A stretch of 64,000 bases of DNA from positions 15,748,001-15,812,000 of the forward strand of contig OX597842.1 in the NCBI GenBank assembly GCA_951406725.2. The letters are read 5' to 3'. A program made the translations under genes and the position numbers. The notes under the pieces were generated by a model, which did not search any database, was not told where the DNA came from, and saw only the letters and a list, made by a program, of their open reading frames with translations. Below are positions 1-64,000 of the stretch, piece by piece. The stretch is from Octopus vulgaris (Eukaryota). The stretch's first letter is position 1; each line of letters begins with the position of its first letter.

Positions 1-123
1 AAGAACAGTAGCACTGTCCTCTATAGCACGCCACATTCAGTTGACAAATATAGTTTACAATTCCGTACTGCTACTGTTTATATATCTCTCAGAAATTTCA
101 TATAAGATATGTATGCATGCATG

Positions 124-179
<56 letters not shown>

Positions 180-336
180 ATAAAGGCGGTGCTCCAGCAT
201 GGCCGCAGTCAAATGACTGAAACAAGTACAAAAAAAAAATATATATATATGTATGTATGTGTGTGTGTGTGTATTTATGTATGTACTTGGTAAGGTGGAC
301 AACTTTCGTTTAACTCCCTGTAGGACGAAAAGCAAA

Positions 337-1000
337 CTATTTCAAAGGCCGGGTGAAGACAGGAGAATCAACAGCCATCCAATGGCTGGGAGTGCAATAT
401 AACTCCTTTTGTTGCGACATCTCTCTTATGTAATACCTATGATGTAGAATAGTTGTTCGTTTGGCAGAAATGTATTGGCTGTTTTGGGAGGGAGTCGGAA
501 TTGCCATGTGCAAACTAACAGACACACGAGACATAATAATTCAACTGCTCATATCATTGCAAACTATTCCAATCTTGTACAACACACTCGATTAAATAAG
601 CCAAACCACGCATATAGGAATCATCCTATATTTCCTCATCCTAACACGATCCCTAAAGTAGTAGAGAACTGGTACCTTGTTAACCTCATCGAAAGAGACA
701 GATATATTGGCTAACATCAGAAGAATTGCCGCATTATACCCTGAAACAAAACATCTGAGTTCCCTGACGACTCATCAATAAAAGACAAAATATCTTTCGA
801 AATCAGAAACTGGAGAGCTCCAGTATCCCTCAATAGAGTTACGGGACGTGGGAGAGACGTATTTCTCATACGTGACACATAACATGTTGAAACAAAGGGC
901 AAAAACTCATTCCGAACTATGGAATCTGAGGGTTTACAAACAAAACTCTCCGAAAAGGTAGGGTTAGGTGCGACAAATACAAAAGCGTTCTGTGGACCTG
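337..1000 (-). mobile_element. Degenerate Gypsy LTR-retrotransposon pol remnant (aspartic protease and downstream region)
   Basis: ORF 717-902 has LLRDTGA (retropepsin DTG motif) preceded by FLPFVSTCYVS; nearby minus frame reads EVNKVPVLYYFRDRVRMRKYR, resembling the Gypsy YYLKDGVLMRKWR linker; stops and frameshifts present. Confidence 0.65.
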
Positions 1001-1020
1001 TGAACTAAACCCCCATACTT

Positions 1021-1105
<85 letters not shown>

Positions 1106-1156
1106 ATATATATGTTTATATATATACGTATATATATATATTTATATGTATGTATA

Positions 1157-1187
<31 letters not shown>

Positions 1188-1287
1188 ATAATTATAAAAT
1201 TAAAATTTAGTGTAAAAATTGATATTTATCAATTAGAACCAGTGGTCTAGCATATTAAAGAAAGAATCCGAAGATTAAAATATTTAT

Positions 1288-1654
1288 ATATACCAATTAA
1301 GAACTGAACACGAAAAGTGGACAGTCAACATGCTAGATATAGACGTCAAATCGCCATTCTCCACAAAAAGTCTATGTTCTCAAAACCAAAACAATAAACA
1401 AGTGAAAAATATACGAAATAAATATTTACCCATGTACTAAATTTAGTTTCGGCTGTTATTTTCCTCAAATAACAGCCGAAACTAAATTTAGTACATGGGT
1501 AAATATTTATTTCGTATATTTTTCACTTGTTTATTGTTTTGGTTTTGTGTTTGAGTTTGATCTGAGAACATAGACTTTTTGTGGAGAATGGCGATTTGAC
1601 GTCTATATCTAGCATGTTGACTGTCCACTTTTCGTGTTCAGTCCTTAATTGGTA

Positions 1655-1657
<3 letters not shown>
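1288..1657. repeat. Long fold-back inverted repeat (~175-bp arms, ~5-nt loop) between (TA)n tracts
   Basis: 1288-1461 is the reverse complement of 1467-1657 apart from a short insertion and few mismatches; loop TCCTC at 1462-1466. Confidence 0.9.
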
Positions 1658-1708
<51 letters not shown>

Positions 1709-1926
1709 GTGTGTGTATATGTATGTATATATATATATGTATATATAAGTTCTGCAACAATTTAGGTTCAAATGAATATGGTACTTAATTTAGATGCACC
1801 AGAATTTTGTATGGTGTTATTCCTAAAAATTTGCGGGGTGATTATAATCAAAAATTAGCAATAAGAATGACTCCGGTAATTAGGTACAATTGTTTCTATA
1901 TATATATATATTTATATGTGTGTGTG

Positions 1927-1957
<31 letters not shown>

Positions 1958-2177
1958 TATTTCACAGGTTATTTAAACGATTAGGTACCATAATAAGTGC
2001 TGTAACAGATTACTAAGGCTCCAAGGTTATATCCGAGACGCAGTTATAGAGCCTTTGGAGATTTCTGAGGCAGCGGATATATAATTGGTAAACAGGACGT
2101 CAAACATCTCAAGTCATATACAATATTATATCATATTATATTATATACACACACACACACACACACACACATATCTA

Positions 2178-2230
<53 letters not shown>

Positions 2231-2271
2231 TGTATGTATAAATGTATTTGTGCACGTGTATATTCATTTAA

Positions 2272-2650
2272 TTTCTCAGTCATTTCATTACTGGAATAAC
2301 GCCTTAACGTGTTTTAGAGGATCAAATCGACCCCATAATTTATTGTTTGCCAGACTAGTATTCATTCTAGCACTTTCCCTTGTCAACCCGCTCCATTACA
2401 GGGACGTAAACACACCAACATCAGTTGTCAAGTGAGAGTGAGGGGGACGTTCACAGACACAAAGACACACATAAGTATATACATAGATATAAGACGGGTT
2501 TATTACAGTTACTCTCTACTAAATACACTCACAAAGCTGTGGTCGACCCGAGGATATAGTAGAAGACACTTGCCCAAGATGCCATGCAGCGGAACTGAAC
2601 CGGAATCTATGTGTTTGGGAAGCAAGTTTCTTACCACACAACCACGTCTC
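2272..2650 (-). mobile_element. Diverged tRNA-derived SINE (same family as 17631-18031)
   Basis: Shared blocks gggacgtaaacacacc..catc.gttgtcaag, gaagacacttgcccaag and gaactgaacc.gga. Confidence 0.75.
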
Positions 2651-3534
2651 CGTCTTCAAACAAGCTTCGCCTCCGCGAGATATAAATATGCATATATGTG
2701 TTTGCGTAAGAGTGTGTGAATGCGTCTGTGTGTATGCAGTGGGGACCCATGATCATTTTCGTTTCCCAAAAATTACTATATTAGTTGAGAATCGCAATTT
2801 GTAACAAATGGACACATTTTTATGTATTCTATGTTGTAACAGACCAGAAACATATAAGACAGTTATGCTCTGAAATACATTGGTCCCGGCCCTATTTTTG
2901 GTGTCGGATGGGCCAGAAAGGGTGGTACCCGGGCAACTAGGACAACATCCCTGCCTCAACCACTGGTATCTATGTAGACATGTAAGCTTGCTGCATTTAT
3001 ATGTGGATGGATGGATGGATGGATGGATGGACGCATGTATGCAGGTAAGCTTGATGTATGTATGTATGTATGTATGCATGTATGTATGTATGTATGTAAG
3101 TATTATGAATGTGTATGCGTGTGTGATTTATTGAGTCACCACTATACAAAAGGCAAACAATGCTAATTTCTTAGAGAGAGAAAGTTGTGTGAAATATATT
3201 GAGAAGAGGATTGTTGACTATTTTAAGACCAAAGCTTTGTTGTTTACTACACTTGACTTAACATTTAGAACATACTTAAACAACCTTCCACTGTCTTGTG
3301 TGTCTCGACTACTACAATGTATCAGAATTTTAGTGAAATGACAGCGATCATCATGTGGGCGTATATATATATATATATATATATATGATTATACATACAT
3401 ATAGACATACAGATAAATAAATAAATAGATAGATAAGTAAGATAGATAAGATAGAGAGATAGGTAGATAAGATAGGTATATATATGTATATATATATATA
3501 TATATATGTAGATAGATAGGTAGATAGATCGATA

Positions 3535-4762
3535 AGTCGTTCAGGAGACAAGTTTGCTTCCATTTCGATCCCAGGCTACGAATATTTATACTACCTAAGT
3601 TAATTTCCATGGTAAAAATAAAAAAAACCCACACATGTTAAGTATGGGGCGGGGCTGCACGAATTCTCCAGCCACTTCTTCGTGTTCTTTCCGAGATGTA
3701 GCCGCTGGGCTAAGAACAAATCCTTTGTTGCCAAACTCTTGGTTAACATCTTGTATGTCCTACGGGTATCTCTCTTTAGATTGCTTAAATATTTCTGCTA
3801 CTATTCTTGCCAACCGTATATTCGGTGGCATACCATGTATCGGTCTGGCCTTGATTCGACTATTTTGTTTGAGGCTTGAACCACCATCTCGAGCGTTTGG
3901 CCTTTCTAGTTTAGAGCCTCTCCCTTTTTCATTTGCGGTATTGATATTTCTTCTGCGTCGTAAATTACGGCCGATGCAGTGCAAGGTAGGTCGGGAGCAA
4001 CATTATCTTCTAATTTTTTAGTGTTTGAGTCGATATTTCTTCTGCTAATTCAGCGTTTTCAAATTGCGCCTCAATAGTGGAGCTTCGTCGTCCTGGACCG
4101 ACATAGGTATAATTTTTCCCGGGGGCGGGGGCACTTCTCTACAGCTTCGTTCTTCACTGACAATATTCTTTTTTTTCCTTTACGGTTGTATATTTTGTAT
4201 ACTACCGTTCTGGCAGTAAAACCTTTCATCATGTCCTGTGGTGGCAGAAGTTTGGTTTCGTTGCTACTTTTCTTTATAAGGTAGCAAAACTTAAATAAAT
4301 GTTCCTTAGATAGCTCCAATTTACTGAAATTGCCACCAATAGCAGCAGAAAAACTTGGCTTTTCCTTTCCTTCCTGGTTACAAACTTGTTTACTTTCTTT
4401 CATGGCCGGAAAATCCTTCTCTCAAAACTGAAAATCCATATTCGACAACAAATTCAAATCCATTTTTACAAATGGCCTCCGAATAACAGAAAAATACTAG
4501 GTATTTTTGTCAAAATGCAAAAAATTAATTTTTTACCCTACAATGGGTAAAAAAAACACAAAAAGCAGTCCAACAAGTTATGCATCAATTAATTTTCTGC
4601 CCCGTGGGGCGAAAAGTTTCGTTAAAACGACGACAACAGTTCGATTCCAAGAAGCGCACAAGCGTAACAATTTCAACATATAATCAACAACAAAAATACA
4701 TTAACCAAATAAACTCACTAAGCCAGAGCAGCCGAAAGCAGAAGGACTCCAGTCTGGAGTAA
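3535..4762 (-). mobile_element. 5' part of a Tx1/L1-like LINE (5'UTR, broken ORF1, start of ORF2 endonuclease), truncated at a microsatellite
   Basis: MEINLGSINIRSLGSKWKQTCLLNDL resembles an APE endonuclease N-terminus; upstream basic ORF1-like fragments at 4071-4403 and 3760-3984. Confidence 0.6.
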
Positions 4763-6455
4763 TTTCTTTATTATGATAATATCTTTCACATGACGTTACA
4801 AATATATAGATGAGCTAAGTGAGTTTATCATTAGAACCTGAATGAATCCCACATACAATTTAAATACAATTTTCTCATATATGCTTCGCGACATTTGTCT
4901 CTTCTCCTGCCCTGTTTTGCTCTTCAGGTGGTACCTGAAGTAGTATAGCAAGCCAGGGCCGAATATGAAGGACCCTGTCTCTATTCCTTGCATTCTTGTT
5001 TTCCATGCATACTCTTTCATTACTGCAATCGTACGCAGAAAACATGCCTCACTTTCCTTTTATAGTCCGGTTGGCGGTACAATCTTTCTCACAGACTCAG
5101 CTGATAGCTGTATTCTTCCCAGGTGCGACAACACGTGTTCTATGTAAATTATCAAGCCCAAAAGCTGCATGCATTGTACAAGAGCGTGGAGGACAGTTTC
5201 TCTGTCCTGCCTACACCTTGGGCATGCCAGTGGCACTGATATTCTTTGCCTGGACAATTTATCGCGGACAGGTAACTCATCCCTGTGACACTACCAGGTC
5301 AGGGATCTTTGGTAATTATCCAAATACCCCGACCTGAAGGTGTTTTGAAACAGTTTGTCTAGCTGGTTCTCATCGAAACCCAGAGCCTTTTCTAGGACAC
5401 CATAGCTATTATATTCTATTATTTCCGCTGCCGGCCTTGCCCGCTCTGTGGATTGCCATTTAGTTGTATTCTGTCTTTTTATCTAACCGGGTGTAGATTC
5501 CTCCAAGGACGCCGGTCGTGGAAAGAATTCCCCTGCAAGCGAATTCCACACCTGGCTACCATCCAGGTAGAGCCAGAGCGGCCTTAGCCTCAGTGTATGT
5601 CTGCATATCAATAGCCAGGGCAGCCCTAACCTACACTTTAGCGGTTCTACGGATAGCCTCACAAGTGGTTTTCCCTTCCACAAGAAGCGGAAGAGAAGTC
5701 GCACCAACTTGCATAGCCACGAATCGGGACAAGGGACAACGGTCAGACGGTAGGGGATAACAGACGCAATAAACAACTGTAACACATCCGCCCTCTCTTT
5801 CAGAGACAGCGCACTTCCAGACCAGGTCCGGACTAGGGCCTCCACCCTGTCTGCCACCTCACTACAATCCTTCTCCGTCTGGCAGTCTGGACCAAACCAA
5901 ACTCCAAGCAACTTAACAGGACCATCTATTCAGTGCCCCACGACACTGGACGGTATCGGCTTGCCACTCCACGTGCCGTCTCGCAAACCGATGTACTTGT
6001 CCTTGTTAACTCTTGCCCCTGCCACCGCCTTGTATCCTTTGATTGCATCCTGCTCACAAGGTAGCTGAGCTACATTGGACACGGTGATGGTGACGTCATC
6101 CGCATATGCAGAATCAGACTTACCACATCCTATTTAATTGGGGATGTCCCCCAAATTCTCCAACCCTCGCATCAATGGCTCAAGAGGCAATAGATACAGA
6201 AGCGGAGACAGGGAGGAACCCTTGCTGAACCGAACGCTGAATCTCAAATCGTTCCGACAGGTAACTGTGGATTTGATGCCACCATAAATGGCCTTGATCC
6301 AACCGCGGAAGTCCGAGCCTAGACCAGCCGCCTCAAGGACTGCCGCCAGGTACTGGTGGTCTACCCTATCGAAAGTTTTACTTTGGTCTAAATGGACCAA
6401 TGCCCCACCTTTACCGGATAATTTATCCACCCTTTCTAAGATGTAGTGTAAGAGA
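4763..6455 (-). mobile_element. 3' part of a Tx1/L1-clade LINE ORF2 (RT plus C-terminal CCHC), degenerate
   Basis: LDQSKTFDRVDHQYL, GSSLSPLLY, AYADDVT (about 6090-6110), LLGVWF, CPRCRQDRETVLHALVQC; AATAAA near the 3' end at about 4770. Confidence 0.9.
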
Positions 6456-7600
6456 TGAAGTTTAGGGATACCGTAAAATAAACTTGATTTGCACTTGAAG
6501 TTGGTGATGTAATCGTACTCCATGTCTGTGAGTCCTTCTCGGTATGAGTTGATTCATGTCCTGAGGTTATTCATTATTTTTGGTTGATCATAATGTTGGA
6601 CCTCTTGCTAGTATGTCTCATATCCTAATAGGGATAGTACTAAATTTTATAATCATTTCTGTTCATTAATACTACCACGTTGCCCCCATCGGCCACCTTG
6701 ATTGTTATGGTTTTACCTTCTCTTAGTTTGATGAGGTCGTTCCATTCTCTTTTGTTGAAGTTTGGTCTGTATTTTTGCTTATTGGTGAGTTGAAAAGTGA
6801 AATTGGTTATGTAGTCACAAAAGCGGTCTAGAGCTTTATTCTTTCCCTTGGTAGGGGTGTAGTCGCTGTTGTTTCTAGCTAATGATTCGTCATCCATTTG
6901 TTTGCCATGATATTCCTCGGCAAGTCTTAATTTCCTACAAAATTCCGAAATATCGTCTTTCGTTTCATAGTAATTTAGACGTTGTGGGGTTGGGGTAACT
7001 TTAAGTCCTTTGGATAGTATGCTTATTTCGTTAGGTGTAAGGTCTTTGCTTGAGAGATTGATTATTTTAATTACCTGTGGTTTCTTTTGTTTGTCCGTTG
7101 CCATCGTGTGTCCCTGTTCCTGTATGTAAGTCTAAAAAATGGTTGGTGTGGTTATGTTGAAAAACACTGTTTATCTGTCTCCTGTTGTTGTAATTTTTAG
7201 AGTGGGTTTGTGGTGCTCTGTTTTGTAGTGTATTTTTGAACCGCGTGTTCCGTCTTAGTGTATCAGGTATATAGTGTTGGTAGTTGTTTCTTCTGTAGTG
7301 TGTTTGTTGTTTGTTAAGGTTGTATAGTTGGTTCCTAGAGTAGAGGTTCGGTAGTTGAGTCTTAGTTGGGTTATGTAGATTGTAGTTAATAGAATTGTGT
7401 GTTGCATTACTATGGTTCTTGAAATGGTGTGGTAGGTCCCTGTAGGTGTTTTGGGGTTGATTTAGCTAGTGTGGGGCGCGTTTAAAATGTCTTTCTCTGA
7501 TAGAGAATATATTTATATTTCTTGGTGGTTGTTCCGTTCTGTTGGCAAGTGGTTTTGTTTTGCTTAATTTTATGAAAGGGGTTGTTGGACATGTGTTCAG
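6456..7600 (-). mobile_element. Penelope-like element fragment (N-terminal region up to start of RT)
   Basis: IINLSSKDLTPNEISILSKGLKVTPTP, ITIKVADGGNVVVLMN (KPADKG-like) and FYGIPKLH are typical PLE motifs. Confidence 0.85.
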
Positions 7601-7637
7601 TTTTGAAGTTCTGTCTGTCTGTATGTATGTATGTTAT

Positions 7638-8180
7638 GTCAGGTCACTTTCGAGTGCTGCTGGTAACATGTAACCCAGTACAACCTGTTGCATGGTCGGG
7701 ACGTCGGCGACTAAACCGGCAACCCCACCAAGCTTGCTTGGTGATGAGGGCGTTTATTGGACACCCTGCGGGATGAAAAACAAAACCCGTCAAAGGGCGG
7801 AGTAACTATTGAGAGTCAACGGCCATCCAATGAATGTCTTAAGGTTGTATCATGCGCGGGGACATAGAAATAATCGAACTGAATACCCAATTTCGCGGTT
7901 AAACCGTTGGGAGTGAAGGACTCCTAGCCTTTGTTAGGGCATCCTTCTAGGAGAAGGTAACTCAGCTAACTGGGATAACTCCGACATAAAACCTGCGGCT
8001 CAGTGGTTACCAATGATGTTGACTTGTTCTTCTTTTCGGATTATGGCTGCTGTTGCTTAGTGAGTGGGATTCACTCAGTGCACAGCCTTTCCTCACTTAA
8101 AACAAAATCTTCTTGCACGATAACAACATTGATTATGCTTCGTGCAATGGCCATACTCGATAACGAGGAGACAACCACCA
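7638..8180 (+). mobile_element. GC-richer retroposon-like insert flanked by (TGTA)n; probably LINE/SINE derived
   Basis: Contains ctaggagaaggtaactc (RTE 5'UTR-like); its 3' end caatggccatactcgataacgag..ccacc+(ATGT)n recurs at 25756-25790. Confidence 0.45.
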
Positions 8181-9200
8181 TGTATGGATGTATGACTGTT
8201 TGTATGTGATTATCCAGTTTTATATGTAGAGGGTGAGCCGGATTCTAACCTAGATCCAATGTACCTTCATTGGAATTTCAACATCACAGGGTACATTTGC
8301 ATGTATGTATGATAATATTAGCCGTATTTGAAATTAGTACACGTGCAGATTTGTATATTTGGTTTTGTGTATGTATTCTCATGCATATATTTAAATGATA
8401 AATTTCTGGAAACATTTAGATTTTAAGAGATCCAGTGGTGGCCTGGATCTGTAGATTTCGAATCAGCTTTTTCCCGTCTAGTTTTGGGAAGCCTAATTTC
8501 TCGGGATTAGACAGTGTGTTGCATATCCCAGTGTCCCACTAATTACAGATTACAAGTTCAAGTCTATACGTTAACTGATAATATAGGACGTGTAACTGTA
8601 GATTTCTCAAGAGTTCAAGAATTCTTTTTATGATCTTTAGATTTATGTTAACATCCGCTGGTCAGCTCATTTCCACAGCTGTACACAGATTGTCTTCCCT
8701 GAGTCAAATCTTCTCTGTCACGTCGATTATGGTCACATTTTATTGAGGGTTTCACTGGGAAATTTCAAAAATACTCCTTCTTATTAGCGGCTATAGCTTC
8801 TACTATCTTGTGGGTACTCACTATATATGTATGTATGTATTATGAATCTTTGTGTGTGTGTGTGATTTGTTGAGGCACCACATCACAAAAGCAAAGTAAT
8901 GCTTATCTTTTAGATAGAGAAAATAGGCTAGAGAAATAGAAAGAGAGAGAGTAGTATATAATACTTTGAGAAAGGAAGGGATGTTGTCTGTTCCATTTGA
9001 CTTAACATTTAGAACATATGTTAACAATGTTTGGTGTGTTTGCTTACTACTATGTATTGAAATTTTAATACACAATGGGTGACGCAATGTAGTAGTAAGC
9101 AATATTCACCATAGTATTTAGCAATATTATACATACATATATGTGTATGTGTGCGTGAGTATGTTTGTCTGTGTACATAGATATATACATGTATTGGCTA

Positions 9201-9273
<73 letters not shown>

Positions 9274-9327
9274 GTCTACATACAGCTCTTTATATACACA
9301 TACATACAGAGACACACAGACACACAC

Positions 9328-9392
<65 letters not shown>

Positions 9393-9446
9393 GTCTACAT
9401 ACATCTCTTTATATACACATACATAAAGAGACACACAGACACACAC

Positions 9447-9492
<46 letters not shown>

Positions 9493-9892
9493 CAATCTTT
9501 TGTTTCTGTCAGTAGACATCGGCCAAGTTGGCGCACCCCCTTGAATAATATTTAATTGAATGAATGGTAATATTAATGGGCCATAAACGCACCTACGCCG
9601 GTTGTTAAACACTCTAAAACACGCAAACACACAAACACAAACACACATACACGCTTATCCGCACATATATTGAGATGAGATGTTTCTTTCAGTTTCCGGC
9701 TATCGAATTCACTCAAAAGACCCAGGTCGGCCGGAGGCTATAGCGGGAGACTCTCGGCCATGTTGCGACGCAGTGGGACTGAATCCAAAACTATGTGTTT
9801 GGGTAGCAAGCTTCATACATGTGCGTGGGTATAAGTGTATACACATGCATATACATAGATATAATATTGATATATATCTCTTTCTTTCTCTC

Positions 9893-10127
9893 TTTTACTT
9901 GTTTCAGTCATTTTGACTGCGGCCATGCTGGAGCACCGCCTGTAGTCGAGCAAATCGACCCTGGGACTTATTCTTTTTGTAAGCCCAGTACTTATTCTAT
10001 CGGTCTCTTTTGCCGAACCGCTAATTGACAGGGACGTAAACACACCAGCATCGGTTGTCAAGCAATGCTAGGGGGTCAAACACAGACACACAAACACACA
10101 CATACACATATATATATATACATATAC

Positions 10128-10174
<47 letters not shown>

Positions 10175-10337
10175 TACAACAGGTTTCTTTCAGTTTCCGT
10201 CTACCAAATCTACTCACAAGGTATTGGTCGGCCCGAGGCTATAGCAGAAGACACTTGCCCAAGATGCCACGCAGTGGGACTGAACCCGGGACCATGTGGT
10301 TGGATAGCAAGCTACTTACCCCACAGCCACTGCTGCG
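9893..10337 (-). mobile_element. tRNA-derived SINE with internal (TA)n
   Basis: Minus-strand head GCAGTGGCTGTG.GGTAAG..GGTTCAGTCCC (A/B-box-like) and tail GGTGCTCCAGCATGGCCGCAGTCAAAATGACTGAAACAAGTAAAA. Confidence 0.9.
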
Positions 10338-10913
10338 CATATATATGTATATATGTCTGTAATTCCTTGGTGATCTAAACGCATAGATACGCTGACAAAG
10401 TGCTATATTCGATTATCCGTTACGTTCCAATTTCACATCTGAGGCTGGAGCTAGGGATCCGTGTTAGGCGTCTGAGTTAGCTGGTCTATATTAATTAAAG
10501 AAAAAGGACAACACAAATCAAGGCAGCGAGGGTATCTCAAGTACTTCATCGAAGTGCGAACTTACGTCCTTACCCTCTGGAAAAGGATGTCCTGTGAACA
10601 TTAAACTCCTCTCTGTATTCTTCTATCTACCGATATTCTATCTATTTCCCATTTCATGCCTTTTAACTTGTGAAATTCCCTCTCTAGAAGTTTCACAATT
10701 AGTCGTATAGTCTCTGATGTTGGAATACTCAGTGTATGCACATGCTAGCCTATCACTTGGGATATCCTAGAAACGACTGGAGGACTTCAAATTAAATATT
10801 GTAAATGACTTGAGATATTCTTCCTGCCTTCGATTTATATTCTCCGTTTCCCTTTAATTAATATACAAATACACACACACACACATATATGTATATGTAT
10901 ATATATGTGTGTG

Positions 10914-10969
<56 letters not shown>

Positions 10970-10983
10970 GAGATATGTATATA

Positions 10984-11061
<78 letters not shown>

Positions 11062-11065
<4 letters not shown>

Positions 11066-11977
11066 ATGTTACATTACTCGGTAGTCAAGATAAAACTCTG
11101 AGTTTCAGATGCCGAAGTGGAAATCCACAACACCATCTCTTCGGTTATCTGGCTATTTGAAAACGTTATGAAAAAATACCGTTAAATAAAGGGAAATTAC
11201 TCTGTTATAACTCTGATTGCCTGCGTACTTATACATCGCTCGCATTTTTCGTCATAAAAATCATATAAAAATACATAAAAAATATATAAACAATATATAA
11301 AAATATATAAATTCTTCTTGGGACATAACATAGAAAGCATGTTCTATCTGTTTTCTTTAGGGGACCAAAAACATAACAGAAACTTAGTCACATGTGGGCA
11401 TGATCCGAAAAGCTCTGTCCTTGTATTTAGACATGTAGTAGGGTCTAAGCTGCTTTTCCAGATAAGCCATCTCTCCATGTCGCATAGACCGCACCTTCCG
11501 CTGCCGTTAGTATAGGGCTTACATCTGGCCAAAATCTTCCATTGTATGTTATAATCGACACCTTTATCTCGTAAAGACCAAATATGATTAGACAATTGTG
11601 TCACTCTTCTTTTGTTCCAGTGCCTAAAGCTCAAAGTGTGGTTATTGAACCTGGCCTTGAAATTACCCTCTGTAAGGCCCACTTATTTCTTCGTCGAAAC
11701 GGTGTCTTTAGTGGTTATAGAGTTTACGGTAGCTTCATATATGATGGTCTTGGACATGCAAGCTCCATTTAGCGGGCACAATTCTTTATTCCTGCATGAA
11801 CAGCTGTTTTCTTCTTGTGTTTTTTGTATGTTATGTTTGATTATGTTTTTAAAATTGGTAGTTGAACTAAAACTAATTTTTAAATTGTGTCTATTGAAGA
11901 GTTTCCTATAAGTATGGTTAACTGGAAAATGTCTATCTATCATAACATACAAAAAACACAAGAAGAAAACAGCTGTT
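11062..11977 (-). mobile_element. Penelope-like element 3' end: GIY-YIG endonuclease plus pLTR, copy-1 specific
   Basis: CSCRNKELCPLNGAC..IIYEATV..KK*VGLTEGNFKARFNNH..CGLCDME..LNTRTE; short 5' inversion (11944-11977 = reverse complement of 11799-11832); absent from copy 2. Confidence 0.92.
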
Positions 11978-12415
11978 ACCCTTTTTTCATCTTTTTCTTC
12001 ATTTTCTACTTTCGTTAAATTATCTTATAGCCAAATTTTAGTAAAAACGGCTATTATTGAATTTTCTTTTCACTTTCTTGAAGCTTCAAATGAAAGTTTT
12101 TCATAAGGATCTTTATCAAGTTATGAACTTTTCCAGCTCCTCCGCCTCCACCGGTGGTACATATATATTTCAGAATATTATCTTTAGAAATACGTGGTGT
12201 AGATGGCATTGAAGATGTTTTAAAAATTTAATTAGTGAAAACGAAATTAGGTATAAAACTTTTACTGGCTATAGGAACCAACTAGGCTAGAGTAATGATA
12301 GGAATCAACAATGGTGTTTTCCAGAAATTAAAAGAAGTTCCATCATTACTTCTATTTAGAAGGTTATGTCATTCTTTACAGTTGGCAGTATCCCAAACTT
12401 GTACTGAAATTTAGC
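11978..12415 (+). mobile_element. hAT-type transposase fragment (degenerate)
   Basis: LLAIGTN*ARVMIGINNGVFQKLKEVPSLLLFRRLCHSLQLAVS matches the hAT DxA..CxxHxLxL region. Confidence 0.7.
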
Positions 12416-13526
12416 ATAAAATTATGGTTTTAAGTTGGTTAGACTGCTTCAAACACATACGGTATTCAGTTTCATAGAGTAAAACAATTCACATTGCTGC
12501 AGCAATAAGCTTCAGGGTCACTGACTCAAACAAATGAGAGAACAAAATGCTATGATGATGATGTTGATCACCAGCATCATCATCATCATCATCATCGTCG
12601 TCGTCGTCGTCATGATTGTAACGTCCCTCAGTTCATAATGCTTGGGTCGAACGGTGTTCATTGTTCAGATATTCTACACACGAATCCCTTTCCTCTCGCT
12701 AGCCATCGCCTCTTTCCGAGAAAGATACAACATTGTCAAAGATGGACATATTTTTAAACAGGCAGTTAAAGATTAATCTCATCTCTTGTGTGATGGTGAG
12801 GCTCGTTTACGACAGTTCTGAGATGAAAAGATGGGGAAAACACAAATAAAAATGCATTCATATACACATAAATATAATAATATAAATGTATATGTGTGTA
12901 CTTTTATATACACACACATTCATACACACCGGAATAGATGTCCGGCAGAATAGGGATGGATGACCATAGAAGGGTTTGTTCCAAACTTTGGCATTGAAAT
13001 CTCTACAAATACCCGAATAGGGCGCAACTGCATAGTGACAAGGTGGTCACATTCGTATATACACACAAAGATATTCATACACCCACACGACTATGTGTAT
13101 GAGTTTGTGTTTGTGTGCGAGTAAGTGTGAAGCGGATATTTGTTGGGTGTAACCAGGATGTTAAGCAGAAAAGTCACTAATTTCATTTGCTCTCAAATGC
13201 AATAAAGTTTACAAAGGTTTATATTGTGTATGATTTTATACAATTATATAATGCCTACGCATATGTATGTACGAACACACACGCACATATTTGCGAATGT
13301 GTGTGTGTTTATATATATTGGATGGTCACCATATTGATAAAATACAAAAGATATTCACAATTGTGCAATGAATTACGTCTCAAACTTATCGAAATACCCA
13401 AGCATATATTCTATTCAACAACGAGTGTTGCAGTAGGAGTTGAGGCGTGAATTCAAAAGGATTATATATCATAATCATCATAATCATTGCGACAGTATGT
13501 CTATATACATATCTATATATATATAC

Positions 13527-13557
<31 letters not shown>

Positions 13558-13684
13558 TGTATGTATGTATGTATGTATGTATACAAGTATGTATGTATGC
13601 ATGTAGGTATGTAGGTATGTATGTATGTATTTATACTTCATGTTTCATCTGCAGAAAAATAAGCACATATACATACATACACAA

Positions 13685-13716
<32 letters not shown>

Positions 13717-14194
13717 TTGCGTGACACTGAACACTGAACGGAAATAAGTCTCATTAGTTTTCCCCAGAAGGTGTATATACTTCCGGTACAATGGTCATGG
13801 GATTAGGACGTTGAAGAAATGAAGTGCAAAACGGATTCCTCAACCCGAACCAATCGACAGGCTCTATAGGGGTAGACCAACAACGAGTTGTTTGGAGAAT
13901 ATTAGTTTGCCAATCGAGGGAATCCAGTCGGAAAGTGAAATGACGGTGCCTTCTGATTGGAACGTGTGGAGGAGATAACTCAGGACTCTACACACACGAC
14001 CCTACCAGGAATATTGGACATAGACTGATAGTTGCATATATACAGGTGTACAAATGTATTTATGTGTGTGTGAGAGTGTGCGTTGTGTAATTAAATGAGG
14101 CAGCTAGTTAGCAGAGTTTCACCTAAAAGGAAAACAATAAACGTTATTTAATATGACTGAAGGTGTTAGAACACCTAGAAATAAGAGCTAAATG

Positions 14195-14258
14195 GCTATT
14201 TAGCTCTTATTTCTAGCGGCATATGTATTGTAACACCTTCAGTCATATTGAATGACAC

Positions 14259-14331
<73 letters not shown>

Positions 14332-14588
14332 ATATGTATATATATATATATATATTTATTATATTAAATTAGAGATAAAACCACTATTAGGCAAATCATA
14401 CAATGAAAAACTTAACCCAATACATAAGATTATTTAATTTATATTATTTAAATATATAACAAAATTATATATTTAAATAATATAAATTAAATAATCTTAA
14501 GTATTGGGTTAAGTTTTTCATTGTATGATTTGCTTAATAGTGGTTTTATCTCTAATTTAATATAATATATATATATATATATATATAC

Positions 14589-14633
<45 letters not shown>

Positions 14634-14697
14634 GTGTCATTCAATATGACTGAAGGTGTTACAATACATATGCCGCTAGAAATAAGAGCTAAATAGC
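14195..14697. repeat. Nested palindrome: inverted LTR-like arms, (TA)n and a central fold-back element
   Basis: Arms are reverse complements about a centre near 14462; longer version at 32295-33145. Confidence 0.9.
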
Positions 14698-14854
14698 TCT
14701 GTTGCTGCTGTAAAAGCACATATGATTTTATACATACATGCCAGCGGCGACTGTAGATGACAGTGACTGACAACTACTGACATCTCTATACCGTACGGTT
14801 TTATCTCGAGACATGTATATATGTAGATCGGTATATATGTGCGTTGAAAGCAGC

Positions 14855-15900
14855 TACTCGAAAGCACCAGCCAGACTGCAAAGATTACTGTTAAGACTTC
14901 AAACATACGACTACGATATCAGGTAAAGCCAGGAAAAGTCCTGATATTGGCGGATGCTCTTTCCAGACTATCCTCACATGATAAACAAGAGATGGAAGGA
15001 CTAAGCATAAAGGTCCACCACATTGTAAATGTAACAACTACAAAGCTAGCTGAAAACAAAGAGGAGACCAGCAAAGATGAAGAACACCAGCTCCTTACTC
15101 AGATGGTGATTCAGGGGTGGCCAGACAGAGACGTCAGGTACAGCCCCTCATTCGTGAATATTGGGCCATCCATGACGATATATCAGTGGAGAATGGAATC
15201 CTGATGGCTGGATCCCCAATAATTATACCCAAGTCAATGCAAAAAGAGATTCTTGACAAGATCCACCAAGGGCATCTAGGGATGGAGAAATGCAAGCTCC
15301 GAGCCAAGTCAGCAGTATATTGGGTAGGCATGTACAAAGACATAGAAAAGACAGTTTCTACATGCCACTAGTCAAATGCCGAGAGACTAAGGAAGACCCA
15401 CACCTGGCACTTCTGTCCCTACGAGCGACCCACTCATAGCTGACATGAAATCCCCAGCAGAATTGCAGAGTGGCAGGAAGTACAAAACTACCCTGCCAAC
15501 CAATATCCAACCTCCTATTGACCAGGAAGAGACAAGGGCAAAGCTAGCTGCCACTCAAGAACAATCACAGAAATATTACAACAAACATGCACAATACTTA
15601 CCTGAGATACTTGGAGGACAACATGTGCATACTCAAGATGCCATAACTCAAACATGGATCCCAGCACAGGTTGTCAGTAGAGCTGAAAATCCAAGATCGT
15701 ATATAATAGAAACGGAATCTGGTAGGCAGCTGAGATGCAACAGGGCCCACATCCGCCCAACACCAAAGCTGTCGAGGACAACGTGTACAACACCTTTTGC
15801 ATCGGCGACAACACCCACAGAATCAACACCCCAACGGGCACCAACCACCCATCAGCAGCCCAACAACACACCTCAGACACCGGTACCACATCCTCGCAGT
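14855..15900 (+). mobile_element. Gypsy pol fragment (RNase H end, integrase zinc finger, C-terminus) with internal deletion
   Basis: [55 protein letters not shown]; integrase core deleted at about 15370 relative to copy 2. Confidence 0.9.
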
Positions 15901-16023
15901 GTTGTCTTTTTTTGTGTTTGTTGTTCTTCTTTTTTGGATTTTCTTTTCTTATTGCCTGCTATTTATACAGGCGCACAAGAAATGCATGAACATACACACT
16001 ACTTGTCTTTATTCTTCTCTGTC

Positions 16024-16345
<322 letters not shown>

Positions 16346-16575
16346 TCTATCTGTCTATGTACTTACCTACCTTCCTAACTATCTCTCCCGATATATATAT
16401 ATATATTGTTATATATATGTATGTGTGTGTGTGTGTGTGTGAGTAGAGAGGGAGAAAGATTGAGAGAGAGAGACATACAGATAGAAATAATTATAGATAA
16501 TAATAATAATAACAACAACAGCAACAACAGCACCACGAACAACAATAACAATATTCATAGTTTAGGATAATCAAC

Positions 16576-16599
<24 letters not shown>

Positions 16600-16606
<7 letters not shown>

Positions 16607-16890
16607 ATTCGAGACAAAACCACTATTTTAAAACCAAACAATTTGATACTGATTAGAAGATCGAAAATCCACCTGAAGTTTGTCGGAGCAGACATGAAAC
16701 ATTTGTAGTGGCGGTTTATTTAATTTATATTAAAATTTTATGTATTGATTAAGTCTTTCCTTGTTTGGTTTTAAAATAGTGGTTTTGTCTCAATTATATT
16801 ATATAATATTTTACTATAAAATTGGATTTAACCCTAAATCTGATTTTTCCCTGTAATTTTGGATTCATTCCCTAATATTTATTATTATAT
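16600..16890. mobile_element. PLE-type short fold-back element in (TA)n with a hammerhead-like motif; copy-1 specific
   Basis: Inverted arms gagacaaaaccactattttaaaaccaaaca / tgtttggttttaaaatagtggttttgtctc; the equivalent site in copy 2 (35201-35262) is pure (TA)n. Confidence 0.75.
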
Positions 16891-17630
16891 ATATATATAT
16901 ATATTCTTCAAAACGTAACCACATGTGAATCGTTAGCGATTCTATTCCTCTGTCTTCCTTTCTATTAAACTTTCTTCTGTTTCTGAAGAAAAATCGTTGC
17001 TCGAAACGTTAAACCATATGTAGTACTCCTTGGAGTAGTCCGTCCGCTTTGATCCTCCCGTGACTCCCACCTCTCACCTGTGGTTCATCAATGCTATCTG
17101 CATGCAACGGTATCCACACCCAGGCTCACGGCTTCCACAGGCTGGCTAAACCATGGTAAGGGTAGCACACGGCCTTAAACCATTGGCGGACTAGTGCTTG
17201 TCTGTCTAAGGATGTAAACCGGTGGAGTGTGCTGAGGAAACCAATAGACAGGCTCAACAGACTCGCAAACCTTGTGGAGGTGGAACTGCAACCTGTCTGT
17301 CGTTTTCTTCACTTCATCCTTCCACTGGAATCACAGAGGAAGGGACGAGAGAGCAAGCCAGATGCTATTGTGCAACATTCCCTCACTTTAATCCATTGTC
17401 ACGCTCAGTTCAAGGGTCAGGTAAAATATTGGGTTGGTGCATAACTATTGCGGCAATTTTTCAACAAATATTATTCAACAAAAACAATAAAAATATTTAT
17501 CAAAGACATATTTACTGTTATTTCTAGCATCACGTAGGACCACCAATTGGATAATATTCCTCTGGATGCTTCTTAAAGTCTCCTTCAATCCTTCATGAAA
17601 AGCAATACTCTTTTTACTCTTTTTTACTCT

Positions 17631-18031
17631 TTATACTTGTTTCAGTCATTTGACTGCGGCCATGCTGGAGCACCGCCTTTAGTCGAGCAAATCGACCCCG
17701 GGACTTATTCTTTGTAAGCCCAGTACTTATTCTATCGGTCTCTTTTGCCGAACCGCTAGGTTACGGGGATGTAAACACACCAGCATCGGTTGTCAAGCGA
17801 TGCTAGGTGAACAAATACAGACACACAAACATATTCACACACACTTATATATATATATACATATATACGAGAGGCTTCTTTCAGTTTCCGTCTACCAAAT
17901 CCACTCACAAGGCATTGGTCGGCCCGGGGCTATAGCAGAAGACACTTGCCCAAGATGCCAAGCAGTGGGACTGAACCCGGAACCATGTGGTTCGGTTAGC
18001 ATGCTACTTACCAAACAGCCACTCCTGCGCC
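17631..18031 (-). mobile_element. Near full-length tRNA-derived SINE
   Basis: Head GGCGCAGGAGTGGCTGTTTGGTAAG..GGTTCAGTCCC; tail ending GAAACAAGT followed by short AAAAAGAGT repeats; at least six family copies in the window. Confidence 0.92.
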
Positions 18032-18239
18032 TATACAAAATATAAACTATTATTTTTAGCATATTACCCGACCACCTGTAGGACAATATATTTGATCGAC
18101 GCCTCCTCAAGTGTTCTGCTTTTATAAAAAAAGAAACATTTGGAATTTCAACGTGTTTACTTGCTGTTTCACGAATGATGCGAGACAATAGAGAGGTGAG
18201 ATTCTTTTATAAAAGTCGAAATGGTTTTGGGAGGGAAAC

Positions 18240-18818
18240 AATGAGATTAAGGGAAAGAAAGAGAGTGAGAGAGAGAGAGTAAAAAGAAGGAAAGAATGAA
18301 AGAAAGTGAGAGAGAGAGAAAGGAAGAAAGAAAAGAGAAAAAAGAAGGAATGAAAGAAAAGAGGAGGGAAGGATTAAAGTAACAAGATTCTGTAATAATG
18401 CATGAAATGAGAGCGGGGGAGAGAAGGAAAGAGAGAAAGGGAGAAGGAATGAAGGAAAAAAGAAGGAGAAAAGAAAGAAAGAAGGGAAATGAAGGAAAGA
18501 AGGGGAGAAAGATAAGAGCAGGGCGGAGAGGGAGAGAGAGAAAAACGAGAAAAGGAAAGGAAACGAAGCAACGACAATAAAAGGAAGGAAGAAAATGAAA
18601 AGAAGCAAAGGAGAAGGTAAGATAAGAGCGATGAAAGAAAAAAGAATGAAGATTAAGAAGAAGGAAATGAAAAACAGAAAGAAAACCAAAGAAATAACGA
18701 AAATGAATGAATGAAAGAAAGAAAAAATGAGAGAAATGAAGGAAGAAAGAAAGACAGAAAGGAAAGAAAGAAAGAAAGAAGGAAAGAATGAGAGAAATGA
18801 AGGAAGGAAAACAGAAAG

Positions 18819-18887
<69 letters not shown>

Positions 18888-19075
18888 GAAAGAAGGAAAG
18901 AAAAAAGAAAGGAAAGAAAGAAAGAAAGGAAAGAAAGAAAGGAAAAAGAAAGGAAAGAAAGAAAGAAGAAAGAAAGAAAGAATGTAGAAAGGAAAGAAAA
19001 TTAAGGAACTTAAGAAAGGAAGGGAGAAAGGAAGGAAGGAAAGAAAGAAGAAAGAAAGAAAGAATGAAGAAAGGA

Positions 19076-19122
<47 letters not shown>

Positions 19123-20300
19123 GAAAAAGGAAAGAAGGAAAGAATGTGAGAGATGAAGGAAGGAATAAAAAAGGGAAGAAACAAAGAAAGAAAAAAGAAG
19201 AAAGAACGAAAGAAAGGAGAGAGAAAGAAAAAACAAAGAAAAAAAAAGAAAGAAGAAGGAAAGTAAAAGGAAAGAAAGAAAGAAGAAAGTAAGAAAGTAT
19301 GAAACAAAGAAAGAAAGGAAGTTCAAGAAAGAAAGAAAAAAAGAAAGATAGAAAGAAAAAAGTAAGAGAGAAAAAATGAAAGACAGAAAAAAAAAGGAAA
19401 GAAAGGAAAAGGAAAGAAAGAAAAAAGAAAGAGTGAAAAAAAGAAAGAAAGAGAAAGAAATAAAGAAATAAAGGAAAAGGAAAGAATGCAAAAAGAAAGA
19501 AATTAAAGGGAAACAAAAAGAAAGAATGAGAGAGAGATAGAGAGGAAGGCGACGTAATTCTGTAAAAATGATGAGTAGAAAGAGGGAGAGGGAGGGAGAG
19601 AGGGGGAAAAGGAGGAGGGATTAGAGAAATTAATGTTAAGAAGAGAGGAGGAGTATGAGATGAGAGACAAAGAGTAAAAAGGCGGAGCATTAATATATAA
19701 TAAGGTAATAGAGAGAGGGAGAGGGAGAGAGGGAGCAGGAGAGAGACAGACAAACAGAGACAGGGAGACAGAGAGAAACATAAGAAGCGAGAGGGAGAAA
19801 GAGAGTGACTGAAATAGAGAATTGGAGAGAGCAAAGAGAGAGAAAGACAGATATAGAGAGATAGAGGGTGATGGAAAGGGAGGAGAAAGGGAGGGAAAGA
19901 ATGAGGTAAGAGAATGAGAGAATATTATATAAGGAGGTGGAGGGAGAGAGAGAATGGTACATAGGTTTAGAAAGAGAGGGAGAGTGTGACGTGGGGCGGA
20001 GCGGAAAAGAGGTAGAGGGATAGTATGAGATATGAGGCGGTAAAAAAGGAGGGAGAGAGACAAAAAGTGAGGGAGGGGGAAGGAAACACAGATGATGTAT
20101 GAGATATATGCTTTGTGAGGGAGGGAGAGTAAGAGTTGAGAGAAAACAATAACATAAATAAGTGACAGAGAGAGAGGGAGAGGAGTAGAGAAGGAGAGGG
20201 GATGATGTGTGTGATAAGAGAGGGAGTCTATCATGTATTAGAGAAAGGAAGAGGGGAAGGATGAGGTATTAATACAGAATGAGGAAGGAGAGAGAAGAGT
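18240..20300 (+). repeat. ~2 kb polypurine (GAAA/GGAA/GA) low-complexity tract
   Basis: Direct inspection; expanded counterpart at 36580-39300. Confidence 0.95.
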
Positions 20301-20339
20301 TTCGAAGTGTCCTTCATTTTCATATGAAACACAAAACCA

Positions 20340-20760
20340 AACTCTAACATACTTGGCTGTTATTTCTAGCATCACATTTGATACCCAATTGGACTATATT
20401 TCCTTACAATCTCCTTAAAGTGACCTTCATAAAAACGATGTAAAGTATAGTGTGGTGGGCTGTTATTTCTAGCAAGATAACAGACCACCAACACGTTTTA
20501 TAGACGCTCCTTCACTTGGTTTCTCATTCGAGGAATAGGTCTGACCAGATCCGGGAAAAACTTTTATAAATGCTTCTTAAATTGTCTTTCAATTTCGTAT
20601 GAAAAACATAGCAACTTTGAGTGTAGTGGGCTGTTATTTCTAGCATGATGTCAAACCACGTGTAGGACGATTCTTTGAATAAATGCTTCTTAAATTGTCC
20701 GTCAATGCCTCGACCATTTAATTTCCTCAATTAAGAACTACACAGTAATTTAGTAATTAA
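20340..20760. repeat. Degenerate tandem repeat built on ggctgttatttctagca
   Basis: Motif at about 20356, 20458 and 20629; an extra unit in copy 2 (about 39450-39690); also dispersed at 17515, 21760 and 41061. Confidence 0.7.
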
Positions 20761-21045
20761 TCGTTAGTTAAATAATTAGCTTCTGGTAAAATAATTAGCG
20801 AGAGAGAAATTTTAAGGTAAATCTGAAAATATAATTTATTTGTAAGAAAATAAGGTTTCTTAGGAATAAAAGGAGAGGAAGAGGGAGAGGGTAAGATATA
20901 AGGAGGTGGGGGAGATAGAGAGAGAAAGAAAGGAAGAAAGAGTGAGAGAGAGAGAGAGAAAGGAAGAGAGAAAGAGAGATAGGGAAATCTAGGGAAGCGG
21001 AGGGATATGTTAATGTATGAAATGGCAGAGAAAGAAAGAGAAAGA

Positions 21046-21095
<50 letters not shown>

Positions 21096-21830
21096 AATTG
21101 ATATATACGTTTAGGAAGTGAGGGAGAGGATGAGGTTAACGCTTTTGCAAGGGAGGCGGGGTTGGTTAAAATGAATTTATAATGAGGTTCTGTGAGAAAG
21201 GAGACAAAGAGGGAGAAGTGGGAGGATATGTTTTGTAGGGGAGGGAGAAAGAGTATGAAAATGCATTATGGGTTTAGTGAGGTGCAGACAGAGGGAATTC
21301 AGATTACAAGCAAGGGAGGGGGAAGCATTGGGTAATATATGAGGAGGTGGGAGACGGAATCGAAGAGAAAGTGACAGACAAAGAGGGAGAGCCCACTTAT
21401 TGGACGATATATATTTAGTAATAGGGGAAGGGTATGAGTTAATAAACAAAGCAAAATGGGCGGAGTCATTCTACGTTATACAATGTGGTGGGAGGTGTCA
21501 AAGCGTAAGAACAATAACTCTTATTGAATCCCTTTTCGCTTTAAATTGTATTTTTTCTTTCGCAGAATTTGAAGATTTCCAAAATGATTTAATGTAAATA
21601 ATAGATCGAAGTGTTTATAACGCAATATCAATAAATATCGAACACTTTTCTATATCACTGATTCGTTTTCGTTTCGCTTTTTTAATATTGCAATTCTTAC
21701 CCCTTAATTTCCTCCTCGTAATCTTCACACTGCACCCTGCACCTATTGTCGATGCAGCTGCTAGAAATAGCAGTCAAACATCGCATACTAAATGAAACCT
21801 CCTATTTCTTTAATTGCTTCAAAATTTATT

Positions 21831-21960
21831 TATTAAGATGAGGAAAAATTTCGTGCGTTTCGTCTTTATTTTGAAGAATATTTGTTGCTTTTGAATAAAT
21901 TCTTGCATGAAAAAAAATTATTATTTTAACACGACGCACGAACATTTCCTCAATCTAATA
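21831..21960. mobile_element. Tc1/mariner-type MITE
   Basis: ~30-bp imperfect terminal inverted repeats tattaagatgaggaaaaatttcgtgcgt / acgcacgaacatttcctcaatctaata with TA ends. Confidence 0.55.
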
Positions 21961-22664
21961 GTTTCTATTTTATAATTGGCATTTGGTCAGATTACTGCAA
22001 AGATTAGCCATTGACTCTCCACTACAAAGAGAAGGGAGCAAGAATATGCAATGAAAGTGCAGTTTAGTGCAGCCGTGCACTGGTTGTCGTCGTATTTTAA
22101 GCTGCAAAATTGTGAAAGTAAACTTCGAGAAGGAAAGGGATCAGACCGGAAGTGATGAAAATAGAACAGGAAACAAGTGAATGCCATCTAACGGAGAAAC
22201 ATTCAGCTCATAGTGACGACGCCTCTACAACCGAAACATCTCGACACACTGTTTTTACTCATCGCAGGCCGGTCTCATGGATGTGTGACGGAGCTGTGTT
22301 GCGGGGAAAGAGCTACGAGAACAGAAATCGACGGAAGTTGACGCATCTCGACGGTTATGAATGAGTTCAGTGTGAAGATATTAAATGCCTTTCGGTATTG
22401 CTTCAGATGTTTGACACCCGAATTTCCTGCCCCAGAGCTTCCAGAAGATGGAGATTTTGAATTATATTTTCTAAAACTGAGCTTCTGATGCTGTCAATTG
22501 CGATTATATCGGAATATTTGATGAAAACATTTTTTGTACTTCGATGTGAGGAGTTTGGAAAAATCACAAAAGGCGTCTGGCTTTTTTCACAACTTTCAGA
22601 AAATTAGTAAATTTTTAATGGAATTTTCTATTAATGCCTTTCAGAGTGTGTCGATTACAATTAT

Positions 22665-23010
<346 letters not shown>

Positions 23011-23151
23011 AAAAGTATATCGGAAATTAATATGAGAAAATTAATTTGATGGATTACTACACATACATAGTACAACATGTCACATATCGACAAAATGGAA
23101 ACTTGAAATTTCGAAGAAAATTGTGATGTGCGTCATTGTGTGTGTGTGTGA

Positions 23152-23192
<41 letters not shown>

Positions 23193-24039
23193 CATTATTT
23201 TTTCTTTCCACATTAAATTCCAATATAATCACGTTTTACACACACTATAAAATATTTGTAGAAAATTACATTAGAAAATAACCCATTTTTGCTAAGGTTT
23301 TGAGCAAACACAGACAATTCGTGTGAATTATACGAAACTTATCTTTCCGCCCATAGACAAATTTGTTTCGCTACAAATTCCGATATAATCAGAATGATCA
23401 CCATCTGAAGCGTATTCACAGAAAATTTAATTAAATACTGTCCGTTTGGCGGGGAGTTATGAGGAAACAAATTCGGTTCGTCGCACACATCTGTGAGAAT
23501 AACTGCCTTCCCAACACGGGTCTTCTGCTGGAAATCGCTGTTCCAGTCGGAAAGCTTCTCGGCTCTCCTCTCCTGCATCTGTGCGTGTCGGTGGGACATT
23601 ACCGTCAAATCCAAGCACCATCTGAGTCGTCTCTTTTCCTCACTAATATTTCACACTTTCTCTCTCACTCTCTCTCTCTTTCTCTAATTCTTCCTTTCTT
23701 TCTGAGTGTTATGTTGCAGCCCTACCCATCCATCAGAATCATCCTCACCTGACCTAAGAGCGACAATGACAGAGAAAGTAGCTGTCCATCTGCAGCTGAC
23801 ATGTACCCTAAGCCTCGACTCCTTGAAGCATCAACGGTTTAAAATGTGTAAGAAGCCGGTTCCCTTTGTTAACAGCATGTAGGTCGATTGCAGAAATATC
23901 TGGTCGGTGGTGGAAGATTGAGACAGATGCACAGGTATCTCAACGAAATTCAGCTGCGGGGAAGTGGCTTCTGTCTTTACAATCAACCACGTGTTTCATT
24001 ATTCTTGAATCTTTTATTTAAATAAGAAGTTTCAGTGAT

Positions 24040-25075
24040 CTTCCCTTTTGTACAGACATATTACGTTTATTAAGTTGTCCAAAAATGTCTGAAAAATAGA
24101 ATAATTTGTATAACGAATCTTCATTGTGAAACAAATCTGAATTTAATCCCAGTAGGAATATTATGTCTTCATTTTCTTAAAGTTCTAACAATTGTTTCAA
24201 AGCTTCTCCATTTCAGATTCATCACACTTGGATACCATTTCCTCACTATTGAGAAGAAGAATTTTAATAACGTTAATAATTTTAACCGCTTCTTGTAATA
24301 TTGCAAAAGTATCTGGAAATATTTTCTGAGAAACAAACACCTCTCAGTGAAGATTGCAATAAGTGACAGAAATAGGATTTTTATCTTACAAATTTAACTT
24401 GAACCCCAATTTCCCTCCTTATCATAGCTTCTGCATCTTTATTACATACTACATTACATTTATACCATCCAAGGCCTAGTTCTAAGAAACTATCGTCTAC
24501 TTTTAGCTACAAAGTCTCTATCTAACGAACCAACCTTCCTGGCCCCTATTCTATATTACTATAGTTTGTAATTTTAGTTGCTTCATCTAATTGAATTGCA
24601 TGTTTAGAGACGTTGTTTAAAAACCTTCGCATAATTTACTCCAATTAATCATTATTAATTTCTGAAATACAAATACCAACATTATCATTTGACAGACGAA
24701 CTTTGATTCATCTGCATGTTATTTCAATGAATAATTCCTGATGTTTTCATTGCTGCTGCTAATACAAGTTCTTCACCGATGTTGTTTGGGGTTTATTTTA
24801 TCTCTTGCAATTAAATAAGCAGCTTCAAATGATGCCCTTAAGTATTTCACTCTGTATATTGAGTGAATAACTTGCTCAAGAGATTGCTTCTGTGCACTGA
24901 TAGCCTTTCAAGACAATTCTATAGTCTTATATTATAAGGAAATGTCTTGAATGAAAACGTTTTTAATTTTTGTGGGCTTCATATTTTCAGACACCAAACA
25001 ATTCTTACAAATAAACCTGACCGGAATTCTTTCAATATTTGTCCAAAATATGATACCATATAATTTGTTTCTAAA
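24040..25075 (-). mobile_element. hAT/Buster (ZBED5/FAM200-like) transposase remnant
   Basis: Minus-strand fragments ENMKPTK, ASFEAAYLIAR, IGEELVLAAA, LSND, IQLDEAT, CNLH*E, LQEAVKIINVIK; many stops. Confidence 0.8.
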
Positions 25076-25790
25076 CCAATAATTTCTAATAATAATTGCT
25101 TAAAATATAAATAATTTTATGTTAAATTTCAAAATAATCAGGTTTGTTCACTCGTTTCACGTTCCAATCCAATAACAATTGGACAATACTTACGAGTTAG
25201 GTTTCACTAACTTTTCAAATTTTTAATTTATGGATTATTTTTTATATGTATGATGGTGAAATTTGACATTTTGCTGAAAATCTACAATAACTATTGAGTA
25301 ACAATGATCATAATGGTAGAATATAAAATAAAGAACTTGCAACCATTGCCACATTGGGAAAACCTGCCTTAAATCACTGCAGAACAAATAGAAACATCCA
25401 TAGACACATCGTATATTACATAGAAATACTATTCCTATATGATACACTAGCGGAGAAAGCCGCCTTTGCTCGGGATTAAAATAGCATTGTTTCGATATTA
25501 TGACCCGATTTCATTCGGGTCTACTCGGGCCACATTTTCAAGATGAGGAATTCTCCCCTCCATAAAACGAAACTTTTATTAAAAATTGGCAATGTAAAAA
25601 AGCATGCCAAATGGTTAAAGAGACTTTGAGAAGTGATTGAAGAAACCTCGCGGATGCAGATGTGAAGGGCAAAGAATGACGGGAAAATGCTGGAAAAATA
25701 CAAAACAAGTCTGGTCTCTGCACAAAACTGAAATAGTATAATACGACTGCACTTACAATGGCCATACTCGATAACGAGTAGACAGCCACC

Positions 25791-25983
25791 ATGTATGTAT
25801 GTATGTATGTATGCAAGTATGTATGTATGTATGTATGTATGTATGTATGTATGTATGTATGTATTATGTATGTATGTATGTATTATGTATGTATGTATGT
25901 ATGTATGTATGTATGTATGTATGTATGTATGTATGTATGTATGTATGTATGTGTGTATGTATGTATGTATGTATGTATGTATG

Positions 25984-26015
<32 letters not shown>

Positions 26016-26236
26016 TGTATGCATGCATGTATGTATGTATGTATGTATGTATGTATGTATGTATGTATGTGTGTATGTATGTATGTGTGTATGTATGTAT
26101 GTATGTATGTATATATGTATGTATGTATATATGTATGTATGTATGTCTGTCTGTCACGTGTATGTATGTATGTATGTATGTATGTATGTATGTATGTATG
26201 TATGTATGTATGTATGTGTGTATGTATGTATGTATG

Positions 26237-26271
<35 letters not shown>

Positions 26272-26555
26272 TGTATGTATGTGTGTATGTACGTGTGTAT
26301 GTATGTATGTGTGTATGTATGTATGTGTGTATGTATGTATTATGTATGTATGTATGTATGTATGTATGTATGTATGTGTGTATGTATGTATGTATGTGTA
26401 TGTATGTATGTGTGTATGTATGTATGTATGATGTATGTATGTATATGTATGTATGTCTGTGTCTGTCACTTATGTAATATGTAGGACTATGTATGTATGT
26501 ATCTCATGTATGTATGTATCATGTATGTATGTATGTATGATGCATGTATCTATGT
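25791..26555. repeat. ~760 bp (ATGT)n microsatellite
   Basis: Direct inspection; lies at the start of duplication copy 2. Confidence 0.95.
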
Positions 26556-27198
26556 AGATTTATGTTAACATCCGCTGGTCAGCTCATTTCCACAGCTGTA
26601 CACAGATTGTCTTCCCTGAGTCAAGTCTTCTCTGTCACGTCGATTATGGTCACGTTTTATTGAGGGTTTCACTGGGACATTTCAAAAATACTCCTTATTA
26701 CTGGCTATAGCTTCTACCATCTTGTAGGTACTCACTATATATGTATGTATGTATTATGAATCTTTGTGTGTGTGCGTGTGTGTGATTTGTTGAGGCACCA
26801 CATCACAAAAGCAAAATAATGCATATCTTTTAGAGAGAAAGCTAGAGAAAGCGAAAGAGAGTAGTATATAATATTTTGAGAAAGGAAGGGATGTTGTTTT
26901 TTCCATTTGACTTAACATTTAGAACATATTTTAACAATGTTTGGTGTGTTTTGTTAACTACAATGTATTGAAATTTTAATGAAGAATGGGTGACGCAATA
27001 CTGCAATGTAGTAGTAAGCAATATTATACATACATATGTGTGTATGTGTGCGTGAGTATGTGTGTGTGTGTACATAGATATATACATGTATTACTATACC
27101 ATATATATATATAATATATATATATATATTTATATTTTGTCTACATACAGCTCTTTATATACACAAACACACACAGACACACAGGCACCCATACACAC

Positions 27199-27252
<54 letters not shown>

Positions 27253-27293
27253 CTATCTATGCATGCATCTCCGTCTGCATTTGAATGTATGTA

Positions 27294-27362
<69 letters not shown>

Positions 27363-27408
27363 CTATCTATGCATACATTTCTGTCTGCATTGGAATGTAT
27401 GTATGTGC

Positions 27409-27442
<34 letters not shown>

Positions 27443-27831
27443 CAATCTGGTCGGTTGCATAACTTATTAAGATGGCGCACCCCCTTGAATAATATTTAAT
27501 TGAATGAATGGTAATATTAAGGGGTCATAAACGCACCTGCGCCGGTGGTTAAGCACACTAAAACACTCAAACACACAAACACATACACCCCGCTTATCCG
27601 CACACATACTGAGATGAGGTATTTCTTTCAGTTTTCGGCTATTGAACTCAATCAAAAGGCCCAGGTCGGCCGGAGTTTATAGCGCGAAATTCCCGTCCAT
27701 GTTGCGACGCAGTGGGACTGAACCCAAAACAATGTGTTTGGTAAACAAGCTTCATACATGTCTGTTGGTATAAGTGTATACACATGCATATACATAGATA
27801 TAATATTGATATATATCTCTTTCTTTCTCTC

Positions 27832-28044
27832 TTTTACTTGTTTCAGTCATTTTGACTGCGGCCATGCTTCAGCACCGCCTTTAGTCGAGCAAATCGACCC
27901 TGGGACTTATCCTTTGTAAGCCCAGTGCTTATTCTATCGGTCTCTTTTGCCGAACCGCTAAGTGACGGGGACGTAAACACACCAGCATCGGTTGTCAAGC
28001 AATGCTAGGGGGTCAAACACAGACACACAAACACACACATACGC

Positions 28045-28105
<61 letters not shown>

Positions 28106-28269
28106 TACAACAGGCTTCTTTCAGTTTCCGTCTACCAAATCCACTCACAAGGTATTGGTCGGCCCGGGGCTATAGCAGAAGACACTTGCCCAAGATGCCA
28201 CGCAGTGGGACTGAACCCGGGACCATGTGGTTGGATAGCAAGCTACTTACCACACAGCCACTGCTGCGC
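27832..28269 (-). mobile_element. tRNA-derived SINE (paralogue of 9893-10337)
   Basis: Same family sequence and same flanks. Confidence 0.9.
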
Positions 28270-29018
28270 ATATATATGTATATATGTCTGTAATTCCTTG
28301 GTGATCTAAAGGAATAGATACGCTGACAAATGCTATATTCGATTATCCGTTACGTTCCAATTTCACATCTGAGGCTGGAGCTAGGGATGCGTGTTAGGCG
28401 TCTGAGTTAGCTGGTCTATATTAATTAGAAGAAAAAGGACAACACAAATCAAGGCAGCGAGGGTATCTCAAGTACTTCATCGAAGTGCGAACTTACGTCC
28501 CTACCCTCTGGAAAAGGATGTGCTGTGAACATTATACTCCTCTCTGTATTCTTCTATCTACTGATATTCTTCTATTTCCCATTTCATGACTTTTAACTTG
28601 TGAAATTCCCTGTCTAGAAGTTTCACAATTAGTCGTATAGTCTCTGATGTTGGAATACTCAGATGCACGCACATGCTAGCCTATAACTTGGGATATTCTA
28701 GAAACGACTGGAGGACTTCAAATTAAATATTGTAAATGACTTGAGATATTCTTCCTGCCTTCGATTTATATTCTCCGTTTCCCTTTAATTAATATACAAA
28801 TACACACATACACATATATGTATATGTATATATATATTTGTATATATATATATATAAATGTATATATATATATATACATATATGTATACAGACAGACAGA
28901 CAGACAGTCAGATATATATATATATATATATACATATGTGTCATCATCATCATCATCATCATCAACGTTCAACGTCCGTTTTCCGTGCTAGCAAATCATA
29001 TGTATGTGTATATATGTA

Positions 29019-29096
<78 letters not shown>

Positions 29097-29160
29097 ATGT
29101 ATATATATATAGAGAGAGTTCATATATACATATATATATATATATATGTATATATAGATA

Positions 29161-29192
<32 letters not shown>

Positions 29193-29245
29193 GCGAATAA
29201 CTTAGCATATAAGAGTTGAGAAAGAATAATTCGAAGGCTTCACAC

Positions 29246-29840
29246 CAGGGTTGCCAATTTAGCATATTTATGATAGATCTAGCATTATTTTTTCACCATT
29301 TGGCAGAAAGATTTTGAATTCAGCATTTAGCAGGAAAAATAGAAGATTTAAAATTTTATTTAGAATTTTTCTCTGATCATGACATTATCTCAATAGTTAC
29401 CCTTTTTTCATCTTTTTCTTCGTTTTCTACTTTCGTTAATTTATCTTATAGCCAAATTTTAGTAAAAACGGCTATTATTGAATTTTTGTTTTCACTTTCT
29501 TGAAGCTTCAAATGAAAGTTTTTCATAAGGATCTTTATCAAGTTATGAACTTTTCCAGCTCCTCCGCCTCCACCGGTGGTACATACATATTTCAGAATAT
29601 TATCTTTAGAAATACGTGGTATAGATGGCATTGAAGATGTTTTAAAAATTTAATTAGTGAAAACGAAATTAGATATAAAACTTTTACTGGCTATAGGAAC
29701 CAACTAGGCTAGAGTAATGATAGGAATCAACAATGGTGTTTTCCAGAAATTAAAAGAAGTTCCATCATTACTTCTATTTAGAAGGTTATGTCATTCTTTA
29801 CAGTTGGCAGTATCCCACACTTGTACTGAAATTTAGCATA
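29246..29840 (+). mobile_element. hAT-type DNA transposon fragment with probable left terminus
   Basis: Begins CAGGGTTGCCA (TIR-like), then the same transposase remnant as 11978-12415. Confidence 0.65.
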
Positions 29841-30951
29841 AAATTATGATTTTAAGTTGGTTCGACTGGTTCAAACAAATACGGTATTCAGTTTCATAGA
29901 GTAAAACAATTCACATTGCTGCAGCAATAAGCTTCAGGGTCACTGACTCAAACAAATGAGAGAACAAAATGCTATGATGATGATGTTGATCACCAGCATC
30001 ATCATCATCATCATCATCATCATCGTCGTAGTCGTCGTCGTCGTCGTCATGATTGTAACGTCCCTCAGTTCATAATGCTTGGGTCGAACGGTGTTCATTG
30101 TTCAGATATTCTACACACGAATCCCTTTCCTCTCGCTAGCCATCGCCTCTTTCCGAGAAAGATACAACATTGTCAAAGATGGACATATTTTAAACAGGCA
30201 GTTAAAGATGAATCTCATCTCTTGTGTGATGGTGAGGCTCGTTTATGACAGTTCCGAGATGAAAAGATGGGGAAAACACAAATAAAAATGCATTCATATA
30301 CACATAAATATAATAATATAAATATATATGTGTGTACTTTTATATACACACACATTCATACACACCGGAATAGATGTCCGGCAGAATAGGGATGGATGAC
30401 CATAGAAGGGTTTGTAACCAAACTTTGGCATTGAAATCTCTACAAATACCCGAATAGGGCGCAACTGCATAGTGACAAAGTGGTCACATTCGTATATACA
30501 CACAAAGATATTCATACACACACACGACTATGTGTATGAGTTTGTGTTTGTGTGCGAGTAAGTGTGAGGCGGATATTTCTTGGGTGTAACCAGGATGTTA
30601 AGCAGAAAAGTCACTAATGTCATTTTCATTTGCTCTCAAATGCAATAAAGTTTACAAAGGTTTATATAGTGTATGATTTTATACAATTATATAATGCCTA
30701 CGCATATGTATGTACGAACACACACGCACACGCACGTGTTTGCGAATGTGTGTGCGTTTATATGTGTCTATATGTGGGATAGACACCATATTCATAAAAT
30801 ACAAAAGATATTCACAATTGTGCAATGAATTATGTCTCCAAATTGTCGAAATGCCCAAGCATATATTCTATTCAACAACGAGTGTTGCAGTAGGAGTTGA
30901 GGCGTGAATGCAAAAGGATTATATATCATAATCATCATAATCACTGCGACA

Positions 30952-31018
<67 letters not shown>

Positions 31019-31136
31019 GTGTGTGTGTTATATATACATATATATATATATATACATTATATATATATATGTGTGTGTGTGTGGTAGGAGTTGAGACGTG
31101 AATGCAAAAAGGTAATATATTATAATCATTGCGACA

Positions 31137-31183
<47 letters not shown>

Positions 31184-31295
31184 CGTGATCACGTGACCGA
31201 CCAGACCATCAGATGTTGTTACACATCGCTAGTCACAATGCGTTCGCATTGTTTTAGCCTTCGAATGACGCCACTCCGCTGGCTAAGCGAGCAGG

Positions 31296-31357
<62 letters not shown>

Positions 31358-31563
31358 CCTACATTACGTCGAACCATTGATCCCTACCCATATATTTATC
31401 CCCGTCCCTTTCTTTTCGTTCTCTCTCCATTTACTTCTCTCAACCTTTTCTGTCGGAGAGCGTAGGCTCGACACGTCATAGGTTTTTCAATTTTTCCCAA
31501 ATTAAAACATTTGATTGTTCTTCCCTCACCTTCTTTCGACTTTTGTTTCATGTAAATGTGAAC

Positions 31564-31608
<45 letters not shown>

Positions 31609-31712
31609 GTATGGATGTATGTATGTATGCATGTAGGTATGTAGATATGTATGTATATATTTATACTGCATGTTTCATCTGCAAAAAAATAAGCACATAT
31701 ACACACATACAC

Positions 31713-31788
<76 letters not shown>

Positions 31789-32294
31789 GTGCGTGACACT
31801 GAACGTAGCTCGAATATCTGGAAATTTCCCCATGTCGAATTATTAGTTTTCCCCACAGGGTGTATATACTTCCGGTACAATGGTCATGGGATTAGGATGC
31901 TGAAGAAATGAAGTGCAAAACGGATTCCTCAACCCGAACCAATCGACAGGCTCTATAGGGGTAGACCAACAACGAGTTGTTTGGAGAATATTAGTTTGCC
32001 AATCGAGGGAATCCAGTCGGAAAGTGTAATGGCGGTGCCTTCTGATTGGAACGTGTGGAGGAGATAACTCAGGACTCTACACACACGACCCTACCAGGAA
32101 TATTGGACATAGACTGATAGTTGCATATATACAGGTGTACAAATGTATTTGTGTGTGTGTGCGATTGTGCGTTATGTAATTAAATGAGGCAGCTAGTTAG
32201 CAGAGTGTCACCTAAAAGGAAAACAAAATCGTTATTTAATATGACTGAAGGTGTTACAACACCTAAACTGCTATAAATAAGAGATAAATGGCTA

Positions 32295-33145
<851 letters not shown>

Positions 33146-33164
33146 CAAAGCAGCAACACAAAGC

Positions 33165-34570
33165 AGCTACTCGAAAGCACCAGCCAGACTGCAAAGATTA
33201 CTGTTAAGGCTTCAAACATACGACTACGATATCAGGAAAAGTCCTGATATTGGCGGATGCTCTTTCCAGACTATCCTCACATGATAAACAGGAGATGGAA
33301 GGACTAAGCATAAGGGTCCACCACATTGTAAACATAACAACTACAAAGCTAGCTGAAAACAAAGAGGAGACCAGCAAAGATGAAGAACACCAGCTCCTTA
33401 CTCAGATGGTGATTCAGGGGTGGCCAGAAAAGAGACGTCAGGTACAGCCCCTCATTCGTGAATATTGGGCCATCCATGAAGATATATCAGTGGAGAATGG
33501 AATCCTGATGGCTGGATCTCCAATAATTATACCCAAGTCAATGCAAAAAGCGATTCTTGAAAAGATCCACCAAGGGCATCTAGGAATGTAGAAATGCAAG
33601 CTCCGAGCCAAGTCAGCAGTATATTGGGTAGGCATGTACAAAGATTTAGAAAAGACAGTTTCTACATGCCACATCAGTCAAAAGTACAGAAACTCACAAC
33701 AAAAGGAGGAAATGATATCTAGTGACATCCCAAGAAGGCCATGGCAAACTAATGGCGTAGATCTGTTCACGGAAAGCCAAGAATGCTACTACTCCAAATT
33801 TCCATTTGTGAGAAAAGTGAAAGACCTGAGAGCCAAAACAATCACTACAGTGGCTCGAGGACTTCTAGCAGAGCAAGGAATACCAGAGTAGATCATATGT
33901 GACAATGGAACCCAGTTCACATCGCAAGAATTCAAAAAGCTAGCCGATGAGTATGGGTTCAATATTACAACCTCATCTCCACACTACTCCAAGGATCATG
34001 GGTTTATAGAAAGACAGGTGCAGACAGTAAAGAGAACACTAGTCAAATGCCGAGAGACTAAGGAAGACCCACACCTGGCACTTCTGTCCCTACGAGCGAC
34101 CCACTCATAGCTGACATGAAATCCCCAGCAGAATTGCAGAGTGGCAGGAAGTACAAAACTACCCTGCCAACCAAGATCCAACCTCCTATTGACCAGGAAG
34201 AGACAAGGGCAAAGCTAGCTGCCACTCAAGAACAATCACAGAAATATTACAACAAACATGCACAATACTTACCTGAGATACTTGGAGGACAACATGTGCA
34301 TACTCAAGATGCCATAACTAAAACATGGATCCCAGCACAGGTTGTCAGTAGAGCTGAAAACCCAAGACCGTATATAATAGAAACGGAATCTGGTAGGCAG
34401 CTGAGACGCAAAAGGGCCCACATCCGCCCAACACCAAAGCTGTCGAGGACAACGTGTACAACACCTTTTGCATCGGTGACAACACCCACAGAATCAACAC
34501 CCCAACGGGCACCAACCACCCATCAGCAGCCCAACAACACACCTCAGACACCGGTACCACATCCTCGCAG
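33165..34570 (+). mobile_element. Gypsy pol fragment with integrase core (degenerate)
   Basis: LADALSRL, HQGHLGM*KC, PWQTNGVDLF, YYSKFP, GIPE*IICDNGTQF, HGFIERQVQTVK; several in-frame stops. Confidence 0.92.
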
Positions 34571-34690
34571 TGTTTTCATTTTTGTGTTTGTTGTTCTTTT
34601 TTGGATTTTCTTTTCTTATTGCCTGCTATTTATACAGGCACAAGAAATGCATGAACATACACACTACTTGTCTTTATACTTCTCTGTCTG

Positions 34691-34800
<110 letters not shown>

Positions 34801-34849
34801 CATCTATCTATCCATCTATCCATCCCTCATCTATCTATCTATCTATCTT

Positions 34850-34988
<139 letters not shown>

Positions 34989-35197
34989 CTCTCTCTGTCT
35001 ATCTGTCTATGTACCTACCTTCCTAACTATCTCTCTCCGGATATATATAATTGTGTGTGTGTGTGTGTGAGTAGAGAGAGAGAAAGATTGAGAGAGAGAG
35101 ACATACAGATAGAAATAATTATAGATAATAATAATAACAACAACAGCAACAACACCACCACGAACAACAATAACAATATTCATAGTTTAGGATAATC

Positions 35198-35265
<68 letters not shown>

Positions 35266-35969
35266 TTCAAAACGTAACCACATGTGAATCGTTAGCGATT
35301 CTATTCCTCTGTCTTCCTTTCTATTAAACTTTCTTCTGTTTCTGAAGAAAAATCGTTGCTCGAAACGTTAAACCATATGTAGTACTTCTTGTAGTAGTCC
35401 GTCCGCTTTGGTCCTCCCGTGAGTCCCACCTCTCACCTGTGGTTCATCAATGCTATCTGCATGCAACAGTATCCACACCCAGGCTCACGGCTTCCACAGG
35501 CTGGCTAAACGATGGTAAGGGTAGCACACGGCCTTTAACCATTGGTGGACTAGGGCTTGTCTATCTAAGGATGTTAACCGGTGGAGTGTGCTAAGGAAAC
35601 CAATAGATAGGCTCAACGGACTCGCAAACTTTGTGGAGGGGGAACTGCAGCCTGTCTGTAGATTTCTTCACTTCATCCTTCCACTGGAATCACAGAGGAA
35701 GGGACGAGAGAGCAAGCCAGATGCTCTTGTGCAACATTCCCTCACTTTAATCCATGTCACGCTCAGTTCAAGTGTCAGGTAAAATATTGGGTTGGTGCAT
35801 AATTATTGCGGCAATTTTTCAACAAATATTATTCAACAAAAACAATAAAAATATTTATCAAAGACATATTTACTGTTATTTCTAGCATCACGTAGGACCA
35901 CCAATTGGATAATATTCCTCTGGATGCTTCTTAAAGTCTCCTTCAATCCTTCATGAAAAGCAATACTCT

Positions 35970-36369
35970 TTTTACTTGTTTCAGTCATTTGACTGCGGCC
36001 ATACTGGAGCACCGCCTTTAGTCGAGCAAATCGACCCCGGGACTTATTCTTTGTAAGCCCAGTACTTATTCTATCGGTCTCTTTTGCCGAACCGCTAAGT
36101 TACGGGGATGTAAACACACCAGCATCGGTTGTCAAGCAATGCTAGGGGAACAAACACAGACACACAAACATATTCACACACACTTATATATATATATACA
36201 TATATACGAGAGGCTTCTTTCAGTTTCCGTCTACCAAATCCACTCACAAGGCATTGGTCGGCCCGGGGCTATAGCAGTAGACACTTGACCAAGATGCTAC
36301 GCAGTGGGACTGAACCCGGAACCATGTGGTTGGTTAGCAAGCTACTTACCAAACAGCCACTCCTGCGCC
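35970..36369 (-). mobile_element. tRNA-derived SINE (paralogue of 17631-18031)
   Basis: Same sequence and flanks. Confidence 0.9.
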
Positions 36370-36579
36370 TATACAAAATATAAACTATTATTTTTAGCAT
36401 ATTACCCGACCACCTGTAGGACAATATATTTGATCGACGCCTCCTCAAGTGTTCTGCTTTTATAAAAAAAAACATTTGGAATTTCAACGTGTTTACTTGC
36501 TGTTTCACGAATGATGCGAGACAATAGACAGGTGAGATTCTTTTATAAAAGTCGGAATGGTTTTGGGAAGGAAACAATG

Positions 36580-37445
36580 AGATTAAGGGAAAGAAAGAGA
36601 ATGAGAGAGTGAGTAAAAAGAAGGAAAGAATGAAAGAGAGTGAGAGAGAGAGAAAGGAAGAAGAAAAGAGAAAAAAGAAGGATTGAAAGAAAAGAGGAAG
36701 GAAAGAATAAAGTAACATGATTCTGTAATAATGCATGAAATGAGAGCGGGGGTGAGAAGGAAAGAAAGAAAGGGAGAAGGAATGAAGGAAAAAAGAAGGA
36801 AAAAAGAAAGAAAGAAAGAAAGATGGAAAATGAAGGAAAGAAGGAGAGAAAGATAAGAGCAGGCCGAGAGGGAAAGGAGAGAGTAAAAGGAGAAAAGGAA
36901 AGGAAACGTAACAAGGACAATAAAAGGAAGGAAGAAGAGAAAAGAAGCAAAGGAGAAGGAAAGATAAGAGCGATGAACGAAAAAAAGAATGAAGGTTAAG
37001 AAGAAGGAAATGAAAAACAGAAAGAAAACCAAAGAAATAACGAAAATGAATGAATGAAAGAAAGAAAGAAAGAATGAGAAATGAAGGATGAAGGAAGAAA
37101 GAAAGACGAAAGACAGAACGGAAAGAAAGAAAGAAACAAAAAAAAGAAGGAAAGAATGAGAGAAATGAAGGAAGGAAAAAAGAAGGAAGAAAGAAAGAAA
37201 GAAAGAGAAAGGAAAGAAAAAGATAGAAAGAAGAAAGAAAAAGAAAGAAAAACAGAAAGTAAAAGGAAAGAAGGAAAGAAAAAAAAGGAAAAAAGGAAGA
37301 AAAAGAAAGGAAAGAAAGAAAGAAGAAAGAAAGGAAAGAAAGGAGAAAGAAAGAAAGAATGAAGAAAATTAAGAAAATAAAGAAAGGAAGGGAGGAAGGA
37401 AGGAAGGAAGGAGGGAAGAAAGAAAGAAAGAAAGAAAGAATGAAA

Positions 37446-37476
<31 letters not shown>

Positions 37477-37845
37477 GGAAAGGAATGATGGAAAAAGAAG
37501 GAAAAAAGAAAGAAAGAAAGAAAGGAAATAAAGGAAAGAAATAGAGAAAGATAAGAGCAGGGCGAGAGGGAGAGAGAGTAAAGGAGAAAAGAAACGAAAC
37601 GAAACAATAAAATAAGGAAGAAAAAGAAAAGAACCAAAGGAGAAGGAAAGATAAGAGCAAGGAAAGAAAAAAGAATGAGGGGTAAGAAAGAAGGAAATGA
37701 AAAACAGAAAGAAAACCAAAGAAATAACGAAAATGAATGAATGAAAGAAAGATAGAATGAGAGAAGAAGGATGAAAGAAAGACAGAAAGGAAAGAAAGAA
37801 AGTAAGTAGAAAGAAAGAAAGAAAGGAAAGAATGAGAGAAATGAA

Positions 37846-37887
<42 letters not shown>

Positions 37888-39300
37888 GAAAGGAAAGAAA
37901 AAGAAAGAAGATAGGAAGAAAGGAAGAAAGAAAGTAAAAGGAAAGAAAGAAAGAAAAAAGAAAGGAAGAAAGAAAGAAGAAAGAAAGAAAGAATGAAGAA
38001 AGAAAAGAAAATTAAGAAAATAAAGAAAAGAAAGGAGGAAGGAAGGAAGGAGGGAAGAAAGAAAGGAAGGAAAGAAAGAAAGAACGAAGAAAGGAAAGAA
38101 AGAAAGAAAGGAAAGAAGGAAAGAAGGAAAGAATGTGAGAGATGAAGGAAGGAAGAAAAAGGAAGAAACAAAGAAAGAAAAAAGAAAGAAAGAAAGAAAG
38201 AAGAGAAAGAAAAAACAAAGAAAGAAAAAGAAAGAGAAGGAAAGGAAAAGGAAAGAAAGAAAGAAGAAAGTAAGGAAGAATGAAACAAAGAAAGAAAGGA
38301 AGTTCAAGAAAGAAAGAAAAAGAAAGATAGAAAGAAAAAAGAAAGAGAGAAAAAATGAAAGACAGAAAAAGAAAAAGAAAGAAAGGAAAAGGAAAGAAAG
38401 AAGGAAAGGAAGTAAGAAAGGAAGAGAAGGAAAGGAAAGAAAGAAACAAAGAATGCAAAAGAAAGAAAGAAAATAGAAAGAAATTAAAGGGAAACAAAAA
38501 GAAAGAAAGACTGAGAGAGATAGAGAGGAAGGCGACGTAATTCTGTAAAAATGATGAGAAGAAAGAGGGAGAGGAAGGGAAAGAGAGAGAGGGGGAGGAG
38601 GAGGGATTAGAGAAATTAATGTTAAGAAGAGAGGAGGAGTATGAGATGAGAGACAAAGAGTAAAAAGGCGGAGCTTTAATATATAATAAGGTAATAGAGA
38701 GAGGGAGAGGGAAAGAGGGAGAAAGAGAGACAGACAAACAGAGACACGGAGACAGAGAGAGAGACATAAGAAGCGAGAGGGAGAAAGAGAGAGACTGAAA
38801 TAGAGAAATGAAGGGAGAAAAGAGAGAGAAAGACAGACATAGAGAAAGAGAGGGAGATGGAAAGGGAGGAGAAAGGGAGGGAAAGAATGAGGTAAGAGAA
38901 TGAGAGAATATTTTGTAAGGAGGTGGAGGGAGAGAGAGAATGATACATAGGTTTAGAAAGAGAGGGAGAGTGTGACGTGGGGCGGAGCGCAAAAGAGGTA
39001 GAGGGATAGTATGAGATATGAGGTGGTAAAAAGGAGGGAGAGAGACAAAAAGTGAGGGAGGGGGAAGGAAACAGAGATGATGTATGAGATATATGCTTTG
39101 TGAGGGAGGGAGAGTAAGAGTTGAGAGAAAATGAGGGATGAGGGAGGCGGGGTTAAACAATAACATAAATAAGTGACAGAGAGAGGAGTAGAGAAGGAGA
39201 GGGAATGATGTGTGTGATAAGAGAGGGAGTCTATGAGGTATTAGAGAAAGGAAGAGGGGAAGGATGAGGTATTAATACAGAATGAGGAAGGAGAGAGAAG
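36580..39300 (+). repeat. ~2.7 kb polypurine tract with internal duplication
   Basis: Block gagaaagataagagcagg..gaaaaccaaagaaataacgaaaatgaatg occurs twice (about 36845 and 37545) vs once in copy 1. Confidence 0.9.
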
Positions 39301-40899
39301 AGTTTCGAAGTGTCCTTCATTTTCATATGAAACACAAAACCAAACTTGAACATACTTGGCTGTTATTTCTAGCATCACATTTGATCCCCAACTGGACTAT
39401 ATTTCCTCAGAAGCTCCATAAAGTGTCTTTCATGTAAAGAATAGTGTGATGAGTTGTTATTTCTAGCAAGATAACAGACCACCAATACGTTTTATAGACG
39501 CTTCTTCACTTGATTTCTCATTCGAGGAAGACGTCTGACCAGATCCGGGAAAAAGTTTTATAAATGCTTCTTAAATTCTCTTTCAATTTCGTATGAAAAA
39601 CAAAGCAACTTTGAGTGTAGTGGGCTGTTATTTCTAGCATGATGTCAAACCACCAATACGTTTGATAGACGCTTCTTCACTTTGTTTCTCATTCGAGGAA
39701 GAAGTCTGGCCAGATCCGGGAAAAAGTTTTATAAATGCTTCTTAAATTGTCTTTCAATTTCGTATGAAAAACAAAGCAGCTTTGGGTGTGGTGGGCTGTT
39801 ATTTCTAGCATGATGTCAAACCACGTGTAGGACGATTCTTTGAATAAATGCTTCTTAAATTGTCCCTCAATGCCTCGACTATTTAATTTTCTCAATTAAG
39901 AACTACACAGTAATTATGTAATTAATCGTTAGTTAAATAATTAGCTTCTGGTCAAATAATTAGCGAGAGAGAAATTTGAAGGTAAATCTGAAAATATAAT
40001 TTATTTGTAAGAAAATAAGGTTTCTTAGGAATAAAAGGAGAGGAAGAGGGAGAGGGTAAGATATAAGGAGGTGGGGGAGATAGAGAGAGAAAGAAAGGAA
40101 GAAAGAGTGAAAGAGAGAGAGAGAGAAAGGAAGAGGGAAAGAGAGATAGGGAAATCTAGGGAAGGGGAGGGATATGTTAATGTATGAAATGGCAGAGAAA
40201 GAAAGAGAAAGAGTGTGTGTGAGAGAGAGAGAGAGAGAGGGGGAATTGATATATATACGTTTAGGAAGTGAGGGAGAGGATGAGGTGAACGATATAGCAA
40301 GGGAGGCGGGGGTGGTTAAAATGAATATATAATGAAGTTCTGAGAGAAAGGAGACAAAGAGGGAGAAGTGGGAGGATATGTTTTGTAGGGGAGGGAGAAA
40401 GAGTATGAAAATACATAATGGGTTTAGTGAGGTACAGACAGAGGGAATTAAGACTAAAAGCAAGGGAGGGGGAAGCATTGAGTAATATATGAGGAGGTGG
40501 GAGACTGATGCGAAGAGAAAGAGACAGACAAAGAGGGAGAGCGAGCTTATTGGACGATATATATTTAGTAAAAGGGGAAGGGTATGAGTTAATAAACAAA
40601 GCAAAATGGGCGGAGTCATTCTACATTATACAATGTGGTGGGAGGTGTCAATGCGTAAGAACAATAACTCTTATTGAATCCCTTTTCGCTTTAAATTGTA
40701 TTTTTTTTCTTGCGCAGAATTTGAAGATTTCCAAAAATGATTTAATGTAAATAATAGATCGAAGTGTTTATAACGCAATATCAATAAATATCGAACACTT
40801 TTCTATATCACTGATTCGTTTTCGTTTCGCTTCTTTTAATATAGCAATTCTTACCCTTTAATTTCCTCCTCGTAATCTTCACACTGCACCTATTATTAA

Positions 40900-41275
40900 A
40901 ATACTCTGTAAAGCAATGGAATTGTTTAGGGAGGTGATTCTATGCACAACAATAACAACAACAACAATTGAACATTTGAAAGTTTATATTTATTTCAGAA
41001 TGTAATTTCTGGTTACAAGGGAGCCAAACCAGTAAAGTGGTCTCTCTTTGGTTGACAGATCTGCTAGAAATAATAACCAAATTTACCAAATTCACACTTC
41101 ATCATCTTAAGGTAGGACAAGTGGGACAATGTGGTTCTGAGTTTTCTACATTAGCAATAAAGACAGGATGGTCCCGGCTGGGAGACATTTAATCATAGAT
41201 CATTGTTTGGTCAAGGCTGATCTGGGATTAAACAACATTTACAAAATAATTCACTCTTCAAGTAATGATAGACAT
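40900..41275 (-). pseudogene. Remnant of a paralogous ankyrin/death-domain gene: last codons plus 3'UTR-like region
   Basis: 41275-41251 reads CLSLLEE* vs CLSLDKN* of the intact gene; 40900-41240 aligns with 46370-46710. Confidence 0.7.
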
Positions 41276-41990
41276 GCGGTGAATGAAATATTGTATGCGT
41301 CTCTTCAACTCTGTAGGCTCGCACATGCGTGACACATTTCTCATTATTCTGACGAGGTCTGCCATCAAAATATTGAATTTGGCATTGTCCATGATGGCTG
41401 AGTTCCGGTGGGTCAACTATTTGGAGGCCATAGGTTTGGCATAGTACGAATGAAGGATTTGGGTTTTATTATTCACAATTTTTAGCCAGAGTTCAGTTTC
41501 TAGTACTGGTAGTCTATGGTTGGGGTGTTTTGTGTGGTAGTCTATTGTGACCTTAATACTCTGGTCGATGGAGTTAGCTATTTGCTGGATGCTCTCCATA
41601 GTATTAGTTTCTATTACTATATCAACAGTACTCTCTTGTGGGGGTGCCTTTACCACTATGTTGATATCATCAACATAGCGAGAGTACATGTTTACGAGTA
41701 TGGAGTTCTGTGTCAGCCGTTCCTTAAGCCTTCTGTCCCACCATACCATGAAAAGTTTGGCCACATCACCGGCGATACTAACGCCGATTGCTGCCCCCTC
41801 ATCCTGGGCATATATTTTATTGTTAAACTTAAATGTGTGGCCTTTTAGGGTAACGCTTATACTAGCTCCTAGTGCATGTGCGATCATTTTCTTTACCTGA
41901 TAGACATAGATAGTATGGATCTGGTCTCTCCGCTCCATCTCTCTCTATGGGTCTTCCTAGTCATAGAATTACCTACGCCCCACAAGCGGG
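41276..41990 (-). mobile_element. Penelope-like reverse transcriptase fragment
   Basis: FKFNNKIYAQDEGAAIG, LFMVWWD, RYVDDI, LPVLET, HSYYAKPMAS. Confidence 0.88.
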
Positions 41991-42726
41991 CCTACAAAAT
42001 TATCAGAAGGCCCACTTGTATGATATCCTTCTACAGGATACCTCAAAGACAGGTGACAATGACTTCATCTTTGTGGCTGGAGATTTTAATGGGCATGACG
42101 GACGGTAATCTGGTGTTTTCCATGGTGTTCATGGGGATCCATGGAATTGGTTACAGAAACAAAGAGGGAACTAGGCTATTGGAGTTCCGTGATGCTAGCA
42201 ACCAACTGATCTGCAACACCAACATCAGGAAGCCAAGCAGCCACCTGATAACCTATCAATCATGCGACTCTGCTAGCCCGATTGATTTCATCCTCCCCAG
42301 ACAGCGGAATGCATGGTTGCTGTTAAATACAAATGCTCTGCTTGGTGAAGAATGTACTCCCCAGCATAGGCTAGTCATCAGTGACCTTCGATTCGAGGCC
42401 ACATGGATGCCAAGAAGCAGACCAATCCAGAAAAGAAGGATTTGGAAGCTTAAGAACCCTTCTTATGGTCAGAGATTTAGGGACATCCTCATTCAGAAAT
42501 TTAATGAGAGGGAAGAGAAGCTACAGATTTGTGACATAGAGGGTAACTGGAAATTCCTGCGTGACAGCTTACTGAGCACCACAGATCTAAAATCTGTGAC
42601 TGCAAAGTCCCTTCCAGATCTAGGGTAACGTGGTGCTGGAATAATACGGTAGACAAGACCATCAGAGCAATGAAATAGTCTTGGGAAACCTGGAAGAATA
42701 GCGATAGGGAGACTAGGAGACAGGTT

Positions 42727-42797
<71 letters not shown>

Positions 42798-43330
42798 AAG
42801 GGAGAAGCAGAAAATAGGTTTGCCAATGTTCAGCGATGTGAGGACCAAATAACCGAAGTATTTCGGATTAAAAGAAAGTATGCGAGAGAGAATTGTGATG
42901 TCACAGGACAGACATGTGTTCGCGTGGATGATGGTGCACTTCAGTTTAATGAATCTGCAAAGAAAGAGGCTTGGAGATGCCACTATGAAAGACTGATGAA
43001 TGTGGAGAATGAATGAGAGGATGGGAGCCTGCCAAATGTTGACCCAGTTGAGGGAGCAGCTACCAAAATCTATAGCAATCTGGTAGATAAAGCAATTAAG
43101 GATATTGAAGTTAGGGAAAGCCATCCGTCCATCAGGAATCACTGCTGAAATACTTAAAATATCTGGTGATGTGGGTTATAGTCTAGTCACCCGTATTGTA
43201 AATCAGGTGGTACACGAAGGAGTCACACCCAATGACTGGAGAAGCAGCCGAATAGTCAACTGCTACAAAGGTAAAGGTGATGCTTTAGATAGAAGTAACT
43301 ACAAAGGTAGCAAATTGCTGGATCAGGTGT
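41991..43330 (+). mobile_element. RTE-clade LINE fragment (endonuclease to start of RT), split by (TA)n
   Basis: GIGYRNKEGTRLLEF, ICNT, LITY, IDFIL, PQHRLVISD, KAIRPSGITAEILK, YKGKGDALDRSNYKG. Confidence 0.88.
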
Positions 43331-43779
43331 ATAATGATCAACGTTAATGATCATTATACTTATATTCTTAGAGATTTGATTTTTAATTCTTTTAATCCAT
43401 AACAATGTTATTCTGACCTGAGACATTCAGGGTACGTACCTAAAAATCATATCATGACAGACATCTGGCTACATAACAACAACAACTACAACAACAACAA
43501 CAACAACAATATCATATCAGAAAACTTAGGAAAGACCTTAGTAGTAAAAGAAACAAAAGTTTTCCCGTTTACTCACCTGTTTACAAATAAACAACGAAAT
43601 ATTTTATTTCTCTGTCCTAAAAGACATCATTAACTCTATTGTGTCTTCTTATTTATCCATTTTACCAACCACGTTAACCTGGATTTTATGAAATTTCAGT
43701 GGAATATTTAATAGAATCATATTAGAGCTAATCTCTCAAATAGAAATTCAGAACGGAACCAGATCTGACAATTCTGAAA

Positions 43780-45120
43780 CGAATGGCCAGAAGCAAAATA
43801 GTCACCTTCCTTGAGGAAAATGACTTGCTGGCTGACACCCAACATGGTTTCCCACCAGTAAGAAGCTGCCTGACTCAGCTCTTACAAGATTATGACTGGG
43901 TACTGAAACAGCTGCTCAACCACTCAAATGTGGAAGTCATATATCTGGACTTTGCAAAGGCCTTTGATAAAGTTGATCATGGAATGAAATGTCACAAACA
44001 GCGTGATCTCGGCATAGTCGGAAAATTGAGAGAATGGCCGAATGACTTTCTGAAGGATAGAATTCAGGTGGTAGTAGCCAATGGGGCCACCTCCAATGAC
44101 ATGCAAATAGTGAGTGGTGTTCAACAAGGCACTGTTTTGGGGCCACTACTGTTCATAATGGCCATCTCAGATATGCCCTCAGCCACGCTGAGAGCTACAA
44201 TCACAAGTTATGCAGATGATACAAAAGTCTTACAGGTGATACAGAACCTTGAAGACACTTTGCACCTGCAACACGAGAAGGATGAAAGGATAGCATGCGG
44301 TTTAATGCTGAATAGTTTCAAGACTTTTTCTATCAGCATGCAAAACTATATGCAATACCCAATAAATACACTGGACTTGGAGGGATTGCAATCCTAGAGA
44401 CACAGTCAGTGCGAGACCTGGGTATTTACATGAGTAATGATGCATCTTACCATGTTCATGTTGCTAAGTTGGCAATGAAACGCAGGTGACTGACTGGATG
44501 GATTCTTAGAACTTTTCGAACAAGAGACCAGGAAAACATTATGTTCCTCTGGAGGGCACTTGTCCTAAACCACTTTGACTATTGCTCTCAGCTATGGTTA
44601 CCAACCATTGTCACATTAATTTCAGGACTTGAGGTCATCCAACAAAGCTACACGAAGCTACCCTTTATGCAGCATATACGTTACTGGGAAAGACTCAAGA
44701 GATTAAGACTCAATTCCTTAGAGCGTAGGCGAGAAAGATATGTCATAATACACATCTGGAAGACATGTCCCAAACTTTAGCATCGAGAGTTACACAAATA
44801 CTAGAACAGAGCGCCTCTGCAACAGCCTGGGATTCAGGGGACCACATCTCTTCAATATCCTCCCGAATGACCAGAGAGACCTGCATGGGGTGGATGTAGG
44901 TATCTGCAAAATGAAACTGGACCTCTTACTGTCAAGTGTTCCTGATAAACCAACTTCATAGTAGGAGGTGCAGATGAGGGCTGCGGCATTAAACTCCCTC
45001 ACGCACCAAATGTCACTTTCTAAAAGAATTAGTGAAGTAAAATTACGTAGCAACACCATTTGGCGGTGCCACAACATGGCAACAACACATGAGCTGAAAC
45101 TAAATCAAATCTAATCAATT
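43780..45120 (+). mobile_element. CR1/Jockey-like LINE RT and 3' end
   Basis: QHGF..RSCLTQL, YLDFAKAFDKVDH, SGVQQGTVLGPLLF, YADDTK, DYCSQLW, LERRRER; (AAATC)-like tail at about 45100-45120. Confidence 0.92.
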
Positions 45121-45849
45121 CTGTACTAATTTTGATAACAAATAGTTCGTTTTAAAACTAATAATTTCTATTAATAACTGCTTATCATTTTCTGAAATAA
45201 ATTTGATGTAATTTAAATATTTTGTTGTATTTAAGTTCAGATCAACCAACTTTATTCACTCCAATCACAAAAGAATCCAATAACGAGTGGATAATGCTTA
45301 GGAGTCTTCCTCTCTTGTTTCGCTAAATTTTGCACGGCGGAGCTTCCTGCAACGTCTCATAAATTTTATTTATTTAATCTGAGTACATGATGCAAAAACT
45401 CGATATTTCATTGCAAATTAGAATGGAATAAAAGTCGTGCAGTTTAAAGGATAATATTGTAGGGGAAAATAGTACTTTTCCATTATCAGAAGTTATCTGA
45501 ATAGAGGGAGACACTGTGGATTTCCACAATCACATGGAATTAAAAAAACAAATGTGTAATTATTTTAATATGACAGGATTTTTAGCACAGTTATCATTAC
45601 ATATTTAAATTTTGGATTTATTTTGATATGGAAAATCATAAAGTTTTATTTTTCACTGAAAAACTAACTGCAGTACTAAGTAAATAATGATAATCCTAAG
45701 GCTAGAATATAAATCAAAAGTAGTTCTTAAATGCTCACCCAACCACCTGTTTCTTTATGCAACCACCCCGACTCTGGAATGGCCTGTCTTAAACCACAAC
45801 AATACAAAGTGAAATATTCATATAGACACTATTACTATATGATACACAA

Positions 45850-46262
45850 GGCGGTGAACTGGCAGACACGTTAGCACGCCGGGTGAAATGCGTAGCCGTA
45901 TTTCGTCTGCCGTTACGTTCTGAGATCAAATTCTGCCGAGGTCGACTTTGCCTTTCATCCTTTCGGGGTCGATAAATTAAGTACCATTTACGTACTGGGG
46001 TCGATGTAATCGACTTAATCCATTTGTCTGTCCTTGTTTATCCTCTCTGTGTTTAGCCCCTTATGGGTAGTACAGAAATAGGTAGTTCGTCTGCCGTTAC
46101 GTTCTGAGTTCCAATTCCGCCAAGGTCGAGTTTGCCTGTCATCCTTTAGGGGTCGATAAATAAAGTACCAGTTTCACACTGGGGTTGATGTAATCGACTT
46201 AATCCCTTTGCCTGTTCTTGTTTGTCCCCTCTATGTTTAGCCCCTTGTGGGCAATAAAGAAA
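45850..46262 (+). mobile_element. Dimeric tRNA-derived SINE (second family)
   Basis: GGCGGTGAACTGGCAGA head; conserved gcctttcatcctttcggggtcgataaa..aagtacca domain present twice. Confidence 0.85.
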
Positions 46263-46722
46263 TATATCGCTATATGATACACAAAGAGGAAGGACATTAA
46301 TATTTCTGTACCAGATATTCTACTCTTAGCTATAAATTAAGGCAAGTAACTGTCAATATACCAGAGGATATTAAAACTGCTTTTATAACAATGGGAGTGT
46401 TTAGGGAGGTGATTAGATATACAGCAACAACAACAAGTGGACATTTCAAAGTTTATCTCTATTTCAAACATTAATCTCTAGCAAGAAAGTCAAATCATTC
46501 AGGGAGTTTTTCTGTGATCTATAGACGTGCTACAATTAGTAGCTGAATCCTCTTCGATTCGCAATTTATCACCTTAAACAAGGACACATTGGACAATGTG
46601 CGTATGGGTTGTTAATAATTAGGATAAGGATAGGATGGTCCTGGATGGAAGGCATTTGATCATGGGTATCTGTTGGCGAAGCTAGACCTTGGACTTAAGA
46701 AGATCAGCAACTACACAGAGAT

Positions 46723-46928
46723 TCAGTTTTTGTCCAGCGATAGACATTCAAGGGCATTATAACATTCAGCTTCTTCAAGAGCTGCTTTTATTGTTTCAGC
46801 TGTACGTCTCTTTGGATCACAACTTGTGAACCATTTGTACATCATCTGATAGCTCTGTTCTACAATGTCATTACTATTGTCACGCTTGATAATTTCCAGC
46901 TCAGAAGTTTTAATATCCAAGAAAATAC
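46723..46928 (-). CDS. Last exon: death-domain C-terminal part of the ankyrin-RING-death-domain gene
   Basis: ttttgcag acceptor; (G)IFLDIKTSELEIIKRDNSNDIVEQSYQMMYKWFTSCDPKRRTAETIKAALEEAECYNALECLSLDKN*; phase matches the previous exon. Confidence 0.9.
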
Positions 46929-47179
46929 CTGCAAAAGATATAAGAATAAGAAATAATTGCAACAACATTAACAATTATATGAAAGACGTGTACTGTAGGT
47001 TGTTATAAATATAACAAAGAAACTACATATGAGACTTAAAGAAATAGTTAAGAAACATGAAAAATATAAGACTTTGTTTACTATTTCTAAGGATGTTGAC
47101 AACAATAAGAGAAGTTGAAATAAAGGCTGAAGACTGAGAAACAAATTTCAAAGATTGAATAAAAATTACACTTGAGAAT

Positions 47180-48520
47180 ATTTATGGTGAATAAATTGCA
47201 GGAGAAGTGTTTGTGAAGGCAAACGTGTATCAGAGCCTAAAGAATCAACATAAACCACCAACAATCGATTTGATCTCCTCATTCATTTTCTCAGCTCAAT
47301 ATTCCTGGCGGGGTCCTGACGATATTCCCTCAAGTACTTCCTCCATAAAGTTCTATCAGAAGCAATCGTCATTAGACTTTTTGGTTGGCTTCCCTAGCAT
47401 AAACGGCTAAGTCGATGGATATAATCCGACCATCTCATTACTGGTCTAACCCTGGGGTCCATCTCTGTTGGCACAGTTTGAGGAATCTTTCCTCTGACAT
47501 TCTCATCACATCTCAGTAATACTGGAGCTGTGACCTCTCAATGCAGAGAAGTAGCAGTTTAACATGACCAATGCTTAAATAGTCTGGTGTGATGCCTTAC
47601 CTTCTTTGGATTATTAATATAATATTGTCAGGAACATCTCATATATTATAGAAGAAGTATTCTGTCTGGATGACGCATAATAATAATAATTTATTTCACT
47701 GGATCAAGGCCATCAATTTAGAGAGCAGCTGATTATGGAAAGTTCTTAATGTAAATATACGAAGAGTTTTAGTTCGCAGGAAAGAAGACTCACGAACATC
47801 TACAGGTGAGTGAAGTGTGATCCTCAACTAGATGAACACTGATACCTTATTAAATAATTTAGAAGGTGTAATAGTGTTGACAGTCCACATACAGATAATG
47901 GAGGCTTAGAACTGACGAATTGATCCTTGAGGCTTTTATGTTGATAAAGTAGATCGTGATGAATGAAAACATCTTCATCGACATTTTCAAAGAAAGATAG
48001 TTTGACAGTGTAAGTATTGTCTGGAAGACACAAACTAACCCTAACTCGTCCAATTTTGGTACCTTCTAATATGGAGACATCATTTTTAAGTTAAAATTTT
48101 AAGCCTAAGCAACAATAGCACATTTCCTTTTTCTGGAGCTAGACTCGACTCTTTTCACCGAAAGAAGAAAGATATTGAGGAAACAGTAGTTGGGGCCATG
48201 GTGAAACTTCACTATTTCTTGTCGAAACCAATGCTTCTGGTTTTGCAATGGCTGCAACAGTAAATCGGGGAAGAATATCTATTGCTTTTTTTCTCTCACG
48301 TGTCTTGAAGGATCCTGAGTTGAAACATCCTTCCGTTGAAAAAGAAACTTCCTTAATCATAGAGTCTATACACTATTAGAAGCATATGAGTTGGAATTCC
48401 TTGCATCTTACACAATGATCCTAACAATGGTCGTTTCAAGAAGAATCGAACTCAAAGTCTTTTGCTGGAATAAACGAGACTTATTCTGGTTGTTAACTTC
48501 CTTACAGATACCAAGCACCA
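47180..48520 (-). mobile_element. Highly decayed retroelement (LINE/PLE-like) remnants in the last intron
   Basis: Coding-like composition with fragments such as (L)DVRESSF and LEKDSL-like stretches; no intact motif. Confidence 0.3.
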
Positions 48521-48597
48521 AAATTTAGTAAAAATATAAGACGCAGAAAGACATTGTAATTAACCCACCTGTTTATCCTTAAACAACATTGTGTTTT

Positions 48598-48766
48598 ACA
48601 GTTCTATATTTAAGAGATGAGGAATTATTTACATTTGATGGATATTTCTCCTCATCTTGTTTGTTGTTAACACGCTCCAGCTGATATACCCTCCAGTCTT
48701 CTTCAGATGTCTTGGGGAAATTTCGAACTTGGGTTCTCATTCCTAAGGTATTTTTTTATGTTGTTG

Positions 48767-48800
<34 letters not shown>

Positions 48801-48860
48801 AGTAACTGCCTGGAATTGAACTCGGAGTTATGGGGTTAGTAGCCCATTACACCATATGCA
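48598..48860 (-). mobile_element. tRNA-headed PLE-type short element (degenerate copy)
   Basis: Homologous to 49679-50000; flanked by TGTGTTTT at 48590-48597 and 48861-48868. Confidence 0.75.
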
Positions 48861-49065
48861 TGTGTTTTGCTAATTTATCCATTTTATCAGACATTCTAAC
48901 CTCAATTTTATTGAATTTTATTTATAGCTTTAATATAATTCCTTCACAGTTAACATTTCGAATGGAAATTAAGAATGGAATCTGTTCTCAGTCATTCTGA
49001 CATTCAAAAGCTCAGCTGATGGTAAAATTTACAGAAATCAATAAGTATTGTTATTTTATACTCAC

Positions 49066-49137
49066 CAACTTTCCACCATTCACCACCTAACCGAAGTGCC
49101 ACTTTCAGGAGATCCTTCTCTTCCAGTTTTTGAGAAT
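49066..49137 (-). CDS. 72-nt exon: death-domain N-terminal helices
   Basis: tttcag|..|gtgagt; (D)SQKLEEKDLLKVALRLGGEWWKV(G) matches the death-domain L..VA..LG.EW..LG pattern. Confidence 0.9.
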
Positions 49138-49678
49138 CTGAAATAAATACCTGCATGGTTTACATTTTATAGTAATTTTTTTTAATGTTTATTAATAAAA
49201 TAATAAGCACCATCCGAAAATGGCCGATACTGGTGCCGCCTTGACTGGGTTCTGTGCTGGTGGCACGTAAAAAGCACCAACTGATTGTGGCCGTTGCCAG
49301 CCTCCCATGGCATCTGTACCGGTGCACATAAAAAGCACCCACTACACTCCCGGAGTGGTTGGCGTTAGGAGGGGTATCCAGCTGTAGATACACTGCCAGA
49401 TCAGACTGGGGCCTAGTGCAGCCTCCTGGCTTCCCAGACCCCGGTCGGACCGTCCAACCCATGCTAGCATGGAAAGCGGACGTTAAACGAACGAACGATG
49501 ATTGCAACACACACCTGCTTAAACAACAACCAATCAACAAAAATGCAAAACAAAGAATAACAGTCATTAATTCACCTGTTCAAACTTAAACAACAGCATA
49601 TTTTACTCTTGTCTTCCAAAAGACAATATTAACTCTATTGTATCTTCTAATTTATCCATTTTAAACAACTGTGCTAAC

Positions 49679-50000
49679 TTTATTTACATTCGACGGATAT
49701 TTGTTCTCATCTTGTTTGTTGTTAACATGTTTCGGCCTAATGACCCTCCAGCCTTCTTCAGGTGACTTGGGGAAATTTCGAACCTGAGTTCTCATTCATA
49801 AGGTGGTGGTTGATGTTGTTCAGGTCACTGCTTGGAATCGAACTCAGAATATTCGGGTTAGTAGCCCTCGCTCTTAACCACTACGCCATATGCCCGTGGG
49901 CATATCTGCCGAAACGTTGTGTTAACAACAAACAAGTTGAGGACAAATATCCGTCAAGTGTAAATAATGTACATAATTCCTCATCTCTTAAATATAGAAC
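49679..50000 (-). mobile_element. tRNA-headed, hammerhead-bearing short element with inverted end and 8-bp TSD
   Basis: TSD GTGCTAAC at 49671-49678 and 50001-50008; A box 49878-49888, B box 49834-49844; CTGAAGA..GAAAC on the minus strand at 49761-49729; 49905-50000 is an inverted copy of the tail. Confidence 0.8.
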
Positions 50001-50173
50001 GTGCTAACGCTGTTCATGAAGTTTCAGTAATATCGTGAATAGAATTATTTTTCGGTTAACCATTCAATTTGAATGTAGGAATGGAACTGTTCTCAATCAT
50101 TATGATATTCAAAAAGGATGAGGTGATGGTAAAATTCATAGAAATCAAGGAGGTGTTGTTATTTGATACTCAC

Positions 50174-50224
50174 CACCTGGCTCTGTCTCTGTCTGGACTT
50201 CCTTCTCCTCAAACTTTGAACTCA
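50174..50224 (-). CDS. 51-nt phase-1/1 exon (V)SSKFEEKEVQTETEPG
   Basis: tttcag|..|gtgagt, open frame, paralogous to 50889-50939 and 55522-55572. Confidence 0.85.
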
Positions 50225-50550
50225 CTGAAATAAACACTTCAAAGTTTTACACATTGTTCTATGATTGCCTTATCTTTATTAACAATCTGTATTTCATTAT
50301 TGGGAGTACAATGACACACTGCCTGCGAGGTCAATACCAAATATCTGTATAGCGTCTGATTAATGAACATGCAAACTTCATTACAATGAATATGATTGTC
50401 TCTCAGCAATGGTCGACTATGCTTTTGGTCAATATTTTTTGTACTTTTTACTCACCTTTTTAGTTCCTGCTCCAAAAGACAATATTATCTCTAGTGCGTC
50501 TTCTAATTTATCGATTTTATGACATTTCAGTAATATCTTTAATAGAATTA

Positions 50551-50750
50551 CGGAGATGTACTGGCATAGCAAGTGACCTGATCAGAGATCGTGTGCTGGA
50601 ACGAAAACAATTGCAGCATGGAAGGTGTTTATAAGCCATTTAAGAAACACAAAAACCGTTAGATTCACTTCAACATTTAAATTCAATTTGTCAAAATATT
50701 TTCCTCGCTTTGAGACTGTGACCTGTTCACTGACACAACTCTGTGCTGCA
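50551..50750. mobile_element. 200-bp insertion with 13-bp TSD
   Basis: TTTAATAGAATTA at 50538-50550 and 50751-50763; absent from the paralogous intron units. Confidence 0.8.
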
Positions 50751-50888
50751 TTTAATAGAATTATTTTAGTTAACCTTTCAAATAGAAATTATGAACGGAA
50801 TCTATTCTCAGTCATTCTGACAAATAAAATGGCTGCGGTGAAAGTAAAAGTTATAGAAAGCAATTCGGTACTATCATTTTATACTCAC

Positions 50889-50939
50889 CAAATGGTTCTG
50901 TCACTGTCTGGACCCCCTTCTGTTTAAACTTTGGACTCT
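50889..50939 (-). CDS. 51-nt phase-1/1 exon (E)SPKFKQKGVQTVTEPF
   Basis: tttcag|..|gtgagt, open frame. Confidence 0.85.
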
Positions 50940-52249
50940 CTGAAACAAGACAAATATTTTCAAGCTTTAAATTAAAATGTTTCTTATTTGAGTCAATATA
51001 ACAAATTTTTTACTTTTTTTTTGTCTTTGGTCGGGAAGTGTTATTTCTTATTTGCCTCAAATTAGAAATCAAAGGAAATGGCTACTGTTCCTTTCAAACT
51101 TTGTCTTTCTGACCGGGGACGTTTTCAAACTGACCAATTTACCATTACATCTGAGACAGAAATATCCTTGTGTTCTGCTCTATACCACAAATCTGTTTAT
51201 CAATTGCCTGACGTTAACCACTTGAACGTGTCCCTTAATGGCTGACAATATGTGCATCTCTGATCATGAGCAGGAGTAGTGAGGGAGCATCAGAGATATG
51301 TGCTAAGAGGGGATTTGGGGATTTTTAAAAAATAAATATAACAAAAGCAAACTTTGAAGGAAATATTCGCCATTTTGCATAGATTCTCAGGTTAAGCAAA
51401 CAGGAAATAACAGTTACTAGCCAAGGATAAATGTCGTGTTACACAGGGTAACTAGTATTTCATTATTGTGAAACTTTCTTATCATCAATGGTTAAAGGCT
51501 GGTATTGTGTAACAGCCCAGCATTTAGATCCACGACAAAGTAGACTAACCTTCCTAAACCTCCCCACTTTAGTCCCTTAGTTTTGTATTTTCTTATATCT
51601 GTGACACATCTATGACTTGTCATTGTCCTGTCTACTCTATACTTTACTAACAAACATTCCCCTCCTCTTCAGCTTAATTCCACCGTCAACTGAGTCAGTC
51701 ATTGAGGATCGAGCCAAATATACGATACACCACATCAGGTAGGATAAACACACACTTGCTCTCTTTGTTAGACGTTGCTGCTGGTAACCTTTAATTTGAA
51801 CTTCCTGCATCACAGTTCACCAGAATATTATCTGAGTCAAGAAACATTTGAACACTCCTTAATAAAGAAGTTTTCTCTCCAGGTGAGCAATGATTAGATT
51901 TATACAGATGGAACAGCAGAAAGTGGTTTCAGGTGTCCTAAAACACTGTACACTTGTACAAAACATCATTAACTACACATAACTGTTCATCAACCCCATA
52001 TTGCAATGAACATATCTGAAATGGTACGTAATAAATGATACTAAAGTATAAAGGTTATTTCTGTCAAACCTCATTTAGAAATTAATCAAATTTTGCGACC
52101 CTTTTGAGGTCCCTTTATCAATGACGTATACTTCAATAAGGTGGAAACCTACTTACCAGAAAATTTGAGGATATAGTTGCTAGAATAAAAATTGGCTGGG
52201 TAAAGTTCAGAGATATTATTTTTGTTGGTAACAAAGGGCCTCTCCCTAA

Positions 52250-52660
52250 GAGTGGAAAGCAGATTGGATGAAAGATAGGCTGTGGACATAAAAGACATGC
52301 AAAGGGTTGGAGACAAATGAAGCCAACATGCTCCACTGGATGTACAACATCAGTGTTCAGGTAAGTCACAGTGGAAATATCTTAAGAGAAAATCTAGGTA
52401 TAAGAGTCATCCGATGTAGAGTTCAAAAGAGCGATCTTTTATAGTATGGTCATGTGATGCATATGGATGAGGTGATCAGCATAAAGAGATGCGGATCTAT
52501 AAATGTGGAGAGAACCTCAGGAGGACATGGGACAAATTGGTAAGAAATGATCTTCAGATGTTGGGCCTCACACGGGAGGTGATTAAAACGACTGAGACAA
52601 TCAGTAATTTGCTGTGCATGGAAAGACCCACCTGGCTAAGTAAAGCTGAGGCCATAAAGG
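52250..52660 (+). mobile_element. RTE-like LINE 3' fragment
   Basis: YGHVMHMDE-like segment and LRRTWDKLVRNDLQMLGLT. Confidence 0.65.
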
Positions 52661-53064
52661 TATGTCCTTCATGTGCATACCACCCGTCTTAAAACAAACC
52701 ATCCGTCATACACCTAACAAACATTCCACGCTTCCCATCCTTCCAACACGCCTTTCCCCAACAAGATCCCCACCGGCTGCATACTTCCCCATGTACCTAT
52801 CTGCATATATCTCTCGTTTGAATCTCTTCTCCTCAGCGTATCCTCTCAATACCCCAACCCTCTAGAATTCAATAGAAGGTAACAAGGTGTACAATGTTAG
52901 GTTAGGATACAAGGTGATGCTATCACAAAATAAGGTTAATATTTCTGACATACAAGGTAAAGAAAATTAATCAATGATAGCTAATTAATTATCGTGTTAA
53001 TGGTGTATATAGGCAGTTCAATGACACATACCCGAGAGTGCAATACTAAATATCTGTGTAGCTT

Positions 53065-53455
53065 ATATATAAACAATCTATATAAACAATAACTCTGAGC
53101 ACATTTTCAAACTCCACCCGTCTAACACCCGAGGACATATTTACAAAGTCAGAAAACAGTACAGCTCCCATGACTTTCGGAAACATTTTTTCACGCTAAG
53201 AGTTGCTGAAGCATGGAACAAACTGCTGTTATCAGTTGTTAGTTGTCGGAGCACTGCATCCTTCAAAACATCCATGCTTCCCGAGATTCGCCAACACTAC
53301 ACCTGATTCTCCCCTCCATACACACGCAAACATGTATCTGACTCATACATTGTTCGCTTTCCAGACATTTGTACATTACTGCATATGCTTTATACGCACT
53401 TTTGACAAGTTGTGGTGCACCTGAGCACTGTATACAATAATTTCATTATTATTAT
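53065..53455 (+). mobile_element. CR1/L2-like LINE 3' end with (ATT)n tail
   Basis: TRGHIYK..FRKHFFTLRVAEAWNKL motif; matches 22665-23010. Confidence 0.8.
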
Positions 53456-53907
53456 TTTTTAATGAACATGTGACCTTCCTTATAACGAATATGATTGTGT
53501 CTCGGCACATTTGATATTATGGGAGTTCCACGAGCAACAAAAGAAAAATATTACCATATAGAGTGTCAAACACTTATAATTTATTATCCTCGTTAAATAA
53601 CAACGACCATGTTTCATGATCTAATCTGAACATAAGAATAAAGTCAGAACTAAAACCAAAATGTGAAAGGCTCAGAAAACTGTGCCTCTGTTAGCATCAA
53701 TATCATCTAAAAACCAACAAATGTGAGTAACAGAATGTATAAATGGATGGTAAATGTTATCTAGACAATGTAGTAAATGTGTATTATATGCAGTTACCGA
53801 CAAGGAATTGTGTGTTCTAGTCAAACTGGGAACCCATATTCTATTCCTATCTGTATATTTTATGTTCATACCAAAAGGTATTAACATAAAACATACAGAT
53901 AGGAATA

Positions 53908-54072
53908 GGCACATGAGTGGCTGTGTGGTAAGAAGCTTGATTCCCAAACATATGGTTCCAGGTTCAGTCCCACTTCATGGTATTTTGGGCAAGTGTCTTC
54001 CACTATAGCCTCGAGCCGAGCAAAGCCTTTTGAGTGGACTTGGTAGATGGAAACTGAAAGAAGCCTGTTGTA
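53908..54072 (+). mobile_element. 5' half of a tRNA-derived SINE
   Basis: gagtggctgtgtggtaag..ggttcagtccc..ttgggcaagtgtcttc. Confidence 0.8.
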
Positions 54073-54080
54073 TATGTACA

Positions 54081-55050
54081 TCTATATATATAAAACTGAG
54101 AATGTATATGTATGGTTGTCTGTGTGTGTGAATCCCTAAAACTAAAGAAGTACCCTGCCAATTTCATTCAAATTTTACACATGCCTTACTTAGGGTCCAT
54201 GGAGTGTCATGGGCGAAAAAAAGTCTTCAACTTCTTGCCTAATGGGGGCCCAAGGGCGGATAAACCGCATTTCAAAGCATTTTGGGCAGCGTTAAAGCCC
54301 GTAACTTGAAGAGCATGCAGCCACTTTTCTCCAAATTTGCAACAAACATTAATCAGGCCCCTCGAAATGCTGTTGGCAAAAAACAATTTCAGAAGCCGAC
54401 TATGAGTCCTCTACAAAATGCAGATTAATCAGATTTGAGTATACTACACTGGGTTTTATTGTGGTTTTGGGCCATTTTCCGCCGATAAAATATTGACAGT
54501 ATTTATGCATTATAAGTAGCGTATAATATTTTATGAAAAGCTTTTTGTCCAATTTGGCAGAGAAAACGGGAAGAACATTAAAATTTTTGATGCTGCTTGT
54601 TATCCCCGCACCACCGGGTCATGTACATGTGTGTCTGAGCGGCCAGGTAAATGCACGTATGAGTATGTGTGTGTACTTGTGTGTGCATGGTTCGGTAAAG
54701 GCACAACAAACTCCAGAAGTGCCCTTTTGATGTTTCACGTTTCCAATCCCATGCAGTGCAGCATGGCCCAATAGCATGTCTGCTTTCTATGTCATCCATA
54801 TCTGAACTATACAATGCAAAATGTTCATACGAGAAAATAAACTGTTGTGACTTACAGTCATTCGAGTTTGACTGCGTGACCATTTCCGGAAGCTACGCTT
54901 GTCACCTACAATTAATCCACCTTGTGCCCCCCCCCCCGTTTAGTTGGACGAGTAAATAAGGAATTAATTATGAATTGAGTGAAATTAGACACATTTTTAA
55001 AACTCACTTCTATTTATGTTTATTATGTTTAAAATGTGTTAAAAGTGTAC
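54081..55050 (+). mobile_element. Possible non-autonomous Helitron
   Basis: Starts TCTATATATATAAAA followed by tgtctgtgtgtg (Helitron-like 5' end); 3' boundary uncertain. Confidence 0.4.
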
Positions 55051-55521
55051 AAATTTTGAATGTTGTTTATAATTTTGTTTTCATTCCTGTTGGACCCCAC
55101 AATTCTCAATTTGGCGGCAATCTTTTTCTTTACCTTCATTTCCAAGATTAAGCAACATATTACAACATACATCTGGCTGCATAACAGCAACAACAACAAT
55201 AACTTATCAGAAAACTTACAAAAGATCTTTATAGAAAAACAAACAACTTTCTTATTAACTCACACGTTTACACCTCAACAAAAATAGATTTTAGTTCCCT
55301 CTTCCAAAAGACAATATTGAATCTAATTTATCCATTTTACCAACCATGTTAACCTTGACTTTATAAACTTTCAGTAACATTTTTGATACAGTTACTTTAC
55401 ATCTAACCTTTCAAATGGAAATTAGAATTGGGATTTGTTCTCCACCATTCTAATAAGCAAAACAGCTCAGGTGAATGTAAAATGTATAGAAATCAATTAA
55501 GAGTTGTTATTTCATACTCAC

Positions 55522-55572
55522 CAACTGTCTTTGTCACAGTCCGCACTTCCTTCGTTTCAACCTTTGCAGTCT
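55522..55572 (-). CDS. 51-nt phase-1/1 exon (E)TAKVETKEVRTVTKTV
   Basis: tttcag|..|gtgagt, open frame. Confidence 0.82.
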
Positions 55573-56565
55573 CTGAAATATGTGTTTCCAAGTTTTATAC
55601 TTTATAGCAACAATTTTTTTTATATCTGTTAATCTATATTTTATCATTCTGAGACATTTGTAACATCAGTGGTCAACCAGTGATCCCTATGGTTTTGGTC
55701 AATATTCCATGTAATCGGCCAGTATTTATGACTGACCTCCCTAAACATCCACTCTCTACCACGGCATCCTACATAGTCTAACGATGTAGCAGTTATCACA
55801 TTTAATTATCGCTCAACATCAGATTGAATGTTAGTTGTACTGTTTCTTTTCTTATAACTGTGCCAAATTTTTACATGGCATCGTTCTCAAAGCTCTGGTC
55901 TTTGCTAACAACCTGCTTAATTCCAATGTCAACCAAGTAATTCATCAAAGATCTAGACATAAGCACATGTGACACCACTTTAAGGAAGATAAACATACAC
56001 CTGATCTCTCTGTTAAAAGTTGCTCCTGATAATATTTAATTTTAACTGCCCACTCTACCAGAACGTCATCTTATCCAGGACATACTTGAAGGTTTCATGA
56101 TCTGATGTGCACATAATAATCAAGTGAGAACCAAAACCAAGAGTTGAGAGACAAACAAACCTGTGCTTCAATTTGGCTTTAATATCATCCAAAAACCAAC
56201 ATACCAACAAGGAGTTGTGTATTAAAGTCTTTCAAATGGGGAACACAGTTTTACTCCCTTAAAATCTTCTGCTGAATTTAATAGTTTACCAAAGATGACA
56301 ACGATGTCCTTGTAAGTACACAATTTATGCTCCATTAGTTTTGTTGCAGACTACAACCCCGTTGAAGTGTAACAAGTTTCTTACTTGGATAAAGACAATG
56401 TTTAGTGGATATCACTGAGAAGAGACACTAGGAACCCCTTTTGAGATAAATCTGCCAGATTATACTGACCTGGGTCTACGCAACAACATGAAGTACATTA
56501 TTCTACACAATAAAGTCAATGAGACAAGCAGGACAAACAGACAGATCATCAAAAGATATTCTTAC

Positions 56566-56705
56566 CAACTTCACTTTTGCTTGTTACAAGTTTCCGACAC
56601 TTCAGGCATCGTTGAAGTGGAACGATTGAACATTGCTTAGATATCAAAAGATGTTCGCATGGATGGTATTTTATGGTTGCTGTTCTATTTCTGCACCGCA
56701 AACAT
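56566..56705 (-). CDS. RING-finger exon (C3HC4-type; fifth ligand is Ser)
   Basis: gcacag|A TGT..|gtaag; CLRCRNRTATIKYHPCEHLLISKQCSIVPLQRCLKCRKLVTSKSEV; 140 nt, phase 2 to phase 1. Confidence 0.9.
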
Positions 56706-57064
56706 CTGTGCAACAAAATACAAATATATCAGGCCAAAATATTCATTTATAACAAATATTACATTGTGTGCATGTTTACAGAAGAGAAAATTAGGACAAA
56801 ATACAATGACAAGTAAGAGGACACCAAAAATTCTTTATACAGTTACACAGCGGCAGCTTTGTGCGTAGCTATATGGCACAAACACACACACACACATGCA
56901 AACACACAAATTGATGAATACTTGTCTTGACTCTGACACGTCATAAGAAATGTCTGTTACACATTCACTACTTGTATTCCAGAAATATATTTCTAACATC
57001 AAACTCGTTTATTCTGAACAGATATATTTACACAGCTTTCTTTATATTCACATACTTTATTATG

Positions 57065-57128
<64 letters not shown>

Positions 57129-57139
57129 TTCTCTTTTAC

Positions 57140-57384
57140 TCTTTTACTCGTTTCAGTCATTTGACTGTGGCCATGCTGGAGCACCGACTTTAGTTGTGAA
57201 AATCGACCTCAGGACTTATTCTTTGTAAGCCTAGTACTTATTCTGTCGGGCTCTTTTGCCAAACTGCTAAGTTACAGGTGCGTAAACACCCCAGCATCTG
57301 TTGTCAAGCGATGCTGGGGGACAAACACAGACACACAAATATACACACACACGCACGCACACACACACACACATATATATATAC

Positions 57385-57423
<39 letters not shown>

Positions 57424-57588
57424 TACGACCAGCTTCTTTCAGTTTCAGTCTACCAAATCCACTCAAGAGGCTTTGGTCAGCCCGAGTCTATAGTAGAAGA
57501 CACTTGCTTAAGGTGTCACGCAGTGAGACTGAACCCGGAACCATGTGGTTCATAAGCAAGCTGCTTACCACACAGCCACTCCTACGCC
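57140..57588 (-). mobile_element. tRNA-derived SINE next to (AAT)n
   Basis: Same family as 17631-18031. Confidence 0.88.
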
Positions 57589-57689
57589 TAAGATTAAATT
57601 ATGTAAAATAGAAGAAATTATCTATAAATAGAAGTCTGCTCCGGTATCCAAAACTCTGAGTTTTATTACGACAACCATCTAATTGTCAC

Positions 57690-57762
<73 letters not shown>

Positions 57763-58654
57763 TATAAAACACGTTATTGCATTTAATCTGGTTAACAAGT
57801 ATTCTATGCTTAAACATTCGGTTATGAATTGTATGGATGGACGACAGAACACAATCACCATGGCATCATGTACGGGAGAACATCATGTATGGTAGCAACA
57901 CAAGTCACTATTCTAACATAGAACAATGCCCTGAGAACTGCCTACAATGTATGTGTGTGTGTGTGTGTGTGTCGTGTGAGTGTGCTAAAGCCGAAAACTC
58001 TTTGAAGGTTAATGTGTTGAATACAGTGAATGCCATGTTTGGATGTGCCATCAAAGCCTTACTACCCTACTTACCTCCTGAAGATCCCAGACCAATAAAA
58101 GTTACATAATGGTTCTATGGTTGAAGGACTGTGGGAAATGGTCTAACTCCCAAATTGGATTATTCAGTGTCTGACGCATGTGACTTTACTGTGCCATCGC
58201 TATTGAAAAAAATCTGGCCGTTACAAACGGAAATTTCAGAAAATCCGCTAATGCTTGTCAATTGAATAAAACAAAACTATATTTATACAGACCAAAATCA
58301 ATATCTATAAACAATAACTGAATTTCAACAGACAAAGAAAGCTAAGTATATTCTCTAAGGGGAAATGTGTCCGTTTCATTAGTAGCAAATACAGAAAAAG
58401 ATGTATGGCAATGAAATTGCTAAATCTTACAAAATACGGGAGTCTAAGGGTGTAAGGCGACTAAAACACCTAGTAATGGAATATGTGTTATTTGAATTAT
58501 TTCTTTCCTGCAGTTTTTTTTTTCTGTGAAGATATGTGGCAATGTTCCTCAGTGTTTGTAGAAATATGTATGTATGTATGTATGTAAGTATGTATGTATG
58601 TATGTATGTAAGTATGTAGGTATGTATGTAAGTATGTATGTATGTATGTATGTA

Positions 58655-58704
<50 letters not shown>

Positions 58705-58713
<9 letters not shown>

Positions 58714-58942
58714 AGGGAGTATAACTCCAAACTTACAGGGAAAATTTAGAATTAAATCAAATTTCACAATATAAATATATAAAATATTAATTAGAGATTT
58801 ACTTATTATATATTGATCATTCACTTTTATAATTTTTGAGATCTAGTTATATGTTTTATAAAAATATATTTGTTATTTATGTTTTGGTTCATGTCTATCA
58901 CTGTTTGAGTTGCATAATAGTGGTTTTATCTCTAATTTATAT

Positions 58943-58950
<8 letters not shown>
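58705..58950. mobile_element. (TA)n-embedded PLE-type short element
   Basis: gagtataactccaaa.ttacagggaaaaat shared with about 62450 and (inverted) about 16850; ends tagtggttttatctctaattt as at 14540. Confidence 0.65.
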
Positions 58951-59019
<69 letters not shown>

Positions 59020-59476
59020 CATATATATATAAATATGCACTGTTGGTGTGTGTTTGTAGGTTATTTCCTTATGAAATCTTTCAGAATAATGACTGATTGG
59101 GACATAGAAGATTGAGAAAAAAATATGTTGGTAGACAGATAAATTCCACTTATTTCTTAGTAAACAATTTCAAAATGTATTCATTCACTTCATTATTTAG
59201 TTCTACATTTTCCTATTAGTCACAACTCTTTAAAATTGGGAATGAAGAGAGGTTGACAGTGAGGCACTTCTGTTGATATAATGTGAATATAATCACAATC
59301 GTGTTTTTTCTTTGATCACCTAACAACTGAATATCATTTATTGTGTGACCTTTGATCAAAACACTAGTGACAGTATAATATATTGGCAGAATTAAAACTA
59401 AATAAACATATAAACAGGATTATTTAGGAAATAGAAAATATACTGGTTTATCTTGTCATTGCCAGGAAATACTTAC

Positions 59477-59652
59477 ACTGGGGGTAAAAATGTTTGTAAT
59501 TTTTCTCTCAAATTTGAATTCTTAATGAGGTCCAATGGTGTGTTATTCTTGTCATTTTTATAGTAAAAGTCGGCTCCCTGACCGGCTAGATATCTAGCCA
59601 CCACAGTGCCAGAGAGCCTTTCTTCCTTTCTCAGGTCCAGCTCATTGCAGTA
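59477..59652 (-). CDS. Exon: last ankyrin repeat region
   Basis: tttgtag|..|gtaagt; YCNELDLRKEERLSGTVVARYLAGQGADFYYKNDKNNTPLDLIKNSNLREKLQTFLPP; 176 nt; resembles the MIB1/MIB2 pre-RING ankyrin repeat. Confidence 0.9.
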
Positions 59653-59745
59653 CTACAAATGATGAAATATAAAATGATAATAGTATTACACAAATATTCA
59701 TAACAGATGTCCCCACAACAGTTCAAATAAATCTACTCATAGATT

Positions 59746-59941
59746 TCGTTTTTGGATTTGGTTTGCAAGATTCTTTATGTGAGTTCGTGTGTTGAAGCAT
59801 ATGCTGTTGTCTGGGGAGAGTCAGTCTCTTTTAGTGCCTTATAATTTAGGAAAATAAAGAAGGCGTTAAGTGGAAATTTTACCGGTGAGTGTGTTAAATT
59901 ATAAGACACTAAAAGAGAAGAAATCTCCCCAGACACAACAG
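59746..59941. mobile_element. Short asymmetric fold-back element with 12-bp TSD
   Basis: TACTCATAGATT at 59734-59745 and 59942-59953; inverted arms 59804-59848 / 59895-59941. Confidence 0.8.
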
Positions 59942-59970
59942 TACTCATAGATTGTTTATCCAGTAAACAG

Positions 59971-60635
59971 TACTATTACACTATTCCATATCCTATCCCT
60001 TTTCTCCTTCAGTTTCCGTCTTTAGGCCCAATCGATTGTTTATGGTAATAATCTATTGCTAAAAAGAGATCTTACAAACTATTAATTTGATTAGTGGATG
60101 AATAAGATATTTTGATTGTACGCCTATTTGTCTAATATATTTACTCACTTGTTAAAAAAATCCAGGGACATATCTTATTCACCCACTAATCAAATTAATG
60201 GTTTGTAAGATCTCTTTTTAGCAATAAATTATTACCATAAACAACGGATTGGGCCTAAAGACGGCAACTGAACGCGAAAAGGGATAGGACATGGAACAGT
60301 GTAATGGTAAATAGGTATAACTCCCGATTTCCCGCTATTACCAGTCAATTCATTTATTTTACTCAGATGTACATTCGTTTGATAAAATGATATAGGGGCA
60401 TTACTTATTCACCCACAAATACCATTAATAGGTTCTAGTACCTATTTTAGCAATAAACTATTACAATAAAGGTTAACAAAATATTTAATAGCTTAATTAT
60501 GCCTAACCGATTCTAAAATTTATATATTGACATAAGACTGGAGACAGGAATGAGAGTGGAACTAAAATGGGAACGGGAAAGGGAACTGGAAATAAACCCT
60601 GTTTTTCCCGGTAGTACTGGGTAATTCAGCTAGTA
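59971..60635 (+). mobile_element. Helitron-like element with internal ~140-bp inverted repeat
   Basis: Arms 59971-60111 / 60169-60309; 3' hairpin cccggtagtactggg followed by CTAG at about 60630. Confidence 0.6.
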
Positions 60636-60649
60636 TATATACATATTAG

Positions 60650-61052
60650 GGCGGTGAGCTGGCAGAATCATTAGCATGCCAGGCGAAATGCTTAGCGGTA
60701 TTTCGTTTGCTGCTACGTTCTGAGTTCAAATTCCGCTGAGGTCGACTTTGCCTTTCATCCTTTCGGGGTCGATAAATTAAGTACCAGTCACACATTGAGG
60801 TTGATATAATCGACTTAATCCGTTTGTCTGTCCTTGTTTGTCCTCTCTATGTTTAGCCCCTTGTGGGTAGTAAAGAAATAGAAATAGGTATTTCGTCTGC
60901 CGTTACGTTCTGAGTTCAAATTCCGCTGATGTCGACTTTGCCTTTCATCCTTTCGGGGTCGATTAGATAAGTATCAGTTACATAATGGGGTCAATGTAAT
61001 CGACTTAATCCCTTTGTACATCCTTATTTGTCCTCTCTATGTTTAGCCCCCT
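60650..61052 (+). mobile_element. Dimeric tRNA-derived SINE (second family)
   Basis: Same structure as 45850-46262. Confidence 0.88.
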
Positions 61053-61071
61053 ATGTGCAATGAAGAAGTAA

Positions 61072-61138
<67 letters not shown>

Positions 61139-61158
61139 CAAACAATTTTAAATCTTAC

Positions 61159-61368
61159 CTCATCTAAAATATCCATCGTTATGCCCTCGGAATCAAACAT
61201 ATCATTTTTAACAGCAAGGTGCAAACAAGTGTTACCTTCACCATCAACAACATTTATGCTTGCTCCTCGGTCTATTAATTTGTGCATCATTCCGAGGTGA
61301 CCTTGGGAGACGGTTTCAAGCAAAGGAGTCATTTCCTTATGGTTCTTCTTATCCAGTTTTACCGAATC
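61159..61368 (-). CDS. Ankyrin-repeat exon (acceptor position uncertain)
   Basis: DSVKLDKKNHKEMTPLLETVSQGHLGMMHKLIDRGASINVVDGEGNTCLHLAVKNDMFDSEGITMDILDE|gtaag. Confidence 0.88.
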
Positions 61369-61705
61369 TTTTGTGGAGGTAAAAATAGAAAATGAAAACT
61401 TACATGAAAATTCGGATGGATATCAATGTGTCATAAGTGTCTTATACTGAGTTCTTGATCAAACCGATCAGATACATTTCATGTTTGTCAGAGAAACTAA
61501 ACTTCTATTACGACCCTGTATAAGTTGCTTTGTGTTAGAGGCATGGTAAATCTATTCAGATGTAATAAATGGATTGTTTCCACTTAATCTACATTTATCC
61601 CTCACTAAAAGTAAGCTTTAGGGAGTTGAACAAGAGTGAATGCATGATTAACAGATCAAGTCTAGGAAAGAAGAATTATAATTTCTAAGGTATACTTTTG
61701 ATATC

Positions 61706-61885
61706 GTGAGGTATACTTGCCATCTCAATATGGTACACTTTCTGTGCTCTTATGGTATGTAAATACCATAAGAGCACAGAAAGTGTGCCTAAAGCCAGCT
61801 GGAGACGATGTTCTCCTGGGGCTACAAGCTACAGTAACACCCACCATTAGTGGTTAGCTATATTGAGATAGCAAGTTTACCTCAC
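61706..61885. mobile_element. MITE-like element with 26-bp TIRs and an internal 27-bp hairpin
   Basis: TIRs 61706-61731 / 61860-61885; stem 61732-61758 / 61763-61789 with GTAA loop. Confidence 0.7.
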
Positions 61886-62183
61886 ATTGTCGTGCAGTTA
61901 CTGTTTATACCTCGTTCAGAGATTTATTATTACTTTTGATATCGCTATATAAATAAGGTGTTCATAAAACTGCTGAGGCGGTTAGTGTCCACATCCACAA
62001 AATTAATTATAGTCTCACATACACACACACGCACACACACATATATACACAAACATTCTATAATTATAAGTATAATTAAAATTAGGGTTGTTCGGAAGTG
62101 CTGGCGTTTGGATATTGGTTATTCTATGTCGCTTGGTCGAATACGTATTTAATTATTAATAGTTCCAAATTTTTAATTGAAAT

Positions 62184-62256
62184 ACTACACTGAAGAAGGA
62201 AATAAGTGAGTAAATATAAATTTTACATCTCTTTAATCCTGAAACGCGTATGTGGT
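62184..62256 (+). ncRNA. Minimal type I hammerhead ribozyme motif (PLE-associated)
   Basis: Stem I ACTACA/TGTGGT, core CTGAAGA (62190-62196), stem II AGGA/TCCT, GAAA (62241-62244), palindromic stem III ACGCGT, GTA triplet. Confidence 0.75.
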
Positions 62257-62768
62257 TAATCAATGTCGGTTAGATTCGATATGTTTTCTCTTGACCTCCG
62301 TAAAATAAGAATATTGTTCTCTGGGAGTCATCTTATGGTAAACGAATAGTATTTAGCTGCTATTTCGAAATTTCGGTATGTGGTGAAGCAATTTGCTGAA
62401 CCCTAATTATAATAATGCTTATAATTATAATAATAATATTATTATTAAGGAGTATAACTCCAAATTTACAGGGAAAAATTCAATTTAGTATTAAATCAAA
62501 TTTCACAATATATATATATATATATATATAAATTAGAGAAAATCCACTATTATGCAATTCCAACAATGATAGACATAAACCAAATCATAAATAAAAAATT
62601 AAATATATTAAATAATTTTTAAAACTAAATCACAAAAAGTACAAAAATGAATAAACAATATATAGTAAGTAAAAAGACTGCGTAGTTTCATGGCTATAAT
62701 TTAAATTCGAATTACAATTAAATTTAAATTTAATCGAAAAACAATGTAATTTATATTTGTTAACTAAC

Positions 62769-62805
62769 CTGGGACAGCATCAAAGTCACCACATCATGGT
62801 GTCGC
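62769..62805 (-). CDS. 37-nt ankyrin exon (K)RHHDVVTLMLSQ
   Basis: ttttcag|G CGA..CAG|gttagt; completes the ankyrin repeat begun in the upstream exon (phase 2 match). Confidence 0.8.
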
Positions 62806-63711
62806 CTGAAAATTATGGAAAGAGTAAAGAAAAACATGAAAAATACAAACATCACAGAGATTGAGATAATTAGTAATTATTAGGTCATTAAAGAAAATAA
62901 AAAGAATTGAGTCACCATAACCTAATTAAAGCAGTTCTTACACGCACATATTTGTCAATACACACGAGTCACAGTAGAACAATAATATATATACACCTGA
63001 GTAAACACAGAAATATATATATGGTACAGTGAGCAGCTGTATAAACACGGAATTTAGGAGGGAAAGAAGGGCTATAGTTCATTATATGGACCCCAGTACA
63101 TGACTGTTAATGTATTTTATTAACCTTGCAGAGATGGAGGGATAAGTTGAGGTCAGCAGGATTTGACCCCAGAACATAAATGTCGTAAATAAATACCACA
63201 AAGTATTTTGTCCAACAGTAATAAAATACAAGAACCGGAGAAAAGAGGGAGGATAGTTTATTAAATGAACCCCTGGATATTACTGGTACAGATTATATTG
63301 ACCCCAGAGTGGTAATAGATACTGCGGCAGGATTTGAACATGGAACATAAAGTGACAGATATAAATATTGTAAGAGGATTATTCTGTATTTAGCCCATGG
63401 TCGGAGGAAAGAGGGAAATTACTAGAGAAAGAGAGGGAAAAAGAAAGAGAATGCAGTTGTACATGGGATGAAAGGAAGAGGGAGGATTTGAACTTGTAAC
63501 CTTGAGCTAATGGATGATGAGATAAAGAGAAGAAACTAGTGAAGTAACAACAACAACAGCAATTATGGTGATGATTAATTAATGAAATAGATTAGTTATA
63601 TTACAGTGTGAAAGAGGGTAGAAGAACAACAAACCCAGGGTGGGATTATGACATGAATGACTCAATGAAATAGAAACAGATTTGGATGTTCCAGATCTAA
63701 GGTGGACTTAC

Positions 63712-63869
63712 TTTCGAACTGCCAGATGCAGAGGTGTGTCACCATCTTTGTCCATTGCATTGGCATCGATGCCGTCGTGATTCAATAAGAGGCGAACTGT
63801 GTCTATGTGTCCCTGGAAACAGGCAAAGTGAAGAGGTGTAGCACCAAAGGAGTTATCTCGTTGATTCAC
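63712..63869 (-). CDS. Ankyrin-repeat exon
   Basis: ttttccag|VNQRDNSFGATPLHFACFQGHIDTVRLLLNHDGIDANAMDKDGDTPLHLAVR|gtaagt; two TPLH motifs. Confidence 0.93.
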
Positions 63870-64000
63870 CTGGAAAAGAAAAGAATGAAAACATTAAAAA
63901 TGGCGCCTGAAGGGTGGGTGAGGGGAGAATCATTAAAAGAAAAACTGCACAGAGAAAGAGAAGAAAAACATCAAATTATTTAAACAAGTGGAATGACTGG

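Follow-up and report, generated by a model that had tools for sequence, protein, structure and literature searches.

An octopus family of ankyrin-RING-death-domain proteins carries, between its RING and death-domain exons, short exons that are homologous to the first death-domain exon (DD exon 1), are spliced in frame, and in many cases encode a K-x-V/T-Q-T motif predicted to bind LC8 (DYNLL), a dimer-forming hub protein. We favor, with moderate confidence, the explanation that the number and inclusion of these exons tunes the pairing of ankyrin-RING-death-domain chains. The evidence comes from one gene in the window (the whole 64,000-nt stretch of Octopus vulgaris DNA analyzed here) and from its paralogues and relatives.

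Linker Exons and Their Splicing

Three exons of 51 nt each, all in phase 1-1, lie on the minus strand between the RING and the death domain, bordered by tttcag and gtgagt, as an earlier note on this DNA had proposed; coordinates and splice joints both confirm the arrangement. E1 (55522..55572; TAKVETKEVRTVTKTV) encodes KEVRT at 55538-55552, E2 (50889..50939; SPKFKQKGVQTVTEPF) encodes KGVQT at 50905-50919 with Val at +2, and E3 (50174..50224; SSKFEEKEVQTETEPG) encodes KEVQT at 50190-50204 with Glu at +2. Each exon opens with two nucleotides of a split codon, closes with one, and forms with its flanks a unit that is 73-77% identical to the others over ~200 nt (E 1e-26 to 1e-36). The linker, which the earlier note had called low-complexity, was found to be short and charged and not strongly low-complexity.

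Splice joints were read from Logan contigs of four public runs, the RNA status of which is a guess, none being recorded as RNA. The RING-E1 joint (55572/56566, CT..AC) and the E2-E3 joint (50224/50889, CT..AC) each occur in two of these presumed RNA runs (X1 and X6), the joint of E3 with DD exon 1 (49137/50174, CT..AC) in three (X1, X3, and X6), and that between the two death-domain exons in all four. The exon reads and contig joints bear out, for E1-E3, the modular design of one motif per exon and its splicing. Among the matches listed for the four runs, neither the E1-E2 joint nor any skipping joint was found; because these contigs are only guessed to be RNA, neither their depth nor the lack of skip joints is informative. 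In-frame exon skipping, also anticipated in the earlier note, is supported by RefSeq models from two related species: in the O. sinensis counterpart, isoforms X2 and X5 skip E1 and isoform X3 skips E3, and single linker exons are skipped at three loci (the P0006, P0061, and P0049 sets) in isoform models of O. sinensis and O. bimaculoides.

Structure and Condition of the Window Copy

All exons of the gene lie on the minus strand. Past the linker come DD exon 1 (49066..49137; 72 nt, phase 1-1; SQKLEEKDLLKVALRLGGEWWKV), which has a second acceptor 13 nt upstream whose use shifts the frame and loses the death domain, and DD exon 2 with the stop codon (46723..46928); the Pfam Death hit on P0002 (residues 423-493) spans both and passes marginally, at 23.7 bits against a cut-off of 22.6. 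On the other side lies the C3HC4-type RING exon (56566..56705), which scores 15-17 bits with zf-C3HC4_3, below the cut-off of 27, and in which the fifth of the eight zinc ligands is Ser, not Cys; a frameshift suspected at first in this exon was not real. It is preceded by a coding exon at 59477..59652 (tblastn 100% to P0006 residues 269-327), a 210-nt ankyrin exon (61159..61368), a 37-nt ankyrin-region exon (62769..62805), and an ankyrin exon at 63712..63870 (5′ edge approximate), with three further 5′ coding exons 1.5-5.5 kb past the window end. Downstream of the gene, also on the minus strand, the intron flank from the donor side of the unit survives as a relic with no exon at 43568..43753 (blastn 72% over 186 nt, E 1e-24), adjoining an ORF (43744-44397) that we take to be a reverse-transcriptase-like remnant.

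This copy shows signs of decay, namely the RING Cys-to-Ser change and one lost ankyrin-exon acceptor, that of the 210-nt exon being AA instead of AG in this assembly. A 95% identical duplicate on C10 retains both the Cys and the AG; the Cys is also found in P0014 and P0015, and the AG in two other paralogues. Together with the Gln-to-Arg change in E1, these features would fit a family that does use LC8 motifs but in which the window copy is a decaying duplicate whose own motifs are now irrelevant. Against this, a run X1 contig carrying the joints from DD exon 2 through DD exon 1 to E3 shows 0 differences from the window over 46700-46926, the frame stays open when the 210-nt exon is skipped, and the O. 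sinensis counterpart, which has the same Ser, is annotated full length. Decay to irrelevance is possible but, in our estimation, unlikely, and it is compatible at the family level with the explanation that we favor.

Probable Origin from Death-Domain Exon 1

Besides E1-E3, a fourth homologous unit is present at 49066-49137, namely DD exon 1 itself. The linker exons agree with it at 20-21 of their first 35 nt (shuffles mean 10, p<=0.0003), and their flanks score 96-98 against it, versus 53±3. At the motif, KDLLK (AAG GAT CTC CTG AAA) and KEVQT (AAG GAA GTC CAG ACA) are separated by four single-base changes. From these alignments, the linker exons are likely shortened copies of DD exon 1, made by copying and shortening. 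Whole duplicates, 72-nt QT forms, shortened forms, and dead forms all coexist in one genome: the 72-nt QT exons have the same length as the DD exon, five whole or decaying DD-exon duplicates are also present, and the remaining linker exons (51, 54, 57, and 78 nt) differ from 72 nt by multiples of three. The earlier note mentioned neither the 72-nt homologue, the probable linker-exon origin in the death domain, nor the relic at 43568-43753.

In a tree of 37 representative rows of 107, from which the motif codons had been removed, a single origin of all linker exons was not rejected (p-AU 0.45); convergence, with 51-nt and 72-nt QT exons arising independently, is unsupported. The window's units sit on long branches (0.17-0.29) off a basal polytomy, so that the motif has persisted through considerable divergence of the flanks. 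Nor is there support for a special conserved element in the intron behind the donor: among 20 paralogues, conservation of the RING donor flank (median score 76) comes close to that of the linker-exon donor flank (84.5).

Two known processes are comparable, the shuffling of symmetric phase 1-1 exons and the de novo birth of short linear motifs. The octopus exons resemble them in their tandem, frame-preserving duplication and in a motif that would have arisen via few point mutations; unlike in those processes, the starting material appears to come from within the gene, as helix 1 of its death domain, and the stages coexist in the genome.

Family Size and Distribution

Death-domain exon matches number 145 in the octopus family, including some that are broken. 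Sampling of 64 regions in 10-kb windows yielded 88 linker exons, 0-7 per region and none in 26, the exon counts being lower bounds; variation in exon number among paralogues, as the earlier note had expected, is thus substantiated. The reading frame is kept in 83 of the 88, with no stop codon in any of them; all five frameshifted exons are on C29, and six units have a dead acceptor. Proteins of O. bimaculoides contain KEVQT and KGVQT too. Word-indexed protein searches returned just 3 and 5 relatives, every one from Octopus, and a HMMER search gave 48 matches, of which 23 were looked up (20 Octopus, 1 Argonauta). The ESM Atlas gave no usable feature match, just RING matches under the bar. A gene for an 89-residue LC8 is present in genome G000, at C25:23627325-23627594.

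In databases the family is labelled "MIB2-like", a name given by similarity only. MIB1 and MIB2 have N-terminal Mib/HERC2-ZZ and Mib-repeat domains and two or three RINGs. Ankyrin repeats followed by a zf-C3HC4_3-type RING are common to them and the octopus family; unlike them, the octopus protein has a single RING and then a death domain, and Pfam found no Mib/HERC2, ZZ, or Mib-repeat domain on P0002 (ankyrin, one RING, and Death only). No report of this family or of exon-encoded LC8 cassettes was found in the literature searched, which was mostly outside subscription journals.

Comparison with LC8 Binding Rules

The pattern [KR]x[TVSMI]QT occurs in 44 of 88 linker exons and in none of 41 death-domain exons. 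Motif quality was judged by published positional rules rather than by a scoring matrix. These rules place Gln at 0, flanked at -1 and +1 by mid-sized hydrophobic or hydrogen-bonding residues (PMC6607443); E2 and E3 (VQT) agree with the Gln rule, and E1 (VRT), with Arg at 0, is predicted to be a non-binder or spacer. A large or basic residue is expected at -3, a polar one at -4, and no bulky aromatic at -2 (PMC6607443), and the 63 distinct exons have K/R at -3 in 61, D/E at -4 in 58, and no aromatic at -2. At +2 the rules call for P, D, or E and not a hydrophobic residue, within a region expected to be disordered (PMC6607443), and hydrophobic +2 is a non-binder category in LC8Pred. The Glu of E3 fits, making E3 the best match among E1-E3, and the Val of E2 is disfavored by LC8Pred; of the 44 intact motifs, 20 have an acidic +2 residue and 23 have V or L. 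The linker lies between the RING and Death Pfam hits, with a pLDDT of 51 in the complex model.

Published LC8 binders with a like core include ZFPM1 SDKGVQTP, MAST1 RHQSVQTE, and Dync1i1 (dynein intermediate chain) YSKETQTP. Octopus EDKGVQTD, EEKEVQTE, and EVKETQTL share their K-x-V/T-Q-T core; a difference is the hydrophobic +2 residue, uncommon among binders, that roughly half of the motifs in octopus carry, and no VQTV peptide appears among the LC8 peptides in 13 of the 20 supplement files. By isothermal titration calorimetry many TQT peptides do not bind LC8, and Nup159 ENEVQTD is a listed non-binder although its AlphaFold model is confident.

In a structure model built with the O. sinensis linker, KGVQT docked in the LC8 groove (0.84 vs 0.13 for the best control), the E2 motif being picked over that of E3. 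Contacts agree between runs to 75% or more and the partner has a pLDDT of 51, with Q401 touching LC8 residues 36/62/63 and V400 touching 75/82/84. In calibration, 51 of 78 solved pairs reached the mark, as did 2 of 108 mismatched ones (39/65 and 2/126 in eukaryotes); peptides fall outside this calibration, and the pass may reflect memory because LC8-peptide complexes are already solved. The model supports canonical docking of KGVQT. The LC8 motif class proposed in the earlier note is supported by the KGVQT and KETQT peptides among listed binders, and is weakened by the Val at +2 in the KGVQT copy.

The multivalent LC8 clients ASCIZ/ATMIN, Chica, and Bassoon carry several QT motifs, and bivalency helps weak sites (PMC6607443). 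The octopus linkers are similar: they are short, lie outside any domain, and hold QT-anchored motifs of presumably unequal strength. Unlike in those clients, each octopus motif has a symmetric exon to itself, a homologue of one from a folded domain, copy number varies across the large gene family, and the predicted client is an ankyrin-RING-death-domain protein.

Tests of Selection on the Motif Codons

In DD exon 1, omega is 0-0.28 at helix-core positions -6, -1, +2, and +3 and 0.72-1.31 at -3, 0, and +1; in linker exons outside one clade, designated CPK, it is 0.08 at K-3, 0.23 at Q0, and 0.58-1.10 at helix positions. This shift (Fisher p=2e-8 over all linker exons, with helix positions picked after seeing the data) suggests that constraint moved off the helix core and onto the motif.

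A different reading is that the linker exons are neutral spacers: tolerated duplicates of DD exon 1, kept in frame only for linker length, with a QT inherited from one founder and now decaying. Since a single origin is not rejected, the exons may share QT by descent. Omega over the linker as a whole is 0.66-0.71, dead acceptors and frameshifts occur as counted above, and QT is lost in the KEVRT, KEAKM, KEDQQ, and KASQR lineages and is kept in just 5 of 24 exons of the CPK clade (on C29), where core omega is 1.6-2.9. Outside that clade, however, K-3, Q0, and T+1 show omega of 0.24-0.29 (p ~0.002 vs other codons), motif codons turn over synonymously (CAG/CAA, AAA/AAG), the sole -3 change is K to R, -1 changes in QT-keeping copies lead to T, S, or M, and the literature-defined core (-3, -1, 0, +1) is more conserved than other codons on two trees (p=0.019 and 0.012). 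The exclusion was chosen after seeing the data, and the conservation of QT across paralogues that the earlier note had named as a check is significant only under it: when all 63 distinct linker exons are taken, conservation of the core does not exceed that of other codons (p=0.28, and p=0.88 for QT by itself). Gene conversion and the mutability of CpG sites may have raised the parsimony counts. With the motif also outlasting flank divergence and recurring in O. bimaculoides, neutrality appears rather improbable.

It is more doubtful still that the residues are conserved for some other interaction or modification, for example as a TRAF or SUMO site or as a lysine near the RING that accepts ubiquitin: K-3, which adjoins the RING, is the most constrained codon even after QT loss (omega 0.12 over all linker exons; kept in 22 of 24 in the CPK clade), but the eight exons of the 78-nt clade have Arg at -3, which preserves the charge but cannot accept ubiquitin, and by eye the sequences do not fit the TRAF2, TRAF6, or SUMO consensus.

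Proposed Mechanism and Implications

Under the LC8-based explanation, an early duplicate of DD exon 1 would have lost its helix role and acquired QT through a few point changes, after which tandem duplication and duplication of genes would have multiplied it, its length changing from 72 nt by multiples of three (to 51, 54, 57, and 78 nt). Each intact motif is predicted to add a beta-strand in the LC8 groove, so that one LC8 dimer would bridge two chains and two motifs would form a short ladder. Bridging could set RINGs and death domains side by side, priming signalling through the ubiquitin ligase or the death domain; bridging would be weaker where an exon is skipped or its QT is lost, and anchor-dead copies (RT, KT, QA) may act as spacers.

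More tentatively, octopus may use an exon-level valency code, in which a death-domain helix turned LC8 cassette is added, mutated, deleted, or skipped over more than 100 ankyrin-RING-death-domain genes, setting dimerization thresholds. The origin and multiplication of short linear motifs are in general difficult to follow; in this case a single genome holds the source exon, the intermediates, and the dead copies, separated by countable point changes, and the birth of an LC8 site is therefore testable with peptides. The finding also provides a first mechanistic handle on this large family, and the natural series of 0-7 motifs offers a test of LC8 valency control over RING and death-domain activity. 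If true, this would be a traceable birth of a linear motif from a folded-domain exon, diversifying a signalling family that is specific to the lineage and probably acts in immunity or cell death.

Linker exons and splicing of the gene

Three exons lying between the RING and the death domain, as the earlier note had read them, are found on the minus strand at 55522-55572 (E1), 50889-50939 (E2) and 50174-50224 (E3), each 51 nt long, in phase 1-1 and bordered by tttcag and gtgagt. They encode KEVRT, KGVQT and KEVQT, respectively, and belong to paralogous exon-plus-flank units sharing 73-77% identity across ~200 nt. Four public runs, whose RNA nature is a guess, gave contigs containing canonical splice joints: RING-E1 in two of the four, E2-E3 in two, E3-death-domain exon 1 in three, and death-domain exon 1-exon 2 in all four; neither the E1-E2 joint nor any skip joint occurred among the matches listed for these runs. 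One contig from public run X1 reproduces window 46700-46926 with 0 differences and bears two of the joints. Some contigs could stem from a duplicate of the gene region (G000:C10:6537600-6568900 in the surveyed genome; ~25-30 kb, roughly 95% identity), in which RING ligands and acceptor are intact.

RefSeq isoforms, which are usually backed by transcript data, are in keeping with the suggestion of in-frame skipping, single repeats being absent from some in both O. sinensis and O. bimaculoides. At the O. sinensis locus, isoform X1 contains all three 17-residue repeats, the RT repeat is lacking in X2 and X5 and the EVQT repeat in X3, and a frameshifted tail, produced by an acceptor 13 nt upstream of death-domain exon 1, occurs in X4 and X5; two O. 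bimaculoides loci likewise have isoforms differing by whole repeats. The alternative acceptor lies at window 49138-49150 (minus strand), and the frameshifted form, a possible dominant-negative, keeps the QT motifs without the death domain. All four short exons are missing from the O. vulgaris protein record P0001.

The last exon is matched by identical proteins labelled 'MIB2-like' from Octopus vulgaris and O. sinensis. In the gene's protein, Pfam recognizes ankyrin repeats, a single C3HC4 RING scoring under the cut-off and, marginally, a Death domain; it finds no Mind bomb-specific domain. Separately from any family-level explanation, the window copy itself might be decaying, a doubtful but serious prospect: the fifth RING ligand is Ser, and a 210-nt ankyrin exon (window 61159-61369, minus strand) has AA rather than AG at its acceptor, although skipping this exon keeps the frame. 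Both the C10 duplicate and two paralogues read AG at that site. The AA could be an allelic variant, a sign of decay or a fault of the assembly, and it may be the reason for the gene being annotated as two in O. vulgaris.

Origin and spread of the linker exons

A fourth homologous unit holds the 72-nt first death-domain exon (49066-49137). Of the first 35 nt, 20-21 are shared between this exon and the 51-nt exons, compared with a mean of 10 in shuffles (p<=0.0003); the donor flanks are alike as well, scoring 96-98 against 53+-3. Only four single-base changes separate KDLLK (AAG GAT CTC CTG AAA) from KEVQT (AAG GAA GTC CAG ACA). We infer that duplication ran from death domain to linker, because what the death-domain exon encodes belongs to an old domain, because its length persists in the 72-nt QT exons, and because duplicates of it exist, intact or decaying. 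The tree test (37 of 107 rows) does not reject one common origin for the linker exons as a whole (p-AU 0.45). Clients that bind LC8 multivalently are already known, as is the duplication of symmetric exons; the publications listed by our literature searches included no account of this ankyrin-RING-death-domain family or of exons whose motifs arose from the helix of a death domain.

The last death-domain exon has at least 145 matches in the surveyed genome (150 of 163 candidates scored), some with stops. Sixty hand-picked matches with 10 kb upstream and four longer regions (64 in total) were searched with an intron-flank profile blind to exon sequence. Ten of 155 donor matches were discarded (in six the acceptor was dead, in two the donor was absent, one was a remnant, and one was an in-frame KEVQTP exon overlooked by the acceptor pattern), leaving 88 linker exons, 52 copies of death-domain exon 1 and five duplicates of that exon. 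Eighty-three of the 88 are in frame (33, 36, 48, 51, 54, 57, 72 or 78 nt); the pattern [KR]x[TVSMI]QT is present in 44. Because many windows end before the RING, region counts are lower bounds: at least 38 of 64 have a linker exon, at least 24 one or more intact motifs, and at least 15 two or more.

On contig C29 (regions L049, L059, L062, L078, L082 and L091), linker exons form micro-tandem arrays of <=7 copies with a period of ~150-170 nt, rapid QT turnover and some frameshifted copies. Tandem copies of death-domain exon 2, many and nearly all with stops, occupy G000:C1:216930652-216965055 and C1:102708591-102732827. The death-domain type of this family also turns up in O. bimaculoides proteins annotated as adhesion-GPCR-like, RIPK1 and PIDD-like (P0052, P0056, P0060, P0040) and in one Argonauta protein (P0053). 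Downstream of the gene, window 43568-44397 holds a relic of the unit's intron flank, adjoined by what we take to be a reverse-transcriptase-like remnant; further ORFs, presumably retroelement-like, lie at 33208-34110 and 41417-43347.

Selection on motif positions

Omega was estimated per position from parsimony counts over 63 linker and 41 death-domain exons, leaving out duplicates and 17 short, frameshifted or stop-bearing exons. With the motif Q as 0, positions -6, -1, +2 and +3 of death-domain exon 1 are constrained (omega 0-0.28) and -3, 0 and +1 are free; the linker exons show the inverse pattern (Fisher p=2e-8, all 63), the helix positions having been picked after the data were seen. The expected conservation among paralogues is borne out in part: of the 39 exons outside the CPK clade, the C29 micro-tandem group, 29 keep the motif, and only here, with the clade set aside after the data were seen, is the literature-defined core more conserved than other codons (p=0.019 and 0.012; two trees). 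Over all 63 the core shows no such excess (p=0.28), and the CPK clade keeps QT in 5 of 24, with core omega >1. Neutral spacers would suit these latter figures and sit poorly with the former, and we consider that account of the linker exons unlikely. Given this split, the motif seems to have been preserved in the majority of old lineages, with repeated inactivation elsewhere, E1 among the cases.

Candidate LC8 docking

The LC8 rules of PMC6607443 call for Q at 0, T/V-like residues at -1 and +1, K/R at -3, a polar residue at -4 and P/D/E at +2, where hydrophobic residues are disfavoured; a large number of peptides fail to bind even with the anchor, and weak sites are rescued by neighbours. The best fit is E3; E2 departs at +2, where it has Val, and the anchor of E1 fails, in line with its predicted non-binding as the Q-to-R copy. 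Binders in the searched portion of PMC12057147 (13 of 20 supplements) include ZFPM1 SDKGVQTP, MAST1 RHQSVQTE and Dync1i1 YSKETQTP; the Nup159 peptide ENEVQTD is a non-binder though confidently modelled, and the remaining supplements may hold further cases. That the conserved residues serve another ligand seems quite improbable.

The surveyed genome has an intronless gene for an 89-aa LC8. A model of two LC8 chains with two copies of the O. sinensis linker (residues 374-426) reached 0.84, and the best control 0.13. Among reference pairs, 51 of 78 solved ones and 2 of 108 mismatched ones came up to the pass mark. Agreement between runs extends to 75% or more of the contacts (partner pLDDT 51); residues 393-404 (KGVQT) occupy the LC8 groove in the model, with Q401 contacting LC8 36/62/63. 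Such complexes being already solved, the model shows likeness to them, not binding.

On balance, we favour the QT exons as probable LC8 docking cassettes. LC8 docking would hold two chains together, and the degree to which RINGs and death domains pair might then be tuned across the family by the number of exon copies, by point loss and by skipping.
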